A stretch of 64,000 bases of DNA from Paecilomyces variotii (Eukaryota), in the NCBI GenBank assembly GCA_004022145.1, contig RCNU01000008.1; one strand, written 5' to 3'. Both the position numbers and the translations under genes were made by a program. Shown in pieces: positions 1 through 64,000 of the stretch (the first letter of the stretch is position 1; each line of letters starts with the position of its first letter). Below the pieces are notes generated by a model. That model was not told the DNA's origin, made no database searches, and saw only the letters and a list, made by a program, of their open reading frames with translations.

Positions 1-1553
1 TCCATTCTCCGTAAGGACCGGGTGCTCCCCTTACGACTTCCTTTCCACTTATCTCGTGATAAGAATACGTCGGTGGCATCTTCAAGCAGTCCCTGCAGGT
101 TTATTGTCATATTGGGCATAACTACATGGTTGACTGCTAAGTCGTACACAGAATGCGGCGCGAGATGATGATTTCTCAGTACGATAGTGTGGAGACCTAC
201 AGACAGGCTCGTCCCAGTGGAAGAGAAGCAAATGTGCAAAGGAGGCAGCTTAGTGTGCTCTCTCCCTAGCCCATATGGAGCATAACCAGGGATATCTATG
301 GGACCGAAACAACCCTAGTATGACCGACACAGTGGTGTTACTGCAGTGCTCTACCTTCGGTCTCACCTGGGTTCTCGTTGTGATAACACCACCATCGTGT
401 GGATAAATAAGCATGTACGATACATTATGAAATAGCGCAATTTTCGAGAAAATATAGGAACCATTGTAATTGTATGACAGCCGTGTGCTTAAACTATACC
501 GCTGGTAGTCCTCAGGACCCCTGTGATCATCCGTCAAGATCGGCTGCGTCCGAGGTTTGCAGATCTTTGACCCCGCCTTAGCAAGATGCGCACAAGACGA
601 CCTTGCAAGCAAAGATGTCTAACGAGTGTGAAAATATAGTGGCGAAAGGGACTCCGGTAATATTCGAGATCGGAACTCGTAGCATGCAAGTGTCAGAAGA
701 TGTTATGTCCAGCTGTGAGACATGGAGATAGATGAATATGGGAGTTGCCGCAGACTCCAGAGTGCCCTAATATCAGGCAACCAGCTAGAACGAGTCTAGA
801 ACAGGGGAGGTTCTAAAACAATAGTACCTGGCTCTGGAGAGACGCTATCAGGCCAGTCTGTTCTTTGCCTGCCTTCTTTCCTGCTGCATTCTTGTTTGAG
901 GCTACTAGTTACTGGATCCAATAAGAAAGAATTGTTTCCGTATATGTCATCTTGTACGAATAATAGCCATTCACATAGAGGATGATTATAGTTCTAGAAT
1001 CAAAGATGGGAGGCTTATTGTTCAGCGTCGCCGAGCTCCTCGAATCGCAGCATCGGGAAAGTAATCAACGACACAGAGGAATCTTGCTCAGCCCCCGGAT
1101 TTCTTAACTCGAGATCTTCTGGAACCAGTCAGAGAGTTCCTATATGAAAGACAAACGCATTCTAGGAGGTTACAAGAGTCATCTATTGCGGGTCACCAAC
1201 CAGATGTTCGCAGTTTAGGGAATTCATGGGCTGGTGGCGGAGTGCTACGGACCAATCAGAACGCGGGTGTTGTTAATTGCCTGATAACGGATGCGGATTC
1301 CCATCATGGTATGACAATGGCCTACGTAGTAGATTCTTCAAGTCTTCAAGATAAAAGGATCGTGTTTTCCCTCGATCTAGAGATTTGTTTTTCATTATTA
1401 TTCTAAGCCCAATTATCAGAAGCTGGGTCTCTTTGTTCTGCCTTGAATCAGAAAAAAATACCCGCTGTTTGTTCTTCGTTGCTTCGATCACCACCAAACA
1501 ATACCTCAAGCCACAACATTTACCCATACAAAAAACCTCACCTACTAGCCAAG

Positions 1554-2021
1554 ATGGTTCACCCTTCAACTTGCTGCAACATCTCTAAGGACGGTGGCTG
1601 TGTTTGCGCCGCGCAGGCCAGGTGCTCTTGCGGGAAGGAGAGCGCGGGACACTGCACATGCAACAAAGCTTCGAGCGAGAACAACATTACCGGTCCCAGA
1701 TGTTCATGCAGTATGTTACGCTCTCTCTTTTGTGCCTGGGGGACTACATAGATTACTGACATGTTTTCGTGTAACTAGGAGCACGACCTGCTGGCCAATG
1801 TACCTGTGAGCGGTCTGCAACTGAGAACCGATCTGTATCCGGCGATACCTGCCCTTGTGGAGCTAGACCTTCTGGTAAGTCTTGAATTCTTCTAATCTGT
1901 CTTTTTATATGTCATCAGAATGCTAACGAGAATGGTTACAGAGTCCTGCACATGCGAGAAGGCTGGCGCTGTCGATACTGCCGCTGAGGCACTCGAGACT
2001 GACTTTACCACCCAGAAGTAA
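1554..2021 (+). CDS. crdA: Cys-rich metallothionein-like copper resistance protein (Crd2/CrdA type), 3 exons, 110 aa
   Basis: Exons 1554-1710, 1779-1874, 1942-2021; introns GTATGT..CTGAC..TAG and GTAAGT..CTAAC..CAG. Spliced product MVHPSTCC...CVC...CSC...CTC...CSC...CTC...CPC...CTC...ETDFTTQK has 16 Cys. Confidence 0.88.
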
Positions 2022-3071
2022 AGTTAAGTTAATGCTGGTCGATTGGTATCTCAACATCATGCATGCATCATGGCGCCGGGTATCTATGAAGTTTATGTCG
2101 ATTTCATCGGGGTGTAAAAATTGGGATTGCTTGTGATATGTTTGTATATATTAGCTTTAATTCACGACTAGGCACATTGGCCTGAAGAATCCTTTGCAAT
2201 GGCAATTGAAAAGAATATAAAGAATAATCGTATAGCTCACGGATATCAGTAGTAGAAGACTATCAAAATACCCTGAATCCCTGTCAGAGATCAACGGACA
2301 GTTGGGGAATCTCCACCTGTCTAGAAAGATTGGAACATTATTGGATAAATATTCAGGGACATTGTTTGAAGGAAACCGATTGGCTGATCGAGTAGTTGTC
2401 GTGTGTTTTATCCATACCATAGATAGATAAAGATGCCAAGTCGGGAGCTTGCATGATTTTCCGAAGAAGTAGAGTGATGAGATTAATATTATTAGCCCAG
2501 CCTCTCTCTCTTGGCAGATAAGTTAAGTAAGTTGGTCTGGTCTCGTCCCTTGTCTGCCTGTAACTAATATGCACATTTAGTATTGTTAGGAAGGCGGTCG
2601 GAGTGCGCATCAATATTGTTCCTTGGTCCAACGGCGGACCTGGCGCGATCGTCGGTCGGCAGCGCCTAAGCTGCGGAACAAACGGGCTACGACAGACAGT
2701 CCGCCGCGGTCTAAGGATCATCAGGAGGTTCTTCTGCGCCTTCGCGAAGAACACTGATTTGGCAGGAACTTGATCTCTCCGTCTCTTGATACTCGCAGTC
2801 GGGTAATAGGCTTTCAGATGCGTTGTCCGTCCGTTCCGCAACGTCGCTCTTGATCCCGCCGCCCGGACATACCGCGAAGCCCCTATCAGATCGAATCCCC
2901 CTCCGATCTGCTCTTCAACAACCACGGACATACTGGCGATGATCATCTGTTGGAAATCGAATCGAGAAGAAAAGGTCATGATTGCATAAACGCTGCCCAG
3001 ACAGCTCAAAGGGACGGAATAGCACATCAGGAGTGAACCGGTGCATTCGCGATTGAAATCTGCAAGCCAAC

Positions 3072-6046
3072 ATGTCTTCTATGCGAGGTCTCGTCCAGTT
3101 CATCGCCGACCTGCGAAACGCAAGGGCGCGTGAGTTGGAAGAGAAGCGTATCAACAAGGAACTGGCCAATATTCGACAGAAGTTCAAGGATGGAAATCTG
3201 AATGGATACCAGAAGAAGAAATATGTTTGCAAGCTGCTCTACGTTTACATCCAAGGTTACGATGTTGACTTCGGACATCTCGAGGCGGTTAACCTCATCT
3301 CCGCCAACAAATACTCTGAGAAGCAGATTGGATATCTATCCGTCACGCTGTTCCTACATGAGCAGCATGAGTTGCTGCACCTAGTCGTGAACAGTATCCG
3401 GAAAGATCTCCTGGATCATAACGAATTGAACAATTGTCTGGCACTCCATGCGGTCGCCAACGTCGGAGGAAGAGAAATGGGGGAGGCTCTGAGTGCTGAT
3501 GTCCATAGGCTTCTGATCTCACCGTAAGCTTCTTCCGATTCTCGCCCGAACAATGTGCTAGAGGCTTACTATTTGCAGCACCTCGAAAGCCTTCGTGAAG
3601 AAGAAGGCAGCCTTGACCCTCCTCCGCCTCTACCGCAAATATCCCGATATCGTACAAAACGAATGGGCCGAACGAATAATCTCCATCATGGACGATCCTG
3701 ACATGGGAGTCACACTGTCCGTGACATCACTTGTTATGGCTTTGGTGCAGGACAGGCCGGAACAATACAAGGGTAGTTACATTAAGGCTGCGCAGAGATT
3801 AAAGAAAATCGTGGTCGATAACGAAATATCTGCCGATTATCTCTACTACCGTGTGCCCTGTCCCTGGATTCAGGTCAAGTTCCTGCGTCTACTTCAGTAT
3901 TATCCTCCTTCTGGTTCGTGACGCCATTCATATTCGTCATTGTTTGCATATTGACATCCATCCGCAGAGGACTCTCACGTGCGAGAGATTATCCGCGAGT
4001 CATTGCAGCAGATACTGCACACGTCGATGGATGCGCCGAAAAACGTCCAGCAGAACAACGCTCAAAATGCCGTTCTCTTCGAAGCAATCAATCTTCTTAT
4101 TCATCTTGATACAGAACATAATCTCATGATGCAGATATCTTCCCGGCTCGGGAAGTATATCCAGTCGCGGGAAACCAACGTGCGATACCTCGGACTCGAG
4201 GCGATGACCCATTTTGCGGCAAGAGCAGAGACTCTTGACCCCATCAAGAAGCACCAAAATATCATTCTCGGTTCTCTGCGAGACCGTGACATCAGCGTAC
4301 GTCGTAAAGGTCTGGACCTTCTTTATAGTATGTGTGACACTTCGAATGCGCGACCAATTGTGAATGAGCTTCTACGATACCTTCAGAGCGCGGACTACGC
4401 TATCCGGGAAGAAATGGTCCTCAAAGTAGCAATCTTGACGGAGAAATACGCAACGGATGCTCAATGGTATATTGACATCTCTCTTAAGCTGCTTTCCATG
4501 GCCGGTGACCACGTGAGCGACGAGGTCTGGCAGCGTGTGATTCAAATTGTTACGAACAATGAGGAACTGCAAGCCTATGCGGCGCAGAATCTGCTGGGGT
4601 ACCTGAAAGCAGACTGCCATGACAGTCTGGTGAAGATCGGTGCCTACGTCTTGGGAGAGTTCGGCCATCTAATCGCAGAAAATGCGGGATGCAGCCCGAT
4701 AGAGCAGTTCTTGGCCTTGCAGGCTAAGATGCTATCTTGCTCCGATAACACGCGGGCAATGATTCTCTCATCGTTCGTTAAGTTCGTCAACCTTTTCCCT
4801 GAAATTAAGCCCCAGCTTCTGCAGATTTTCCGTCTGTACAGTCACTCTCCAGACCCGGAGTTACAGCAGAGAGCATATGAGTATCTCTGTTTGGCTACCA
4901 TGCCAACAGACGATCTCCTCCGAACTGTCTGTGATGAGATGCCGCCATTCTCCGAAAGGGCGTCCGTACTTTTATCACGCCTACACCAGAAGACTGCCGG
5001 AACGAGCGAAAAGAGAACGTGGGTTGTTGGTGGAAAAGATGCCAACGCGGATCAGAAGGAGGTTGCGCTGGCGCAAAGTGCCGGACTGAAGCGTTCTTTC
5101 ACCAACGCTGCCAATGGGGCTGGAATAAATGGAAGCTCAAAGAGTGGTGCAGCCGCCAACGACCTTGCTGGTTTAGACCTCATGAGTACCACCGCCCCTG
5201 AGACTCCTAACATGGCCAGCGCTGCCCACCTCAGTCCAGACTGGGAAGTTGGGTTCAACAGACTGTACTTTGAGAACGAGGGAGTGCTTTTCGAAGACGC
5301 ACAGATCCAGGTTGGATTCCGATCCGAGTATCGGGCCCATCTTGGAGTGGTAAAGCTGTACTTCAGCAACAAATCTGCCTACCCCATCGGGTCATTTACA
5401 ACGACCATTGACAACCCAGCGTCTCCCAATCTCAAAATCGATACGAAGAACCTTCCTGAGCCATCGGTCCCGGCGGCTGCTCAGACACAGCAGACATTAA
5501 CATGCGAAGGTCGAGGACCTTTCACTGACGCGCCAACCATCCGAATTTCCTATCTCGCTGGTGCACTCCAGGCATACACATTGGCATTGCCCATCCTGAT
5601 GCACAGATACATGGAACCATCGGCGCTCTCTGCGGAGGACTTCTTCAAGCGCTGGCGTCAAATAGGAGGGCCGCCTCTGGAGGCGCAGGTTACTTTCGGT
5701 GTGACAGGAAAGGGACGAACAACAAACGAAACCTTTACACGTAGAGTCGTGGAGGGGTTCAGGTGGAAGATTCTCAATGGTGTCGACCCGAATCCAAAGA
5801 ACATTGTTGGATGTGCGGTCTATCAAGTGGAGGGTGGTAAGACGGGCTGTTTGTTGCGACTTGAGCCCAATTATGAGAAGAATGTAGGATCATTTCGAGA
5901 CACTCATGGCATCTGGGAATGCAATGCTAACGAGTTATCAGATGTACCGAATCACGGTCCGTGCTACCCAGGAGCACGTTGCCCCGGCATTGGTCAAGCA
6001 GATGGAACAGAAACTTTCCCAAGGTATACCGGAAGACCGTTTATGA
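3072..6046 (+). CDS. APL3: AP-2 adaptor complex alpha subunit (alpha-adaptin), 4 exons
   Basis: N-terminus MRGLVQFIADLRNARARELEEKRINKELANIR is diagnostic; adaptin trunk plus C-terminal appendage (FFKRWRQIGG). ORFs 3072, 3595 and 3979 join through GT-AG introns; last exon 5942-6046 (MYRITVRATQE...). Confidence 0.96.
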
Positions 6047-6484
6047 GAGGACAATGTGCCAAAGGATCGGGGAAGATCCTCTACATTTTGCGCTTTCTTT
6101 TATTCTTTCCATAATACCGAGCGACTGTTCCCTCTGTTGAGCTGGTTACTCTTCTTTCTCTTTTCTTGCTTTATCTACCCCCGCATTGCAGCGAGCGTTT
6201 TGCCCCAATTCCTGGTCTCGTCGCGTTGCTCTTCCGCGCGCGATCTGAATTTTCCCAATCCATTGAGCTGTACAGGACGTACATACTTCCTGATAATTAG
6301 ACACGATTGGACCGCTAGTAATACGAATTAAGACGTATTAATGCGTCCGTTTCGTCCATTCAAACGGTTGCAACCGATCCAAGAATAATTAACGCTAATG
6401 CTTCGTGAAAAAAAAAGAGACTGTACAATTGTATCTTTGTATCCGTCCCGATCTCTCGACTTATTCCACCATCCTGTCAGGCAT

Positions 6485-7324
6485 CTATATGATCTTCGCC
6501 TCCGACTTTGGCGGCCGCTCTCCAAAGATCGTCGTCCCAACCCTGACCTGATCACTGCCCAGAGTGATGGCACCTTCGAAATCCTCACTCATTCCCATGC
6601 TCAACTCGAGCTTAGCATCCTCGCCCTCCAAACCCAATTCACGCACGATCCGATCTCTCGTCTCCTTCAAGCAGACGAAATCCTCATTCTCATTCCCCGG
6701 AGTCGTCGCCTTCGACCGCGCAATAGCCCCAATCGTCATAACACCCTGCAACCGTAGCCGAGGACACTTCTCCCGGATAAACCGACACAACCCTGGCGCC
6801 GCCTCAGGCTCAATACCCGACTTATTCTCTTCGCCCGAAGTATTCACCTGCACAAACACACGCAGCTTCTCCTCCTCTCCACTCTCCTCTCCCTGCACCT
6901 TCTTTCTCTCTCCCCAGCCCTTATCCAACAAACTAGCCTTCTTCTCCGTATCAACACTCTCCACAGCCCAGAGCCCTCTCACATCCCTCGCGAGTCCAAC
7001 GCACTTATTCGACTGTAACCCTCCAATGAAATGCCACTTGATATCCGCGGGAAGTAACCGGCTTTTCTCCAGTAATTCCTGAACGTAATTCTCGCCGAAA
7101 TGGCGCTGTGCGATCGGCGGCTCATATAGCGCGAGGATGTCTGAGACGGGTTTGAGTTTCGAGACCGCGACGAGTCGCACGGGCGATGTGCGTGGGTGTG
7201 TGGATTTCGAAGTCGCGGAGGCGATGCGCGACGTCACGCTGGAGAAGTTGGATGTGAGGGTCGAGATACGGGCTGGAGAGGCGGGCATTATGGTCGGAGT
7301 GCTGGTGGAGGATGGTGTAGTCAT
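6485..7324 (-). CDS. yggS: Pyridoxal-phosphate homeostasis protein (YggS/PLPBP, alanine racemase N-terminal-like)
   Basis: Motifs LVAVSKLKP, FGENYVQEL, WHFIGGLQSNK, LSMGMSED and VRVGTTIFG; single exon, 279 aa. Confidence 0.95.
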   Translation of the reverse strand: MTTPSSTSTPTIMPASPARISTLTSNFSSVTSRIASATSKSTHPRTSPVRLVAVSKLKPVSDILALYEPPIAQRHFGENYVQELLEKSRLLPADIKWHFIGGLQSNKCVGLARDVRGLWAVESVDTEKKASLLDKGWGERKKVQGEESGEEEKLRVFVQVNTSGEENKSGIEPEAAPGLCRFIREKCPRLRLQGVMTIGAIARSKATTPGNENEDFVCLKETRDRIVRELGLEGEDAKLELSMGMSEDFEGAITLGSDQVRVGTTIFGERPPKSEAKII

Positions 7325-7787
7325 TCTTTAAGTATGGGATCGAGTAGAAGAGAAGACAGCTTTTGGATATAGGATAACTAGGTAGGTAAAAAGAGAGCTT
7401 TTGAGGTAGAGACAGAATAGATGCTGCTGGTCGAACTGCGCGTTTGTGGATCTTTTTCTTTTCCTCCCGATTAAAGCCTGGTATAGCGCATGGAGGGCAA
7501 GCTGGAGGTAAAGAGATGCTATGAGTCGCAAAGGGGGGGAAATAATAGAGGGGAAACTGATATCTTCACATCCAGCTGTTTCTGGAACGATAAGATCGCG
7601 GTCGAGGCCGGTCACGTGGGCATGTCAAAGACGTCGACTTGGAGTCAATTCGCAAACTATTATTTATTATCATTAACTAATAACTATGTTGAACTAAAAC
7701 CTCGAAAGCAGAATAATATTAGTGAAGTGGATGAGTCTAAAGACGACGAAGATCCTGCCGATGAATACTAGGTAACTACTGCTACTG

Positions 7788-8927
7788 CTACTCTGCAACC
7801 TCAACAATCAACTTCGTACAACTCACCCCGCGGAGCAGTTTGTCTAACCCAGCATTGATAGCCCCCAAGCCTTTTCCCACAACGTTCGGTTCCGGACTCG
7901 GCCTGATGGTTCCCTTGGCCAGGTTATCCCTCAGCCACGTCCCAATCCAGTATCTGAACTGCTCCAGCCTCTCCGCTTCCACCATCGACGGCTGCACGAA
8001 TATCGTCTCGACCCCATTCACGACCTCCGCATCTGGAGGAAGCACAGGGGCCGACGCGATCTTCGCCGTCTTCATTTTCTTCCCTTCTTGACCTTCTCCG
8101 AGGAATGTCTTAAGCACAGCCTGACATGGCGCCAGCTGCCCGGTAGCAAGAAAACAGTGCCGGATCACTAACCCGTCCTCCTTGGCCGCTGAAACGATGG
8201 CATCCACAACTTGTGAATCTTTGTAGTCGAACACGCGGTCCGCGCCCAGTGAACCCACATAACTCTTATTCGCCGCTCCAGCCGTGGCGTACACGGCTGC
8301 GAAAGAAGAGTTGGGATCTTCCCGCAGCAGTCGCGCTGTTTGCACGCCCATGGTGCCGACGCTAGAAGAAGCACCCCAGATTAGGAGAGCTTCTCTTTTT
8401 TCTATGTTATGATTCTTTTGCTTCCCTCCGGCAGGGCCAACAGGGACTGGAGCAGAAGTCACTGCTTCTGCCACCCGGGGGATCCCAATGGCATCCCACG
8501 CGCTAAGGGGTACCTCGACGGCGACAGGCAAGGTCGCCGCGTGGTTCCAAGACATGTCCTCGTCCGGAAGAGGCACAGCATGCTGCCAGGGGACGAGACA
8601 CCGCTCCTGAAATGCGCCGTAGTCTGGATCGCAGGACTTCCAGAAAAAGGCGGCGTAGGCGGCGACACGGGTGATACCAGGTCGGAAGAGGGCTGTGGGG
8701 ACGTTGTCGCCGACCTCGAGGACTAACCCGGACATATCGAAGCCGATGACTGTGGGGTAGCTGGGTATGAAGAGGCCTTGGTCACGCATGTAGGCGTCTG
8801 CCGGGTTGAGGGCTACTGATTTGACAGCGATGAGGAGCTCGTCTGGTCCTGGCTTTGGGGTAGAGCGGGTTTGGAGCTCAAAGGGTTGGCCTTTGGCCAG
8901 GGAGACGGCGGCGAGGTGGGTGGCCAT
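7788..8927 (-). CDS. MDR-superfamily NAD(P)H oxidoreductase (enoyl-reductase/zeta-crystallin-like)
   Basis: GroES-like ALNPAD, GFDMSG, GAFQE and Rossmann LIWGASSSVG, LGADRVFDY; 379 aa, intronless. Confidence 0.9.
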   Translation of the reverse strand: MATHLAAVSLAKGQPFELQTRSTPKPGPDELLIAVKSVALNPADAYMRDQGLFIPSYPTVIGFDMSGLVLEVGDNVPTALFRPGITRVAAYAAFFWKSCDPDYGAFQERCLVPWQHAVPLPDEDMSWNHAATLPVAVEVPLSAWDAIGIPRVAEAVTSAPVPVGPAGGKQKNHNIEKREALLIWGASSSVGTMGVQTARLLREDPNSSFAAVYATAGAANKSYVGSLGADRVFDYKDSQVVDAIVSAAKEDGLVIRHCFLATGQLAPCQAVLKTFLGEGQEGKKMKTAKIASAPVLPPDAEVVNGVETIFVQPSMVEAERLEQFRYWIGTWLRDNLAKGTIRPSPEPNVVGKGLGAINAGLDKLLRGVSCTKLIVEVAE

Positions 8928-9333
8928 TGGGACTTGTTATGTGAATATAGTAGAGGTTTTCGAAGTAGAGGATCCAATATGAACAGAGCCTGGTATTCAA
9001 AGGAAATAGTTTCATGATTCTGATCCCATAGATATTACCCTCTCTTCGTAGGATCTTGCGGGAAGCCCTTCTTATACAATCAAGATATCATTTCAATCTA
9101 TTTACGCTGATGTAGTGACGGCCCGTCCGATGCGACATTGTGTTGATTATATAGATGGCCGCAGCCAACCAGAGACCTCTGTATCCGAAGAACAGTTAGC
9201 GTGGATGATGTGTTTCCGAACGGAGGTTAGCGTAGGTCTATGGGTGTCTCTGACAATGTAAATAATCATTAGTTACAGCTCGGGAAAATCCCTCACAGAC
9301 AAGCTGCGCGAAGCATTGAATGATTGACCAAGC

Positions 9334-10706
9334 ATGGCCTCGACTGGTCCAAGAGAGGTTCGGGAGCGTAGGACTCCGCGGAGATCGAGATATGGCTGCC
9401 GAAATTGCAAGCTCAGAAAACTCAAGGTGGGCACCCGGCTTTCGGCTTTCCTAGACTGAGTGCTGCTTGGCTGAACGAATTTCCTGGACCCCTTGAATAG
9501 TGCGATGAAGGCAAACCACATTGCAAGAGATGTAGTTCATTCGGGGTATTATGCAACTTCATGTCGAATATTCCCGACCTGCAACCCATCGCTGATGGCA
9601 CGGGGAGGCCACTGGTGGTTCGAGGAAAAGCAGAGCTTCAACCCCCTGTCGCCAGTGCTGTTTGGACATCTGACGAAACCACATTCTATCAATTGAACGC
9701 AAAGTGTCAAGATTTCATCACCCGGTATCTGGGACGAAGTCTGATCACCCCAGATGACCCGAATATGATACACGTCAATCGCAAGCTCCTGAGACTATCC
9801 TTCACTGTAAGTATTATTATTATATCTTACATTGATTCCGTCACCATCAGACAGAATTCAAGCGGGATTATATACATTATGACCATGAGCTCGTCTAACA
9901 TATGGCTTACTGTATAGTACCCTTATTTAATGCACGCTTCTCTAGCTGTGGCACTTACATATGACCGCCATCTGAACAGCTCATTAGGCTGTCGTCGCAG
10001 TCTGGAAGAGTGCTATCACTGGTCTCAAAGCACAACTCTTCTCAACAGGCGATTACGAGAACCGATTGAAGCAAAAGATAAGGATGCAATCTGGGGCACT
10101 GCGGCTGCTCTGGTTATCTTGTCCTTCTCGTCCCCTGATGCATCCACGCCGGAAGAATCATGGCCCTTAAACTCCTCTGACCACTCCCATTTAGACTGGT
10201 TACGTATGAGCAAGGGTAAAATGTCCCTATGGCACATAGTCAACCCGCTCCGATCGGACAGTCTGTTCCATGTCATGGCAGCGACCTTTGCTCAGATGCA
10301 TTCACCCTTCCCAGAGAGCGGTATAGATGGTATACCAAGGGCCTTGGCTACCACGTGTCTCCTTAAAGAATCATCTACAGCGAAAACCAATCCGTATTTT
10401 CATGCCGCCCACGCGGTATCCCAGATTCTTGCCCTCCCGGATAGCGAGGTCACAACGGGTCAAACTCAATTCTTCATGCGAAGTATTCATGGCCCTTTCG
10501 AAGACCTGCTCCGGACAAGGGACCCTGTAGCGCTTTTGTTGCTGTATCTATGGTACCGCAAAGCAAGTCGGAGTATATGGTGGATTGAGCTTAGAGCTAG
10601 AGTGGAATGTCCTTCTATTTGCTCGTACCTACGACTATATCATAAAGGGAATGTTGCGGTACAGGCATTTCTTCCAGGAGGCGCTCTTGCTGATGAATGG
10701 GGTTAG
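9334..10706 (+). CDS. Zn(II)2Cys6 transcription factor (Upc2-like architecture), 3 exons
   Basis: Exons 9334-9426, 9501-9806, 9918-10706. Splicing gives GCRNCKLRKLK|CDEGKPHCKRCSSFGVLC (C-x2-C-x6-C-x6-C-x2-C-x6-C); C-terminal YPYLMHASLA...DPVALLLLYLWY...WW. Confidence 0.9.
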
Positions 10707-10975
10707 GTGGGCTTCCAGGGTTTGAATGCTCTTTTGTTTCGGAATTGTCAATATGAAGAACTGCAGTAGTGGTTTTTGACACTTCCACTAATTTTAATGG
10801 TTCGGCGAACGCCACACTACGAGGTGGCATCGACATTGTGAGGTAGCAGTCGTACAGTACATCTTGGAGTACTGTATGTTATAAATCCAGGCTGGCTCCG
10901 AGCACTCAAGATACTCAGTATCAACTTATTAAATAGACTAATAATGCATAATTCAATCAATTAATGCCAATTCCG

Positions 10976-11202
10976 TGAGTCACTGACTCAAATATCTTTG
11001 GGGGGATCTCCAATTAGCTTTGTCCCCTGGAAATCTAGTCAGTAATCCGTGTCACGGATACAGATGACTCAATATTGCGGGGAACTCTAGATAGTTATCG
11101 TTTAAAAAGACTTAACCTCGCCCTGAGAGAAAAAGCCCGGGCTTATATTCCTTTCAAGCACAGGAGAGCTAAGAAAAAGATAGCATATGTGCAATTGACT
11201 CA
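10976..11202. promoter_or_regulatory. Cluster of four CpcA/Gcn4 (AP-1-type) elements TGASTCA upstream of the PhzF-like gene
   Basis: TGAGTCA 10976-10982, TGACTCA 10984-10990, TGACTCA 11065-11071, TGACTCA 11196-11202. Confidence 0.7.
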
Positions 11203-11347
11203 ATTCTCGTTCTACGAACATTTTTTTCCTTCCTCGGAAACTGGGGGGAAAAGACTTCAGAAAAAACGACACAATTCCCAGGAAACGAAAGAAAAGCAGA
11301 AGCAAACCATCAGAGCAAAAAAAAAAGATAACAACAAGTGAATCAAC

Positions 11348-12307
11348 ATGCCTCAGAAACTCCACTACGTCACTCTGGACGTCTTCGCCATCGAGCCATT
11401 CAAGGGCAATCCCCTAGCAGTAGTCTTTCTGCCCCAAGACAACACCTCCAGCATCACACAAGACAAAAAGCAACTCATCGCACGAGAATTCAATTTCTCA
11501 GAAACTATCTTCGTGCATCCTCATGATATCTCCACTCCTTCCTCGCGAAGAATTGACATCTTCACTACTTTACGCGAGATCCCTTTTGCCGGCCACCCGA
11601 CCATCGGCGCCTCGAGCTGGTTCCAGCGCCATTCTCAGGATCCCCATGACCAGGGCGTGAGAACCATCGTGACGAAATCTGGCGATATCCCCATTACTAA
11701 ATCGGATGATGGAGTGAGTGTGGTAGCGCAGATTGCGCATAATGTTCGCATTCACGCGGCGCGGTTTCCGTTATCTGAACTGTTGAGATTGCATTCTTCT
11801 CTGGAGCCATTTCTGAAGCAGAAAAGGGATGGGTTCCCTGTCGTTTCCATCGTTAATGGTATGAGTCAGATACATGTCGAACTACCTAGTCTTGAGGCCC
11901 TCGCGGCTGTGCAGCCCTCTGCTGGTGGGGAGATGATCCGCGGTGATAGCGGCTATCTTGACGATGGATGGCGCGAGGGATTGATTGTCGTTTACTTCTT
12001 TGTGCGGAACGTACTGGACGCCGCTACGGGTAAGACGGTCATTCGAACCCGGATGTTCCTGGGTAGTCTGGAAGATCCGGCGACAGGAAGCGCAGCGAGT
12101 GGTTTGGCGGCATATCTGTCCCTGACAGATCCTGAAGTTATCAAGAATGGTGGAGGGGACTTTGATATTGTGCAGGGAGTGGAAATGGGACGAAGGAGTG
12201 ATATTGGGGTTGGGGTTGCTTTGACTGGAGATGGGAAGGCTATCAGGAGTGTAGAGCTGAAGGGTGCAGCAGTCAAGGTTGCAGAAGGTGATATTATGGT
12301 TGTATAG
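11348..12307 (+). CDS. PhzF/PhzC family (diaminopimelate epimerase-like fold) protein
   Basis: DVFA..PFKGNPLAVV, AREFNFSETIFV, EIPFAGHPTIG, EDPATGSAA, QGVEMGRRS. Confidence 0.93.
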   Translation: MPQKLHYVTLDVFAIEPFKGNPLAVVFLPQDNTSSITQDKKQLIAREFNFSETIFVHPHDISTPSSRRIDIFTTLREIPFAGHPTIGASSWFQRHSQDPHDQGVRTIVTKSGDIPITKSDDGVSVVAQIAHNVRIHAARFPLSELLRLHSSLEPFLKQKRDGFPVVSIVNGMSQIHVELPSLEALAAVQPSAGGEMIRGDSGYLDDGWREGLIVVYFFVRNVLDAATGKTVIRTRMFLGSLEDPATGSAASGLAAYLSLTDPEVIKNGGGDFDIVQGVEMGRRSDIGVGVALTGDGKAIRSVELKGAAVKVAEGDIMVV

Positions 12308-12785
12308 TTGATGCTTGATTTTCTCGTATTATTACTGCGTTTGTAATGGAAGCATAGTTATCCTCATTGCCTATAAAGAAATAGGAAGGATTTAGTGCTT
12401 TGTCGCGTCATAATATGTACGACACGGGTCAATATGGTATTTAGTGTCTACTGCATCCTTCAGCTACTAGTTATCGAAGGCACCTTGCATAAGCGGCTTA
12501 TTTCCATGATAGATGTAACTAAAGCCTTGATTTTTATGAAGTCGCCTGCGTATACTCCATTTTGAGAGCTACGAGAATGGGAGAAGTACTAGAAAGGGAT
12601 CCATAACGGCAGTAATAGTGAGAGCGCTTTCATCAATTCCATTAACCCCTTCCTGAGATTCATCCATGCCATAACCCTAGTTTCAAACAATATCCAGTCC
12701 TTGCGCCATGCGAGTTATATCCCAATGCTTCATGAAAGGTCGTAGCACTAAAATGTATACAAGGAATTGCTGTTGATAGCGACGA

Positions 12786-15700
12786 TTATTCCGAATCACT
12801 GTCCACAACGAAGCCCCCTCTCATTTGTCTGCGCGATGGTGCTACAATTGGTGCGTCCTCGTCATCGTCGTCGTCATCGACGGTAGCTGCATTGACAGCA
12901 GTGGCTTGTGGTTTGGCTGATGAACGGTCTTCGGCAGCTGTTTGACTCCGCCTTTCTTTGCTGAAAGCGAGATCGTCGTCAAAGTCCATTTCATCTTCGG
13001 CTGAAGTAAGCGGCGTTTCATTGTCGACGGCCTCGTTGCTGGCGGAACCTGCTCTCGGAGGGCTAGGCGACTGTTCGGCCACGGTCATGAGGACATCATC
13101 ATCGCTCTCACCATCATCACTGCCTCCTCCAAATATGCTGGGCCGAGGACGTTTACGCCCTACGCTGCTAGCCTCCTGTTCACCATCCGTGCTCATTCTC
13201 TTCCCGCCCTTCTTTTTGGTCGTCGTCGATTCCGCTGGATCTTCCACGATGCCGGTGAGCAGAGCTTTCCGGATCCGCTTGGCTTGAGCCTTTCTTCGTT
13301 CCTCCTCCAGGCGGAAGAATTCTTCATCAGCGTCCTCATCACTTTCTTCGTCGCTGGCATGGATATATAGATCACTCTTGATCTTAGCTTGCCGTGCCAA
13401 GGCATTGGCCTCGCGGGTACGACGGCGAGCTTCTAGTGTTTCATCATCCAGCGGTTGATGCTCCTCAGTGCCCTGTCGCCGCTTGCGTCGCTTCTGTTTT
13501 AATTCTTCCAGTACATTCGACTTCGACCGAATATTCGGAGGGAATAGAGGACCATCAGGAATGATATCTTCACCTTCCGAGTCGGCTCCAAAATCAACCT
13601 CCATAGGCCCTTGGCTATCGGCTCTGGTGCTTCTGTTCACTTTCCGCCGAAGCTGGTGCCGAGGATCTTCTCCGTTGACCTCCTGCATAGGATTATTTCG
13701 ACTCTTTTCAATCGTGTCCTTGATATCTTGTAACGCTTTTGCCGTGAACGAAGACGGAACAACCCAGGATGTGCCAGGGACATCTTCAAGTCCGAGCCGT
13801 TCAAGCCCGATTAGGTTCATCAGAAGACGAAGTTTGGCATTACCAAACATGGCTGCTCGACAGGCTTCGTCGGCAGGTTTGATACCTATGCTTGAATTAG
13901 TAACTACCACGTTGGTATTATCACGATGTCAAACGTACTAATCATAGGATTCGGTGCTGCAGAAGCATCAGGATCTTCTGCTCGTCGAGCTTCGTCCTGA
14001 ACTTCCCATGAGCCCCTCTCTTCTGCTGCTGAACCAAGGACGTCGCTGATCCACTTCACAAGATCGCCTCGGCCATCCATCATCAGAGCCGAAACAACTA
14101 CGGCTAATTGGTCGTCTTTTGTCGAAGCAGCCTGAGGGTGGACTTCCAGCTCAGCGGGGGCTCTCCTCTCAGATAGCGTCTGTCTTTCGTAACCGTATTC
14201 CAGGTAGAACAATGTCGCGTTTATTTTGCTGAACAGCATCTCAACAACGAGGGCTGGGCGTTGATCCATTTTCTTGACCAATCTCCGTATCACTTGTTTC
14301 ACGAATTCTTCCCAGTCACGGAAGCTTGGCTTACTCTTGTCGAGGCCTTCAGGTCCCTTAATCATCCGATAGAATAGGTTGATAATATCAACTCGGAACA
14401 ATAGAACGCTCATCTCCTGCTTAAAAGCGACACGGTAAAAGAAACGATGAGCACGTTTCAGTTGTTCTTGGTCCAGCTCCCGATAAAACTTCGTGAAAGC
14501 CACAAATGTATCGACGGATTTTTGATTGCAGAACTTGGCGGCGAAACGGTTAAAATCGAATTTTCGCTCTTTCGATACTCTAGCCGCGTCGGCGAGCTCT
14601 TCTGCCTCGGAGCCATCTTCTTCATTCTCGTCGTCATTGCCACCATCGTCAGTGGGATTTGCAGATTGCTCTGCCTTCTTCCGTCTCGCACGCCGGCGCG
14701 ACCTTACTTGCATGTCAACATTCTCCTTCGAGTATCGCTCTAGCATACGTAGGAAGACATGGCACAACTCTGTGCAAGCATCCAAGTAGCCAAAACCTTG
14801 GTCTTTGAAGCCGCGCACGATAGCTAGAACCCTGTCATGGGTAGTTTCTTCATAAAAGATACGGTTCTGGATATTGTCGGCGATTTCCTGGTCCTCTTCG
14901 AGTGATGAAAGAGCCATCTCCTGTACGGTCAACAATATCTGTGTAAAGCAACGCATGGACGCGTTAAGGTCATGCCACTCCTTATGGTCCATGAAGTACT
15001 GCATTGCACGATTCAGGAAAACGAAAGTCTCCTGGTTGAGAACCCCTGCGACCAGGGAAAAGCTGTCTGGCTCAATCTCTCTCGAAGTACTTTTGTTTTT
15101 CTCGCGCTGCTCCTTTTGACGGGCACGCCGTGCGCGCTCGGCTTGCAGGAACCAGGAGATCACATAGAAGAATTGCGGAGTGTGGATATCAAGAACGCGA
15201 TCGGCTTCACGCTCGATGGCCTTTCGCACGTGCGTAAGAAGAGGATTAAAGCCGGAGTCCAGAAATTCCTCTACAAATGTTCGGAGATTCCCAGTAGCTT
15301 GCGAATTGAGGTGGACGGGCGTATCGAAATCGTTATTCAAATTGACATCATCATTTCTGCGTTGCTGTCGCGGTTTGTTCCACTTTTTGGTCTGATCCAT
15401 TTTATATAACGTTGTTTGGCCGTCTTTAAGGGTATCTTGTCCCGAAACCGTAGAGACCTTGGCGTCGTCTCGTTTTACCCAAATCATGGTTCCAAAACGG
15501 CCGTGTCTGGTTGGTGCGTTCTTCGCGTACTCTCTTTTCTTGCTGGATTCCTTGCCTAGCAACTCGCTAAGCTCATCTGTTCGCTTCGCCTTGCGTTGAG
15601 CATCGTCCATGAAGAGTTTCTCCACATTAACTCCTCGGATGAGGTGGAATAATATCTCCAGCAGAAACACGTCCTGAGTATTGAAGTCATCCCCCATGTT

Positions 15701-16517
15701 CGAGCACATCGTGAGCAGTAATGCGAAAACGTCCTGAGCCTGGAAGGCATTGATGGTTGCAGACCGTGATGTCTCCTCTTCTTCGCCCTCAGCAGCTAGG
15801 CGAGGATTTGGCGCGATGGTTGCAAGATTCCGAAACAGGTACAGAATTAGCTTGAGGATACCCTCGTCTCGAGCTGTGCGTTCCGACCGCGGAACAGCCA
15901 TACTAGGCAGGCCTAACTTGATAATTGCCCGAAGCATGCCGGTGCTGCTCTGGTCGAGCAACCCCCGCTTATATTGAATTTGTACCTGCTGCAGATATGG
16001 CATATGGCGATGATGGTTGACGGTCATCTGGCTGTGCGGTTCGACAGGCCATGTTAGAGGGACGAGCAATTCCACTAAGAGGGGTCAGCCATTGATCCTT
16101 TCTCTGCAGTTCGAATCCACTCACAGCATGCTAACGCGATTCTTGTCATATGCTTATGATTCTGGCCCGATTCCCACCACAGAGATAAAATCGGTACCAG
16201 GTCTCCGTTCACTATATTGGCCTCTCCAAGACATCGCGCCACGTCCATGCGATTGGACTTCGTATCGTACAATTTCAGCCATCGTTTGATGTCCCGCAGA
16301 CACGCGAAGGCATCGTCTCCCAGAACATATTTGTCCGCATCCACGCCGTTAAAGCCCCCGAGCTAGCAAAACAGAGAATTAGTGCCCACAGCCTCCAGAG
16401 CAAAGACAACGCGCGCAAAGATCAACTTACCGCAGTGACCAGAGAGTAGACATAGGCGCGAACTTCGGGATCGACGACCTGGACATTCTGCCCGACCTGG
16501 ACGGCTTCAGTATCCAT
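12786..16517 (-). CDS. tof1: Topoisomerase 1-associated factor Tof1/Swi1 (Timeless family), 4 exons
   Basis: VDPEVRAYVYSLVTA|LGG, YVLGDDAFACLRDIKRWLK, ELLVPLTWP, PTRHGRFGT, NIQNRIFYEE and acidic tail. ORFs 16075, 13904 and 12786 linked by introns; ATG at 16517. Confidence 0.94.
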
Positions 16518-16625
16518 CCTGGCGACGTCAATCCCGGTGGATGGACTTGGCCTCAGTAGTATCTGGCTATCAGCAACATTGATCCCTTTTGAGGATCTCT
16601 CGATATTAGATAAAGACCAATTAGA

Positions 16626-16652
16626 ACGCGAGAACGAAACGCGTCGACGCGT
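16626..16652. promoter_or_regulatory. Tandem MluI cell-cycle boxes (MCB) in the tof1 promoter
   Basis: Palindrome ACGCGTCGACGCGT (two ACGCGT) at 16639-16652 plus ACGCGA at 16626-16631, about 120 bp upstream of the tof1 ATG. Confidence 0.7.
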
Positions 16653-16656
16653 CGGC

Positions 16657-16662
16657 CCTCGG
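16657..16662 (+). promoter_or_regulatory. Candidate FarA/FarB fatty-acid induction site CCTCGG
   Basis: CCTCGG about 200 bp upstream of a mitochondrial beta-oxidation gene. It is only a 6-mer. Confidence 0.4.
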
Positions 16663-16865
16663 GACCGGCTGTACTTTATGCCGAAGGGCCGAGAATAGCC
16701 GATGACGTCGGGCCAAACACGTGCGGGACTCCGGGGTCGGCGAAGTAATTATTAGGATGCGGAGAGAAGTAATTAATTAATCAATCAATCTGTTTGTTTG
16801 ATCTGCTCTCTGTCGCTTTCTCTTCTTCAACTGCACTGTTGCTAGTTGCTCCCTCTTTTGACAAC

Positions 16866-17935
16866 ATGTTTGCAGCCACCCTAAGAAGAAGAGGCCTTCC
16901 AATGGCCGCCCGCTCCTTCAGCACCACGGTCCGCATGTCTGCTGCCGAGGTCAAGAAGCTGGGTGTGATAGGAGCCGGTCAGATGGTGAGCATTCACAGT
17001 TTTCAAGGCCACGCCCCTCAACTACATTCTAATACTTCATTAGGGTCTTGGAATTGCATTGGTTGCTGCTCAGAAGGCACAGGTGCCTGTAACCCTTGTC
17101 GATAGCTCCCAGGCTTCCCTGGACAAGGGCCTCAAGTTTGCCGGTACGGTTTTCTCTGGGAATTCGCAGCCTCAAACCTACCACTGACCAATGATTCTTT
17201 ATAGACAAGCTTCTAGAGAAGGATGTCAGCAAGGAGCGCATCACCCGCGATGCCGCAGACGCTGCGCGCGCCCGGCTCTTTCCTAGTACCAGCCTGGACG
17301 ACCTCTCCGATGTAGATTTCGTGATCGAGGCCGTCCCCGAAATCCCCGACTTGAAGACCAGTATTTTCTCCAAGCTGGCCCAGATCGCTCCCAAGCACGC
17401 CATTCTGGCTACAAACACTTCCTCCATCTCAATCACCAGGATCGCTGCTGCGACTACAACCGACAAGACAGATCTTCAAGCGCCCTCCCGCGTCATCTCT
17501 ACCCACTTCATGAACCCTGTCCCCGTGCAGAAGGGTGTTGAGATCATCTCTGGTCTCCAGACGTCTCCCGAGACCGTGGAAACCGCAATTGCATTCGTCG
17601 AGCGCATGGGCAAAATCCCCGCCCGCTCCGCTGACGCCCCTGGGTTCTTGGCCAACCGCATCCTGATGCCGTATATCAACGAAGCTATCATCTGTCTGGA
17701 GACGGGAATCGGTGCCCGTGAAGATATCGATAGCATCATGAAGTATGGAACTAATGTTCCCATGGGACCTCTCACCCTGGCTGACTTCATCGGTCTGGAT
17801 ACCTGCCTGGCTATCATGAACGTGTTGCACACGGAGACCGGTGATAGCAAGTACCGGCCCTCTGGCTTGTTGAAGAAGATGGTCGATGCGGGCTGGCTGG
17901 GTAAGAAGAGCGGAAAGGGATTCTACGACTACTAG
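16866..17935 (+). CDS. hadA: Mitochondrial 3-hydroxyacyl-CoA (3-hydroxybutyryl-CoA) dehydrogenase, 3 exons
   Basis: Arg-rich presequence MFAATLRRR, GVIGAGQM|GLGIA, IEAVPE, NTSSISI, HFMNPVP, PGFLANR, PMGPL, GLD. Confidence 0.93.
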
Positions 17936-18326
17936 AATTAAGTGATAAAAACGTATATAATATTCAGCGTCGCGGTGGTTATGATTTCAACCCAATCTTA
18001 AGATTCCGAATACCCTAAAGCTAGCAAGAAATGTGTATGAAATGCAGTCTGGATAGTTGTTCTCGGTGTTAGTCCTATACTATGAATGGACCACTCATCT
18101 AGCCTTACATATTGAGTCGACAACTACAATTGCGAAGAAGACATAGCTCAAGATCAAGATTTTCCATAACTAAGATCAAGGGTATCATTTAAATCAAAGC
18201 CGCCTGCAAACGCTCCCCCTTTTCTGAAACGTTTTGAAACATAAAAATCTCTTTTCGCACCTTTCAAAACTTCCTGAGAAACTCCTTAGTCGTACACCAT
18301 CAAGATTACGAGATTGGAACTATGCG

Positions 18327-19907
18327 TTACGCTGATCCAGAGAATTTCTTTCCAGTCCAGGTGGAACCGTGTTCTAAGTACTGTTGCCGTGTAATAGCGA
18401 CTTGTTTCAGTTCTTCTCTGTTCGTCGCGAAACGTGATGCACCCAGCCAAGTGGAGCGTATGGGGCTAGGATAGAGGTCAATATGAGCCTGATATCGGGA
18501 TGGGGAGAAGACAATACTCACTCCTTGGGCCTTCGGACTCGTACTTCACATTCTGCGGACGCGATTTGACGGAGATCACGGTATCTGGATGTTCTCGTAA
18601 GTAACAAAACAGTCAACGGCCCTGGAAGAAACTTACAGTCTCTCCATAAATCCCGGGATCAGAGAGTTGCCGCCCACAACTAGCACATTGGCAAGGAAAG
18701 CAGCCTGTAATGCTGTGGGAAGGACAGATAAACTCTGCATGATCACATCCGGGATCCCAGCCTGCTTCATCCCAATATCACTCGGGTTGAAGAGGATTTC
18801 CGGGACAGTGAACCGCTCATTGCCCAGGACGAGGACATCTTCAGACAAGGACTCTCCACCAACTCCGGACAGAAGGCTCTTCCTCTTCTTCGCGTTGAGG
18901 AAAGGATCATGCGGTCGCACAAATCCTTTCTTGTTTGCGTTGGGATCTGGCAGAACATAATCCACCACAACCCCCTCCCCGGGATCAGGTTGGCCGCGTT
19001 TTCGGTTCCCTTTCCAGGTCCGCTCCATATCGCCGGAGAAGTCCCCAGTTACATAACAGACAGCCTCCTTGACCTCATTCATAATGTACGTCTCATCCAC
19101 CACGTTATACTGTCTTATCGAGACCATTTCTTTGATATAATTCGTAAGGTGCTTGCCACCTAAATCGAGTCTTCGTATCCCGCGCTGAAGCGGTCGGCCT
19201 TTGTACACGGGAGTAACAGTAGTGTGCGAGTAGCCAGAATCGACGACCAGCAGGCATTCTATCGGCACGACAGAAGAGTCTGTTATCTGCTTTCCAGGAT
19301 CACCAAATAGAGAATGTAGCTCGTTCCATGCGTTCAGTGACGGGCCTGGGTAGAAATGGTGCCAGTCAGCATACGAATTCGAACATGCTCAGGGACCTGT
19401 CGACAATAACGTACCAACGCATCTCAAATATCCTCCAAATCCCCATTCCTCCATTACAATCTCGTCTGCGTTCTTCTGCAGCGCCGGCAGCCCGTTGGGT
19501 GCCTCCGTGAGCACCAGAGTCGTATTCTCGGGGTCGGTAATGTGCAGATTACTATTCCGAACCGTCTTTCCATCGAAGAAAGACTGTTCCCAAATCTCCT
19601 TCTGTGCTTCCCAGTTCACTATGTAGCCTTTCTCCACTGGTCGACGGAAGGCTACTTCGTTCCATTCGGCGACGTGCGACGAGAGCTGCGAGGCGAGAAA
19701 GGTTCGATTCCCGCGAGTTTTGACAAACGCATTAGGTATCACGGAACAAGACGAAAGCGCTTCATCCTCATCTTCTGGAGGTGGGAAGGAGGGTGCGTAG
19801 CCTGCCTTGATCGTGTATGCGCCATTGTCGATGATGAAGGTCTTTTGGGGCAACTCTTGCACAGAAGGTACGGGTTTTGCCGGCGCGCGAGACTTGCTAG
19901 GCGCCAT
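18327..19907 (-). CDS. arp6: Actin-related protein 6 (SWR1 complex), 4 exons
   Basis: IIDNGAYTIKAG, FRRPVEKGYIVNWEAQKEIW, LVVDSGYSHT, LGNERFTVPEILFNPSDIG, TWLGAS. Confidence 0.94.
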
Positions 19908-20422
19908 ATCCGAGTGAGCTGTCGTAAGGATTCAATAAATGGATATCGTGAGAGCCATAGACCCCGACGCAGCTGATCACGCCGTTCGCTGCTAAGTATG
20001 CTGGAAAATCGCGAGCTATGTATTTGCTGCGGCGCCGCCAATGTACGCGGTTATATTTGCGTCAAACAGCGCCCCCACAAGGGAGCGGAACCGGTTCCGG
20101 CCGCCTTACTACAAAGTCGGGTTCTTTGCAGGATATAATGTTGCACTTTTTGAAACCCTCCCAGAATCATAATGACAGTAGACCTACTGCAATATGATAT
20201 ATTGTATGTCGGCGTACTGGTTGCCCTGGTCAGAAAATAAGCCACCTCACCGTGTCTCCGATAAGTGTATTACCATCTCCGGTTTAGCAAGCATGGTTTA
20301 CTCCATCTATACAGTCGTGACACATATCTTGAATTGAACTAAATAAGAAGGGGGAGCTAATCTGAGTTTCTTGTGTCTTATATGACATTTGAATCACCCT
20401 TCAGGACATTCTGATCACACGC

Positions 20423-21330
20423 TTAATCAGGAGGACCAGGCTGCAATCCCCACCGTCGCCAAATGCGTTCGGCAACATCGATATAGTGTGGTCGTCCCGA
20501 CCATTTGAAGTCCACCATATAGCTTCGAAAGATGTCAGCAGACATTTCCACATACTATATATACTCTCAGCTTACCATTTCTCATTCTCAGCATCCCATA
20601 TGAGAGTCGGATTGCCACCCTTACTCACAACTCCACATCGTTTGGTATCCCTGTGTGCAAGTTGATTAGTACAGAGATAGAAATATCACTTGCTTTTACC
20701 CGAAAACTGGTACTTACTCTAGTGCTTCTTTGAAAGCTTTAAAAATCCTTTTCCTTTCAGCCTGAGGCATGGTTTGATAGTCGTAATCCCCTTCACCAAG
20801 TGGGACTCCAGGACACCAGGTCATAAGAAGATAAGAGATGAATCCAGTGGGCACAATTCCATCATCTCCTTGTTTTGTATGCAATTCTGCAACCAAGTGC
20901 GGAGCATGCTTGGCTGTATTTTGTGTGAGTTTACGCAAAGCCTTAATCTCAGATGCCATATCCTCAGACCGGTTGATATCAGCTTGTGCTTTTCTGGCAG
21001 CAGCGCTCGTAAACTCAGCATCGATCCAAGGGATTCTAGGTCAATCAGATTCAATAGATTAGAAAGCAAAGACTTCGATAAAAATTGGGGATATTATGTA
21101 GTAGCCTACTCCATGTAAATTTTTATAGCGTGTTTAACTCCTAGACCATCTTTCTGCTTGCATGAGAATACCGCCCGTGCGACAGAGCGCAAATTATGAG
21201 CAATACTCTCTTCCCTGGTGATCTGGATTGAGTTCTCACTAATTTTTTGGTCGAGCACCCAAATGACATTTGGATCATTAGGGAAAATGATCTCTTTTCC
21301 TTGCCAAATGTCCGGTCCGAAGAACTTCAT
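20423..21330 (-). CDS. Small protein-kinase-fold protein (atypical or pseudokinase), 4 exons, 237 aa
   Basis: Exons 21330-21110, 21035-20718, 20650-20576, 20522-20423 total 714 nt in frame with no internal stop. Motifs AVFSC, AIKIYME (beta3 Lys), EIKAL, YLLMTWCPG (hinge), LIWD, YMVDF; the catalytic-loop position reads VVSKGGN. Confidence 0.72.
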
Positions 21331-21585
21331 CTTCGTATTTAGAAGCTTTTGAGGTCGAGAATAGCTTTCAAATGCTGCTACGGATTTTCTCATTCAGTCC
21401 CAGTCCTATAGAGGAGAAGAAAAAGGCTCTATCACTGATTAAGCTCAGCCTTCGGGCAAGAATTGCTTTCTTTCTAAGGTTGCACTTTATGTACGTAATT
21501 CCATAACTTAGCACGTCCCATGGGAGGTCATGTGCCGCCGGACCTTAATAAATATCATCGTCATCGTCATTAATATCATATCAAA

Positions 21586-22640
21586 ATGGCCGAGTCTCTC
21601 TTACTCCTACAGAAGCCCAATCGCTGGACAGCCAGGCATCTCGAAGTCGCTAGAGTGAGGGTAATTCAAGATGTATCTGCAGCTGAACTTCTCGGGGACT
21701 TCTACCCAGAAGATGGAGATCCTGGTGAGAGACATGCATAATAGAGCCCCCTATATTCCAATACAACATCATTCTAATCCTTAGAATTGCCCCAGCAGAA
21801 TTTGAAAACATCGCAGAACAACTATGTGGCCCGAGTCGAGAAGAGATGGAGAGAAGCGTCGAGACGATGCATCTCACGTACGACAAGACGGCCTTGATCG
21901 CATTGTTCGAAGATCTTTACATGATTCTGAAAGTGGATGTGAAACAGTATCGTTATTGGTTTAAGCACTGGCTGTGTAAACTGGTCGAGGGAATTCAGTT
22001 TCGAACATCTTCACTGACCGGTCTATTTGTGTATGTCTAGCCATCCAACACTAAATCATTAATGGGTCGGTTCTAACTACAGTAAAAAGGAATACCTCCA
22101 GACGCACAACTGATATCAGGGTTGACATACCACGATTATCGCGCGCTCATATGAAGGTGGATTGCACTGTTTTAAAATTCAACAAGGAAGAAGATTCTCT
22201 CACTATTCCTCTTGCAGTTCTTTCTGTAAGTGTCAATATATCCTATCTTGAACTGTTCATTACAAAAGCTCTGACTACTCAAGATTATCAAAACGAAATG
22301 TGAAGAGAGCGTTGAGATCTCTCGGTATGAAGTCCCGCAGTGTTTAGCGCAAACCATTATGGCCTACTCTCGCAACCCCGGACTGGAACAGTACTACGGA
22401 TTTGTTATTAACCTTGATCGAACTGTTTTGCAAATCAGCAAGGCTGTTGTGGGTCAAGCATACCTAAAGAGCTTCTGGGAAGATGGATCTATCACCGAGG
22501 ATATACAACTACATCGTGCAAAGAAATTAGACCTTCTTGATCGTGATGGACGCAGGGAGTTCTCAAGGCTTATAATAGGAATATCTAAGTTCATTTTGGC
22601 AAATGAACAGTCGAAGATTATCCAGGAAGGACTGCACTGA
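21586..22640 (+). CDS. Hypothetical protein with putative PD-(D/E)xK nuclease-like fold, 4 exons, 286 aa
   Basis: Exons 21586-21724, 21799-22020, 22083-22225, 22284-22640 total 861 nt in frame; intron 2 needs a weak GTCTAT donor. Pattern KVD..PLAVLSIIK..PQCLAQTIMA..GFVI..YL..LDLLDRDGRREF. Gene model is reasonably supported; the fold is an inference. Confidence 0.62.
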
Positions 22641-23036
22641 AAGGAGAGATGCAAGCTTTAGGGGAAGTTCCCACGTAACGACCATGTGTAGGCAGACCCG
22701 CTGCCATCATAAAGTGGATGTGTTACCTTAAGGTCCATAGGGAAACTTCGAAAGACCACTAGTTTCTCTGTGGGGTGTATGAAAGGGCTCGAGATGTAAG
22801 TATGAGAGGTAGGTGGCGCTAAGACAGCAGCTAACCAACCTCACCTCAGTGCCGTGGATCGTAAGGCACCAGGCTTCCTGATCTTGCCAGTTCTGAATGA
22901 GACATCACCTGATCCAGCATCTCCGATTTCCTGCGCAAGTACAGCTTTCTTCCTTCCCACTGTTGTGCTTGATACCGCCAGAATGTCGCCGTTTGGCCTG
23001 GAACGATAAATCAGAACCGACTACATCGACGGACAG

Positions 23037-24426
23037 TCAATTCAACAACTTGCCTCGAACGAAATGTTGGGATACCTGCCAAGCCTGCCCGATCCTGTGT
23101 GTGAACCCTCGCTGCCGATGACCAGACCACCATCCAACCTTTCCTTGTATCGTTTTCCCCAGTGAAGCACTTTCCGCCGAGATAGGCATCTCGGGGAACC
23201 AGTTTAGATGCCTATCTGCATCTTGGTCGTCAGGACGGTTTAGGCGATCCGTATTGGCCGAATCCTTGGCCTTAGCATCATCTCTGGTGGCTAGCCAAAT
23301 CTTGAGTTTGGTATCCGTAGGTATACTTCGATAGTTAGCAATATGATACTCAGGAACCGAGTCCAACTATGCCCACTTAGATAGAAAGAGTCATGAAGAA
23401 CCCCCAATTCCTGCGTGAGTACAGTACTAGCGAGTTCCTGTAGACAGTTTTTTGAGGCAGTTTCCTCTTTGTTTTCATCTGAAGAAGCGCAGATGTCGCT
23501 TTCTGGGCTCGGGTTTTCGATGTTAACGCGCACCTTCTTGCTCGTGACGCATTGTTTGATCTTGGCGGGAAACTGGAAGTTCTCCAGGTCCTTCGCAGAA
23601 GTACGTGGCATCCGCCACGACGGGTCAAACCAGTATAAGACGTGCAATAGGAGTTGCTTCACCTGGGGGCCGTACTTTTTGCACTCTTGATGAAACTGTG
23701 CAACGCTAGGGAGTGCAAGCTGATTCGCTGTACCGCGCGAGGCCAGACGTTCAAAGACTTCGCAGTACGCGTCGTCGGAGAGGAGGATTAGGAATCCGGG
23801 GCGTCGATAGTTAGGTATAATCCAACCCGGCGTAGTTATGGGCTTCGCCAATTTGGGCCACTGGACCTCGTCGTTGTCGCCATTTGAATCAAACTGGTCC
23901 GCATTGATCCCATACCAATTTCCCTTTTGCTAGTTATATCACAGGCAACAATAGCTTCGGAGCATTCTAAGCTCCTATCGTACGCGTCGGCATACGCTTG
24001 TTCAAGGTGGACAACCGATATTACTGGGTGAATATCCCAGTCGTCCGGGAGATCCAATTCGTATGTCAACCGTCCAACACGCCGTTTGATGTTAAACGGG
24101 CCCTTCATCACTGGTGAGAGTTTCGAGGATTGCAGTATCGTATAACCCGTAGATCCGGGGCGTCTGGTGAGGCGGACGTATACCTGGTCGTGTAGCAATG
24201 GAGGTTCATGATTATCATCGAATACTGCGGCCATCTTAGCCTGAACAAGGTCCATCGCATCCAATACTGCTGCACGTAGCTGCTCCCGTGTAGTAACAAA
24301 GTCATTGTCCGACGTGATCCCCGTTGGCAAAACGCGTGGTCGAACCCCATACAGCAGTTCAGTCGATAGTGGGAAAAGATGATTTTGTCGCCGTAACGGA
24401 GTCCGGGGCCTTAGCGAATTCGGCAA
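23037..24426 (-). mobile_element. Degenerate Ty3/gypsy (chromovirus-like) retrotransposon relic: integrase C-terminus plus chromodomain remnant, followed by frameshifted ORFs
   Basis: ORF 23836-24426 contains ELLYG, DQVYV and KLSPVMKGPFNIKRRVGRLTYELDLPDDWDIHPVISVVHLEQ (GPF/Y module). EAIV and a frameshifted W-Y-G follow. No RT, RNase H or LTRs were seen. Confidence 0.8.
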
Positions 24427-24513
24427 GACGACGGTTTCCCTTGCTTTTTGTACCTACGGAACTGTCGCTTCAACGTGCTGAGAGTGCTTGGAAGCCGTTT
24501 AATCGGACTGATA

Positions 24514-25602
24514 TCAGTGATGGTCTGTAGAATTTCGAGAAGGGAAGCATATTGAGATCGAGATATTCCAGTCTCTTCGCACCACAGGGCTAAAGAAATG
24601 AGAAAGGTTTAAAACGTTCTTCGAACGATATTGGTGGACTTCCTCCGAGATGTCTTCAGGTATCGGCGCAGCAGAATAGGGGTATTCCTCTAGCGTCCAT
24701 GACTTGAAAAGTTTGTAAAGCTGCTTCACGTACCGAATCAAAGGATCAAAGTTAACGGGATGTATATATTTAGGTTAACCTGCTGAGTTCATAGAGATAG
24801 GAATATTATTCTCCCGAAGCTCATCCTCAGAAGATGTTAGGATCTGTGCTTTCAGGGGTGTATATACTTATGGATAAGTCAGTCTTAAGGCATTTTCCAT
24901 TTCTGTGTAATGAACTCACCAGCGTCGTTGTCATCACCGATATAACCCCATCTAAGCGATGGGGCCATTCGCCAGTATAGCCATATTATCTTCCCACTTC
25001 TTCCTTGCAGCAGTTTCCATGTCTTTGAACAAGCGTTTGGTACGAGGTTATGAGTATAGAACGAAGATTTCTCTCTGAACGTTCAAACATTGGGTCATCA
25101 CGTCGTAGAAGGGGAAGGACGACTGCAGTGCCAAGGGCTTCTCTCGGGCGTCTTCGAAATACATATAGACTTTAAAGATGTCTATAGCACGATCCATCTC
25201 GTTGGCCCATTGCCAAACGAGATGGGGAAGAACAATAACGAGTTCAGGCTTGATATATGGTCTTGGAAACTCGCACTCAAGCATGCTCATTCGGGAAAAA
25301 TCGACTCAGTGAGAGGTTATCAATGTTGGTTACGCGGAGAGCACGCAAATGCTCTTGCTCTTGCTCCCAGTTGGAGGCCGAACAATGACGGTCCTTTCTT
25401 ATAAGGCTGCCTTTCTTCTTTGGTAACCTCTTTTCTTGGTCTCTCGCAGTTTCGTCCTCAACCCGCAGCGTGCTGTCACTGTGGCATTCTCGTGTCCGGT
25501 CGTATGTACTCAAGGAGCTGCTCTTTGGATGATGGCCGGATATGGCGGGAAAAGTCAACAGTGTCGGGGACGCTCTCACCTTGAAGAGAGATATAGAGAC
25601 AT
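24514..25602 (-). pseudogene. Decayed intron-containing gene, possibly related to the 21586 gene family
   Basis: Broken ORFs 25277-25708, 25048-25290, 24514-24741 with in-frame stops; canonical-looking intron GTGAGT..CTGAC..TAAG at 24919-24867; segment SASNWEQEQEHLRALRV. Confidence 0.45.
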
Positions 25603-26746
25603 GTTGTCGATATAGAGGTAATTCTTGGAGAAATGTAAATATATAACATTGTTGCAGCGACCTCCAAGAGAGTATAACTTTCCACGGAGCGAGCTTTAAT
25701 ATAATCACTCCACCGAGCGAATAAATTCCAAAAGAACAGATGCCGGCATAATATAGTGAATAAGTAGCACGATGTAACCTTTATAAGAGTTGTATTATAT
25801 CCATCGAAACAAGGGCGAAGATATTGGATAGAGCAGAAAGATCTTTGCTGCTATTGCTATATGATTTATATCCCAGATATACAATGAAAGACAGTATAGA
25901 TGCCTGTATGTTCAAGCGAAAGAGATCTGTGAGCCGCAAACTGAAGATATATATCTTCATGCGAGGAGGTCACTAAGTGCAAAAGAGTAGGGTAAGCCCC
26001 GCAAGGAACTCTCCAGCTAGTAGGGTATCTCCAAAAAGCCAGGTGAATAGCATCTCAGAAATAATTACGATGTGGCTTGTCAAAGGGAGAGGCTATTCAA
26101 TAGCATATAATACAATGAATGTAATATCCTATCTCCCTTTAAAGCTTTCCCTGGCCTATATTATTCACCCAGGTCTTTCACTGAGTACTCTCGACAGTTC
26201 ACTCTCCCAAGCAATCGGGAGATGCTTTTGATGAGCTTCATATCACTTGTGAATAAGAGGTCAGGTCGAATGGACTCGTACAGAACTGCCGCATCGCTTC
26301 ACTTGTAGATTTATGTCCGCGAAACTCTGTTAATGAATACATGTTCTATAGCTACCTACCTTGTTGGTTGAGATGACTACAATTCCCTTGCAGAAGCAAT
26401 TAATTCGGCTTGCTTTTGCTTGCCCTAAATATATGTATGCTTCAGCAGACAAGACAGGTGACGACGGAACCCTAATCAGGCCGACCCCTCGCTAAACCTG
26501 ATCGGGAAATATTCCCCAAACTTTACTCCGCCAAAGGTTTTCTTTGGAGCTTTCCAAGCCCATGATTATTAACTATTGTATGCGAGATTCAGACAACACC
26601 TGCAAGATCTAATTAGAGATTGAGACTCTCGCAGGGAACACGGAATAGAGGGGACCTGTTTATTGATTCTTCGCGTCTTTTTTTGTACATTCTTTTCTGG
26701 AAAATCCTCTTCTCCCCCTCCCTCGCAACCACCATCAACGTCCATC

Positions 26747-27904
26747 ATGGCCGACAAACTACAACGCCTACTCGCTACAACATTAGCTCTAACAGACGAA
26801 TTCCAATCCACACTCTCGACAACACCCGCTCTATCTTCTTCAGAAAAAGAACCAAACACCAAACCCACCGAAGGACCAGCACCACTCCCTCTTCTCTCCG
26901 CTTCAGCCACCGCGCTCAAAGCCCAAGTCACGAAACTTTCCCTCCTCGCGATCAATGCGCCGTTCACTCCATCTGCTGTCAACAGCGTTCTGTCCGCAAT
27001 TAACGAATCAGTCCTACCATCCCTACTTACTGCGGCGTTGTTGATTACCGATGCGGCGTATACGAAATCGTTCCGCGCGGAGGTCCACGCGCTTGTCAAG
27101 ACTCTTTTGAAGGAGCTTTCGGGGCTTATTGGCGACGTGAAGAATGTTGCGGATAAGAAGGACAGGGAGAAGAAGGGAGGGAAGAAAGAGGAGGAGCTTC
27201 CGCCGGCGGAGAAGGATAGTGTTGTAGTAGCGACTGGGAGGGTGTGGGATGCGTGTGATGTGGTTGTGGAGATTGCAGGGAAGGGTGTTGTTGGGTTCGT
27301 GATTAAGCGGGTTGAAGAGTGGCGCGATTTGGTGAAGGATGCAATTGGGGAGTTGGAAGAGTGGGATCCCAATGATGAGGAGGATGATGAGGATTGGGAT
27401 AATCTCATCAATGGTAGTGGTGATGATGATGATAAGTCCGAGGATGGTGACGAGGAGGAAGAAGAAGAAGATGCAGCGGCGTTGAACGAGCATAAGAAGA
27501 TGGCGCTCCGTGCACTCAAGCCCATCGCGGCAATCTATCCCGCCATCGTATCCAACCGACTGAAGAAGGGTGGTCTAGAGACCCTAGCCGACGTTCTCTT
27601 GCCGTCTTCACATCTTCGCGCACTCGAGACTTTGATGGCGGATCTACAGAGCATACCAGAGCACATTGACGAAGCTGCTGGGTCGTTGTATGAGGCAGAC
27701 ATCGAAAAGTCCTCTTCCTATCTACGCAAAGCTAAGGGACGGGCGGTTAAAGTTGTTCAGTCGTTAGTCTTGCCCTGGACGATGGCAGAGACAGAGGGAA
27801 CAGAAGCAAAGACTCCGGAGGAAGATAAGTTCAGCGTGTGGTCGAAGACCTGGTTGAAGGTTATAGAAGAAGTAATGCCGGCGCTAGATGAGACGACGAA
27901 ATAG
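26747..27904 (+). CDS. GCIP/CCNDBP1 (Grap2 and cyclin-D interacting)-like helical protein
   Basis: KAQVTKLSLL, ATGRVWDACD, DLVKDAIGELEEW, acidic DE tract and DEAAGSLYE; start at MADKLQ, about 385 aa. Confidence 0.7.
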   Translation: MADKLQRLLATTLALTDEFQSTLSTTPALSSSEKEPNTKPTEGPAPLPLLSASATALKAQVTKLSLLAINAPFTPSAVNSVLSAINESVLPSLLTAALLITDAAYTKSFRAEVHALVKTLLKELSGLIGDVKNVADKKDREKKGGKKEEELPPAEKDSVVVATGRVWDACDVVVEIAGKGVVGFVIKRVEEWRDLVKDAIGELEEWDPNDEEDDEDWDNLINGSGDDDDKSEDGDEEEEEEDAAALNEHKKMALRALKPIAAIYPAIVSNRLKKGGLETLADVLLPSSHLRALETLMADLQSIPEHIDEAAGSLYEADIEKSSSYLRKAKGRAVKVVQSLVLPWTMAETEGTEAKTPEEDKFSVWSKTWLKVIEEVMPALDETTK

Positions 27905-28240
27905 CCAGAGGACGAGCTTCAGACTCCCACAGGGTTCTATGATACCGGTCTCTAGAATTGACGACTGACGCGATTATTTTATTAACTCAGCATGAGCATC
28001 CTTCTGAATTGTGAGTAGAATTCAATAGAATTTATTATATATAGTTCCGAAATTTAGTATAAAATGGTACAGGATCGCCCGTGTCAGGCAAAAGGGCTAA
28101 TAGACACACAAGTATTGAAAGAATAAAGAATAATCGAATGCAAAGACCACCATGAATGCAGCCAACCCGAAAGGCCAGCTTTGACTTACAAAGAGCCTGT
28201 CAATTGCAGGACTGCGTGGTTTATGAGAACGGCCAATTTC

Positions 28241-31200
28241 TCAATACCCATCGTCGTCTGGCTGGATATCCTCTCCGTCGTTCACCCATTGCTCTAGCTC
28301 CTCAGTCGAGATCTGCCCCTTGAGCCATTCCAGAATAGCCTCCGTGCCCTTCAACACGGTCTGCCACCTCGGAACCTTGAACGTATTGCCCGTGACCTCG
28401 AATCTCTTCAATCCTGAACCACCGGTCCACTTGGGTCCAGAGGTTTCTGTTGCCAACAAGCCAATCTTGGGAGGAAGGAAGTTAATATCGTTATTGCTCA
28501 CGTCGAGGACTTGAAGTCCCTTGACGGCATCGAAATCGAGGCTGGAGAACTTGTTATCTGCTGCAAGTAAGGTGACGAGTTTGGGATACGTGTTACGGAG
28601 GGTGGGCAAGGCACCAGCCACACGGTTATTGGAGATGTTGAGAAATGTGAGAGACGGGGCGGATAGGTTCGATTCGAGACCCTCGAGTGAGGTGATGCCA
28701 GAGCCATTGATGTTGAGGTTCTGAAGATTGGGAAGGGAAATCGCCGCAGGAAACAGTTCCATAGTGTCCAAAGGATTTCTTGAGAGATCAAGGTCCGTCA
28801 AAGTCTGGGCCAGGAGACTAAGGGCTGGCACGGGGAAGTTTCGCAGCTTATTTCGCTGGAGATAAAGGAATCGGATGTCGTGAGAAGATGACAACTGCGC
28901 CAGATCCTCGGCTTTCAATTCAGTCATCTCACTTGAAGAACGGTCCAGGACGCCTCCAGGCTTGACCTTCCACGGACTCGCGCCGACGGGACTCTCTGGT
29001 GCAAGAGTGAATTCGGTCTTTACAGAGCCCTCATCTTCGTCCTCCGTGTCATGAGGCTCCGGGGCCAATCGACTGCGTAGATCATGTTTGAGATCTTCCG
29101 TGTTCATGCTCAAGAATCTCTTCTCGCGCAATGGGTTGTTCGCTATGCGGAAAGTGAAGAGGTTCTCCATTTGTCCAATTTTGTCATCCAATAGTCTAAT
29201 ATCATTGCCCGTCAGATCGACGTTTCTGAGATTTTGTAGCTCGACGAAACCTTCTGGAAGCGCGGTGATGCGATTATCCTCCGCTGACAGTGTTAGGAGT
29301 GCCTTCCAGGATGACACGTTTGGAAGAGTTGTTATACGGTTCACATCCAGCGAGAGAGTCTGCAAACTAGGCAGCTCCAGCACATCGCCGTCAGACAGTC
29401 TTTGCAACGTATTCCCGACCACGTTCAGGACTTGCAGTGACTCGAGTCGAGTAACCGAAGCCGGTATCAGGGCACCCTGAAGTTGATTCTTAGGAGCAAT
29501 CAATTCTGTCAGTGGGAGTCCGCTCAATATCTCGAAAGGTAGACGAGTTAATTGATTTTCTCCGACATTTAACACCTTGAGAGATGTCAACTCCTCCAGG
29601 CCATCAGGCAGATCCGTGAGTTTGTTACCATGCAGATCCAAGACCTCAAGGTTTCTCAAACGGCTGATGGCTGGCATCATAGTGCCCTCCAGGTTGTTAT
29701 TTGCTAGTTTCAGGTCCTTGAGCGTCTCGATCTCAGCAATAACACCTAGATCTTCCATGCTTAACTGATTGCTCGAAAGGTTCAGACTATGCAGTCGCTG
29801 CAACCTCCTCAGACCTATAGGTAGAGCATGCAATGCGTTTCCATGCAAGTCTAGCACTTCTAGGCCCCCAAATTGATTGCCTTTACTGTCATCCTCCATG
29901 TCAAAGCTCTCCGGATCGACATCCGGAAACGCAGCATCGGACAATTCCGTCAGTTCATTATCGGCTGCAATAAACTTCACAAGGTCCACATTTTCGAACC
30001 AGTCGTTAGAGCTGTTAGGGTCGAAGTCGTACATGGTCAGGACCTCCTTGGGAATCTCTTTGAGGTCCATCGCGGCGATATTCAGTGTACCCGAAGTACG
30101 AGCCGTGTCCACGCGCTTCCGAAGAAGCCCATTGTTCGGTTCTTTTGAACGAAGGTTAAACGGATCCTGCACTTCAGACCATGAGTCGTTGAGGGCTGTG
30201 TCAACATTGCTCTTCTTCGTGGCTTTCCTCGCTGCCTTCGCCTTTGCGATGCTGTCCCTTAATGCGCTGGAAGATTTGGAGACCTTTCGGGTTTCGGCTT
30301 CTTCCTTTTCCTCATGCACGCCCATATCTGAACCACCCGACGTAGCTGACGACGCTTTAGACACGGTTGAAGATGGAGATGTAAGATTCGACGAGAATAT
30401 TGATGATGTTTTCCTAGTTTTCTTGATCGCCAGAGGTCGGTTTGTCTGGTCGGTTTCCGTTTCTGCCGGTCCTTCAAAGGTTCCGTTGAGAGAAAGGCGT
30501 GACCGTGAGGGTTTCGATGTCAAGCTTCTAGTTGTACCATAGACGCTTGTTCTTGCCGGCACGGTTTCGGATCGTCTGTCAGACGTCGAGGTACCGGATA
30601 GTTGTGGCCTGGCTGGCTGTGATATGTTCCTCCCGGGAAGTCTTGTTGTCGTTGTCTTAGATGCAGGATCCCGGACAGGGCTAACAGAACTAGCAGATCT
30701 CTGAGAACCGGAGGAGCCTGGGGGACGAGATCCTGGAGCGAGCCGCATTGATGACGAGAGACGCGAAACAGACTCGTCTCTACTCTGTTGCCGTGATGAC
30801 GATCGTGATGGCGATCTCGAGTAATTGGTCATCGACGAGGCTGGACGTGAGGGAGGACGCATCGGGCTCTCCGCAGTGAAGAAACTAGACTTCCTCCTTA
30901 GAGAAGCTGGCGACGGTGGAATCTGGGAGAGCGTCTCTATGGTCCTATCCGACAACGAAGACACCGTATCTCTCTTCGGCCCTGGTGTCTCTGGTTCGTG
31001 AATGGAGCTAGTCTCCCAATCCGGTTGTTCTCCAGCGTCGACATCCTCCACCCCGAAGTTGCTCCCATAACTGGGGCGATAGGCGAGAGATGTCCTGTGT
31101 CTATTTGTTCTTTCCGCACCCTTGGTCGGGGATGATGGCCTCGGAAGAGGCTTTTTGAATAGGGTCTCTTCCGAAGGCCTGCGCAACCGCGCGACATTGA

Positions 31201-31339
31201 CGCCCGGGTCAGCCTGTAAGCGTTCCCTCGAGGGAGAAGGCCTGAGGTTCTTGGACGGCGATGTCGTTGGCACCGGGATTCTGGAGACTAATCGTGGAAT
31301 CGCACTGGGCGCCCGAAGCGGGGATCGCTGCCTGTCCAT
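28241..31339 (-). CDS. Leucine-rich repeat protein with disordered Ser/Arg/Pro N-terminus (LRRC40-like C-terminal part)
   Basis: Many LxxLxLxxNxL repeats (LEVLDLHGNAL, LHSLNLSSNQL, LRNVDLTGNDI); ends GNTFKVPR; single exon, 1032 aa. Confidence 0.9.
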   Translation of the reverse strand: MDRQRSPLRAPSAIPRLVSRIPVPTTSPSKNLRPSPSRERLQADPGVNVARLRRPSEETLFKKPLPRPSSPTKGAERTNRHRTSLAYRPSYGSNFGVEDVDAGEQPDWETSSIHEPETPGPKRDTVSSLSDRTIETLSQIPPSPASLRRKSSFFTAESPMRPPSRPASSMTNYSRSPSRSSSRQQSRDESVSRLSSSMRLAPGSRPPGSSGSQRSASSVSPVRDPASKTTTTRLPGRNISQPARPQLSGTSTSDRRSETVPARTSVYGTTRSLTSKPSRSRLSLNGTFEGPAETETDQTNRPLAIKKTRKTSSIFSSNLTSPSSTVSKASSATSGGSDMGVHEEKEEAETRKVSKSSSALRDSIAKAKAARKATKKSNVDTALNDSWSEVQDPFNLRSKEPNNGLLRKRVDTARTSGTLNIAAMDLKEIPKEVLTMYDFDPNSSNDWFENVDLVKFIAADNELTELSDAAFPDVDPESFDMEDDSKGNQFGGLEVLDLHGNALHALPIGLRRLQRLHSLNLSSNQLSMEDLGVIAEIETLKDLKLANNNLEGTMMPAISRLRNLEVLDLHGNKLTDLPDGLEELTSLKVLNVGENQLTRLPFEILSGLPLTELIAPKNQLQGALIPASVTRLESLQVLNVVGNTLQRLSDGDVLELPSLQTLSLDVNRITTLPNVSSWKALLTLSAEDNRITALPEGFVELQNLRNVDLTGNDIRLLDDKIGQMENLFTFRIANNPLREKRFLSMNTEDLKHDLRSRLAPEPHDTEDEDEGSVKTEFTLAPESPVGASPWKVKPGGVLDRSSSEMTELKAEDLAQLSSSHDIRFLYLQRNKLRNFPVPALSLLAQTLTDLDLSRNPLDTMELFPAAISLPNLQNLNINGSGITSLEGLESNLSAPSLTFLNISNNRVAGALPTLRNTYPKLVTLLAADNKFSSLDFDAVKGLQVLDVSNNDINFLPPKIGLLATETSGPKWTGGSGLKRFEVTGNTFKVPRWQTVLKGTEAILEWLKGQISTEELEQWVNDGEDIQPDDDGY

Positions 31340-33294
31340 CGTGTTTCGATAGCGGGATTGCCTTGACCGTTTGACAGTCCGAGAGTTTGTAGTTGTCTAG
31401 AACGTGAGCCCCAAGAAGCGCAATCAAGTTAGTCTGATGGATATCCCATATCGCGGCAGGATCCCTCAAAAGATGGTGACCAAAGAAAGACCGGTGGAGA
31501 GCTGTGTTCGCGTGCGCTCCAAACCGTACGCTTCTTTCAAGGTTTGAGAAGCTCGAATGAAGTCAGCATTGACGAGAGCTTTAACGTAGTTCGTTGCGGT
31601 GCGTTCTTATTGTTTACCCCCCTGTTCCTCCGAGCAAGAAGTTTGGGCCCACGGTTCACTCAGGGCGCTATCTGGTGGATTAACTAAGCAGGGTAAATCT
31701 TTCTCAGTTAGCTTCACTTTTGGAGTATAAACTACGAAGGTACGTACTCCAGTCATCTTTGATCTTGACACTTGAGGCTGATAGCCACTCTCCTAATATT
31801 GACGGCCATAGTTGAGGGCGATTCTTTGACCGCAGAGTCGGCGGGTGATCGAGCCGGAACAGGTATTCATTACTGCTCTTTCAAAAATAGTACCAACTGC
31901 TACCCTAGAAGGCGCACATCTTTGTCAAACCCTGTAATGTATAACTACAAAGCATGTAGTGGGTTATCTGTATGTATGTACCATTTCCCAGGACACAGTC
32001 TCGAGTGCTAGTCATTATTAACTAACGCCTGTGACTATGGATACAACAAAGGAAAGGTGCGTGTGGACTACCTAATGTATCTGCACCCTTGTGTCCCCAT
32101 AAGTAGGTATTTATTATAATTCTCCGTGATCCTTGGACCCATTTGAGCCCATTATATCTGGCTAAGAAACCGGTCCAAAATAGAATCAACTGTGCTGCAG
32201 CAATCCCTCTTTCTAGTGACCCACGTGTGGCTTTAGTTATCCCTCGAGTCCAGGACCACGCGATACTTAGCCGGTTGACGGGAAGATAGACAGATGGTTG
32301 ATTCTGCATTGACCAGCATCCGCACTGGGATCATAGCCAGCTGCCAAGCCAACTTTGTAGAAATGTTAACTTAGACGAGGTAATTTGTATATGGTCTATC
32401 TATACTCAACTCGACCAGAAGAACTTGCTCTCTAGAGTCTAGAGTGTCACTAAGACCGTCAGCAACCTTGGAAGCTGAACAATCTCCTGCAGTTCACAGC
32501 AATCGAGCCAGTAACGAATCGACCCAATGCGTCTCAGCCCAACGAGGAGTCGTCAACACAGGGCGATCCGATCGTCCAGCCCTGCAGAAGAACGAGACGA
32601 GAGAACCAGCCACATCAAGGACTGTAAATGGAAAACTCCTTGCGGCGTTGCCCTGCGCAACTGGGCTGTTTTGGCCTGGCAGGGCTGACTCAGCCGCTCC
32701 CCGCTGTCCCGATCGGGTATAGCCGCATTCCGGGCTCACGTGGTTGCGGGTGGTTGGCGCTGGTTGGTTGTGGTTGGGCTGACAGACACAGCCAGGAACT
32801 CCCCAGCCTCCTCGTCGACTCCGCAGCTCGCGCAGTCCTTAAGGCATCGTCACTCCGCGCCATCTTCCTCCCCCTCTTCTCTTCATTCCTCACGCCCTTG
32901 CGATTCCATAGCAGCTTCATACCGATTCCTCGCGCTCTCTGCTTGCCATTGACGCGCTGTCCGTGTCGGTCGCTGCGATTGTCTGCCCCAGACCCGTCCT
33001 ATCAGCGATAAGCGGTGTCGCCATCACGAGCTCCGAAGCCAACCGTCGTGGTTCGAACCACGTCATTGCCAGTCAATCTCGAGCTCACACGATTCTTTGG
33101 GGCGCGTCGCGCAGCGTGTTCAGAGTATCTGGCAACTGAGTCATTCTCTGTTCTGTTGCGCTGGACTCGGGAATTTGCTCCTGTCCGTCCTCTCCCATTC
33201 TCACCACCACCAAGGTACGTTCCGGACTCCCTCCCTTGGTAGACTCTACCCTGACGCAGAAATGCTGACACAGAGAGGCAGTCATCCCTTCGAT

Positions 33295-34776
33295 ATGGAC
33301 TCCCAATCTTCTCAGACCTCTCAGACCTCCCTGGCTCCGCCAGCGGAGATCGCAGTGCCAAGCACCCCTGCCCGCCGTCCAACTCTATCTCCTTCCCCAG
33401 ATCTTCGTCCGATGACAAGCCAGGACAAGGCCACTTTATACTCGCCCCCACCGATCTCGTCTTCCGACATGACTCCCCCGCCTTCTACGCAGATCCCCGG
33501 AGCGCCCCTCAGGCGGTCCCGCTCCCGGTCCCGATCTTCCAACCGTTCTTTCCTTGCTTCCCCTCCTGACACTATCGATAAGAGCCTCTGTGCCGCATAT
33601 GGGGCGTCGGAGAACCTCCCGAGTGTCCAGGACATTGAGACGGCCGACGAGGCTCAGCTCCGAACGATTGCGAAGGAACTCCTCAGTGTAGCGCAGGAAT
33701 CGCGCATGTCTGCTCTGCATTTCAAGCTGCAAAACAGCCTGCAGACTTTGGCCAGCAGCGAAGCGGTGAAGCGGGCGGAGGTGGAACAGCAGCTGGCGAG
33801 GAGAGAAGTCGAGATCTTGCAGAGCTCAGAGTACCGTGATCGCCATTCCACTCCTGCCTCCAAGACGTCTGCTTTGAACGACCAGCTGCAAACCGCTCTC
33901 CGCCGTAACCAAGACCTCGAAAGAGTGAATGCTACGTTGGAAACGAGATTGCGCCGCGCAAAGAGGCTCATCCAGGAGGAGAAGGAAAAATTCGAGCTCC
34001 TGGAGGAGGAAAATGGCCTTCTCAAGAAGCGTATCAGAGACAACCGGGAGCACTTCTCGCGCATGATCGACCAAGGTTCGCTTTCGTCCAGTCCCCGCGC
34101 TGAATTCCAGGCTCCTCAGAGGAAGCCGATCTCTACATATCCCGAAAACACAGAGTCTCACTTGTCTCGTGGTGGAAGCCACGATGCCTTCGCCGCCCTC
34201 CTTGCTGCGGACCAGGTCTTGAACGGAGAATCTGCGAGCGTTGCTACGACACCCGACCGAAACCAGAGGCGACACAGCGGACATGTTCGTGGGGCTCACT
34301 CCATGTCATCTCTTCCTGCGACACCATCTCGGCCCAGGGCATTCTACGAAGCTCAGTACATGACTCCTGGAAGCAAGCAATTCGATGGTCGCGTGAAGAT
34401 ATCGGATATCGTGTCCCATGAACGACAGGCCGAGCGTGACGGCCACGACAGAGACAGCACCATCTCCGCATCTGACGCAAAGGAGGCCGTCACTGATGAA
34501 GATGTTCCTCCTTCCCAAGCTAGCTCCATGGCCACGAACATGCTACGTCGCAATCCTGGCGATCACAGTGCCAGGGCACCTGCCAACGTTGGTAGATCGA
34601 ACAACCTTTTGCAGACTAAATTGTTTGGAAGGGTCCAGAAGGCAGGTGTTGAGCGTCCGAGCCCCTCGAAACGCAAAGCAGACTTCGAGGAAGACAAGAC
34701 CGTCACGGCCAAGAAGACCAAAGCTCCTGCAAACGTCGGACTGGGCATTGGGCCTTGGGGCACATCTCGCGCATAG
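33295..34776 (+). CDS. Hypothetical coiled-coil, low-complexity protein
   Basis: Long ORF with central heptads (ARREVEILQ, LEEENGLLKKRIRDNREH). A likely 5'UTR intron (GTACGT 33215 to CAG 33273) favours the ATG at 33295. Confidence 0.8.
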   Translation: MDSQSSQTSQTSLAPPAEIAVPSTPARRPTLSPSPDLRPMTSQDKATLYSPPPISSSDMTPPPSTQIPGAPLRRSRSRSRSSNRSFLASPPDTIDKSLCAAYGASENLPSVQDIETADEAQLRTIAKELLSVAQESRMSALHFKLQNSLQTLASSEAVKRAEVEQQLARREVEILQSSEYRDRHSTPASKTSALNDQLQTALRRNQDLERVNATLETRLRRAKRLIQEEKEKFELLEEENGLLKKRIRDNREHFSRMIDQGSLSSSPRAEFQAPQRKPISTYPENTESHLSRGGSHDAFAALLAADQVLNGESASVATTPDRNQRRHSGHVRGAHSMSSLPATPSRPRAFYEAQYMTPGSKQFDGRVKISDIVSHERQAERDGHDRDSTISASDAKEAVTDEDVPPSQASSMATNMLRRNPGDHSARAPANVGRSNNLLQTKLFGRVQKAGVERPSPSKRKADFEEDKTVTAKKTKAPANVGLGIGPWGTSRA

Positions 34777-35414
34777 ATGTTTTACTTTCTAGTCACGGTG
34801 AATAACTCGCCGTTCTAGCTATTGCTTTCATAGCGCTTTCTCTTCATTTTTGTGCTGTCTTCTTGCCTACCTTTCTGATGAACATATCATGACGAGTGAT
34901 GAACATAAGCGTACTGCTGGATTTGGGTCAATAATTCTGACATGGATAAGGGTTTCTAATTGGGTTATTTATGCAAAATTGTGCTACATTTCTGTGTTGT
35001 CTTTGTGTGTTACAGGAGTCTAGAGGGTCAGCTCGAGTAGCTTTGGGGTCTCGAGTCTGCAAGTATAGCTTGCATTGAGGCTGAAGCCTCTATTATGTAT
35101 TTAGCTACATCCAAACAAGAGAAATCATACATCATCTGAAGATCATCCGTTTCTTTCCACCTCCCTCGTAAGTGTAAGTTAATCCGCTCCGTGAAGTACT
35201 TGAAGTGGCCCTCGCAGACTTCATTGATATGTCCCGGGTCCAGGGAAGAAAAAATAAGGATAATGGAACTCACGGCCTACGGATGAAGCATTTATGATAG
35301 ACAGTAATATGATCTTCAGATTATAATTCTTTAATTATTCAATTATACAATTATCAATTATTAGTATGAACTGGAAGTCATACTCGAAGACAGGGCTAGC
35401 CGGATGCGGTAAGG

Positions 35415-35424
35415 AGGGTAGGGC
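35415..35424 (+). promoter_or_regulatory. Homol-E-like ribosomal-protein promoter element
   Basis: AGGGTAGGGC is a 9/10 match to AGGGTAGGGT, about 160 bp upstream of the rpl13 ATG. Confidence 0.4.
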
Positions 35425-35579
35425 TCGCTAAGCGAGCTGCGGCTCTGCGCGGTTGGCCACACCAAAAAAAGTTCCACCCGAAATTGAAACGAAGCGCTTC
35501 TTGCCCTGGAGTCTCGAGACACGACCAGCAACACCCGACGACGACGACAACCCAGAGGACTTGATCCCCATCCGTCACA

Positions 35580-36805
35580 ATGGTGCGTTTCCTGATCCGA
35601 TCCGATGCGATGCTGTTCATTTGAGATGCTCAATCGTCTGAGCGAGCCTCGATATGATGTCTGTGGGGGAAGGATGAATTGCTGATCTCATGTCTCTTGG
35701 GTGCTTTATAGGCGATCAAGCACAACAACGCTATCCCGCACAACCGTGAGTAGAAACAGTCTCGAGCAGATTTATTTGGGGAATCGATATTGTCAACTCA
35801 GGAAATATGGTGATCTGACTGTTTTTTGTCATTTACAGACTTCCACAAGGACTGGCAGCGTCGTGTCCGCGTGCACTTCGACCAGGTACGCTCTTTTCTC
35901 CCGCACAAGTCACCCCTCGCACAATCGAGCCAGAATTCTACGAAGGATGGGAATGAATGGATTTCGATACGAGATTTTTATGGGAACCGTGAAGGGACTG
36001 ACAATCTGATTTTTTTTGCTCGATATAGCCCGGCCGTAAGCACCGCCGTCGTCAGGCCCGTCTCGCCAAGGCCGCTGCTGTTGCTCCCCGTCCAGTTGAC
36101 AAGCTGCGCCCGGTTGTGCGATGCCCTACCATCAAGTACAACCGCCGCGTTCGCGCTGGTCGTGGCTTCACCCTTGCTGAGTTGAAGGTAAATTCTCGGG
36201 TTCCCCCCCCCCCCCCCCCCTCTTCCCCCGCAATTCGGGCAGCCATTCGGTTATCGCGACATCTGAAATGAAACTCGACATGAAGGAAAGGAGAAAAAGA
36301 ACAAGAAACGGCTGCTTTGGCGGGTATATAAGAAAACTTCTCTGACAATCCTCGTTTCGAATTATAGGAAGCCGGTATCCCCCGCAAGCTCGCTCCCACC
36401 ATCGGTATCTCCGTCGATGGCCGCCGTACCAACTACTCCAAGGAGTCCCTGGCCGCCAACGTTGCCCGTCTCCAGGAGTACAAGGCCCGTCTGATCCTCT
36501 TCCCCCGCAAGAGCGGTCAGTTCAAGAAGCTTGACTCTTCCGCTGAGGAGGTCAAGGCCGCCCAGGCTGCTTTCGCCGCCGAGGGCAAGACCCAGGGCTT
36601 CGCTACCAACATCAACTCTACCCTGCCCATCAAGAACATCTCCGCCGCCGAGGCCGTTACCGAGATCAAGCGTGACTCGCTCCCCAAGGGTGAGGAGGCC
36701 GCTTTCCGCCGTCTGCGCGAGGCTCGCAGCGAGGCTCGCCTGGCTGGTGTCCGTGAGAAGAGAGCCAAGGACAAGGCCGAGGAGGCCGCCAATGCCAAGA
36801 AATAG
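35580..36805 (+). CDS. rpl13: 60S ribosomal protein L13 (eL13), 5 exons
   Basis: ATG|intron; [38 protein letters not shown]...[17 protein letters not shown]...; strong C/G-ending codon bias. Confidence 0.97.
36203..36220. repeat. C18 homopolymer in rpl13 intron 4
   Basis: 18 consecutive C. Confidence 0.9.
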
Positions 36806-37898
36806 ATGTGATTCTCTGTCGATGATGATCCGGTCGATTTTCGTGTCAGGGAATAATAGCTGGTGTGGCTTGTGGCGTGGCGTGGCGCCCTTCTTTTCAT
36901 GTTGTCCTTAAAAAACTCGGAACCTCTGGAAATGCAAATGTCCCAATTTCTTCATGTCTTATGACTTTTCTCCCTCCCTCTCTCTCCCTATATCTCCGTC
37001 AAAGAAACCAAGGGCATGAAAACGAGATGCCAGAAAGTGAGCTAGCCATGCCATATGGTTCAATGTGTGAAGACCTAGGAACAACAACAGTCTTCCTGAG
37101 TCCGAACATACCGGTACGTTAGTCAATGAGCCGGAAAGGATACAAAAAAGGCATAGTAAAGAAGGGGAAAGGAAAGGAAAGGGAATCAGAAGAAAGGAAA
37201 TACAGCAGTAGTATGGTTTCATCATGTGGAATGGCAACAGTAAAAAACAAAAAAGAGGAATATCCAAGATCAATATACCAGTCCTACTTAGTTATACACG
37301 AGTCCTGTCTGGGGTTTTTGTTGGTTTCATACAGTAGTTCCCTGTGTAGAAGATGTCTGTCCTTTTTCCCTTTTGGCTCTTGGCTCTTGGGGATGTCTGA
37401 TTTCTAGAGTTCATCTAGCGATTTATTATTTACTTTAGAGGGGAGTGTCTCGCGAGATATTAATATATCATGTACTGTACATAGTGAAAGATGAACTCAT
37501 GATATTCTATGCATAGAGGAAGTTGATGAGAGGGACATTAAAACATTTTTCTCTCTTCTCTCTCTTTTTTTTCTCTTAGGTTAACTGACTGCATGCACCA
37601 CAGCGTGGAAAGGAACATACACCTAGACAACCCAACGAATCCATAGGATGGCTCAGTGCTTAGAGAAAGTAATATAAGCTATAATATACATCTACATCTA
37701 CATCCACAACTATGCATAGAATAAACACAATTCAATAATAACTCTATACAATGGTATAATAAAATTCCCATGAACCTCGCGCCCCGCTGCAAAACACACA
37801 TGAAAACCGATAAACACCACGTCTTCGTTAAACCTGAGGTATGTATGTACTGTACATACGTTTCTGTGGTGGGATATTTTCTTTTCCTTTCTTTTTAA

Positions 37899-39872
37899 CT
37901 ACCTTGACCGTTTTGATTTAGCAACATCGTTCGGAAACAAGAGACTCATTACTCCTTCTGCGGCGCGCAGGATCGAATCACCATTAACGCTAGCTCCTAG
38001 GTCGTTTTGTTTGGTCGCTGCTCCGAGAAGACTGCGGAATAGTCTCTTCGCGTCCCGCTCGACTTTTGCACTTCCTGATTCCAGGACGGGGGTCGAGAGA
38101 CTGATTTCCGGATGGAGTTGCGGCTCCGCGGTCCATTCGTCGAGAGTTAATGTGCAGGATATCAGGATTCGAGGGTCGTTTGCTCGTCCTGAGGAGAAGA
38201 GCATTGTAGTTCGTTCTAGATGAGGCGCTAGGAGTCGAGGATCGGTTTCTAGATGCTTGTCTGGATCTGAGAATCGATTGATACCACCGCCTACGATCAG
38301 CGTATGATAACGGTTTTGTAGTCTAGCCCACAGCTGGGCGCGGGATATCGTAGCTTCCCAGTAACGGTTTAGACCCCAGCAGAGGCCTGAAATGTCGAGT
38401 TTTAGAAGAGGGCTAGAAAGTCGAGTCTGGATCCACCGGTTGATCTGGGGCGGTAGCTGAGCAGACTTGTTCGATACCGATATTGATGTGACGGACTGGG
38501 TGTCTGGGTTTGTTCGGAGCGTTATAGGTACTCGGTATATATGCTGCGGATATGGGTGTGGTGCGGACAGAGTAAGTTCATGCGTTTCGGTCAATGTGCC
38601 CGAGACTGATGTGGATAGCTTTGTGGATTGCGTTGTCAGGGTCAAAGGAGCAAAAACCGTGAGGTACGGTTTCGCGTCAGCCAGCTCCTGGAGAGCAAAT
38701 GGGTTCTTTGGGACTTTGGACGGCCGATTTGCCTTTGGTTTCTTTTTCGAGAAAGGGAGTAGCGAAAACAGGGCGGTTGATAGAGATGGAGTATCCGAAT
38801 CAGGAGTAGAATCTGGGATTCCGGTTGAGATTTGGGATGTCAATAAGGATCTAGCATAAGTCAGCCAGGTCTCACTTCCTCTTCTGCTACGTGTGGGAGC
38901 TCACATGAGTTTGCGCGTTTCATCGCTACTGCCCTCCAGATAAGCATCTGGATGTTCCGATCTCTTTGCCCACCTTTCCAGTTCCGCGACCTCGTCTTTG
39001 AGCTGACGAAGACGCGTAGATAGCTCCTCCTTCTGTCTCTCTTTCTCATTGACTTCTCCCCGCGTCTCACCCCAATCCATTTTTAGCCCTGTAGTCACAT
39101 ATTCACGCTCTTCCTTGGAAGGCCTCGTGGCGTGTTTGAGAGGACTCGATCCCACCGGTTCTGAGATGCGACGTTTCTGCCGTAGTCGACTAGGGCTACT
39201 GCTCAACAGCCCTCTTGGTCGTTGAGGTGCCTTTTCAAGGCCTAACTCGGTAGGCGTAGGTGGCAGCTCAGGTTCCCCATTGTCGCCTTCTGAAGATCTG
39301 GACTCGGATGTTCTTCTTTCCTCCTGATTTCCTGCTGCATCGCCCGCTTCAGGCGGCGATCGACTTTTAGATGCCGTAGCCCGCGTTGCGCGCACGGGTT
39401 GTTCCGATGCTGCAGAGGCTCCAGGAACGAGATCTGCGGGCGTAATCCTCGACGAGACTCTTCTTGGAGGCGCAGTGAAAGCCTGGATGCCGCTCGCTCG
39501 CCGTGGAGATGGCGGGCCCATGGACAACCTTGGACCTTTGCCTGGACTCCATGACGCGCTCAGCGAAGGCCTCAATGCCTTCCTGTCGCGCAGCCCAAAT
39601 GACCTCTCCACCGTCTGCGCTCTCTCACCACCTTCATTGTCTCGTGTCGTGTGTCGCTCTGGACTCTGTGTGGGTGATCGGGTATGCGCACGCTGTGGTA
39701 TACTGGATCGTGATCGCGCAAGACTAGCTTTTGTTGGCGACTGAAATGATCTCTGTTGCGAGCGTGCCGGACCATCATCGCGATGGAGGGGCTGTTGTGA
39801 AGCCCCCGATGCATCGACAGGGACCGATGTCGTCGAACTTGTCTTGCGCCGCTTGGCGGGTGAGGACAGCAT
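37899..39872 (-). CDS. Hypothetical protein: disordered N-terminus, coiled coil and probable tandem RWD-like C-terminus (candidate CENP-P/Ctf19), 2 exons
   Basis: ORFs 38901-39872 and 37899-38843 join in frame via intron 38904-38851 (GTGAGC..CTGAC..TAG). NLS-like PAKRRK, EPELPPTP and coiled coil LSTRLRQLKDEVAELE. The gene is well supported; the function is inferred. Confidence 0.8.
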
Positions 39873-40007
39873 TGGATGGGACGCTCATGGGACGGATACC
39901 CTCACCGAGCGAATATGCGACGCAAAGACAATCCCCTATTGTCCCCTCCTTAAAGCCCGCGGTTACTGCTCGTGTTGTTGTTGATTATTTAGATTCACTT
40001 TCCATCG

Positions 40008-40013
40008 ACGCGT
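40008..40013. promoter_or_regulatory. Single MCB element in a short divergent promoter
   Basis: ACGCGT about 135 bp upstream of the 39872 ATG. Confidence 0.35.
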
Positions 40014-40132
40014 TCCTGGATGGTCGGAAACCAGTTTGTGCTGTTTGCATCTGCATATGACATCGTTAACCGCCGCTGCCTTGTATCCGAATCGAATCAA
40101 TTGCTTTGCATCTTACCCTCTTTTTTTGCGAC

Positions 40133-40957
40133 ATGGAGCCTCTATCGCTCTCTACCAGAGGGCTCCTGCGGAGGAGATCCCTATGCCCATCCTGCTTCCG
40201 TCGCCATCTATTTCAATCCCGCTCTTTCGCCCGTCCTTCGCGCATTGCGCCACAATATCCCTCCGCCAATTCGGGTATCCGGAGCAGACACTTCCACCGA
40301 AATGAGCGTGGTCCAGAAGAGGAAGTAGAAGAGGAAGCCACCAGGCAGGCCTTTCCTCAAGGGAGCTATTATGCGGAGATGCTCGCTTCGCCGCATCCAT
40401 CCAGTCGCAGAGCCGTCACTACGAGGAAAATCGAACCTCCACAGAAGAAACCCACGCCCTCTTCGACGACCGAACCGCAGTCTCCGCGCGATCGAATGGC
40501 CATTGTCTTCGGTTCTCGACTCGCTGGTCCGGGCCGTTCATCCCGCTACAACCCGGCGACTACGCCGCCAGAATCCACATGGAAGACTGTCAACGGCGTC
40601 CCTATACCGCCTCGTCCGGTGGAACCTGATAACTGCTGCATGAGCGGCTGTGCGCATTGCGTGTGGGATGATTTCCGCGATGATATGGAACAGTGGGCAG
40701 CGAGGGTGGAAGAGGCGTATGCTAGGGCCAAGGCAAAGGGGCCTGAGAAGGATCTGCGCCAGATGCAAAGACCCGAGGTTCGGAGCGCGAGCGTCAGTAT
40801 GGACGATGATGGAGGTGGTAGTGAGACAAATTGGAACCTTCCCTCAGCTACGGATGAAGAGGAACTCTTCGGTGGTATACCGGTTGGGATTCGGGAGTTC
40901 ATGAGGACCGAGAAGAAGCTGCGCGAAAAGCATAAGGCGCAACAGCAAACTGCTTAA
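40133..40957 (+). CDS. Mitochondrial oxidoreductase-like N-terminal domain protein (UPF0651/YPL107W-like)
   Basis: PPRPVEPDNCCMSGCAHCVWDDF motif, PVGIREFM.EKKL and Arg-rich presequence. Confidence 0.88.
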   Translation: MEPLSLSTRGLLRRRSLCPSCFRRHLFQSRSFARPSRIAPQYPSANSGIRSRHFHRNERGPEEEVEEEATRQAFPQGSYYAEMLASPHPSSRRAVTTRKIEPPQKKPTPSSTTEPQSPRDRMAIVFGSRLAGPGRSSRYNPATTPPESTWKTVNGVPIPPRPVEPDNCCMSGCAHCVWDDFRDDMEQWAARVEEAYARAKAKGPEKDLRQMQRPEVRSASVSMDDDGGGSETNWNLPSATDEEELFGGIPVGIREFMRTEKKLREKHKAQQQTA

Positions 40958-41599
40958 GTTCGATTTTACAGGCGATGCCGCCGTGTATGACTGAAATCTT
41001 TCAAAGGAATAAAAAAACAAGAAAAAAAAATAGAGATTCCGGTTAGATCCTAATCTTTTGTTTGTCGTGTACTATTAGTTTCTAGCGATTGCATGATGTG
41101 TTGCATAATAGATTTCAGGGTCATGAAACAGAGAGTTTATATATCTGAGCCATATACCAATTAGAGATTGAATGCAAGTTATAGTGTATTTCTTCATATG
41201 TGATATCTAAACTAACATTTCGGATTATATTGCTATTATCAATTTCCCAGTAAATACTAGTAAGTCAAGCCAACAATTTCGAAGAATCCTTTGAGGTAAG
41301 AATCCGTAAGAGTAGATAATGATATAACTATCGAAATATATAAATATCCCCACAAACTGCCAAGACATGCCGGGCGGTCAACAAGAAAAAGTCCGATAAA
41401 ACCAACTGACCGCCCGCCATCATTTTCTCAGATCAAAAGACATGATACTTGATAACAATAATTAATCAAGTCCTCCCCACGACCAAAAGGAATTGCACTC
41501 AAGCGAAATAGCTTGAGGAATTCTCTAGTTCCTCCTCCTCTTCCTCCTATTACAATTATCATTATTATTATTACTCACTGAGTGAAAGAGACGAGGAAA

Positions 41600-42349
41600 A
41601 TGACAACCCCCACCAACGAAGCAGACGTGATTTTCAACAGGGCCAATATCGCCCTCGCACGAAGCCAGAGACTTGTCGCATCATGGCTTCCGCCCAAATC
41701 AGACGAGGAGCTCGCGCAGCAGACAAAGTCAGAAGAGGAATTGCAGAGAGAGGAAGATGAGATTTTCACCGCTGTTCCGGAGAAGTATGTCCCTCCCGAC
41801 CCTTCTTTTTTCTTGGAAATTTTTTCCCCCTGCTGGTTCTTGAATTAGATGGAAAGTCCATTGATTTGCTTCTGCTAACGTCTTTTTTCTGGGGATGTGT
41901 ATAGACTTGGACTCGGTGCTCCCCTTCCCAAAGCCACTGAAGATGGGAGTTGGAATCGAACCGAGCTTAGTTCGAATGATAAATTACGACAACAGCTGAT
42001 GGGTAAGGGATTTGCGAAGGCAATGGCGGCGAAACAGCGCCAACTACAGCAGAATATCAATAGACGTCCGGAACAAGGCAAAGCTGGCGCAAAGTCCTCC
42101 GCGAGAACTGAGAATGATGGTGGCGATGACGATGACGACGAAGAGGAGGGTCGTTCGGCGCTTGGGAATAAGAAAAGAAAGGTGGCTGCGACGGTAGTTG
42201 AGGATGGTGCGAATAATGAGATCGCTGAAAGCAAAGAGTCTTCTGCTTCTACTCCTGGCGCGGAGTCGGGACGAGGAAAGAAGAAGAAAAAGACGGGAAG
42301 TTATCTCGACGAGGTCTTGTCTCAGCGATCAAAGAAGAAGAAGAAATGA
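41600..42349 (+). CDS. DUF3245-like small acidic/basic protein, 2 exons
   Basis: NRANIALARSQRLVASWL, intron about 41785-41903, LGLGAP, DDDDEEEGRSALG and SYLDEVL..RSKKKKK. Confidence 0.8.
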
Positions 42350-43395
42350 GCTGTCTTGACGGGGTTCGAGGTTAAGAATTACAACTGGGGGTGCTACAAA
42401 ACGCGACCATCACAGTGGGCATCGCGGTCCAGCCGGAGCGAACATACCGTGTATCGCATGGGATGACAGGCGCTTCTCTATGCTGGAACAGCTATTCACC
42501 AAGGGACTTAGCTGGAGATATACATGTCCCAGGGAGACCTTCGGGGTCAAGGTGTAATCTTTGGACCAGCGAAGAGATTTTACGACTTCTCAGGACGACA
42601 ACGACCTCTGGGCCCATCAAGACTTTTGGGCCAAGAAGGACAGAAGACTGCAGGAGCGTTGTCTGTATCCCAGAAACATTTCCGTCTAGAAGTAGCAAGC
42701 TTCCGTGACACCTACAGAGATCATGCGGTTGGGGAGAAATATTCCCTCTTAACATCTGTCCACCTGCTGCATATCAGGATCTGAAAATTTCAATGTAGAT
42801 TTTGGCCAGAGTCTGGTCAAATTACCCAGATCTCCAACCAACTCAATACCAAATGAAACTTTTTATTCCAAGAAACGTCACTGTCCCACTGTCTTCCTCC
42901 TTTTGGACAAACGGGTTCCCACTAGCTGCATAAATGATCGGGCCTATCAAGGGCGCGGTTAAGACAACAAGACGACCATTGAGATGGGAGGTGATATATA
43001 AGACGCGGCACGAATAGCCAGATCCATGTCAACGCCAACACTGAGATGTATGGAGAAAATTGGGGCAAAACTCGCTTCCCGTTAGAGCTGGTCGCAAAAA
43101 AAAAAAACACTCAATATATAAATCCCGGGTCAAGAATCAAGTTTAGTAATTATGTAATAATATACAACAAAATGTCCAAAACAAACCGCGTCACAGTACT
43201 GTATGGATATCTTCACTGTGCATATGCGAATGCATCAATTGGATGGTATAGATATAACACCGACCGCCAATTGCAACGCCGTGTAGAAATTATGTAATCC
43301 AAAATGATATCAAGAAATGGCATATCGGACGGGGGCGAATCGTCCATGTGCTACCAAGATTCGATCGTCCGGGTAGATGCAGCCATATATCAGAG

Positions 43396-45373
43396 TTACT
43401 GCAGTCTCTTCCGCTTCCGGTCTTCAGCAAAAGCTGCTTCATCCTCGTCGGGGCGCTCTGCCGTTTCAGCAGGGTTCAGCAAAGAATGCACGTTGCTCGC
43501 CATACTCGAACGTCGCGTCGCAGGTAATGATGACTCATGTCGTAGGAACTTAGGGCCACCGATTGTCCAGCCGTTATCAACATTTATTGATGAAGGACCA
43601 TGGCCGGTCGTGAGAGGTGGAGTACCATGGCGGGACATGTCCTGAGGGCGCCTAGGCCCGCCCATCTCGTACTGAGCCAGGACTTCACGAACTTGCTGAT
43701 CATCTGGGGCGGGTGCTCGATGGGGTGACGGGGGCCACTGACTGTTCGGGTTCGCAGCTGTGTCGCCTGGCGCAGAGGGAGAGGTACCTGGGAGCCACCC
43801 ATGCTGACGGATGTCAGCCGAGGTGTGCCGACGAGCAAGATTTGGCCCCGGGGGAGACGAGACAGATGAAAGAGGATGAGGTACCGGAGGTTGTTGACCA
43901 GGGACTTGAAGTCGATTATAGCCCGAAGACGCGTTCGGTGCAGCAATTGAACCGTATCGACGCGGTGATACGGCCAGATGTTGCGGGACAGGGGGGCGAA
44001 TGCTTCCTCTCATAGCATCAACCATAGAAGGTCGGCGGCTTTCATCCTGTGGCACTTGGCGAGGGGAGAGCGGAGGGCCAGGATCAATGGACATATTCGC
44101 AAAGTATGGCTGGCGACCGGAGAGAAGAGTCTCCTGTGGGTTCTCTAGAGCCCGAACAGCATCCAATTGTCGCTCCACATCTTTTTGCATGTTCGAGACT
44201 GGTCAAGAAGTCAGCAAGCATCGCAGGCTTGGAAATGCTCCAGGATCCTCACCATCGCGGTATAACGGGCTGCTCCGATCCGGAACCAATGCCATCAGGA
44301 AATGGGACATCGAATGCGTCCACTGTAAGGCGTTAGATAAGGCCCAAGAGGGAGTGTAGTAAGAAGTCACAAACCTGGCAGCACTTGACAAGACTGTCCG
44401 TCATTGTCTGACACCTTGTGCTCAGAGCAGCATTACTCTCCTCCGCGCGGGTGAGACGACTATGCATATCATATAGGCTATGTTCAAGGTTCAAAAATCT
44501 CTGCTCCGTCGCATCATGGATGGGTTCAGCCGGAGCTCCTTGTTGGGGTACACCTGGTTTATGGTTCGAAAAGGAATCCCGATGGATAAGAGCATGCCGG
44601 GATGCGCGTCGCTTGATTTCACGTAGTCCGACCAGGTCTCCTCTCTTGAAGTTGCCATTCCCATGCTTGAACTCCCATAGAGCAGAGTCAGGCGAACCGG
44701 TGTGGAAGACATCGCTCACTTCTTCACCATTAGTTCCTAATGTACCAATGATGTCGGCAGGGGTACTGTACCTTTGTGGAAACCGTACATGTTCAATTGG
44801 CGGACGAATGATGATATGTTGGTATGTTTGAAATATTGTCTGCGCAGAATACTTAGTATTGTGCATTACAGCTGCAGGCGACTGGAGAGACGTACGCAAG
44901 AACTTTCGAAAATTCAGATGTGGGAGACATCACGAAACTCTCATTCGAACTCGACCAAGAGATCAAATGTTGAATGCTCTGATCTTCGAGCATACTGCGA
45001 AGTGTTAACGGTACTCTTCCCTGCGATAAATTCTTTCCACGTACTTGTATAGTTTATGGATAAATGCTGTCTGCACAACCTTGGGTTGCTGGGCCGCGGC
45101 CGCAGCCCCAATCGTCTGATTGGGAGCAGCGCTGTTCGAATTGCCCGTCTCTGAAGATCCATTTGTATTGTTCATCCCTCCGTGTTCCCCGTTTTCGGGG
45201 CTGCTACGGGCCTGGCCAGCCCCCGACGTAGGTGTGGTGACATCCATTGGGTCACCTGGTGAGTGATCCGAGGTGACTGAAGTGGTCAAGACAGGAAGAT
45301 TGCGCGTTTTGCCAGGTATATCCCGTGGGACGGAGAAGGGACTCCTCGCGGGTGGATCTGCCACTCTATTCAT
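43396..45373 (-). CDS. sfl1: HSF-type DNA-binding transcription factor, Sfl1-like, multi-exon
   Basis: Spliced HSF domain TAFIHKLY|NMLED..LISW..SFV..FSKVL|AQYFKHTNISSFVRQLNMYGFHK|VSD..WEFKH..FKRG; coiled coil; C-terminal VHSLLNP. Start codon is uncertain. Confidence 0.9.
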
Positions 45374-47485
45374 CACTAGGATGCGATCGAAAGACTGTAA
45401 GAAGAAGAGCAATACGCTGAGGCGTCAAGTCGGAAGAGATGATAGGTAAACACTTCCGAACGTGCTAAGCGCAGCAGCTCTTCAACGCTGAAGAAGAGCA
45501 CAGTCGTAGGGATATTTTGCAACTCCTCGTCGACGTTTTAACGGTTGCGATATATAGTGACTGTGAGGATATAAAGCTACCGGGAGCTAATCAGGGCACG
45601 GAGGCTATAGTCTTGTTGCACATTTCGAGGTGTCAGGTAACGTTGATATACCGAAGGACTGCGGCGGAAACCAGCAGAGTCTCTTTTGACTATCGTCTTC
45701 CGTACGTCCTCCGGTCTGCTAGAGTCAACCGTTTAAGCTGCGGGGAAGCGATATCGCGACGGCGTTGCGGCGCGTGAAACGAAACAGCTATCCAACTGGG
45801 AGCTCCCAGCCATACACAGGTTGCTGACAACTTTCTCCGCAATGGGCAATGGGGGAACGAAAAGAAGTTGGTGTTCCCCGTTCACAGCACCAAGCAGTCA
45901 GCCGTGTGCCGCGTGAGATTTCTTGAGGCCCTAAATCGGAGAGAATGCGACGGGAGAATCGACAAGCGGCACCGTTCGCTGTGAACAGTCAGAATCAGCG
46001 GACGGCAGAACCAGTGCGCCAATGCGGCAGATGTCCCCAAGTCTGTATCAACCGGTCACCAGGACGATGGACAATCGAGGACGATGGGAGATGAGGGGGA
46101 AGACGGTTGGCCATAGAGGGAGGAATCGAGAAGTGAGAGAAGAGGGAGAAAGAAGAGCTGTGGAGTTTGGGGCGGGTCCGTTCGATAGGGAGAGCCAGAC
46201 CGGACCAGCATAAGAAGCGCGATAAAGCACCGGCCCGAGGAAGATCCCTCGAGGAAGAAGGTCGAGCAGACGCCTAGAAGTACCGAAGAACTTCTTAGCC
46301 AGGTCGCTATTCTACAACTGTACAACAAGTCTTCTGCACGAGATAGCTGCGGTGCTGTTCTCCCCCTCGTTGTGCGTGTATCTTCGACTGACTATCTATC
46401 CTCACAGCCCGCCAAGCGTCTCGGGTTCTGCGATCACGGCAGTTCCCACGGGTTTCTCTCGAGTCCAGAAACGCTGCTCCATTCTTCGACTGTTCCATTC
46501 TGACCCGGTCCATGGGCTCGCCTTACCGGCTGACCTTCGAGAAGCCCGCAGTGGCAAAATAATCCGGAGCTGGCCCGCTTGTGGGATAGTGAAGAATGAT
46601 CCCTGAGTTTGTACTACTCGAGCCACCACGAGGGCAGCTGATGGCAAGAGGCTCATTATAATAATAATCTGTAATATCGTCTCTCTGTGTCATTCCTCGT
46701 AAGGCGATCGACCTATGATCCCTCCAGCGGTCGAGCCGTTGGCTTAGATAATAACCAATACAATCTTGCCCCTTTCTTCCTGCACGATGTATGTACATGT
46801 GTATTAGGCTCTTCGCACTACCGGTATATCATTTTTCATCTCCATCAACTAACGGCCCTTCGAATCTGTCCTGTGTACAGTATCTATCGATGATCATAGT
46901 GCGCTATTTCTTTCCTATTCTGTGACAAGTAATTTCTCTGAGAACAGTGTGTAAATTTAGCAAGATCGACCGTTATTATCATGATTGACATTTCTTTATG
47001 CGACAACAGCTCACGGACCCTCTCAGCCAATCACTGGTGGCCTAATGGGGCACACAACGTCCCGCTCTCCCTGCTGTTAATTATGGACTTGGCAATTCTG
47101 CTCCATACAACACCACCAGACAAATCTATGTCATGAAAAGAGCTATCGTCTTGTCTGTATACTTGATTCGAAATTCGTGTCAATTTTAAATGTTTCTTGG
47201 CCTGAGGATACAGCACGCATAGCCCGCAAACGAGGAAAACCGGTCCGCGATTATTCCTCCGGTATATCTTCAGCATTTATCTTAATCTTTGCTGTCTGCC
47301 TTCGTCTTAAAAAAAATAATATATCTCATTCAGACGTGAGACGACTGTTCTTTTAGTCTCACCCATCATTACTGAGTGCTCAGACTGAAGGTGGCAGGTG
47401 GGGACGATCTGATCCGGTCTTCCATCTGAGAGAAACTACTATCCAGGTTTCTGCCTGGCTACTAAGGTCGTAGGTCTTGTGCATC

Positions 47486-49284
47486 ATGGCTGAAGATTTA
47501 AATTCGACAGCCTTAGATATTATAACTGCCTTCGAGGCTCTGGACACAAAAAAGGCCCGCAGAACAGCGTACGAGACTGAGATACACAACTTCGAGCGAT
47601 TTCCTACTGATCATCTCTCAGATATCATGGAATCTTGGATTTACTTGACCTTGATGAGTGGCGCGAAGTCAAGGAACGGGCAGAGTCAAAGTCCCTCAAG
47701 CGTGATATCCTGGGTTCACTTCCAGTGGAACTTGTCGCTCGCATATGCCAGCTGCTTGGGTTAGCAGACATAGTAGCTCTGCAGTCAGTATGTTTCACTC
47801 GAGGACCTCAGTCTGTTGTGCTCTTCCGAGATCATTCATAAGTCTGACATCAACTCTTTCGATTGTGCTTCCGGATAGTAGATAGTGGCTAATGGACATG
47901 CACATATACCCAGGTGTCTACACGCTGGCATGAGTTGCTATCATCACCCGTCATTTACAGAACTGCTCTTCGGTCTCATGGTATAAATGGACCATATGAC
48001 CGGTTCTCTGACCAAGAAATGCATTCCATCTTCGTTCGACATGCAAAACGGAGGCTTCGTCTAGAGCTAGGGCGACCTTACAGCGAAGCCTTCTATCCAG
48101 CATTACTGGGTCGCCTGGGGTCCGAGAACGTAGTAGCATATTGTGACGGGCGATTGCTATGGGCCGATCGAGACCAGGACGACGGTCCCTTTGGTCTGGC
48201 GCTACTTTCTCTAACTACTGGCACGCTATCTCGGTTCTTTACCGAGGAGAGAGAGGTACCGTTCCATGTGGCCGTTTCTGATAGTGCCGTTGCCATGATC
48301 TCAATGCGAGGGTATGAAACCGTCTAACTTTCCCCAGAGCTTCATCTATTTTTTTTTTCTAACATTGCTGGCTCTGAAAGTAATTGCTTTGTCGCCAATT
48401 TCACGACTTCTGAAGAGGCATGCCTCCGTCTACCCTCCGCCGGCGTCTATTACTTCACAATGTCCGGCGACCGGGTCGCTGTGATCACTCGCAATTGTCA
48501 TCTCTCTTTCTGGGATCTTAAGTCAAAAGTCACGAGAGAGTTCAAGCTCGACGTTCTACCATTGTGTGTAGCAATCCATCCTACCGAGGATCGCTTTACA
48601 ACACTACATCTAGAACATGACGGCGTTAGCTGCAATAGCTACCATCTGCACGACACGGCAGTTGATGAACTTGTCGTGACGCACTACGACGTCACAGGAA
48701 CCACGATCACCAGACACCAACCATCAACCGTACTCCGACCGTTCCCAGAAAACACGCGGGCGTCGACAATGTACAGACGCGTCGACTCAGCCGCCTGCAA
48801 CATAGGAGTCTTGCATATAGCACCGGAGAATCAGCCCGATAAACCTAATTTGATGTGGATCTCTTACGACCCAACAACTGACAAGATATCTACTCGTTTC
48901 GTCGACAAAAAGAGCAGTGATACATTCCTAGGCAGTTTTACTGGGTGGCGGGCTACCCATGTTTCTAACAACTTGGTATATTACATCTCCCCTCAACGTG
49001 GAGGCTGGGACGAAGATGCGGGACCGTATATCTTGAACCTGGATACCGGTCTCGTACATGAACCGATGGATATCTCCCTACTACGTACTCAACAAACCCT
49101 AGAAGAGACGATCATCAATGATGATACCCCCACAGATTGGCTTGATCGTCCGATGAATGTCTTGTTACGCACGTTTGGAGACGACCCCTTCTTTGGGTGG
49201 GCGACTCAAACCGGATTCAAGATCTACTGCTTCGACGAAGATATCGACATGAGCTGGGCTCAGACAATACCCCAGCAAGGATGA
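47486..49284 (+). CDS. F-box domain protein, 4 exons
   Basis: DILGSLPVELVARICQLLGLADIVALQS|VSTRWHELL F-box followed by a beta-rich region. First exon MAEDLNST..RRTA splices in frame (intron 47569-47621). Confidence 0.85.
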
Positions 49285-49776
49285 TAAAAGCCAATAGTCG
49301 AACTCTTGTCATTATCGTGTGACAATTAGAAAAACTGGAATGAAAAAAAAAGTACAATGGAAGCAGCGCACCACCACTAAGCAAAAGTGCAAGGTGACAA
49401 AGGTCGCGGAAGGAGGAAAAACATGCAACAAGAAAAAGGACACAGGGTGACCACAGTCTATCTATCAGTCTAAGCGTCGACTCAATACGATCCTTGTATC
49501 CAAATATGTCATGAAAACCGTTCAGGGCTGACAAAAATCCCCGAGTCTCTTCAATTCAGTTACATCGTTCCCTCCCATGGGTCTCGGGAGACCTTCTATG
49601 GACTCGTTTCTGCGTAGAGCGGTCAGCATATCTTCATGAAAAAGACATGTGATCAACTCTTGAGTCTCTCCACACACACAAACACATTCTCTCCCTCGGG
49701 AGCTCTTCACCAGACATACAAAGATAATTAGGGCAATGGAGTTAGAGAGGATCATATGAAATTGCTGGTGCGGTGC

Positions 49777-51567
49777 TTAGATACCGAGGGTGAACTCGAC
49801 TCCGACGTCAATATCCCGAGCCATCTTGACGACCTTGGAGAACTGGACCGACTTCTCGGCGGCGCTCTGGAGGTCCTGGATGGAGAAGATCTTCAGGCCA
49901 GAGTCGTTGATCTGTGAGGGATATTAGCCAAAAGAACATCATCTCTGTAAATGTGCGAAATCATGGACATACCAGCTTCTGAGCCTGCTCCATGTTGGTA
50001 CCCTGCAAACGGGCAATGATGGGGGTACGGAGACCCATGTCGTTGACGACGTGGATCAGACCCTGTGCGATGGCGTCGCAGCGGACGATACCACCGAAGA
50101 TGTTAACGAAGATAGCGGTGACCTTGGGGTCGTTGGTGATAAGCTCGAAGGCGGAGCGAATGGCAGCAGGGGTGGCACCACCACCAACATCCAGGAAGTT
50201 AGCGGGGCTTCCTCCGTTCAGCTTGATGATATCCATAGTGGCCATGGCGAGACCGGCACCGTTGACTATATCAAATTAGTATTCACTACAAGCCTAATCC
50301 GAGAAGAGCGATACATACCCAAGCATCCAATGTCACCATCAAGCTTGATGAAGTTCAGGCCGTGCCTACATCAGCAGTTAGCACTTATCCACGCCAACAT
50401 TGGATGGCTGTCATACTCAGCAGCCTTAATCTCGTCAGGGTCCTCCTGCGTGGGATCCCTCCAGGAGAAGATCTCCTTCTGTCTGAATTCGGCGTTGTCG
50501 TCGAATCCAAGCTTGGCGTCCATAGCCAGCACCTGGTGGTCGGAGGTCTCTGACAGAGGGTTGATCTCGATCTGGGTAGCGTCCTTCTCCACGAAGACCT
50601 TGTACAGGTTCTGGATGGTAGTCTTGGCATCCTCGATGCACTGCTCGGAGAAACCAAGGTCGGTAGCAATCTTGCGGGCAATCTCGTCGGTGACGCCAAC
50701 GTTGATGTCGATGGGGGTTGTGTTGATAGCGTCAGGCGACTCCTTGGCGATAGCTTCGATGTCCATGCCACCCTGGGAAGAAGAGACGATAACGGGGCTC
50801 TGGGTCTGACGGTCCATGAGGATGGCGAGGTAGAATTCACGCCTGGCAAACTTGCGCTCACAAATGTAGACCGAACTGCAGAGACGGCCCTTGGCACCAG
50901 TCTGTTTGGTGATAAGCTTGTGGCCGATCATCTGGCCGGCGAACATCTTGGCCTCCGTCGGGCTGGTTTGAAGAATCTCCGTCAGAAAATGCCAGGCTCA
51001 TACACGCAGCAAGCGATGTACTCACGAGTAGATAACGCGGACACCACCCTTCAGACCGTTGTCGAAGGAACCCTTGCCTCGACCACCAGCAAGAACCTGG
51101 GCCTTGATGACCATGTCGCCCGTACCTGGGGCGCGCTTCAGTATATAATTTCTAAATAAACAAAGGATCCATATCAAGTACCAATCTCCTTAGCAACAGC
51201 CTCTGCCTCCTCCGCGGTGCGGGCGACAGCGCCCTTGGGAGTTCCGACGCCATACTATAGGTTGGCACCTTGTCAGTATGCAGCCGGGTAAACAGTCGCG
51301 CTAAGTGTGGTTCAGCTGCGGTAGCTGTCGACATTGGCAACATACTTGTTTCAGCAGGTTGGCAGACAGATATTCGTGGATGGAGAGGTTTCGTCGTTGC
51401 TGCTGCGCGAGTCTACTCTGTACAGATGCATCCTAGATAGAGCAAAAACCCGTTCGTGTTAGCGACAGGCTGTCAAAGCGCGCGCGTCGTTCAGGCCAGG
51501 GAAGGGGACTTACGGTAGCAGCTCTGAAAGCTGCGGCGACTGGGCGACCGCGCGCAAGCTTGAACAT
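49777..51567 (-). CDS. LSC2: Succinyl-CoA ligase beta subunit, mitochondrial, multi-exon
   Basis: [77 protein letters not shown]. Confidence 0.97.
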
Positions 51568-52350
51568 GGCGGACGAAAATGAACGAGAATCGAAAGGCTA
51601 AAAAAGAGAAAAAGCGAGATGGAAGGGGGCTGAGATAGAGGGAAGGGGAGTTGGATTAGGAACAGGGACAGGTTTGCATTTTCGGGGAGAACCTCGGGCT
51701 GATACTTGGTCTACTTACCTAGGTTAGATGTACGGTGAGTCGCTCTGCGTCGGGACTCGGCTGTCACCTGATGGCGTCCGACTTCTCGCGCCGCCCGATT
51801 TGTTTTTGCTCCTTTGGATTCTTAAGTATAAGAAGGGCCTCGTCGCCCTCTTCAGAAAGCATTTACGCGCTGGGGGCAGCTTTCAACCCCGCGTGGGAGC
51901 TTCACCATCACCATCCCATCTGCGTGTCAACTGTTTACTTTATCTCCAGCTTCCCCCCGTGACCCACCCGGCTGGCTAATGGGAGCCAAGCATGTGGATA
52001 AAGACATAACCGTATATAGAGCAGCTCCTCAACTGTATACGGACCTCAAGCAAATGCTCACAGCTTCAGGGTTTTATATCTTTTGACGTGAATAACCAAT
52101 GGCAATATTTACCTACTACTACACTGGCAATCACTGCCTCAACCAATGTCAATGAAATGCAACTGACAATAACAACCGCCGTCAACCAACATATAGATGG
52201 GCCCCAGTCGGCAACCCCGGAAGCTTGTCGATCGCTAGATTCAACGTCCCTGGAACACAATTATGGATATCAAAAATAATAAACAGGAGCTAACCACTGC
52301 CATCATATGATCATATGGTACATACATTTACCCTCCTGTCATCCTCTGCA

Positions 52351-53810
52351 TCAATCGGTTTTGCGTCCTTGCTCTCTCCGCACCTTGTGCAGTCCGAACA
52401 TCCTCGTCATGATCCGATCAAACAGTCCCCACCAGGCCCAGCCTCCAGACACAAGCCAGATAAGCCAGGCTCTATTCCCTTCCCAGATCCACGTCTTACT
52501 ACCCCGCGCCCACGGCCAAAGCCATCTCCAGGGAGCTGAGCCGTAAAGGATCTGGTTCACAACGCTACGCGCATAGGCTGCGTTTGGCATTGCATTCTCT
52601 TGGCTGTGAACCAGTCGCCGCTGGTACTCGGTTTCAACGGCCGCATACAACGAGTTCGGAACGAGGGTGCGCTTCGTGCGCGCAATACGGGACTGAACGC
52701 CTCCTGTGATGACCGTGGTCACCTTGACGCTGCAGTCGCGAGTTGTCAGATATGACACAGAGAGACAGAAAACCGTGGGTAGGACAAGGAACATACCCGA
52801 CTGGAGCTAATTCGACACGCAAGGCATCACTCCAAGAGTGCAAAGCGGCCTTGGATGCGTTGTAGACGGAGCCAAAAACGTAGGGAATAATCTTGTATAC
52901 CAAGTCAGCCCAGGCTTCTTTCAAACAGTAGTTAGGGACAAGATCACATACTCCAGCGACGGATCCAATCTGGACAATAGTCCCCTTGGCCTTGATAAGC
53001 AGCGGGAGAAAAGTCTGACACATGAGGATCATCGAGAAGAAATTCGTCTCGAACGTCTGCCGCGCTTCAGACAGCTGGGCCTCTACCGCAGGTACAGTAT
53101 AATCTAAATCCAACAAGTTAGCAATCACGATAAAAAAACATAAAAACCAGATAATAGCAAGATGTCCTGCTTCCATACTTCGGCCCCTGGCATAATTCTA
53201 ATATTAGCAATGCGCTACGCATGAAAAACACTCATACAAAGAAAAGAAGAGAAAGAATACTCACGCATTATTAACCAAATAATCCAATCCCTTCTCACCC
53301 ACTCTCTTCTCAACTTCCTCGAAACACGCCTTGACGCTCTCCTCATCATCCACGACCAGACTCAGCGTTTCAATTCCTTTAGCTTCTAGATCCGTGAGCG
53401 TCTCTCTGTTCCTCGCCGTTGCGAATACACGGAGTCCATTTTTATGGAATTCGAGCGCTAGCGAATGTCCAATTCCACCTGGGGAACATCTGGGAATTGA
53501 AATTGATTAATTAATTAGCACATGAGTATTCCTGATGTAACTAGGTAGGTAGTTACTTGGCAGTGAAATTGAAAATTAGGAGAAAATGACAAAAACAAGA
53601 TGCTGATGGAGTGAAAGTCAAAAAGAACAAAAAAAGGAAACAAAATAGACTCATTTGAATAACTTAGTTCTTATTCTCGTCGTGGTAGTAACTTAGTTAA
53701 TTCAGGTAATTAACCGGGTCATTTTGGGGCTACATGGAATAACGTTTATGCATCCCTCGAGTCTCTCTTTGCACTTACCCGCTGATAAGGACAGATTTGC
53801 GATCCATCAT
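52351..53810 (-). CDS. ayr1: Short-chain dehydrogenase/reductase, Ayr1-like (acyl-DHAP reductase), with an 8-nt microexon
   Basis: SVLISG|CSPGGIGHSLA, VFATAR, LVNNA|GR|NYT, IGSVA, YNASKAALH (YxxxK). Confidence 0.88.
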
Positions 53811-54490
53811 GATTCCAGACCCGATAGTAGAAGAATTCGAATATTCTTGCTCATTACTCATTTTTTTTTTAAAGGATTCCGTAAACGCTTTGAGGATTTT
53901 GTTTGTCAGATAGGGATTTACCAATGGATCGAAGCGATGAATATTACTTATGGGAACGGAAGATCGACACTTGGCCTCGGCATATGGATAGATTAGGTAC
54001 CTAGCATTACCACGTGATCGAGCTACGGCTAAGGGTCATAGAGCTGATTTTTCCCGCCGCAGCTCTGTGATATTTGTCTGGATTTTTGACATGATAGCGT
54101 TCGTCTTTGCCGTCGTCTTCGTGCAGAATTGTGTGGACGGCTATTAGACAATATATTGGGTTAGATAGTATAACGATCTTGCATGTTGTTGCATAGCGAT
54201 CGGGTCTATTTTAGATAAAATGTGTAGGTATTGCGCATCGATGCAAATGCGTCTGCATAATGCTATCATATTCAGTAAAATAGGGATGGATTCTAACATC
54301 TAACTATCTGGGTATTAGTGATAAGGTAAGATAAATCGAAACGTCAAATTCTAGGCCAATGGACGCATCCAAGGCTGTGTGCTATATAGACGATGAAGAA
54401 AGCCGCTAGAACGCTCTGGGATATCACAAGAAACGAGCAATGGTTCCAAAAACAAAAGTATCAAACGGACAAGAAGAAGATCTAATCAAT

Positions 54491-56105
54491 TCAAACAGGG
54501 GTACTCTCCCCAGACGAATGAGGTTTGAGTTCCTTGACTTGAAAGCCACCCTCATCCTTATCCTCGCCTACTTGCGGCCAGAGGATGTGATGCAACATAA
54601 CCGCGCGGACCATCATATAACAGACGAAAAAGTACATCAAGATCAATATGATGGTCATCACGCAGCCGATTATCTGAATGGGCTTGCAGGAAAAGGCTTT
54701 TCCGATGGCAAAGGTGGCAGTGATCAGGGCGGTGTTCGGGAAGACGAACGAGAACCATCCCATTGAGAAAATCATACGGCCGGGTCCAATTGCGGAGACA
54801 TGGGCCAAGGTTGCAATCCAGAAAAAGAATATCGCAAGTCTACAGACAGACAACGTCAGTGATCACTATCAGGCTTGAAAGGAGCTAGAAAATGCATACC
54901 CCCATAACCACAAGGCGGAAAAGTTGGCGACAACTCGAATGACATTTGCGGCAAGCTCCCCGTCGCCCATGAAATCGGAAGGGAAAGATCTCTTTGCATT
55001 GGCTGCCATGTTCACAATCCCGGCGACGGTGAAAGCACTAGGTCCGACGGAAACGAACATTCCCGGTCGAACGTTTTCCTTGGGCAGCTTCTGCGTCATT
55101 AATCGATAGATGAAGGCCGCATATACCGTCAGGGACATGAGAAAGCCGACTCCCTGGATAGTGGTGCCTCCGATGATCACGCGCAGAGAATGGCTAGGCT
55201 CAAGTGTAGCACTTAAGATGCCGGCGTGGGGTCCAATGATCAGCATGGGATAGGCCGGAAAGATCCAAATGGGGGTCATCTGTGCGATGGTAAAGGTCTG
55301 TGTCGACCACCTGCGCTGTGTTAGGCCCTGCGCTCATCAATACCGGAGCATACTCACACAATAAGGTAGATCCCAGCTGAGAGGATGACGGCAAGAGTCG
55401 CATCTATCCAAAACAATATCTCGACGGCGTGTTTGAGCCATCCCCCTGTGTGTTCCGGTCCGTACTGAGAGATATTGATCAATATCGTCCCAAAAGAGAC
55501 TGCAGCGGCAGGGACAAACAGAGACTCGGTCGGATGCATGAAGGACGCCTTGAAAGTGTAAGGATAAAAGCAGAATCTCATGATCAACAAAGTCCAGATG
55601 CAGAGATAGAAAACGATATTCATCAAGAACACTACCACCCCGATGGTTTCCAGACCGCGGAAGCGGAAAGGAACTTTTGAATCCTTAGCGCCTTTGTTTC
55701 TGTAGTACTGGAACGCGATGTCTTACCTGCGTATAGCACATTGGCGATTCCACCTGTCGCCATCGTGAGCGTGAAGTATGCCCATGTGAAATGACGGATC
55801 CGCTGTCTCCAACTGAGTTTGCCGGACCGTTCACTAGGGACTCTGGGAGGAATGGCATGGTCTACCCCCGGGATATTATCAGAGACCGATCTCTTCTCCG
55901 AATTGGACGTGACTGGACGAAATGTCGACCCCGTATCATTTATCGCTCCCAGGGCGGACGTATGAGCCTCCCGGGCGTTCATGGAGAAGGGATACTCGGC
56001 CGAACCGATGCTGACGGCCCGCTCAGCATCTTCAATTGTTGGCGTGCGATATCCATCTTCTCCAGGGCTCCGCCAATGCCTGGGAACTTCCATATAGTTT
56101 GACAT
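54491..56105 (-). CDS. mae1: C4-dicarboxylate/malate transporter (Mae1; TDT/SLAC1 family), 4 exons
   Basis: HFTWAYFTLTMATGG, HPTESLF, MTPIWIFPAYP, RPGMFVSVGPSAFT, WFSFVFPNT; multiple TM segments. Confidence 0.93.
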
Positions 56106-57770
56106 GGCGATCGGGGTAACCCAGCATTACTGGTCAAATCGACCTGGAGGCTCTGCTCTCGTCTTCAGAGCGGAGGATGCGACAGCCTGGCCTGCGACTG
56201 GAATGAAGTGCCTGCACAGAAAGAGAGGATTATGCCAGTCTCTTGAATCGCATCGCATCGAAATCAGCATCCATTCAGACCGATCTGGGACGGGCATCCG
56301 GTCTCTTTTTCACTCAGTACGTTGAGCGAGGAGATCTTGGGGGACAAAATCCGTGTTACCCGACCATTTCATTTGGGCCAACGAGCACGCCGGATTTTTC
56401 GCGGGGAGACAGCAGCGCCAATCAGTGAGCGATCGTCGAACAGAAAACGGCTGGACGGAACCGATTAATTGACAGAATTCTCGACTTCGCGCGCCATCTT
56501 GCCAGGTATGGACGTGACATCAGCGAGTTTGTGGCTCAAGTTCACCGCGCAGTTGGTCTTTGACTCTTTGGGCGCGGTTGGAGCGGGGAAACTTGCGCCT
56601 GTCAGAAGGCTAGTTGATTCTTTTCGCTGCCGAAATCGCCGACCCATAATTATTTTATTCTTATGGTATTAGTTGATCAACCCTGCAGATACAGTTGCTT
56701 TGCGTAGAAATAGACTGTGTTAGAGATCCAGGTAGACCAACAAGGAGCTCTCCTTTTTAGTCGACTGGCAGAAAGCCATCAGACTGTTCAGCCATCCTGG
56801 CCGGTTCGATCTGCGGCATGACGTTTCTTGAGGATTATATAGAATGAATATCTAGAGTAGATATTCTTAGCGTCGTTCTGACTAGACAACGGGCTTCAAT
56901 GCTTACTTCGGCCAATGAACTGTTAACAGACTTATTGAACTGGAACAACATCTGTGTATTTGTATTCAGTCAATGAATGTACTCGATCCAGCCGCACAAT
57001 GGACCCGGTTCTCTTGACTGTTATACGGTATAGAGCATGTTCGTCTTGATCCTCGATAATATACCTAGGTAAGTAATAGACCATGCCACATATGGATTAT
57101 ATACTCGCGTGCTGTAACCTCTAGCTCGTTCGTTGCCGCTCAGCGATGGGAATGGATTCGCACAAACCATAAAGCAATAAAAGTAACAAGGCATAGTTAA
57201 CACCCACACCAAAGAATGACCAAGGGATATATACAATGTCTACCTAGAGATAGAATTTTCTCTCACGATTCCGTTTAACGAGAACTACTACTCTGGAAAA
57301 TGCCAAGCTCGAAATCGACGCGGGTGGTACCGAAGACTAGATAGATATTATTATTTAATCAATTGAATATTCTTGGCTGCAGCGGACGTGGTGGCGCATA
57401 GCGACGGAGACTTCCGACGACCTTTTCTTCTTCGAAGCGGGGGGCGGAGCGTCCATACTGGTTGTCCGCGGTTGCGACAAGCACTAAAAGTGTCAAAGCA
57501 CGAGCAACATTTTTTTCCCTCTTCTTCTTCTGTGTGGTAAACCCCTCCGTTCTGCTCGGAAATCTCTCTTGATTCTTTTCATATATTCCTTTCCGATCGA
57601 CAATAATAGATCGCGCAATATCGCTATCAGCCTGTCCTTTCAGCAACAAAGCCTGTTATATACCCCGCCTGCTCTCGTCACCAGCAGGTCCATAGATCTC
57701 GTCGCATTGCATATCCAGTCTCTCTTACCTGCAAGATCGTTACCGGGAGGACGTTACCCAATAAACAGCC

Positions 57771-58744
57771 ATGCCTCAGAAGTTCTATGTCACCTATAAC
57801 CAGGTATGTCTCGCGTCAGTCGGCTTCCTCTGACGTCTTTGCGCGGCCGAGACGTGTTACAAGGATGGCGCATCTAGTGCAACCATCTGGCGATCGCTGG
57901 TCCCGTGCTTGGACTAAAAATGATATGTTGTCTAGGTGCACAAGCTGTGCCAGAAGTCGGCAGAGAAGATCCTCAATGAATTCCATCCCAACCTCATGAT
58001 CGCTATCGGTGGAGGAGGTTATGTCCCCGCGCGTATCCTTCGGTATGTTCCCCGTCTGCCAGAGATACCCCGCTGCCATGAGCATGCCGCGTGCGTCATG
58101 GTCAATAAGGCCTTAAGGAGAACCACATACTCATGATTCGTTGCGACACAGATCTTTCCTGAAGCGCGCTGGCGAGCCGAACATCCCCATCCAGGCTATT
58201 GGTCTCTCTCTGTATGAGGATCTGGGCCGCGGTGACGATCCCGAAGAGGCTCCCGGTACCAAGGTCACTCGCACGCAGTGGCTCGATCTGAGCTCCCTGG
58301 AGATGTCCAACCTGATTGGAAAGAACATCCTGATCGTCGATGAGGTCGACGACACCAGGACAACGCTTGAGTATGCCGTCCGTGAACTGCAGAAGGATGT
58401 CGAGCAGGCGCAGCAGCAGCTTGGCCGCCAGGGCGAGAAGACCACCTTCTCAATCTTCGTCCTCCACGTACGTCACAGTTTCTCGTCTCCTGTATAACCG
58501 CATTGCTGACCCCCGTGCGCAGAACAAGAACAAGGAAAAGAGGGGCAAGCTGCCTGCCGAGATGATGGAGTCGGGCCACTATCACGCTGCCGTGACGACC
58601 GACGATGTCTGGATCTGCTACCCTTGGGAAGCGAAGTATGTCTCTCCGGATGATCATATCACACCGGACCTGATGCTAATCTTTCTGAACAGGGACATTG
58701 ACGCGCACGACGAGATGGCTAAGCAGAACCCCCTCATCTATTAA
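57771..58744 (+). CDS. xpt1: Xanthine/hypoxanthine-guanine phosphoribosyltransferase (Xpt1/Hpt1 type), 5 exons
   Basis: KFYVTYNQ|VHKLCQ, IAIGGGGYVPARILR, PRPP-binding ILIVDEVDDTRTTL, WICYPWE. Confidence 0.95.
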
Positions 58745-58761
58745 TCGACACGGAGTGGATA

Positions 58762-58781
58762 CCCCCCCCCCCCCCCCCCCC
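58762..58781. repeat. C20 homopolymer just downstream of the xpt1 stop codon
   Basis: 20 consecutive C. Confidence 0.9.
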
Positions 58782-59314
58782 AACGTCGCACTCATTTGAT
58801 ATATCCTTTTTTTTTGGCGGCATATATTCTATATCTATATCGCTTTGCAGTTTGTATAGCATCTGCATATCATGTCATATCACGAAGAATTCATTGGGTA
58901 ACGGAATCCGATAGAGAGAAAAAGGAAAAAGACCCGGTTGGTGCTATGGTAATGGTTAGAGCATTAGTTTGCTAAATTTTGCAAGCATATTTCATAATTT
59001 CTTTTGGGTTTATTCTGCAACGTTTTCTCTTCATATCAATCACCTAATCTCACTCAAAGTCGGCGTTTCAAGTATCTGGTGTCTAAAACAAGAATCTCAT
59101 ATCACTCTCTGCCCGACGGATTAGTGTACAGTGCAGCAGAAATAGCAATATTCCAGGCAAAAATATCATTCAGAATCCCCCCTCTTTCCCATGCGCCATG
59201 ATTCTTTATAACCGGTTTAGAGGAACGTTATTTGGAATAGGAGGAGCCCGAATCGACAGAGAGAAAAAATCCCAAAAAAGAATAGAGACGAAGTATGAAG
59301 AACGAGCACGATAT

Positions 59315-59772
59315 TTACTCGACCTCGACGTTTCCTCTCCGGAGCTCTTCCTTGGCCTGCTCAATCTCTTTTTGGAGCTCCTCGTGAGCTTCGGGGACGT
59401 CGTTAAATGTGAGAATGGCCAGGCCTAAGCGGGCCATCAGGTAGCAGGCGAAGGATATGAGACCGTAGAAGGGAAGCTGAGTGGCGCAGGAATAATTAGC
59501 ATTAAATGATGGCGGAGGAGCGAACTGCTGTTAGGTACGTACAACAGGGATGATCTCCGTCTGAACGGTCTCGTTCAGGGGCACAAGACCCAAGTAAAGG
59601 GACAAATACAACTATAACAAAAGATCCACTGTCAGCATATATATTCCATAAAATCGAATTCTTCAACCATCAGATCTTCAACCCGATGGTATAAAAACAA
59701 GGGATGTCGGCTCCTGGGACATACAGATGAAACGAGCAGGAGAACAGAGATGGTCTGCTGAGCGCGCGTCAT
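59315..59772 (-). CDS. dpm3: Dolichol-phosphate mannosyltransferase subunit 3, 3 exons (absent from the ORF track)
   Basis: Spliced MTRAQQTISVLLLVSS|LYLSLYLGLVPLNETVQTEIIPV|LPFYGLISFACYLMARLGLAILTFNDVPEAHEELQKEIEQAKEELRRGNVEVE*: two TMs, then TFND.P and a coiled coil. Confidence 0.92.
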
Positions 59773-60797
59773 GATGGGCGAAAAGCTGATTTCGACGACA
59801 GACGTTAAAATAATAGGATATAGTGTAGCGCACGATGACGGGATTCTCAGTCTTAGTAAATGAACTTGTTTTTTCTAAAAAAAAAACGAATGGACTTGGG
59901 TCAGTTTGAGAATAACTTTCCTTTCGACGTGGAGGACAGCTTTGAGCTTCCGCTGCGTCCCCGGAGCGAGTTGGTCACCGTAGACAGTCGATAACTAGGA
60001 CGCTTAGGCCAAGTTGCGAGCTGTCAGGCACCAAATGGGGTTTAGATACTGTGATACTCCGTACATCCCAGTAGTGGTTTTGTTCAACTTAGTGATTATG
60101 AGGGAACTCTACACATTTTTTTGGAATTATTTAGTTTTGAATACGATGATTCTCTACAGACTGAGTATTGGTATTATCTGTTCCTCTTTCTTATTGGCTC
60201 TGCGCATTGAACTGCTTGTCGATAAGTTAACTTCCCAGCGTGCCATAAGAAAGCTCCATACCTTAAGCTAAGCGAGCACCGGCTGCAAGCCACCCCAGGC
60301 AACATCTACCGTGGGGTCGCGAGTTGTTATAGAGCCATTTCGACCCTAGTTTTGGTCCCCATTTTTGTCTTCGAAAAGCTCATCATCTCCGTTGGACAAA
60401 AAGGAAATTGTATTCGTTTTATTTCATCAGTTGTTTGTTCTGCAATTAGCAGAAATCGGCCTTTCCTTAACTACCTCTCAGAGCTTACTTCAGCGGAGCG
60501 TTTTAGAGATTCTATAATTCTAGCAACCGCTTGGTTACTCGAATCTAGCGTATGTTCATTATATGGTCCCTGCGCTACCTAGTCACTGGCCTGTCGAGAT
60601 TCTCGGATAACTTACCTACTTTTTAGGCTCCAATTCGTCCAGCTGTTCCGAGTTTTGCACTGACTGGTATAGAGGGTTGGACGAAGCTCATCGTCTAGCA
60701 AGAGTGGGGCTATCAACGAAGGCAGAAGCTGTCCATTTTCAAAGATAGACGAGAGAAGTGTCCCTGAAAACTAGGCAGCTGATCCGAATCTTCCACA

Positions 60798-63130
60798 ATG
60801 GATTCCACAGAGGATATCTGGGCCAAACGTCCCCGGACAATCGTCCGGCGGCGATGGTTCCCTTTCAGATAACCAGACTGACCGGATGGTCAAAGAAATC
60901 CAACTTCCTGAGGTGAAAGATTTACTGTCTGAATCCACCGTTTCCTTCCCTCCGGCCCCTGCTGCAGAGGGCCCTCAGATAGAGCCATTGGACGAACAGA
61001 AGATGTTCAAGTCTCTACAAGCGATCTTGGATGAATCAGAGAAAGAAGAAGGTAGCTTCGCTGTTGGGGAGCTTCGAGCATCTCTGGAAGAAGCAGATGA
61101 AGATGCCAGACATGGGACTCGGGACCCGCGAACGTTGTCGTCTGTCAAGGCAACTGTGGAGAAGCTTTGGCAGTCTAGATCCGAGTATATGGCACCAGCT
61201 GTAGAGGCTCTAGCTAATGCTAGTCGAGACCGTGAGTCTGCTTTCTCGTTCGAGATCCGTACAGAGCTGATGACTTCTAGCTTCATGGCGGGCCCCATTC
61301 GGAGAGTCTGGACTGCTGGACTTTTTCCTCCGGATAATTGCATCGACGGAAGAGGTCGATGACGAGATTTTATTGCATTCTCTACGTCTAGCAGGGAACT
61401 CATGTGCCGATACAAGTTAGTACCCCCCAAGGATGCTTTAGTGGGGATTTCTAACCTGCTGTTAGATGAGAATAGACAGATCGTAGTGGACGGCAATTAT
61501 ACGCTTGCCATTCTGAGACTATTTCTGAAGCCCAGTCTCGTTCAAATCGCAATCCCAGTGATATATAATATATGTACTGATTTCGGTGAGTCTGACGCCA
61601 TGAAATGTCCCTAAACTTATAGCTTACAGTAACTAGAACCTGCTCAGTCCCAGGTTGCTCACAATCGAGTGGCGTACATTCTCTTGAAGTTAATCAAAGA
61701 CGGCTCAATCAGGGGTAACGCGCTATTAAACTACGCATATGAGCTGATCGAGATGGCTGCTGAACAAGGTAGGCATACTCAATTCTGTGTTGATATTCCT
61801 CATTCTGACTTGTCCAGCATCCGGCATCGATAGGTCCCCAGATGGGACTATTTTACTCCTTATGGAAATTGCTTTGGAGAAAGAGACAACGTTTGCTCAG
61901 TTCTGCTCTCTGGTCAACAGCCTTGCTACATATCTGCAGAATGAACGATTCCAAAGGGTATGCGTTCGACATGGCTTGGTGGAGACGATATTGACGATCC
62001 TGCGCCACTCGTATGATCTTGAAATCGACGAATCTTCGAGCGAGGATGTGGGAGCGTTGGCCCAACTACGCCTTAAAGTTAACCAGGCATTATCGGATCT
62101 TTCTGCGCTACCGGAATTCGGCGAGCTCTACCCTCTCGGGTCTCCCTTCTCGAAAGTCTTGGAGTCGTATCTCAATACGAAGGAAGACCAACTGCAGATA
62201 TGCTCCTGCGTTATGCTTGGAAATCTGGCACGGTCCGACGAAGTCTGTGCCAGGATGGTTCGCGAGTTCCGCATACATGAGCGGTTGATCTCTATCTTGA
62301 AAAGCGATGCTGTAGGCGCTGTCCTACATGCCGCTATCGGGTTTCTTAAGAACCTCGCCATTGCCAGTGAGAATAGACCGTTCCTGGCCAGTGCTGGCCT
62401 TATACCAGCTGTATCTCGGCTATGGGCGTTCGAGACAGTTCCCCAGATCCAGTTCTCCGCCGTCAGTCTCGTCCGCCAAGTCACTGTATCATCCGTTGAA
62501 AATGTCTCGCAACTACTCGAACGCCTCTCTGCGGATCCAGATTCTCCAGCACACAACAAGACTTATCTATCATTACTGCTCTCCCTCTTTGGTAGGACCG
62601 ATTCTGCCCCCATAAAGACGGAAATTGGCCGCACAATCGCATCTTTATGCCGCACCATCAATTCTAAGACACGAGAGAGCAGCGAAGAAATAAATACGCT
62701 ATTCGAACGTCTGTTCGATCTGCATCCGGACGTGGCTCGCCCTCTTGGTGCGATGATCACTCAGAAGGAGTGGCCAGTCGTGCGAAGTGAAGGCTGGTTT
62801 GCCATTGCCCTTATGGCGTCAAGCAAGGAAGGCTCTGTGGCTGTCGTTGACTGTCTGCAGAACATGGACGTCTACAAGCTCCTCGAAGAGACACTCTCGT
62901 CTGATATTCCGGACTCCCTGGACGAGAAAGAAAAGCAAAAGAGAAGCAAGGATCGTGACAATACTATTATCCTAGTACAGGAATTGTTGAAGCATGATGT
63001 ACGTCTCACCTTGAGCCCCAAGCTTGTGTCATCGATTTGCTAACCCACCCAGCCTCAGACGCTTCCTCCACCTCAGAAGGCAATGCTTGAGGACTTTGCC
63101 AAGGACATCAAGATCTCCCCATCATCATAG
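60798..63130 (+). CDS. Armadillo-repeat protein, SmgGDS/Rap1GDS1-like GTPase-binding protein, multi-exon
   Basis: LANASRD|PSWRAPFGESG, LRLAGNSCADT|NENR, CVMLGNLARSD, GFLKNLAI, VRSEGWFAIAL; last exon ends at 63130. Start is 60798 (via a weak donor) or 60886. Confidence 0.85.
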
Positions 63131-64000
63131 ACTCCATAGATGGTCGATTAGCATACAGTTCCCCTGCTGACGATTTGTGACACTTGGACACTGTATCCAT
63201 CATGCAGATGCTAATTACGAAGCCGGTGGCATTCCTGGATACAGGGTATTTGGTTGGACCATTTCTGTAGGGATGCGCCGATATTGAATGTAAATATCTT
63301 TCCCTAGCTTTGCTAGATAAGCCATGAAACTTTTCTATACTACACTACTTTCTTCGCAGCTATATAGGATAAATGTTCTAAAGTAAGCTAAACGGAGATC
63401 GTACCTGAGTAAAAAGTCGGTTCTCGTATCTAAACTACAAGTAAAAATATGGATTCCCAAATCATGAATGAATCCCAGGATAGACCGAAAATACTTACTG
63501 ATGACAGAGAACACTCAACATGGGTAAATAGTTGCTTGGTTCTTCCAACTGATTTTCCGGCCAAAAACGGTGATGACGTCGGACACGTGCTATCGCCGGC
63601 CTTCCCGAAGTCAACTCCAAGAACTGCCAGTTCAAGACTCCTCGTATCCTCTCCTCTTTGTGACAAAAACAGCCCCTCTGGGTTCTCCCAATGCCTTATC
63701 GACCAACATGCATCCATGACTTGTATGGCCGTCGATAATTGTACCTATATGAGAACATGAGAACGGCCGCCTTTATCGGCCGCTTCCGTCTCAACTGCGG
63801 AGGTTCGCAGCTGCTCCGCTTCGCGCCGAGGTCGCAATTCCGCTTCCCACGCCCACAATATTGGAATCAGCGCAATGGATGGAGGCGCGTGGGCAGCAGG
63901 ACGCGAGTGGTTGGGACGGTGCTGTTGGGGGCCCTGACGCCGGCGACTTTTCTGGAGCTCGCGGAGAAGGGCAATGGAGGAGGGGAAAAGACGCGCGAAT

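Follow-up and report, generated by a model that had tools for sequence, protein, structure and literature searches.

Linked PD-(D/E)xK-fold paralogues in Paecilomyces variotii, one lacking the catalytic motif and one broken, suggest an undescribed fungal nuclease and decoy

The window analysed here, a 64,000-nucleotide stretch of the Paecilomyces variotii genome, contains three neighbouring genes, designated A, B, and C, together with remnants of repeats and mobile elements (Table 1). Genes A and B are divergently transcribed, while gene C occupies 22.7-25.5 kb on the minus strand, directly downstream of B and convergent with it. A preliminary description of this DNA had drawn attention to A and B as two four-exon genes with open spliced frames, divergent and 255 bp apart. 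Both genes are real and match annotated proteins; the length of 237 aa given for A is correct, and the 286 aa given for B becomes 287 aa. The decayed pseudogene beside them, which had been taken as background, is actually gene C, the paralogous partner of B.

Table 1. Position of genes, gene parts, and repeats at the A, B, and C locus of P. variotii (window coordinates).
Feature	Position	Strand	Description
Gene A	20423..21330	-	4 exons, 237 aa; protein-kinase-like fold, probable pseudokinase
Spacer repeat	21437..21575	+	Decayed, 5'-truncated copy of a ~190-bp dispersed repeat; short trinucleotide ((TAC)n-like) tail
Gene B	21586..22640	+	4 exons, 287 aa; PD-(D/E)xK (restriction-endonuclease) fold without (D/E)xK, probable pseudonuclease
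Gene C last exon	22739..22997	-	Opens with A-K of E-x-K; then several frame changes, pieces in three frames
Gene C GC-AG intron	22998..23053	-	Separates E from A-K; same codon boundary as the third intron of B
Gene C middle exons	23054..23761	-	Catalytic strands D-G-G and I-S-F-E; D-G-G at 23140
122-bp stretch inside gene C	23128-23249		89% copy on contig C6
Tf2-like retroelement fragment (SH3 domain)	23839..24453	-	PF24626, E 4.6e-12; between C exons 1 and 2
Gene C first exon	25283..25474	-	W...H-L-R-A-L-R-V motif common with B; frame runs into a stop

Gene A is spliced from minus-strand exons 21330-21110, 21035-20718, 20650-20576, and 20522-20423 into a single open frame, and gene B from plus-strand exons 21586-21724, 21799-22030, 22090-22225, and 22284-22640; the products are identical to the annotated P. 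variotii proteins P0141 and P0148, respectively. Transcripts are present for both. All six introns of the two genes were spliced in RNA run X3 and subsets of them in X5, X6, and X10, as read from contig joints, and an alternative acceptor 3 nt upstream is also used in gene B (X6). This evidence comprises contigs from 4 of 24 listed public runs, with the RNA labels of X3 and X5 being guesses. The two genes fall on separate RNA contigs of opposite strands; that of gene A starts at 21439, at the edge of the spacer repeat. Annotations of each gene occur on about 25 P. variotii contigs, against 23 for an unlinked paralogue, and judged by these annotation counts A and B look near-fixed in the species, which does not fit the accessory status implied when the locus was called an accessory island. 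Full-length strain alleles of gene B are 91-99.7% identical, and RIP indices revealed no mark of heavy mutation on gene A or B. Three strain models deviate, namely P0142 (A short of ~29 residues), P0144 (A with K70N), and P0150 (B stopping at 181 aa); these are either real alleles or annotation errors.

The predicted model of gene B (pLDDT 87.7) best matched the mitoribosomal proteins mL65 (Z 14.5) and mL37 (Z 13.9), followed by the nucleases DrdV (Z 8.9) and BpuSI (Z 8.1). Nucleases of the restriction-endonuclease-like fold make up most of the 50 matches listed, Foldseek concurs, and the match covers residues 8-278. The PD-(D/E)xK fold proposed for B from motif patterns is thus confirmed, although its activity is another matter: the (D/E)xK motif on the third core strand is missing from gene B and from all 37 family rows anchored at P164 (108 aligned). 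Gene B has D148, an Asp ahead of the motif position that 12 of 30 family rows share. Barring a relocated active site, gene B is probably catalytically dead. Its family comprises 107 representatives at E up to 0.001 and displays invariant, non-catalytic residues W14, P41, and Y229. None of 108 family members matches a nuclease family in Pfam, where genes A and B themselves have no significant family, and Pfam and PDB sequence searches with A, B, and C gave nothing useful. With the last exon of B as the query, P. variotii proteins alone were returned (3 of 118 candidates, an annotation-dependent result).

The two best structural matches of gene B (PDB: 3j7y_5 and 7a5f_s3), with ~215 residues aligned, are themselves paralogous, repurposed endonuclease folds; PMC8998825 describes mL37/mL65 as a mitoribosomal pseudo-dimer of repurposed endonucleases. 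Identity to these proteins is 6-8%. B differs from them in its multiple copies, its patchy occurrence, and its linkage to a paralogue that has the motif intact, and nothing found here points to the mitoribosome.

A comparison with hhalign shows homology between genes B and C (probability 95%, E 3.5e-8), and from this homology to B we infer that C belongs to the PD-(D/E)xK superfamily and would share its fold. An intron common to both sets them in register, B reading LAVLS|IIK against NISFE|AK and LVSLE|AK in C, with S-I-I replacing E-A-K. The catalytic D and E-x-K are present in the window copy of gene C, in the copy on contig C4, and in the Aspergillus wentii protein P0132, which matches the last exon region of C. 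The first exon matches the contig C4 paralogue (tblastn E 8.5e-5). Splicing of the GC-AG intron was detected in RNA run X5 (joint 22995/23052, 4 bases slack), and the last exon is overlapped antisense by the 3' untranslated region of gene B, whose RNA contig reaches 23164. Insertions and frameshifts have ruined the window copy of gene C and left B as an expressed orphan: the Tf2-like fragment and other sequence split exons 1 and 2, the 122-bp stretch is inserted, and the last exon is frameshifted.

Comparison of the B loci disclosed that C-type sequence lies within ~3 kb of all four B genes found in this genome. A search with A. wentii P0132 gave three places in this genome, each adjoining a B gene, and a search with the first exon of gene C likewise gave three, its own included, each again beside a B gene. 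The arrangement differs between loci, being convergent here and on contig C2 (C tail only), tandem on contig C56 (only exons 1 and 2 of C), and rearranged on contig C4. The contig C2 fragment was also tested as a possible inverted duplicate of the exon of its own B gene, and this origin was rejected. In A. wentii, P0132 carries the locus tag next to that of the B-type protein P0030 and reads D-G-G and F-E-S-K, while the fused gene model P0126 consists of B followed by a C tail. Metagenome scans with the alignment of A (23 pattern matches) and with B (85) gave no confirmed relatives, and neither did a viral-contig scan with A (38 pattern matches), so the order of genes in other genomes is read from locus tags and fused models. 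Support for the B-C linkage is good within this genome and thin beyond it, where the A. wentii pair and P0126 are the two examples; the C-family search covered this genome, and solo C genes elsewhere could be common.

In a tree of the last-exon region, five C rows and one distant relative fell on one side of a branch with 95/96 support and six B rows on the other, which indicates that B and C are old sister lineages travelling together and not local duplicates. The tree included 39 rows, with the wrongly cut P0054, P0062, P0106, and P0127 kept in, and the five C rows alone had weak support (87/31).

The decay of these loci is uneven. Gene C is broken while B is open at three of the four loci (the contig C2 gene being judged by its annotation, P0134), and it is broken or apparently without a start at all four. 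On contig C4, the C frame is open with D...E-x-K, whereas B is disrupted: exon 1 is frameshifted and lies directly ahead of C, and exons 2-4 are inverted ~1.3 kb away, on the upstream side. This copy of C appears to have no start of its own. The B-C locus there (L015, G000:C4:820.5-824.2 kb) was apparently split by a single inversion, and a single inversion of a head-to-head pair would presumably break both genes together. A fifth, distant C-like gene (L053:1000-2000, G000:C78:939-940 kb) is frameshifted and without the Lys, and no B was found within ~8 kb on either side of it. A further copy of the dispersed repeat lies ~3 kb from this gene.

Taken from sequence and predicted structure, the B-C pair suggests an undescribed fungal nuclease with a decoy, possibly a toxin with its antidote. 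We tentatively favor the reading of B and C as a nuclease toxin with a dead-paralogue antidote, to which we give a little under an even chance. The pair would be an old two-gene one, C being a motif-intact PD-(D/E)xK nuclease-like protein and B its full-length paralogue with the motif erased. In the absence of B, C would cleave the nucleic acid of cells or spores, and B would neutralize C, either as a dead pseudo-dimer partner that binds it or by occupying its target. Three elements of this scheme are inferred: the nuclease activity of C, its toxicity, and the binding or blocking of C by B. The tight linkage looked for in a toxin and its antidote was found at all four loci here, in the A. wentii pair, and in P0126. 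The loss of C with B open at three of the four loci is the asymmetry expected when the toxin goes first, and the pseudo-dimer formed by mL65/mL37, the closest solved folds to B, also counts in favor. Against it stand the open C beside a disrupted B on contig C4 and the C-like gene on contig C78 with no B neighbor. That B is intact and expressed despite several independent lesions in C argues further against a pure antidote, unless B guards against other copies.

The same persistence of B, long after the decay of C, would be natural if the two genes were linked by descent or by an ordinary partnership in the cell. An ancient tandem duplication would then have yielded an active and a dead copy, copied as a block, with no toxicity involved and B kept for a job of its own, for example nucleic-acid or protein binding like mL37/mL65. 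The large B family with its invariant non-catalytic residues agrees with such a history, as does the repurposed, structural nature of the endonuclease folds that B most resembles. It accounts less readily for an adjacency that distant paralogues retain in at least three orientations, and an obligate two-subunit machine does not predict that C rather than B is lost at three of four loci. On balance, we consider this explanation possible but somewhat unlikely.

A wider form of the toxin and antidote reading would place B-C among undescribed selfish or conflict elements of fungi spread across Eurotiomycetes, in which a dead paralogue serves as the decoy subunit. The four P. variotii loci would be disarmed drive relics, with the toxin broken in each and B kept as immunity against incoming copies. 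We hold this broader proposal as speculative, and rather more doubtful than not.

Turning to gene A, its predicted model (pLDDT 74.7) adopts the bilobed kinase fold that had been proposed for it, with GAK as the best structural match (Z 13.1, rmsd 3.1, 186 aligned), 426 Foldseek matches at E up to 0.001, and the fold match covering residues 2-237. Residues K70, E103, and D209 are retained, and both the Asp and the Asn of the catalytic loop are gone; one strain allele also carries K70N. Although A scores 0.98-0.99 against Ascomycota APH/Kdo-like kinase clusters (ESM Atlas), its subfamily differs from them in the loss of the catalytic loop. The canonical loop is seen in 1 of the 10 family rows that include it, and H-x-D-x4-N is kept by two of nine paralogues in this genome, as read from printed sequence contexts. 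The family occupies 10 places in this genome, its own counted. Codon comparison of gene A with its closest paralogue (dN 0.26, dS 1.32, 234 codons) indicates that A is under purifying selection relative to that gene. Homologues in Talaromyces are 72-87% identical. Over aligned residues, A shares 85-87% identity with two Talaromyces proteins and 65% with its closest paralogue here, and given these closer relatives outside its own genome, horizontal transfer of A is possible. Gene A is best read as a selected pseudokinase, separate from B-C and lying upstream of it across a repeat remnant.

These data bear on the earlier proposal that B is a nuclease toxin and A its kinase antidote, expressed from a shared promoter. 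The folds match, both genes are expressed, and in most strains they are adjacent by locus tag (locus tags give gene order and not orientation). The proposal is largely refuted by motif loss, however, because (D/E)xK occurs in none of the 37 anchored B rows, A has no catalytic-loop Asp or Asn, and one A allele loses K70 as well. The two families are also unlinked at all 12 other loci in this genome, as seen in ten-kb stretches around three B paralogues and nine A paralogues, and a C profile listed no C-type sequence at the nine A-family paralogues. Close homologues of A occur in Talaromyces, whereas the search with the last exon of B returned P. variotii proteins only, and one strain shows the tag order B, another gene, A, reversed relative to the flanking genes. 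We regard this model as very improbable. What survives of the conflict module first envisaged is the plausibility of a conflict-type nuclease module at the locus, without the A-B pairing or a Spok-like mechanism.

The spacer between the start codons of A and B (255 bp, 21331-21585) also argues against a shared promoter, being largely dispersed repeat. A repeat copy, with boundaries taken from the alignment, covers ~140 bp, roughly half, of the 255-bp spacer, and the start codon of gene B is located ~10 bp beyond its tail. Across the genome, 17 copies of the repeat were located, this one counted, with identities of 72-100% (for example, L028:4915-5105), and none of the other copies has A or B genes alongside. 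The repeat is thus not a dedicated promoter of the A and B families. We take it to resemble the 3' end of a LINE or SINE.

The pairing of B with a kinase-type gene finds partial support, since a divergent, head-to-head kinase-type neighbor is present at three of the four B genes: A here, an APH gene on contig C2, and a PIP5K-family gene on contig C56. The catalytic motifs of the APH gene are intact. This distribution could reflect a three-part module of an active nuclease C, a dead paralogue B, and an interchangeable head-to-head kinase-type gene that regulates or detoxifies, a split counterpart of Spok or of the Crinkler REase-kinase combination, and the purifying selection on gene A would be in agreement with it. 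The three neighbors nevertheless come from unrelated families (best E of A against the APH gene, 0.012), APH matches are common in the genome (57), none of the nine A-family paralogues has B-family sequence within ~5 kb, A itself is devoid of catalytic residues, and the locus was chosen for its kinase neighbor. Together these points leave the three-part arrangement quite unlikely. The B paralogues at L016:6109-7335 and L017:6300-7672 stand head-to-head with a third PIP5K-family gene and with the APH gene; two larger PIP5K genes exist.

The locus resembles the Podospora Spok genes, as described in PMC6660238, in having a presumed killer of PD-(D/E)xK type, in being multi-copy and scattered, and in the kinase-fold gene nearby. 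According to the same source, Spok3 needs K240 for killing and D667 for resistance. Spok is a single polypeptide, in contrast to the separate, opposite-strand nuclease and kinase genes found here, and its resistance acts through the kinase, whereas the candidate antidote here is a dead nuclease paralogue. The killing Lys has no equivalent in gene B, and gene C, which does carry the motif, is broken at this locus; for the resistance Asp, the loop of gene A offers neither Asp nor Asn. Judged by these residues, A and B cannot act as the two halves of Spok, unless their active sites are rearranged.

Crinkler (CR) effectors, as described in the review PMC5289972, likewise bring together REase-fold and kinase-fold domains near mobile DNA. 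Their ubiquitin-like N-terminal header was seen in neither A nor B, where the fold matches leave no room for it. Instead of an REase-kinase/NTPase fusion, the genes here stand alone, and the fused models seen are B-B or B-C; unlike the Crinkler REase, gene B is catalytically degenerate. The B-C-A locus is neither a Spok nor a Crinkler, being set apart by the features tested, architecture and motifs; it might operate as a split nuclease toxin-antidote.

We found no spore killer or toxin-antidote pair of the B-C kind for Eurotiales among the open-access papers searched. If the toxin and antidote reading is true, a nuclease restrained by its own dead copy would be a new toxin-antidote design, unlike the kinase-based resistance of Spok, and it would give a role to a large, unannotated fungal protein family that has no Pfam match. 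An apparently intact, natural B-C pair is annotated in A. wentii, making this reading directly testable, and P. variotii can be crossed, according to PMC6300479. The A. wentii annotation of C apparently leaves out exon 1.

A short frame between the exons of gene C (24414-24608) looks like the beginning of a fungal DNA transposase; it had no significant Pfam match. Neither the 122-bp insert nor the spacer repeat matched Rfam, the single sub-threshold match being at E 0.48. The contig C6 copy of the 122-bp stretch (L033:4963-5084) is positioned near a long A/T run, and a contig ending at this stretch reached a depth of ~600 in RNA run X3.
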